IMG/VR virus record: IMGVR_UViG_2734482542_000002
Reading direction: 5' to 3' (one strand)
Source of the DNA: a virus
Lineage: Duplodnaviria > Heunggongvirae > Uroviricota > Caudoviricetes
Length of the DNA: 15,832 nt
The notes under the pieces were generated by a model. That model was not told the origin of the DNA, did no database searches, and was given only the letters and a program-made list of their open reading frames with translations. Both the position numbers and the translations under genes were made by a program. This document shows positions 1 to 15,832 of this stretch, piece after piece; position 1 is the first letter of the stretch, and each line of letters begins with the position of its first letter.

Positions 1-2
1 GG

Positions 3-212
3 TTATCGCTCGCCACGGGAATATCTGCGGCAGCGGGCTTGTAATGGGTTAAGTGATAACAGATGTCTGGAAATATAGGGGCAAATCCAATCGTCGCCGT
101 ATTCCCGTATTAACAGAGACCGTAGCCCGACGGGGAACTCCTTCTGCGCGAGTGTGCGGGAATAATCAAAAACGATGCACACCGGGGTTACCGGGTACAC
201 ATATTTCATCAT
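3..212 (-). CDS. Hypothetical small ORF (69 aa), coding status doubtful
   Basis: ORF-track entry, co-directional with the moron genes downstream of the 221-249 hairpin. It overlaps a 67-aa ORF on the + strand (53-256); neither has a recognisable motif or convincing RBS. Confidence 0.15.
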   Translation of the reverse strand: MMKYVYPVTPVCIVFDYSRTLAQKEFPVGLRSLLIREYGDDWICPYISRHLLSLNPLQARCRRYSRGER

Positions 213-220
213 GCCAGCGA

Positions 221-249
221 GTCCGGTTCTGGCACGGAAGAAACCGGAC
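221..249. other. Stem-loop (8-bp stem GTCCGGTT/AACCGGAC, 13-nt loop) just downstream of the moron gene stop
   Basis: Perfect inverted repeat read directly from sequence. No clean U-tract follows on the minus strand; a weak T-rich stretch follows on the plus strand. Confidence 0.3.
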
Positions 250-257
250 GTTATGAT

Positions 258-668
258 TTAGTGCGGAAATATTTGTGTAGTGTTCTGTATGTTCTCAGTA
301 AAGAGTAATGAATTATCAAAGGTATAGTAATACCTTTTGTTTTCGTGGATATTTGTAATCCATCTGAAAACCCCTGCTGTAGCAAGATTTTTCCTGTATT
401 CGTAAAATGATAACTCTCCTGATTTGAATCCTTTTAAGGTGGCTTCTATAAGGCATTTATTTTTTGAAAATCTTACATTTACAACCTTACCCTGTCCTTT
501 TATTAAAACCGTATTATCGTTTTCAAGAACAAGATGAATATTCTCTGTGGCTAAATAGTAAATGTAATGTGAGACATTGTGACGTTTTAGTTCAGAATAA
601 AACCAGTGATAGTTTAAATTATTTCGCACTTTATCGAATATTTGTTTAAAAATGGCAACCTGAGCCAT
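258..668 (-). CDS. Hypothetical protein, 136 aa from second Met (141 aa if started at 683); AT-rich moron gene, function unknown
   Basis: Uninterrupted ORF 258-683. The in-frame ATG at 668-666 is preceded on the minus strand by GGAAGG about 7 nt upstream, whereas the ATG at 683 has no purine-rich RBS. Composition is markedly AT-rich versus flanks. The protein is aromatic-rich (YHWFY, HYIYYL, RYYYTF) with no catalytic motif I recognise. Confidence 0.6.
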
Positions 669-725
669 TGTAGTACCTTCCATGTGATATGAGGGGGCGT
701 AGTCTGCACGATTATCTAAATTGCT

Positions 726-959
726 TCAATCTGGTCTAACCTGTTTTCTGAGCAATTCAGTAATGTCACTCTTTTCTTTGTTTGCTTCAGGCGAAACTCT
801 TTTTTCTGAGCACAGTCTCCGGCGGCAGGCTTCAATGACCCAGGCTGAGAAATTCCCGGACCCTTTTTGAACAAGAGCGATGTTAATTTGTTCAATCATT
901 TGGTTAGGAAAGCGGATGTTGCGGGTTGTTGTTCTGCGGGTTCTGTTCTTCGTTGACAT
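726..959 (-). CDS. Small ribbon-helix-helix (Arc/Mnt/CopG-like) DNA-binding protein, 77 aa
   Basis: After a basic N-terminal tail (KNRTRRTTTR), the segment NIRFPNQMIEQINIALVQKGSGNFSAWVIEACRRRL has the beta-strand/helix/helix pattern of Arc and Mnt (compare Arc FNLRWPREVLDLVRKVAEENGRSVNSEIYQRV). It lies directly upstream of, and co-directional with, the 136-aa gene. Confidence 0.6.
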   Translation of the reverse strand: MSTKNRTRRTTTRNIRFPNQMIEQINIALVQKGSGNFSAWVIEACRRRLCSEKRVSPEANKEKSDITELLRKQVRPD

Positions 960-1070
960 GAGGTTGCCCTGTATTCAGTGTCGCTGATTTGTATTGTCTG
1001 AAGTTGTTTTTACGTTAAGTTGATGCAGATCAATTAATACGATACCTGCGTCATAATTGATTATTTGACG
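960..1070 (-). promoter_or_regulatory. Putative promoter/operator region for the minus-strand moron operon
   Basis: Intergenic AT-rich stretch between the RHH gene start (959) and the lambda-homologous cos flank. Contains inverted repeat ATCAATTA-N17-TAATTGAT (1029-1061) and direct repeats TGTATT at 970-975 and 990-995. No sigma70 -35/-10 hexamers confidently assigned. Confidence 0.3.
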
Positions 1071-1158
1071 TGGTTTGATGGCGTAGATGCACGTTGTGAC
1101 ATGTAGATGATAATTATTATCATTTTGCGGGTCCTTTCCGGCGATCCGACAGGTTACG

Positions 1159-1170
1159 GGGCGGAAGGCG
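1159..1170. other. cosN: cosN cohesive-end site, variant 12-mer GGGCGGAAGGCG
   Basis: Flanks (GATCCGACAGGTTACG on the left, CGCGGGTTTTCGCTATTTATGA on the right) match lambda cos. The 12-mer differs from canonical lambda GGGCGGCGACCT in its last six bases. Confidence 0.75.
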
Positions 1171-1330
1171 CGCGGGTTTTCGCTATTTATGACAATTTTC
1201 CGGTTTAAGGCGTTTCCGTTCTTCTTCGCCGTAACCTAATGTTTTTATTTAAAACACCCCCTGAAAAGAAAGGAAACGACAGGTGCTGAAAACGGGCTTT
1301 TTGGCCTCTGTCGTTTCCTTTCTCTGTTTT
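1171..1330. promoter_or_regulatory. cosB: cosB terminase small-subunit binding region (R3, R2, R1 sites and intervening AT-rich IHF-type segment)
   Basis: R1-like GTCGTTTCCTTTC at 1310-1322 and its exact inverted copy at 1268-1280 (R2-like). An imperfect direct copy CGTTTCCGTTCTTC at 1211-1224 (R3-like). AT-rich segment 1238-1258 between R3 and R2. Arrangement matches lambda cosB. Confidence 0.8.
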
Positions 1331-1347
1331 TGTCCGTGGAATGAACA

Positions 1348-1867
1348 ATGGAAGTCAACAAAAAGCAGCTGGCTGACATTTTCGGTGCGAGTATCCGTAC
1401 CATTCAGAACTGGCAGGAACAGGGAATGCCCGTTCTGCGAGGCGGTGGCAAGGGTAATGAGGTGCTTTATGACTCTGCCGCCGTTATAAGATGGTATGCC
1501 GAAAGGGATGCTGAAATTGAGAACGAAAAGCTGCGCCGGGAAGTTGAAGAACTGCGGCAGGCCAGCGAGACAGATCTCCAGCCAGGGACTATTGAGTACG
1601 AACGCCATCGACTTACGCGTGCGCAGGCCGACGCACAGGAGCTGAAAAATGCCAGAGACTCCGCTGAAGTGGTGGAAACCGCATTCTGTACTTTCGTGCT
1701 GTCGCGGATCGCAGGTGAAATTGCCAGTATTCTCGACGGGATCCCCCTGTCGGTGCAGCGGCGTTTTCCGGAACTGGAAAACCGACATGTTGATTTCCTG
1801 AAACGGGATATCATCAAAGCCATGAACAAAGCAGCCGCGCTGGATGAACTGATACCGGGGTTGCTGA

Positions 1868-1893
<26 letters not shown>
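1348..1893 (+). CDS. nu1: Terminase small subunit gpNu1
   Basis: 181 aa starting MEVNKKQLADIFGASIRTIQNWQEQGMPVLRGGGKGNEV, essentially lambda Nu1. Overlaps A by 26 nt as in lambda. Confidence 0.97.
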
Positions 1894-5574
<3,681 letters not shown>

Positions 5575-5594
<20 letters not shown>

Positions 5595-6627
5595 TCTCCC
5601 GCATATTGCCAGCATGGCTTTTAATGAGCCGCTGATGCTTGAACCCGCCTATGCGCGGGTTTTCTTTTGTGCGCTTGCAGGCCAGCTTGGGATCAGCTGC
5701 CTGACGGATGCAGTATCCGGCGACAGCCTGACTGCCGGAGAGGCACCCGCGGCGCTGGCGTTATCCGGTGATGATGACGGACCACGACAGGCCCGCAGTT
5801 ATCAGGTAATGAACGGCATCGCCGTGCTGCCGGTGTCCGGCACGCTGGTCAGCCGGACGCGGGCGCTGCAGCCGTACTCGGGGATGACCGGTTACAACGG
5901 CATTATCGCCCGTCTGCAACAGGCTGCCAGCGACCCGATGGTGGACGGCATTCTGCTCGATATGGACACACCGGGCGGAATGGTGGCGGGAGCATTTGAC
6001 TGCGCTGACATCATCGCCCGTGTGCGTGACATAAAGCCGGTATGGGCGCTGGCCAATGACATGAACTGCAGCGCAGGTCAGCTGCTTGCCAGTGCCGCCT
6101 CCCGGCGTCTGGTCACGCAGACCGCCCGGACAGGCTCCATCGGCGTCATGATGGCTCACAGTAATTACGGCGCTGCACTGGAGAAACAGGGCGTGGAAAT
6201 CACGCTGATTTACAGCGGCAGCCATAAGGTGGATGGCAACCCCTACAGCCATCTACCGGATGATGTCCGGGAAACATTGCAGTCCCGGATGGATGCAACC
6301 CGCCGGATGTTTGCACAGAAGGTGTCGGCATATACCGGCCTGTCCGTGCAGGCTGTGCTGGATACCGAGGCTGCAGTGTACAGCGGTCAGGAGGCCATTG
6401 ATGCCGGACTGGCTGATGAACTTGTTAACAGTACCGATGCGATCACCGTCATGCGTGATGCACTGGATGCACGTAAATCCCGTCTCTCAGGAGGGCGAAT
6501 GACCAAAGAGACTCAATCAACAACTGTTTCAGCCACTGCTTCGCAGGCTGACGTTACTGGCGTGGTGCAAGCGACGGAGGGCGAGAACGCCAGCGCGGCG
6601 CAGCCGGACGTGAACGCGCAGATCACC
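5575..6627 (+). CDS. C: Head maturation protease / minor capsid protein gpC (S49 ClpP-like family), 3' end lost in assembly gap
   Basis: Begins at GTG 5575 (VTAELRNLPHIASMAFNEPLMLEPAYARVFF matches lambda C N-terminus) and overlaps the B 3' end by 20 nt as in lambda. The frame is open to the N-run at 6628. The ORF-track start at 5440 is an upstream extension inside B. Confidence 0.9.
6289..6627 (+). CDS. nu3: Scaffolding protein gpNu3, in-frame internal start within C, 3' end lost in assembly gap
   Basis: ATG at 6289 (MDATRRMFAQKVSAYTGLSVQ) in the C reading frame corresponds to the lambda Nu3 start under collinearity with lambda coordinates. Confidence 0.7.
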
Positions 6628-6849
6628 NNNNNNNNNNNNNNNNNNNNNNNNNNNNNNNNNNNNNNNNNNNNNNNNNNNNNNNNNNNNNNNNNNNNNNNNN
6701 NNNNNNNNNNNNNNNNNNNNNNNNNNNNNNNNNNNNNNNNNNNNNNNNNNNNNNNNNNNNNNNNNNNNNNNNNNNNNNNNNNNNNNNNNNNNNNNNNNNN
6801 NNNNNNNNNNNNNNNNNNNNNNNNNNNNNNNNNNNNNNNNNNNNNNNNN
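6628..6849. other. Assembly gap (222 N)
   Basis: Run of n characters; removes the C/Nu3 C-terminus and the C-D junction. Confidence 0.99.
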
Positions 6850-6851
6850 TT

Positions 6852-7184
6852 ATGACGAGCAAAGAAACCTTTACCCATTACCAGCCGCTGGGCAATAGTG
6901 ACCCGGCTCATACCGCAACCGCGCCCGGCGGATTGAGTGCGAAAGCGCCTGCAATGACCCCGCTGATGCTGGACACCTCCACCCGTAAGCTGGTTGCGTG
7001 GGATGGCACCACCGACGGTGCTGCCGTTGGCATTCTTGCGGTTGCTGCTGACCAGACCAGCACCACACTGACGTTCTACAAGTCCGGCACGTTCCGTTAT
7101 GAGGATGTGCTCTGGCCGGAGGCTGCCAGCGACGAGACGAAAAAACGGACCGTGTTTGCCGGAACGGCAATCAGCATCGTTTAA
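6852..7184 (+). CDS. D: Head decoration protein gpD
   Basis: 110 aa starting [48 protein letters not shown], matching lambda D. Confidence 0.96.
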
Positions 7185-7204
7185 CTTTACCCTTCATCAC
7201 TAAA

Positions 7205-7226
7205 GGCCGCCTGTGTGGCTTTTTTT
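7205..7226 (+). terminator. D-E intergenic stem-loop followed by T7 tract (terminator-like or mRNA-stabilising hairpin)
   Basis: GCCGC (7206-7210), loop CTGT, GTGGC (7215-7219) with one G-U wobble, then TTTTTTT (7220-7226). A second T7 run lies just before the E start. Confidence 0.3.
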
Positions 7227-7239
7227 ACGGGATTTTTTT

Positions 7240-8265
7240 ATGTCGATGTACACAACCGCCCAGCTGCTGGCGGCAAATGAGCAGAAATTTAAGTTTGATC
7301 CGCTGTTTCTGCGTCTCTTTTTCCGTGAGAGCTATCCCTTCACTACGGAGAAAGTCTATCTCTCACAAATTCCGGGACTGGTAAACATGGCGCTGTACGT
7401 TTCGCCGATTGTTTCCGGTGAGGTTATCCGTTCCCGTGGCGGCTCCACCTCTGAATTTACGCCGGGATATGTCAAACCCAAGCATGAGGTGAATCCGCAG
7501 ATGACCCTGCGTCGCCTGCCGGATGAAGATCCGCAGAATCTGGCGGACCCGGCTTACCGCCGCCGTCGCATCATCATGCAGAACATGCGTGACGAAGAGC
7601 TGGCCATTGCTCAGGTCGAAGAGATGCAGGCAGTTTCTGCCGTGCTCAAGGGCAAATACACCATGACCGGTGAAGCCTTCGATCCGGTTGAGGTGGATAT
7701 GGGCCGCAGTGCGGCGAACAACATCACACAGTCCGGCGTCACGGAGTGGAGCAAGCGTGACAAGTCCACGTATGACCCGACCGACGATATCGAAGCCTAC
7801 GCGCTGAACGCCAGCGGTGTGGTGAATATCATCGTGTTTGACCCGAAAGGCTGGGCGCTGTTCCGTTCCTTCAAAGCCGTCAAGGAGAAGCTGGATACCC
7901 GTCGCGGCTCTCATTCCGAGCTGGAGACAGCGGTAAAAGACCTGGGCAAAGCGGTGTCCTATAAGGGAATGTATGGCGATGTGGCCATCGTCGTGTATTC
8001 CGGACAGTACGTGGAAAACGGCGTCAAAAAGAACTTCCTGCCGGACAACACGATGGTGCTGGGGAACACTCAGGCTCGCGGTCTGCGCACCTATGGCTGC
8101 ATTCAGGATGCGGACGCACAGCGCGAAGGCATTAACGCTTCTGCCCGTTACCCGAAAAACTGGGTGACCACCGGCGATCCGGCGCGTGAGTTCACCATGA
8201 TTCAGTCAGCACCGCTGATGCTGCTGGCTGATCCTGATGAGTTCGTGTCCGTTCAACTGGCGTAA
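7240..8265 (+). CDS. E: Major capsid protein gpE
   Basis: 341 aa from ATG 7240 (MSMYTTAQLLAANEQKFKFDPLFLRLFFRESYPF), matching lambda E. The ORF-track start at 7213 is an upstream extension. Confidence 0.97.
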   Translation: MSMYTTAQLLAANEQKFKFDPLFLRLFFRESYPFTTEKVYLSQIPGLVNMALYVSPIVSGEVIRSRGGSTSEFTPGYVKPKHEVNPQMTLRRLPDEDPQNLADPAYRRRRIIMQNMRDEELAIAQVEEMQAVSAVLKGKYTMTGEAFDPVEVDMGRSAANNITQSGVTEWSKRDKSTYDPTDDIEAYALNASGVVNIIVFDPKGWALFRSFKAVKEKLDTRRGSHSELETAVKDLGKAVSYKGMYGDVAIVVYSGQYVENGVKKNFLPDNTMVLGNTQARGLRTYGCIQDADAQREGINASARYPKNWVTTGDPAREFTMIQSAPLMLLADPDEFVSVQLA

Positions 8266-8306
8266 TCATGGCCCTTCGGGGCCATTTTCTCTCTGTGGAG
8301 GAGTTC

Positions 8307-8705
8307 ATGACGAAAGATGAACTGATTGCCCGTCTTCAGGAGCTGGGTGAGCAATTGAACCGCGATGTCAGTTTGACGGGAACGAAAGAAGAACTGGCGC
8401 TTCGTGTGGCAGAGCTGGAAGAAGAGCTTGATGACACGGATGAAACTGCCGGTCAGGACACCCCTCTCAGCCGGGAAAATGTGCTGACCGGGCATGAAAA
8501 TGAGGTGGTATCAGCGCAGCCGGATACCGTGATTCAGGATACGGCTGAACTGGTCACGGTCGTGGCACTGGTGACGCTGCATACTGATGCACTTCACGCC
8601 ACGCGGGATAAACCTGTGGCATTTGTGCTGCCGGGAACGGCGTTTCGTGTCTCTGCCGGTGTGGCAGCCGAAATGACAGAGCGCGGCCTGGCCAGAATGC
8701 AATAA
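8307..8705 (+). CDS. FI: DNA packaging / head assembly accessory protein gpFI
   Basis: 132 aa from ATG 8307 (MTKDELIARLQELGEQLNRDVSLTGTKEELALRVAELEEELDDTDE), matching lambda FI. The ORF-track start at 8268 is an extension. Confidence 0.93.
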   Translation: MTKDELIARLQELGEQLNRDVSLTGTKEELALRVAELEEELDDTDETAGQDTPLSRENVLTGHENEVVSAQPDTVIQDTAELVTVVALVTLHTDALHATRDKPVAFVLPGTAFRVSAGVAAEMTERGLARMQ

Positions 8706-8716
8706 CGGGAGGCGCT

Positions 8717-9070
8717 GTGGCTGATTTCGATAACCTGTTCGATGCTGCCATTGCCCGCGCCGATGAAACGATACGCGGGTACATGGGAACGTCAGCCACC
8801 ATGACATCCGGTGAGCAGTCAGGTGCGGTGATACGTGGTGTTTTTGATGACCCTGAAAATATCAGCTATGCCGGACAGGGCGTGCGCGTTGAAGGCTCCA
8901 GCCCGTCCCTGTTTGTCCGGACTGATGAGGTGCGGCAGCTGCGGCGTGGAGACACGCTGACCATCGGTGAGGAAAATTTCTGGGTAGATCGGGTTTCGCC
9001 GGATGATGGCGGAAGTTGTCATCTCTGGCTTGGACGGGGCGTACCGCCTGCCGTTAACCGTCGCCGCTGA
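8717..9070 (+). CDS. FII: Head-tail connector protein gpFII
   Basis: 117 aa from GTG 8717 (MADFDNLFDAAIARADETIRGYMGTSAT), matching lambda FII. Confidence 0.94.
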   Translation: MADFDNLFDAAIARADETIRGYMGTSATMTSGEQSGAVIRGVFDDPENISYAGQGVRVEGSSPSLFVRTDEVRQLRRGDTLTIGEENFWVDRVSPDDGGSCHLWLGRGVPPAVNRRR

Positions 9071-9081
9071 AAGGGGGATGT

Positions 9082-9660
9082 ATGGCCATAAAAGGTCTTG
9101 AGCAGGCCGTTGAAAACCTCAGCCGTATCAGCAAAACGGCGGTGCCCGGTGCCGCCGCAATGGCCATTAACCGCGTTGCTTCATCCGCGATATCGCAGTC
9201 TGCGTCACAGGTTGCCCGTGAGACAAAGGTACGCCGGAAACTGGTAAAGGAAAGGGCCAGGCTGAAAAGGGCCACGGTCAAAAATCCGCAGGCCAGAATC
9301 AAAGTTAACCGGGGGGATTTGCCCGTAATCAAGCTGGGTAATGCGCGGGTTGTCCTGTCCCGCCGCAGGCGTCATAAAAAGGGGCAGCGTTCATCCCTGA
9401 AAGGTGGCGGCAGCGTGCTTGTGGTGGGTAACCGTCGTATTCCCGGCGCGTTTATTCAGCAACTGAAAAACGGCCGGTGGCATGTTATGCAGCGTGTGGC
9501 CGGGAAAAACCGTTACCCCATTGATGTGGTGAAAATCCCGATGGCGGTGCCGCTGACCACGGCGTTTAAACAGAATATTGAACGGATACGGCGTGAACGT
9601 CTTCCGAAAGAGCTGGGCTATGCGCTGCAGCATCAACTGAGAATGGTAATAAAGCGATGA
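9082..9660 (+). CDS. Z: Tail completion protein gpZ
   Basis: 192 aa starting MAIKGLEQAVENLSRISKTAVPGAAAMAINRVASSAISQ, matching lambda Z. Confidence 0.95.
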   Translation: MAIKGLEQAVENLSRISKTAVPGAAAMAINRVASSAISQSASQVARETKVRRKLVKERARLKRATVKNPQARIKVNRGDLPVIKLGNARVVLSRRRRHKKGQRSSLKGGGSVLVVGNRRIPGAFIQQLKNGRWHVMQRVAGKNRYPIDVVKIPMAVPLTTAFKQNIERIRRERLPKELGYALQHQLRMVIKR

Positions 9661-10052
9661 AACATACTGAACTCCGTGCAGCCGTACTGGATGCACTGGA
9701 GAAGCATGACACCGGGGCGACGCTTTTTGATGGTCGCCCCGCTGTTTTTGATGAGGAAGATTTTCCGGCAATTGCCGTTTATCTCACCGGCGCTGAATAC
9801 ACGGGCGAAGAGCTGGACAGCGATACCTGGCAGGCGGAGCTGCATATTGAAGTTTTCCTGCCTGCTCAGGTGCCGGATTCAGAGCTGGATTCGTGGATGG
9901 AGTCCCGGATTTATCCTGTGATGAGCGATATCCCGGCACTGTCAGATTTGATCACCAGTATGGTGGCCAGCGGCTATGACTACCGGCGCGACGATGATGC
10001 GGGCCTGTGGAGTTCAGCCGATCTGACTTATGTCATTATCTATGAAATGTGA
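9657..10052 (+). CDS. U: Tail terminator protein gpU
   Basis: 131 aa starting [54 protein letters not shown], matching lambda U. ATGA overlap with Z. Confidence 0.95.
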
Positions 10053-10059
10053 GGACGCT

Positions 10060-10800
10060 ATGCCTGTACCAAATCCTACAATGCCGGTGAAAGGTGCCGG
10101 GACCACCCTGTGGGTTTATAAGGGGAGCGGTGACCCTTATGCGAACCCGCTTTCAGACGTTGACTGGTCGCGTCTGGCAAAAGTTAAAGACCTGACGCCC
10201 GGCGAACTGACCGCTGAGTCCTATGACGACAGCTATCTCGATGATGAAGATGCAGACTGGACTGCGACCGGGCAGGGGCAGAAATCTGCCGGAGATACCA
10301 GCTTCACGCTGGCGTGGATGCCCGGAGAGCAGGGGCAGCAGGCGCTGCTGGCGTGGTTTAATGAAGGTGATACCCGTGCCTATAAAATCCGCTTCCCGAA
10401 CGGCACGGTCGATGTGTTCCGTGGCTGGGTCAGCAGTATCGGTAAGGCGGTGACGGCGAAGGAGGTGATTACCCGCACGGTGAAGGTCACCAATGTGGGA
10501 CGTCCGTCGATGGCAGAAGATCGCAGCACGGTGACGGCGACGACCGGCATGACGGTGACACCCGCCAGTGCTTCCGTAGTGAAAGGGCAGAGCACCACGC
10601 TGACCGTGGCATTCCAGCCGGATGGCGCAACCGACAAGAGCTTCCGTGCGGTGTCTGCGGATAAAACAAAAGCCACCGTGTCGGTCAGTGGTATGACCAT
10701 CACCGTGAAAGGTGTTGCTGCAGGCAAGGTCAACATTCCGGTCGTATCTGGTAATGGTGAGTTTGCTGCGGTTGCAGAAATCAACGTCACCGCCAGTTAA
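10060..10800 (+). CDS. V: Major tail tube protein gpV (with C-terminal Ig-like domain)
   Basis: 246 aa from ATG 10060 ([31 protein letters not shown]), matching lambda V. The ORF-track start at 10030 is an extension. Confidence 0.96.
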
Positions 10801-10815
10801 TCCGGAGAGTCAGCG

Positions 10816-11238
10816 ATGTTCCTGAAAACCGAATCATTTGAACATAACGGTGTGACCGTCACGCTTTCTGAACTGTCAGCCCTGCAGCGTATTGAGCATC
10901 TCGACCTGATGAAACGGCAGGCAGAACAGGCGGAGTCAGACAGCAACCGGAAGTTTACTGTGGAAGACGCCATCAGAACCGGCGCTTTTGTGGTTGCGAT
11001 GTCCCTGTGGCATAACCATCCGAAGAAGACGCAGATGCCGTCCATGAATGAAGCCGTTAAACAGATTGAGCAGGAAGTGCTTACCACCTGGCCCACAGAG
11101 GCAATTTCTCATGCTGAAAACGTGGTGTACCGGCTGTCCGGTATGTATGAGTTTGTGGTGAATGATGCTCCTGAACAGGCAGAGGACGCCGGGCCTGCAG
11201 AGCCTGTTTCTGCGGGAAAGTGTTCGACGGTGAGCTGA
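10816..11238 (+). CDS. G: Tail assembly chaperone gpG
   Basis: 140 aa starting MFLKTESFEHNGVTVTLSELSALQRIEHLDLMKRQAEQAESD, matching lambda G. Confidence 0.95.
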   Translation: MFLKTESFEHNGVTVTLSELSALQRIEHLDLMKRQAEQAESDSNRKFTVEDAIRTGAFVVAMSLWHNHPKKTQMPSMNEAVKQIEQEVLTTWPTEAISHAENVVYRLSGMYEFVVNDAPEQAEDAGPAEPVSAGKCSTVS

Positions 11239-11654
11239 GTTTTGCCCTGAAACTGGCGCGTGAGATGGGGCGACCCGACTGGCGCGCCATGCTTGCCGGG
11301 ATGTCATCCACGGAGTATGCCGACTGGCACCGCTTTTACAGTACCCATTATTTTCATGATGTTCTGCTGGATATGCACTTTTCCGGGCTGACGTACACCG
11401 TGCTCAGCCTGTTTTTCAGCGATCCGGAGATGCATCCGCTGGATTTCAGTCTGCTGAACCGGCGCGAGGCTGACGAAGAGCCTGAAGATGATGTGCTGAT
11501 GCAGAAAGCGGCAGGGCTTGCCGGAGGTGTCCGCTTTGGCCCGGACGGGAATGAAGTTATCCCCGCTTCCCCGGATGTGGCGGACATGACGGAGGATGAC
11601 GTAATGCTGATGACAGTATCAGAAGGGATCGCAGGAGGAGTCCGGTATGGCTGA
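10816..11654 (+). CDS. T: Tail assembly chaperone gpGT, made by programmed -1 ribosomal frameshift from G into the T frame
   Basis: Slippery heptamer GGGAAAG at 11214-11220 near the 3' end of G. The -1 frame is open from there to the stop at 11654 and encodes the lambda T segment (FDGELSFALKLAREMGRPDWRAMLAGMSSTEYADWHRFY). T has no independent start. Confidence 0.85.
11214..11220 (+). other. Programmed -1 frameshift slippery site (G GGA AAG)
   Basis: Heptamer identical to the characterised lambda G-T slippery sequence, placed a few codons before the G stop. Confidence 0.85.
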
Positions 11655-14208
11655 ACCGGTAGGCGATCTGGTCGTTGATTTGAGTCTGGATGCGGCCAGA
11701 TTTGACGAGCAGATGGCCAGAGTCAGGCGTCATTTTTCCGGTACGGAAAGTGATGCGAAAAAAACAGCGGCAGTCGTTGAACAGTCGCTGAGCCGACAGG
11801 CGCTGGCTGCACAGAAAGCGGGGATTTCCGTCGGGCAGTATAAAGCCGCCATGCGTATGCTGCCTGCACAGTTCACCGACGTGGCCACGCAGCTTGCAGG
11901 GGGGCAGAATCCCTGGCTGATCCTGCTGCAACAGGGTGGTCAGGTTAAGGACTCCTTCGGCGGGATGATCCCCATGTTCAGGGGGCTTGCCGGCGCGATC
12001 ACCCTGCCGATGGTGGGGGCCACCTCGCTGGCGGTGGCGACCGGTGCGCTGGCGTATGCCTGGTATCAGGGCAACTCAACCCTGTCCGATTTCAACAAAA
12101 CGCTGGTCCTTTCCGGTAATCAGGCGGGACTGACGGCAGATCGTATGCTGGTCCTGTCCAGAGCCGGGCAGGCGGCAGGGCTGACGTTTAACCAGACCAG
12201 CGAGTCACTCAGCGCACTGGTTAAGGCGGGGGTAAGCGGTGAGGCTCAGATTGCGTCCATCAGCCAGAGTGTGGCGCGTTTCTCCTATGCATCCGGCGTG
12301 GAGGTGGACAAGGTCGCTGAAGCCTTCGGGAAGCTGACCACAGACCCGACGTCGGGGCTGACGGCGATGGCACGCCAGTTCCATAACGTGACGGCGGAGC
12401 AGATTGCGTATGTTGCTCAGTTGCAGCGTTCCGGCGATGAAGCCGGGGCATTGCAGGCGGCGAACGAGGCCGCAACGAAAGGGTTTGATGACCAGACCCG
12501 CCGCCTGAAAGAGAACATGGGCACGCTGGAGACCTGGGCAGACAGGACTGCACGTGCATTCAAATCCATGTGGGATGCGGTGCTGGATATTGGTCGTCCT
12601 GATACCGCGCAGGAGATGCTGATTAAGGCAGAGGCTGCGTTTAAGAAAGCAGACGACATCTGGAATCTGCGCAAGGATGATTATTTCGTTAACGATGAAG
12701 CACGGGCGCGTTACTGGGATGATCGTGAAAAAAAACGCCTGGAGCGGGATGCAGCCCAAAAGAGGGTAGATCAACAGCGTCAACAGGACAAAAATGCGCA
12801 GCAGCAGAGCGATACCGAAGCGTCACGGCTGAAATATACCGAAGAGGCGCAGAAGGCTTACGAACGGCTGCAGACGCCGCTGGAGAAATATACCGCCCGT
12901 CAGGAAGAACTGAACAAGGCACTGAAAGACGGAAAAATCCTGCAGGCAGATTACAACACGCTGATGGCGGCGGCGAAAAAGGATTATGAAGCGACGCTGA
13001 AAAAGCCGAAACAGTCCGGCGTGAAGGTGTATGCGGGCGATCGTCAGGAAGACAGTGCTCATGCGGCCCTGCTGACGCTTCAGGCAGAACTCCGGACGCT
13101 GGAGAAGCATGCCGGAGCGAATGAGAAAATCAGCCAGCAGCGCCGGGATTTGTGGAAGGCAGAAAGTCAGTTCGCGGTACTGGAGGAGGCGGCACAACGT
13201 CGCCAGCTGTCCGCACAGGAGAAATCCCTGCTGGCGCATAAAGACGAGACGCTGGAGTACAAACGCCAGCTGGCTGCACTTGGTGACAAGGTTACGTATC
13301 AGGAGCACCTGAATGCGCTGGCGCAGCAGGCGGATAAATTCGCACAGCAGCAACGGGCAAAACGGGCAGCCATTGATGCGAAAAACCGGGGGCTGACTGA
13401 CCGGCAGGCAGCGCGGGAAGCCACGGAACAGCGCCTGAAGGAACAGTATGGCGATAATCCTCTGGCGCTGAATAACGTCATGTCAGAGCAGAAAAAGACC
13501 TGGGCGGCTGAAGACCAGCTTCGCGGGAGCTGGATGGCAGGCCTGAAGTCCGGCTGGAGTGAGTGGGAAGAGAGCGCCACGGACAGTATGTCACAGGTTA
13601 AAAGTGCAGCCACGCAGACCTTTGATGGTATTGCACAGAATATGGCGGCGATGCTGACCGGCAGTGAACAGAACTGGCGCAGCTTCACCCGCTCCGTGCT
13701 GTCCATGATGACAGAAATTCTGCTTAAGCAGGCAATGGTGGGGATTGTCGGGAGTATCGGCAGCGCCATTGGCGGGGCTGTTGGTGGCGGCGCATCCGCG
13801 TCAGGTGGTACAGCCATTCAGGCCGCTGCGGTGAAATTCCATTTTGCAACCGGGGGATTTACGGGAACCGGCGGCAAATATGAGCCAGCGGGGATTGTTC
13901 ACCGTGGTGAATTTGTCTTCACGAAGGAGGCAACCAGCCGGATTGGCGTGGGGAATCTCTACCGGCTGATGCGCGGCTATGCGGAAGGTGGTTATGTGGG
14001 CGGTGCCGGAAGTCCGGCGCAGATGCGGCGGGCTGAAGGCATTAATTTTAATCAGAACAATCACGTGGTGATTCAGAACGACGGTACGAATGGTCTGCCA
14101 GGTCCACAGATGATGAAGGCCGTGTATGACATGGCCCGCAAGGGTGCCCGTGATGAAATTCAGACACAGATGCGTGATGGTGGCCTGTTCTCCGGAGGTG
14201 GACGATGA
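11647..14208 (+). CDS. H: Tail length tape measure protein gpH
   Basis: 853 aa starting MAEPVGDLVVDLSLDAARFDEQMARVRRHF, with long helical/charged central region and Gly-rich C-terminal part, matching lambda H. Overlaps T end and M start. Confidence 0.97.
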   Translation: MAEPVGDLVVDLSLDAARFDEQMARVRRHFSGTESDAKKTAAVVEQSLSRQALAAQKAGISVGQYKAAMRMLPAQFTDVATQLAGGQNPWLILLQQGGQVKDSFGGMIPMFRGLAGAITLPMVGATSLAVATGALAYAWYQGNSTLSDFNKTLVLSGNQAGLTADRMLVLSRAGQAAGLTFNQTSESLSALVKAGVSGEAQIASISQSVARFSYASGVEVDKVAEAFGKLTTDPTSGLTAMARQFHNVTAEQIAYVAQLQRSGDEAGALQAANEAATKGFDDQTRRLKENMGTLETWADRTARAFKSMWDAVLDIGRPDTAQEMLIKAEAAFKKADDIWNLRKDDYFVNDEARARYWDDREKKRLERDAAQKRVDQQRQQDKNAQQQSDTEASRLKYTEEAQKAYERLQTPLEKYTARQEELNKALKDGKILQADYNTLMAAAKKDYEATLKKPKQSGVKVYAGDRQEDSAHAALLTLQAELRTLEKHAGANEKISQQRRDLWKAESQFAVLEEAAQRRQLSAQEKSLLAHKDETLEYKRQLAALGDKVTYQEHLNALAQQADKFAQQQRAKRAAIDAKNRGLTDRQAAREATEQRLKEQYGDNPLALNNVMSEQKKTWAAEDQLRGSWMAGLKSGWSEWEESATDSMSQVKSAATQTFDGIAQNMAAMLTGSEQNWRSFTRSVLSMMTEILLKQAMVGIVGSIGSAIGGAVGGGASASGGTAIQAAAVKFHFATGGFTGTGGKYEPAGIVHRGEFVFTKEATSRIGVGNLYRLMRGYAEGGYVGGAGSPAQMRRAEGINFNQNNHVVIQNDGTNGLPGPQMMKAVYDMARKGARDEIQTQMRDGGLFSGGGR

Positions 14209-14534
14209 AAACCTTCCGCTGGAAAGTGAAACCCGGTATGGATGTGGCTTCGGCCCCTTCTGTAAGAAAGGTGCGCTTTGGTGATGGCTATTCCCAGCGA
14301 GCGCCTGCCGGGCTGAATGCCAACCTGAAAACGTACAGCGTGACGCTTTCTGTCCCCCGTGAGGAGGCCATGGTACTGGAGTCGTTTCTGGAAGAGCACG
14401 GGGGCTGGAAAGCCTTTCTGTGGACGCCGCCTTATGAGTGGCGGCAGATAAAGGTGACCTGCGCAAAATGGTCGTCGCGGGTCAGTATGCTGCGTGTTGA
14501 GTTCAGCGCAGAGTTTGAACAGGTGGTGAACTGA
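14205..14534 (+). CDS. M: Minor tail (tail tip) protein gpM
   Basis: 109 aa starting MKTFRWKVKPGMDVASAPSVRKVRFGDGYSQRAPAGLNANLKTY, matching lambda M. ATGA overlap with H. Confidence 0.96.
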   Translation: MKTFRWKVKPGMDVASAPSVRKVRFGDGYSQRAPAGLNANLKTYSVTLSVPREEAMVLESFLEEHGGWKAFLWTPPYEWRQIKVTCAKWSSRVSMLRVEFSAEFEQVVN

Positions 14535-15121
14535 TGCAGGATATCCGGCAGGAAACACTGAATGAATGCACCCGTGCGGAGCAGTCGGCCAGCGTGGTGC
14601 TCTGGGAAATCGATCTGACAGAGGTCGGTGGAGAACGTTATTTTTTCTGTAATGAGCAGAACGAAAAAGGTGAGCCGGTCACCTGGCAGGGGCGACAGTA
14701 TCAGCCGTATCCCATTCAGGGGAGTGGTTTTGAACTGAATGGCAAAGGCACCAGTACGCGCCCCACGCTGATGGTTTCTAACCTGTACGGTATGGTCACC
14801 GGGATGGCGGAAGATCTACAGAGTCTGGTCGGCGGAACGGTGGTCCGGCGTAAGGTTTACGCCCGTTTTCTGGATGCGGTGAACTTCGTCAACGGAAACA
14901 GTGACGCCGATCCGGAGCAGGAGGTGATCAGCCGCTGGCGCATTGAGCAGTGCAGCGAACTGAGCGCGGTGAGTGCCTCTTTTGTACTGTCCACGCCGAC
15001 GGAAACAGATGGCGCTGTTTTTCCGGGACGTATCATGCTGGCCAACACCTGCACCTGGACCTATCGCGGCGATGAGTGCGGTTATCACGGTCCGGCGGTC
15101 GCGGATGAATATGACCAGCCA
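14534..15121 (+). CDS. L: Minor tail (tail tip) protein gpL, 3' end lost in assembly gap
   Basis: Starts MQDIRQETLNECTRAEQSASVVLWEIDLTEVGGERYFFCNEQNEKGEPVTWQ, matching lambda L. The last visible residues (ANTCTWTYRGDECGYHGPAVADEYDQP) include the cysteine-containing segment; the frame runs into the N-run. One-base overlap with the M stop (TGATG). Confidence 0.93.
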
Positions 15122-15387
15122 NNNNNNNNNNNNNNNNNNNNNNNNNNNNNNNNNNNNNNNNNNNNNNNNNNNNNNNNNNNNNNNNNNNNNNNNNNNNNNN
15201 NNNNNNNNNNNNNNNNNNNNNNNNNNNNNNNNNNNNNNNNNNNNNNNNNNNNNNNNNNNNNNNNNNNNNNNNNNNNNNNNNNNNNNNNNNNNNNNNNNNN
15301 NNNNNNNNNNNNNNNNNNNNNNNNNNNNNNNNNNNNNNNNNNNNNNNNNNNNNNNNNNNNNNNNNNNNNNNNNNNNNNNNNNNNNNN
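15122..15387. other. Assembly gap (266 N)
   Basis: Run of n characters; removes the L 3' end, the L-K intergenic region and the K 5' end. Confidence 0.99.
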
Positions 15388-15832
15388 CCGGAGGCGTATT
15401 TCCGTATGTCGCCGGAAGACTGGCTGCAGGCAGAGATGCAGGGTGAGATTGTGGCACTGGTCCACAGCCACCCCGGTGGTCTGCCCTGGCTGAGTGAGGC
15501 CGACCGGCGGCTGCAGGTGCAGAGTGATTTGCCGTGGTGGCTGGTCTGCCGGGGGGCGATTCACAAGTTCCGCTGTGTGCCACATCTTACCGGGCGGCGC
15601 TTTGAGCACGGGGTGACGGACTGTTACACGCTGTTCCGGGATGCTTACCATCTGGCGGGGATTGAGATGCCGGATTTTCATCGTGAGGATGACTGGTGGC
15701 GTCACGGTCAGAATCTCTATCTGGATAATCTGGAGGCCACAGGGCTGTATCAGGTGCCGTTGTCAGCGGCGCAGCCGGGCGATGTGCTGCTGTGCTGTTT
15801 TGGTTCATCGGTGCCGAATCATGCCGCCATTT
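15388..15832 (+). CDS. K: Tail tip assembly protein gpK (JAMM/MPN plus NlpC/P60-type domains), partial at both ends
   Basis: Open frame from the gap to the window end: PEAYFRMSPEDWLQAEMQGEIVALVHSHPGGLPWLSEADRR...GVTDCYTLFRDAYHLAGIEMPDF...PGDVLLCCFGSSVPNHAAI. Contains a JAMM-type H-x-H-x7-S-x2-D motif and a Cys-containing NlpC/P60-like segment; matches lambda K as I recall it. Absent from the ORF track because it has no stop in the window. Confidence 0.9.

Follow-up and report, generated by a model that had tools for sequence, protein, structure and literature searches.

Two minus-strand genes at the lysis-cos junction of a lambda-like phage belong to the catalogued DUF3950 and DUF1398 families

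The two genes that lie between the lysis genes and cos in a 15,832-nt phage sequence (hereafter the window, meaning the whole stretch of DNA analyzed) are already known: they are catalogued as YnfO/YlcI (DUF3950) and YdfO/YbcV (DUF1398), and neither is new. We put the probability at about 0.8 that the pair consists of these known lambdoid accessory genes and, jointly, that it is not a toxin-antitoxin (TA) module or a known defence module. The most likely explanation is that DUF3950 and DUF1398 are separately evolving accessory genes expressed in lysogens or under stress. They would represent cargo of the lysogenic-conversion type, and would have become neighbours by happenstance in this phage lineage.

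Family assignment and organization of the region

The 136-aa protein matches Pfam DUF1398 (PF07166) with 147 bits against a cut-off of 22, over profile positions 1-119 of 119, and contains the duplicated alpha-alpha-beta-beta-beta unit found in PDB 2HH8 (YdfO). The 77-aa protein matches Pfam DUF3950 (PF13132; E 2e-20, 72.8 bits against a cut-off of 25) and NCBIfam YlcI_YnfO_N (NF041551; 35.2 bits against a cut-off of 30). In PHROGs, the two proteins are assigned to phrog_413 and phrog_949. The initial annotation had offered DUF1398 (ybcV/ydfO) and DUF3950 as guesses, and both proved exactly right in the Pfam and NCBIfam profile searches and by the arrangement of the Qin and DLP12 prophages of K-12. 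The ORFs and spacer that it described were all recovered with its coordinates (Table 1), its estimate of about one-third G+C for the second gene agrees with the measured value, and its placement of an accessory, 'moron'-like pair at the lysis/cos junction holds.

Table 1. Features located in the window around the DUF3950-DUF1398 pair.
Feature	Position	Strand	Remarks
Hairpin GTCCGGTT-N13-AACCGGAC	221-249		just 3' of the DUF1398 stop; -15.2 kcal/mol, z -1.76
DUF1398 gene (YdfO/YbcV/lambda-p78 homologue)	258-668	-	136 aa; alternative in-frame ATG at 683 gives 141 aa
Spacer between the DUF3950 and DUF1398 genes	669-725	-	57 nt; in frame with both ORFs
Shine-Dalgarno-like GGAAGG	676-681	-	7 nt 5' of the ATG at 668 (sequence reading)
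Sigma-70-like promoter match TAGACC-16-GATAAT	711-738	-	consensus scan, 9/12 matches; pattern match only
DUF3950 (YlcI-YnfO family) gene	726-959	-	77 aa, ATG start; variable C-terminal tail
PdhR-box-like palindrome ATCTGGTCTAACCTGTT	729-745		sequence and lambda alignment; pattern match; overlaps the putative promoter
Inverted repeat ATCAATTAATACG / CGTCATAATTGAT	1029-1061		70-100 nt 5' of the DUF3950 start codon; candidate operator only
cosN cohesive-end sequence GGGCGGAAGGCG	1159-1170	+	alignment with lambda
nu1 (small terminase subunit)	1348-1893	+	Pfam Phage_Nu1, E 2.4e-101

The genome that carries the pair looks lambda-like and complete, and the pair is located at its right end. It is oriented divergently from nu1, which opens the late structural operon, and is antisense to that operon. 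The 77-aa gene starts 200 bp from the cosN site, which forms the right boundary of the module neighbourhood. The cosN sequence is a variant of the lambda sequence GGGCGGCGACCT and has exact matches in 14 IMG/VR contigs, while the canonical cosN is present in the closest E. coli relative (L001). The G+C content is 0.30-0.33 across positions 300-700 versus 0.52-0.58 from 1400 onward (200-nt windows). By gene, it is 0.314 for DUF1398 (GC3 0.307), 0.444 for DUF3950, and 0.53-0.58 for nu1, A and portal, with 54% for the window.

The ATG at 668 is a better start for the DUF1398 gene than that at 683, since GGAAGG lies 7 nt upstream of it and the 136-aa form is the RefSeq annotation in near-identical genomes; inspection revealed no Shine-Dalgarno-like sequence ahead of the ATG at 683. 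The spacer contains no additional stop codon and is unstructured (RNA fold z-score +1.6), and RNA folding found no terminator hairpin in it. The hairpin at 221-249 is a possible weak terminator, with no U-run and an unexceptional fold energy. An Rfam search of positions 1-1500 yielded only sub-threshold miRNA noise at 1262-1329.

Several weak assignments of the DUF1398 protein were rejected. The 141-aa form matches Pfam HEPN_AbiA_CTD with E 0.014 (15.8 bits against a cut-off of 27) and contains R15-x5-H21; however, H21 is replaced by E in lambda and YbcV and by Q in YdfO, and the fold is alpha/beta, not all-alpha. A PADLOC match to Csx23 (E 0.023, 12.7 bits) and a weak NCBIfam match to anthranilate synthase both fall far under their cut-offs.

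Distribution, assortment and selection

The initial annotation had implied that lambda-like sequence begins only at about 1070 and that the module is foreign to a lambda-like backbone. Both implications are wrong. The region from about 790 to 1160, comprising the DUF3950 core through cos, is nearly base-for-base identical to lambda, and the lambda DUF1398 gene is 83% identical to the window copy, so that lambda matches the window in two pieces. Since lambda itself carries both genes, and a contiguous match covering at least 80% of segment 200-1100 occurs in 2654 of 5426 complete E. coli genomes (about half), sequence comparison assigns the pair to the lambda gene pool rather than to a foreign insertion. 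In these 2654 genomes the annotation always reads 'DUF1398 domain-containing protein' next to 'YlcI/YnfO family protein'. Matches of any extent to the 901-bp segment were found in 3802 of the 5426 genomes.

The two families assort independently. DUF3950 is present in about 4162-4184 of the 5426 E. coli genomes (77%), in up to 12 copies per genome, and full-length prophage-type DUF1398 in 3011; DUF1398 matches of any kind occur in 5376 genomes, most of them partial matches to ycgX, the solitary DUF1398 paralogue beside bluR in K-12. Among phage records searched by tblastn, DUF3950 was found in 155 and DUF1398 in 43, and at least 112 records have DUF3950 without DUF1398. For example, Stx-converting phages carry DUF3950 at the same junction, beside HNH-TerS-TerL, without DUF1398. 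In the opposite direction, no DUF3950 ORF was detected within 4 kb at 20 loci encoding 50-60%-identical DUF1398 homologues in Kluyvera, Klebsiella, Pseudocitrobacter, Salmonella diarizonae and Raoultella. These loci fall in at least six distinct ordinary chromosomal contexts, with neighbours such as sulphur transport/TusA, GAPDH, aldehyde dehydrogenase, GGDEF/MASE4, a cold-shock-domain protein and a BhsA-like protein.

Apparent natural fusions of DUF3950 and DUF1398 in protein clusters P0014 (233 aa, 761 members) and P0010 have W at codons that read TGA in the DNA; they are artefacts that arose when genes were called on short contigs.

The two ORFs are genuine genes, and purifying selection acts on both. 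Comparison of diverged alleles, at dS up to 1.6, gave dN/dS values of 0.18-0.35 for DUF1398 and 0.04-0.22 over codons 1-50 of DUF3950; the window/ynfO pair is near-identical, and its dN/dS of 0.88 at dS 0.015 is uninformative. Replacements in DUF1398 cluster in residues 58-97, which comprise a loop and helices 3 and 4 (pN/pS 0.3-0.7), versus pN/pS of 0.08-0.2 in the strand-rich regions. The first 50 or so residues of DUF3950 hardly vary at all; its tail is free to differ in both sequence and length.

Structure, expression and alternative roles

We consider it probable that the 77-aa protein has a ribbon-helix-helix (RHH) fold; as a functional reading, RHH is plausible but unproven. The protein has a basic N-terminal arm followed by an N-I-R-F-P strand motif, and its AlphaFold model predicts an extended segment (13-18) and two helices (19-32 and 34-52) with a glycine turn between them. 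The corresponding motif is NLRWP in Arc and NFRMP in Mnt, the repressors of phage P22. Helix lengths are similar in these proteins, a glycine-containing turn precedes helix 2, and the hhalign register agrees. No sequence, profile or fold score of the 77-aa protein reached significance: hhalign gave E 0.023 (probability 2%) for Arc and E 0.25 for Mnt, no RHH family was found at E<=1 in Pfam, no sequence or profile match was found in the PDB, and fold matches of the predicted monomer to solved RHH proteins were all sub-threshold. Thus, of the RHH pattern first noticed in this protein, the motif and the predicted two-helix core stood, whereas the matching to known families did not rise above threshold.

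The 77-aa protein would accordingly be pictured as a small dimeric RHH DNA-binding regulator, whose basic arm and N-I-R-F-P strand would read DNA and whose C-terminal tail would be free to vary. The invariance of the DNA-reading strand points to a conserved target. Because the upstream regions of lambda-type and Stx-type phages are unrelated, with similarity beginning at the ATG, a conserved operator in front of DUF3950 was rejected, and the conserved target would lie outside the gene's own upstream region. The inverted repeat at 1029-1061 is identical in lambda, Qin and DLP12 and is missing in Stx-type phages that carry the same protein.

The DUF1398 protein is modelled with an alpha/beta fold, and its N-terminus is confidently predicted as an amphipathic helix; the structure model shows neither a signal peptide nor a membrane segment. 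The family alignment contains no obvious conserved residues of a catalytic type, and in the fold search the protein came out as an orphan, matching no toxin or defence fold. We infer that DUF1398 is a cytoplasmic, non-enzymatic binding protein built of a duplicated alpha2-beta3 unit, with a conserved beta-sheet core and variable helices; the variable helical face would suggest a changing macromolecular partner.

The putative promoter at 711-738 is located directly 5' of the DUF1398 gene and overlaps the 3' end of the DUF3950 gene, and its -35/-10 spacing is not kept in lambda. From this pattern, the chances that the DUF1398 gene has its own promoter seem about even. The left breakpoint of the lambda ybcW insertion falls at the right edge of the PdhR-box-like palindrome (about 743), and the lambda insert begins directly after ATCTGGTCTGACCT in the alignment. 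The list of gSELEX-derived PdhR targets includes the homologous DLP12 site, AtcTGGTctgACCtcTT between ybcV and ybcW, and a pdhR mutant had 10-fold less ybcV mRNA (PMC7660256). Transcription of DUF1398 may occur by read-through from the upstream gene, because the spacer has no terminator, and may well also start from a stress- and PdhR-responsive promoter of its own over the PdhR-type box. As the gene is AT-rich, its expression would probably be low until induced by stress, in line with publications on ydfO and ybcV. After shock with an imidazolium ionic liquid, ydfO transcripts were up 12-fold on arrays and 117-fold in qPCR (PMC4077768); overexpression of T4 MotB, in a study of H-NS-dependent repression, raised ybcV/ybcW more than 1000-fold (PMC7827196); and ybcVW showed an early rise after induction of a DNase toxin (PMC12607911). 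The responses of ydfO to the ionic liquid and of ybcV to loss of pdhR concern genes of cryptic prophages and support their expression there. The statement in PMC4077768, citing Wang 2010, that YdfO overexpression raises oxidative-stress resistance was set aside as a name mix-up: Wang 2010 reported YfdK, YfdO and YfdS of CPS-53 and never mentioned ydfO. In the K-12 y-ome review, ynfO and ydfO are still listed as uncharacterised (PMC11551758), and our literature search found no functional study of DUF1398 or DUF3950 and no tie of either to defence.

The alternative that DUF1398, alone or with the RHH regulator, provides lysogen-expressed anti-phage defence or superinfection exclusion is unlikely, though it has several features in its favour. 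The pair lies beside genes of the bor lysogenic-conversion type and is antisense to the late operon; DUF1398 is AT-rich and polymorphic for presence/absence, has a variable helical surface over a conserved core, and has an orphan fold, which does not speak against this reading. However, PADLOC (PADLOC-DB 2.0) reported no above-threshold match, and nothing for the 77-aa protein; the literature searched links neither domain to defence, and the published inducers are chemical or metabolic stresses. In addition, the wide distribution of solitary ycgX and the ordinary chromosomal neighbourhoods of distant homologues look more like host physiology than an arms race. A broader reading, which we also hold to be improbable, is that DUF3950 is a conserved RHH regulator marking the lambdoid lysis/packaging junction whatever the packaging type, and that DUF1398 is one of several interchangeable downstream cargo genes and encodes an unrecognised lysogen-expressed effector (one that excludes phages, counters defences or modulates host stress) with a variable helical face and a fold tied to no mechanism.

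The TA or abortive-infection architecture proposed initially is not supported, and a type II module, in which DUF1398 would be the toxin and the RHH protein an autoregulating antitoxin that neutralises it through the C-terminal tail, is very unlikely. The layout does fit, in that the 136-aa gene comes after a small RHH-like gene on the same strand, without an intervening terminator. The DUF1398 protein, however, has no toxin fold or family match, and each gene is common without the other, as seen in the phage records, in ycgX and at the 20 DUF1398-only loci. Lambda and DLP12 have swapped the RHH tail and inserted a gene on the opposite strand, and their DUF1398 genes are still intact and under purifying selection; moreover, the window protein and YnfO have the same tail while their neighbouring DUF1398 alleles share only 75% identity, so there is no co-variation. 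The cloning of ybcV alone in the expression vector pACYCDuet in BL21(DE3) for a reverse-engineering screen (PMC7181518) and the production of YdfO for its NMR structure (PDB 2HH8) argue against strong toxicity, which is only suggestive as the hosts carry chromosomal ylcI/ynfO. With the TA module set aside, separately evolving accessory genes remain our preferred reading. A point against it is that the genes, where they are adjacent (here and in Qin), share direction and reading frame, with a gap of 57 nt and no terminator between them, so that a functional link may exist in this lineage.

The right end of lambda exits the capsid first, owing to packaging polarity. The two genes might therefore be leading-end early genes, expressed at once on DNA entry, for example as anti-defence factors. 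The DUF3950 gene starts 200 bp away from cosN, the two genes read inward from this end, and the position of DUF3950 is kept in phages with a different packaging module. This geometry is the whole basis of the proposal, which we regard as highly improbable: the consensus scan predicted no strong promoter 5' of DUF3950, an HNH gene separates DUF3950 from the terminase genes in Stx-type phages, lambda p78 is dispensable for plating (PMC10695390), and cryptic prophages, which never inject DNA, keep both genes under purifying selection. Least probable of all is that DUF1398 is a structural protein of the virion or envelope, as the PHROG 413 label 'head protein' and the 'head protein' or 'putative envelope protein' entries of lambda-type RefSeq/GenBank records would have it, since these labels seem to have been carried over from one annotation to the next, the gene is not part of the late operon and runs antisense to it, the amphipathic N-terminal helix leaves no signal peptide or membrane segment, solitary chromosomal paralogues occur in non-phage contexts, and p78 was found by CRISPRi to be non-essential for lytic growth of lambda (PMC10695390).

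Significance and comparison with known systems

Few uncharacterised prophage genes are as widespread in E. coli as DUF3950 and DUF1398, which are also present in lambda, the best-studied phage. Assigning their function would clear two entries of the K-12 'y-ome' and shorten the list of unexplained lambda ORFs. Meanwhile, the analysis has a negative value, in that the locus is no new TA or defence module and that the database labels 'head protein', 'envelope protein' and DUF3950-DUF1398 'fusion' are unsupported or artefactual.

The closest counterpart is the Qin prophage of K-12, in which the order nohA - ynfO - 57 nt - ydfO is that of the window, beside the Nu1-type packaging gene nohA. Over residues 1-50, YnfO and the 77-aa protein are 98% identical, and they also share the C-terminal tail. 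However, the window DUF1398 allele is only 75% identical to YdfO, with the differences clustered in residues 58-97, and Qin is a decayed prophage. DLP12 (ybcV - ybcW - ylcI - nohD) and the right end of lambda (lambdap78, lambdap79 and an unnamed 64-aa ORF) also carry both families in the same place and orientation as the window. They differ in an insert of about 575 bp with the plus-strand ybcW, which parts the two genes and replaces the DUF3950 tail, in contrast to the arrangement here, where the 57-nt spacer is accompanied by a promoter-like site. In lambda, bor is located further left; it was not seen in this window.

Compared with TA systems that use an RHH antitoxin (ParD/ParE, CopG-type, RelB/RelE), the pair shares the order of a small RHH-like protein first and a larger partner second, but the partner has no toxin fold, the linkage is not obligate and the tail does not co-vary. 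The pair resembles bor and lom in being accessory and non-essential for lytic growth, and in its atypical composition (GC 31% for DUF1398 against 54% for the window) and variable presence among related lambdoid phages, as in morons; with bor it also shares location and orientation. Unlike DUF1398 and DUF3950, which have no export signal, bor and lom have known products that are outer-membrane or lipoprotein virulence factors.

The cosN sequence and the palindrome of the window

The cohesive end of the window differs from that of lambda at six positions, all of them within the second half of the 12-mer, and the flanks are identical. For the moron region (the DUF3950-DUF1398 accessory pair between the lysis genes and cos), the nearest relative in E. 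coli is L001, and its cosN sequence is canonical. None of the phage records matched the 96-nt cos segment over its full length at 99% or more, only about 86 of the 3472 matching E. coli records had 95% or more, and the exact cos 32-mer was found in 14 IMG/VR contigs. The cosN of the window is therefore a real but rare cos allele, and its cohesive ends would not anneal with those of lambda.

The window also contains a PdhR-box-like palindrome, the right edge of which (~743) coincides with the point where, on the left, the ybcW insertion begins, the ~575-bp segment lying between the DUF3950 and DUF1398 genes in lambda and DLP12. The palindrome may mark a recombination joint, serve as a regulatory site, or do both.

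Coordinates of the features in the window and in related loci
Feature	Sequence	Position	Strand	Detail
cosN cohesive end, 12 nt	window	1159-1170		GGGCGGAAGGCG; GGGCGGCGACCT in lambda
PdhR-box-like palindrome	window	729-745		ATCTGGTCTAACCTGTT
TGA between the two ORFs	window	726-728	-	next base A
19 sense codons between the two ORFs	window	669-725	-	
DUF1398 codons 1-30	window	579-668	-	
DUF3950 gene, Stx-converting phage	L026	3501-3728	antisense	
DUF3950 gene, Stx-converting phage	L027	3501-3701	antisense	
Small divergent ORF, 74-139 aa	Kluyvera loci L004, L005, L006, L007, L008, L020	~3530-3850 (1045-1464 in L007)	-	core ...NHKRLLAVQAALEISKAS...

Fusion proteins, labels and contaminating copies

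The DUF3950 and DUF1398 ORFs lie in one frame, separated by a single TGA and 19 sense codons, and databases hold 'fusion' proteins with both domains, namely P0014 (233 aa, 761 members) and P0010. Both proteins show W at the position of the stop codon, where the source DNA (loci L028 and L030) reads TGA, and these entries are gene-calling artefacts; a genuine fusion might arise by low-level read-through of the UGA. Public records, among them the RefSeq entry for lambda p78 (NC_001416.1) and PHROG 413, label DUF1398 proteins 'head protein' or 'putative envelope protein'. Neither label is supported by the sequence or fold of the protein, by the position of the gene or by data on its essentiality.

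The homologue lists include hundreds of contigs of ~3.3-3.6 kb with frameshifted copies of both genes, and lambda-identical copies are filed under the names of unrelated organisms, namely 'Campylobacter phage CJLB-4', Staphylococcus aureus, Bacillus sp. and the spider Caerostris extrusa. Such short or misnamed copies look like contamination of assemblies by DNA of the lambda right end, added as a control or spike-in, and they inflate the apparent size and host range of the two families.

In the literature, overexpression of YdfO, a DUF1398 homologue, is said to raise oxidative-stress resistance (PMC4077768), with Wang et al. 2010 cited as the source. That paper (PMC3105296) deals with three proteins of the CPS-53 prophage, YfdK, YfdO and YfdS, and nowhere mentions ydfO; the statement is a mix-up of gene names, which could propagate.

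Variation and neighbours of DUF1398

Compared with lambda, codons 1-30 of the DUF1398 gene carry nine non-synonymous and no synonymous differences, too few for significance. When these codons are taken with residues 58-97, the variation in this small sample falls mostly on helices, not on the sheet. The chromosomal DUF1398 homologue of six Kluyvera loci is immediately preceded by a small divergent ORF without a match in Pfam, and L018 has a related ORF on the downstream side; this ORF is possibly a recurrent neighbour of DUF1398.

DUF3950 in other elements

Unlike the window, Stx-converting phages carry DUF3950 without DUF1398. Their packaging genes are of the HNH-TerS-TerL (HK97-type) arrangement, and DUF3950 occupies the same lysis/packaging junction in the same orientation as in lambda-type phages, with nucleotide homology between the Stx-type and lambda-type genes starting exactly at the start codon. 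According to a paper on Enterobacter, YlcI/YnfO, the family of DUF3950, is also among the genes of capsid-forming PICIs.

Follow-up and report, generated by a model that had tools for sequence, protein, structure and literature searches.

The AAGGCG right-half allele of the lambda-type cosN in a lambda-like prophage

Lambda-type cosN sites and the cos region of the window

The right half of cosN, the site at which terminase nicks the DNA of lambda-like phages, is already documented as naturally variable and functionally tolerant. Lambda-like phages often differ at bp 7-12 (Feiss et al. 2015, PMC4669245): relative to lambda, N15 and phiD326 have other bases at bp 9 and 12, and Gifsy-1 has other bases at bp 8, 9 and 11 (PMC4669245). 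A further natural allele, GGGCGGCGCGCT, was described for mEp213/LLS (PMC12315714). Mutations in the right half showed minimal phenotype, the G2C change lowered the yield about 10-fold while the symmetric C11G change was without phenotype, and bp positions 7-12 are not maintained by selection (PMC4669245). This asymmetry of cosN was ascribed to the closeness of the right half to cosB, where R3-bound TerS positions TerL, and the terminases containing the lambda TerL (lambda and N15hy4) gave equal yields on cosN-lambda and cosN-N15 (PMC4669245). When the cohesive ends were mismatched at 2 of 12 positions, the viable yield went down four-fold, and cosQ was described as a highly conserved 7-bp site (PMC4669245).

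The window, that is, the whole stretch of 15,832 nucleotides which was analysed, carries GGGCGGAAGGCG at 1159-1170, where the lambda equivalent is GGGCGGCGACCT. The alignment of window 1100-1260 with phage DE3 (a lambda derivative), PhiR46_1, YDC107_1 and PhiR70_1 confirmed the register, and GGGCGGAAGGCG fell onto the 12 bases labelled 'cos site' in the DE3 record, which read GGGCGGCGACCT there. The initial annotation, made from the letters alone, had stated the lambda 12-mer and had called the site cosN in an unambiguous register between lambda-like flanks, and the alignment bore it out on each of these points: the immediate flanks are identical to lambda (left, ...GGTTACG / ...CCGACAGGTTACG; right, CGCGGGTTTTCGC... 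/ CGCGGGTTTTCGCTATTTATGA...). Compared to the lambda CGACCT, the right half reads AAGGCG, with changes at bp 7 (C>A), 8 (G>A), 9 (A>G), 10 (C>G) and 12 (T>G), while bp 1-6 and C11 are unchanged. An altered cohesive-end sequence had thus been rightly claimed, as 5 of 12 bases differ from lambda; to call the downstream half entirely different was a slight overstatement, since C11 is kept and five of the six bases are changed. The 401 bp around the 12-mer showed 94.5% identity to lambda, and the chance of 5 changes in a pre-specified 6-base block was about 6 x 0.05^5, or about 2e-6. Because five of six adjacent bases are changed within such surroundings, the block is a true difference and not a part of scattered divergence.

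The coordinates of cos and of the terminase genes are collected in Table 1. The 7-mer GGGTCCT, which we take to be cosQ from the lambda literature, stands at an offset of -30 relative to the 12-mer. The R3, R2 and R1 boxes were recovered by a repeat finder as direct and inverted repeats, with the lambda spacing and upstream of the small-terminase gene. Both nick sites keep their CG dinucleotides (ACG/GGGCGGAAGGCG/CGC), fitting the description in PMC4669245, and the GC content of the 12-mer is 10/12, as in lambda. Differences of Nu1 from lambda were found at K48R, A75T and L132I, none of them within the N-terminal recognition helix (residues 17-24), and gpA differs at 4 of 641 residues (T151S, D185E, L404R and T466I).

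Table 1. Features of the cos region and the terminase genes in the window
Feature	Position	Strand	Remarks
cosQ (GGGTCCT), packaging-termination element about 30 bp upstream of the nick site	1129..1135	+	identical to lambda/DE3
cosN, 12-mer with CG at each predicted nick (CG/GGGCGGAAGGCG/CG)	1157..1172		nick positions assigned by homology
cosN left half GGGCGG	1159..1164	+	same in lambda, 21, N15, HK225 and PhiR phages
cosN right half AAGGCG	1165..1170	+	variant block; all six positions polymorphic in nature
cosB R3 (AGGCGTTTCCGTTCTT), critical Nu1 (TerS) binding site	1208..1223	+	lambda bp 50-65 (PMC9026076); identical to lambda
cosB R2, inverted R box	1268..1283	-	inverted repeat of the R3 core; identical to lambda
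cosB R1, R box	1308..1323	+	direct repeat of the R3 core; identical to lambda
Nu1, terminase small subunit, 181 aa	1348..1893	+	ORF; 98.4% identical to lambda
A, terminase large subunit gpA (ATPase and endonuclease), 641 aa	1868..3793	+	ORF; 99.4% identical to lambda

Two further features of the window were observed. Between cosN and R3, an A>C difference is found at 1193 (cos bp 35; ATGACAATTTT), a position assigned to the I2 IHF site in the phage 21 record, and this haplotype occurs in 10 IMG/VR contigs. Masked runs of N cover 6628-6849 and 15122-15387, and the second of them takes out the last part of gene L together with the first part of K and yields a spurious 319-aa 'L' ORF at 14534-15493.

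Among the closest described systems, lambda shares position, spacing, flanks, cosQ, GGGCGG, nick CGs and R3/R2/R1 with the window and has the terminase identities of Table 1; the differences lie in bp 7, 8, 9, 10 and 12 and in the two-fold symmetry of the 16-bp cosN, which is 10/16 bp in lambda and 8/16 in the window. The cosN shared by N15, phiD326 and HK225 (GGGCGGCGTCCG) departs from lambda only in the right half, like that of the window, both alleles have G at position 12, and the N15-type cosN was cut equally well by lambda-type terminase in experiment (PMC4669245). Two positions (9 and 12) are changed in N15 and five in the window allele, and the simple cosB and the TerS specificity of N15 are its own, in contrast to the lambda cosB and Nu1 of the window. 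The left half is likewise kept and the right half changed in mEp213/LLS (PMC12315714) and Gifsy-1 (PMC4669245), but with other bases than AAGGCG and with more divergent head and terminase modules. The differences of the window 12-mer from lambda are confined to bp 7-12, as in the N15/phiD326, Gifsy-1 and mEp213 variants. The right-half variants tested in the laboratory carry one to few changes, and AAGGCG changes 5 of 6 positions, including the nick-adjacent bp 12. Based on these comparisons and on the distribution described below, AAGGCG is very probably a functional, natural allele of the lambda-type cosN, with nick positions and a functionality of this prophage that we infer.

Occurrence and backgrounds of the AAGGCG allele

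The variability of cosN was determined by a free scan, in which the left flank CGGTGGGGTGGCCTGCCACG was fixed, only CGC was required at the right and the 12 bases were left free. In the 128 IMG/VR contigs obtained, positions 1-6 read GGGCGG in 128/128, and positions 7-12 were all polymorphic, with nine alleles that included AAGGCG (18 contigs) and CGACCT (2 contigs). A looser scan with one fixed left flank gave 16 right-half alleles. AAGGCG is one of the commoner right-half alleles. Vahanian et al., as cited in PMC12315714 and PMC9026076, are said to have devoted a survey to natural cosN variation in 2017, which reportedly also deals with the functional asymmetry of cosN, and the AAGGCG allele may already be tabulated there. 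A full-text literature search for the 12-mer or its reverse complement matched only two unrelated papers, which do not concern phages. Since the left half is invariant and the right half polymorphic, the block of the window lies in the known hypervariable half of cosN, and the pattern agrees with the published functional asymmetry (Feiss 2015, PMC4669245).

A 51-mer centred on the block (window 1140-1190) was used as megablast query with a 28-base seed, which cannot sit on the canonical lambda sequence. It matched about 159 of 5,426 complete E. coli genomes, 84 of them full-length at ≥96% identity and four at 100%; the 100% matches were four complete E. coli chromosomes, together with one plasmid, and came from unrelated studies. 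With the same query, 23 records of plasmids were matched, from E. coli, Shigella sonnei, E. albertii and E. fergusonii, and these plasmids are mostly about 46 kb in size and non-mobilizable. The two plasmids which were inspected, pAH01-1 and pRHBSTW-00124_4, are N15-like phage-plasmids carrying AAGGCG; a lambda-like head and tail module is combined in them with cI/Cro-like regulators, Q, RelE/ParE and a large replication protein of the RepA type, which is annotated in pAH01-1. The identical 12-mer is also present in the deposited complete phage genomes PhiR46_1 (listed host E. coli ECOR13) and YDC107_1 (Ravinvirus), in Escherichia sp. E1V33 and in E. coli strain 582, which has lambda-like cos regions at four places and the variant at one only. 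PhiR46_1 was taken as a propagated phage from its GenBank metadata alone, and the literature search retrieved no publication describing the PhiR phages, PhiR46_1 included. The elements of about 46 kb, namely pAH01-1, pRHBSTW-00124_4 and PhiR46_1/YDC107_1, were observed to form an N15-like group whose cos-terminase-head-tail DNA is about 96-97% identical to the window and whose backbone comprises RepA, cI/Cro, Q, RelE/ParE and a DNA methylase.

In IMG/VR, an exact scan for GGGCGGAAGGCG followed by CGCGGGTTTTCGC gave 78 contigs, and the window is 100% identical to the contig IMGVR_UViG_2667527914_000011. Among the 120 lambda-type cos sites listed from IMG/VR, 117 (about 97%) were canonical and 3 had AAGGCG, which is consistent with the proportion of about 3% in complete genomes. 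Deposited records and IMG/VR contigs beginning exactly at the variant 12-mer were sought as evidence of virion ends, and none was found. Canonical lambda-type cos sequences with matching flanks were also seen in the assemblies of Raphidiopsis brookii D9, Aeromicrobium sp. PE09-221, Archangium violaceum Cb vi76 and an Alicyclobacillus fastidiosus 'plasmid', three of the four being identical to lambda over the 68 bases shown; they probably stem from contamination with lambda or cosmid vector DNA or from a spike-in.

The sequences around the allele were mosaic. Within the TACG-flanked set, the variant is joined to 22 haplotypes of the spacer between cosQ and cosN, and at least five unrelated families of left flank were found, for example ...GATCCGACAGGTTACG, ...GGCAGGCTACG, ...CCAGAACGTTACG, ...GGTGGGGTGGCCTGCCACG and ...GACCTGAGCTCTCACG. 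To the right of the variant at least three types of cosB occur, with the lambda R3, the GGGGAAAATCATGTCGG type and the GAGCATTTTAAGGGGACTGG type, and in the one GAGCATTTTAAGGGGACTGG-type contig examined (L066) the TerS beside the variant is 35% identical to Nu1. Through these backgrounds, ACG stands directly before the 12-mer in 78/78 variant contigs, and GGGTCCT (cosQ) lies 29-31 bp upstream of it in 77/78. The many spacers, left flanks and cosB types point to an old allele which has been shuffled by recombination and not to a recent lesion, so that the mosaic indicates an allele that is apparently old and freely recombining. In the contig L066 itself (IMGVR_UViG_2645728091_000007), the region 4116-9000 holds the AAGGCG cosN and a divergent TerS-like gene with lambda-like head and tail genes after it and no large terminase gene, which makes it a prophage that has been rearranged or, alternatively, a satellite-like element.

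For a functional AAGGCG site, the following course of events is proposed. Nu1 would bind the unchanged cosB (R3, R2, R1), with IHF at I1, placing gpA, and gpA would nick between G(-1) and G1 on the top strand and between positions 12 and 13 on the bottom one, which would generate the 12-nt 5' overhangs GGGCGGAAGGCG and CGCCTTCCGCCC. The bottom-strand nick would be set by the Nu1-R3 anchor and not by the reading of bases 7-12, so these bases would be under little or no sequence constraint and may have diverged or been exchanged among lambda-like phages, while the left half, the nick CGs and cosQ would stay fixed. The allele would thus alter the annealing partners of the ends and not the specificity of terminase. 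Because this fits the established picture, in which the cosB-bound small terminase subunit positions the large subunit and the cosB-proximal half of the nick site is therefore free to vary, it carries little mechanistic weight. For the detection of cos, tools for annotation and methods of end prediction which seek GGGCGGCGACCT would miss the site in about 3% of the E. coli genomes with lambda-type cos regions, and also in a group of N15-like phage-plasmids.

Cohesive-end compatibility of the variant and lambda-type ends

Based on their sequences, the variant ends would be fully complementary within the phage and would match lambda-type ends at bp 1-6 and 11 only. With the DNA nearest-neighbour parameters, matched variant ends gave -18.6 kcal/mol compared with -19.0 kcal/mol for lambda, and a lambda end with a variant end would pair over the six left-hand bp only, at about -9.5 kcal/mol. 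The window ends are therefore predicted not to anneal stably with lambda ends, and the virion DNA of AAGGCG phages in general is predicted not to anneal or ligate to lambda-type ends. If a hybrid concatemer contained one cos of each type, a chromosome packaged from it would have ends mismatched at 5 of 12 positions, which makes AAGGCG a natural 5 of 12 mismatch partner, while the genetics of cohesive-end mismatch has so far covered 2 of 12 only.

It is conceivable, if unlikely, that the right half serves as a six-base compatibility barcode which sorts the lambda-like phages and N15-like phage-plasmids that share a terminase, with AAGGCG as a common group. If this were true, ends of different groups could not cyclise efficiently, recombinants of co-resident prophages would be penalised, and occasional repair of mismatched ends would create chimeric alleles. 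Similarly unlikely is the proposal that the right half is under diversifying selection rather than simply free of constraint, its alleles forming groups of compatible cohesive ends in which hybrids of co-resident lambda-like phages are at a disadvantage. The presence of at least 16 alleles between strongly conserved flanks would fit such selection, as would the weak annealing of a lambda end with a variant end, over 6 bp at -9.5 against about -19 kcal/mol, the four-fold cost in yield already caused by 2 of 12 mismatches (PMC4669245), and the frequent occurrence of several lambda-like cos regions in E. coli genomes, such as the four in strain 582. However, six unconstrained bases that drift neutrally between constrained flanks give the same pattern, a canonical allele at about 97% of the 120 contigs listed is unlike strong frequency-dependent selection, and the rare chimeric alleles suggest that hybrids survive.

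Three rare alleles, AGACCT (PhiR70_1, 3020-3031), AAGGCT (contig L201) and CGACCG (contig L074), look like chimeras of CGACCT and AAGGCG that were each converted at the position nearest a nick. From these three sequences we infer that they may be the products expected when heteroduplex ends of lambda and AAGGCG are repaired by nick translation. The left flank of PhiR70_1 and L201 matches flanks found with the variant allele, and their R3 form, AAGGTG, was otherwise seen beside canonical-type cosN alone (CGACCT, with AGACCT at one locus); the flanks of both would fit an origin from chromosomes with mismatched cohesive ends.

Terminase linkage, integrity of the site and origin of the block

In its interpretation, the initial annotation had gone beyond the cosN assignment, the register and the altered end, all of which stood, and had offered a specificity co-evolved with gpA, a packaging defect or a sequencing or assembly artefact as explanations of the block, none of which was upheld by the comparisons below. 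To weigh the first of them, 32 variant-linked and 33 canonical-linked lambda-type terminases were compared. No Nu1 or gpA residue was fixed between these two classes, one gpA protein and four Nu1 proteins were identical across them, and the gpA of the window is 99.7% identical to gpAs adjoining canonical cosN. The proposed comparison of gpA with lambda gave the same answer, as none of the 4 residues that differ out of 641 separates variant-linked from canonical-linked terminases. The largest differences in residue frequency between the classes were found for gpA N9D and S21A (0.41) and T466I (0.38), and the weak associations of N9D and S21A, at the junction of the Nu1 C-terminus and the gpA N-terminus nearest cos, are those expected from physical linkage.

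It is accordingly very unlikely that the variant right half requires a matching change in the gpA endonuclease and that the two form a new cosN-terminase specificity pair, although the concentration of the change inside the nicking site, the two-fold symmetry reduced from 10/16 to 8/16 bp and the haplotype association of N9D, S21A and T466I would be in its favour. Besides the shared proteins and the lack of a class-fixed residue in the two sets, the allele is also present with other cosB and TerS types, and the lambda and N15hy4 terminases, both with the lambda large subunit, showed no cosN specificity (PMC4669245). The comparative evidence suggests that no matching change of the large subunit would be needed for the AAGGCG allele.

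Many lambda-like prophages of E. coli are defective, and the window has a private L404R change in gpA, near the catalytic-region residue D401. A lesion of cosN which inactivated cos and left this prophage a packaging-defective relic is nevertheless highly improbable. The block is kept in 78 IMG/VR contigs, about 159 complete genomes, 23 plasmids and two deposited phage genomes, whereas a decaying site would not stay base-for-base identical across many flanks; the reading frames of Nu1 and A were intact in 32 of the loci examined, and every other subsite of cos is intact. A packaging defect due to the block finds no support, in view of its presence in deposited complete phage genomes and in many independent elements with intact terminase genes and of the tolerance of bp 7-12 to changes in published genetics (PMC4669245). 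An artefact of sequencing, assembly or masking, to which the two masked N runs of the window might point, is refuted, as these runs are distant from cos, the 51-mer was matched at 100% in the four chromosomes and the plasmid of unrelated studies, an IMG/VR contig shows 100% identity to the wider window, and the same block recurs with different flanks in many independent assemblies.

The L404R change was observed at codon 404 (window 3077-3079), in the conserved AGIDSQLDRYE motif and three residues past D401. This position is L in lambda, in N15 and in 66 of the 69 lambda-type gpAs compared, and R404 was confined to the window and two IMG/VR contigs (L151 and L155), both 100% identical to the window over the overlap. 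The change could affect the endonuclease, and the terminase of this prophage might be impaired by it, a matter unrelated to cosN.

Two local origins of the block were considered and rejected. The left edge of R3 (lambda bp 49-54; window 1207-1212) also reads AAGGCG, but a copy templated by R3 was rejected as a general origin: the allele occurs with cosB types which do not have the 6-mer, canonical cosN occurs with AAGGCG in R3, and the 6-mer is found 7 times in the window compared with 10.5 expected. Inversion of the 6-bp block was no more parsimonious than substitution or exchange of alleles, as the reverse complement AGGTCG matches AAGGCG at 4/6 positions. A shared 6-mer was seen again in contig L197 (IMGVR_UViG_2657244962_000004), where the cosN right half is AAGCGT and the left edge of R3 is CAAGCGT instead of AAGGCGT; this haplotype was absent from the 5,426 E. 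coli genomes, and the sharing may be a coincidence or a draft-assembly error.

A 17-nt inverted repeat with 82% complementarity was also observed between 1151-1167 (AGGTTACGGGGCGGAAG), which comprises the left flank of cosN and the start of the variant block, and 1221-1237 (CTTCTTCGCCGTAACCT), just past R3; it is weaker in lambda. As a structural element it was rejected, since CCGTAAC is unchanged in relatives whose left flank differs (GGCTACG, among others), with no covariation, and the repeat is probably due to chance.
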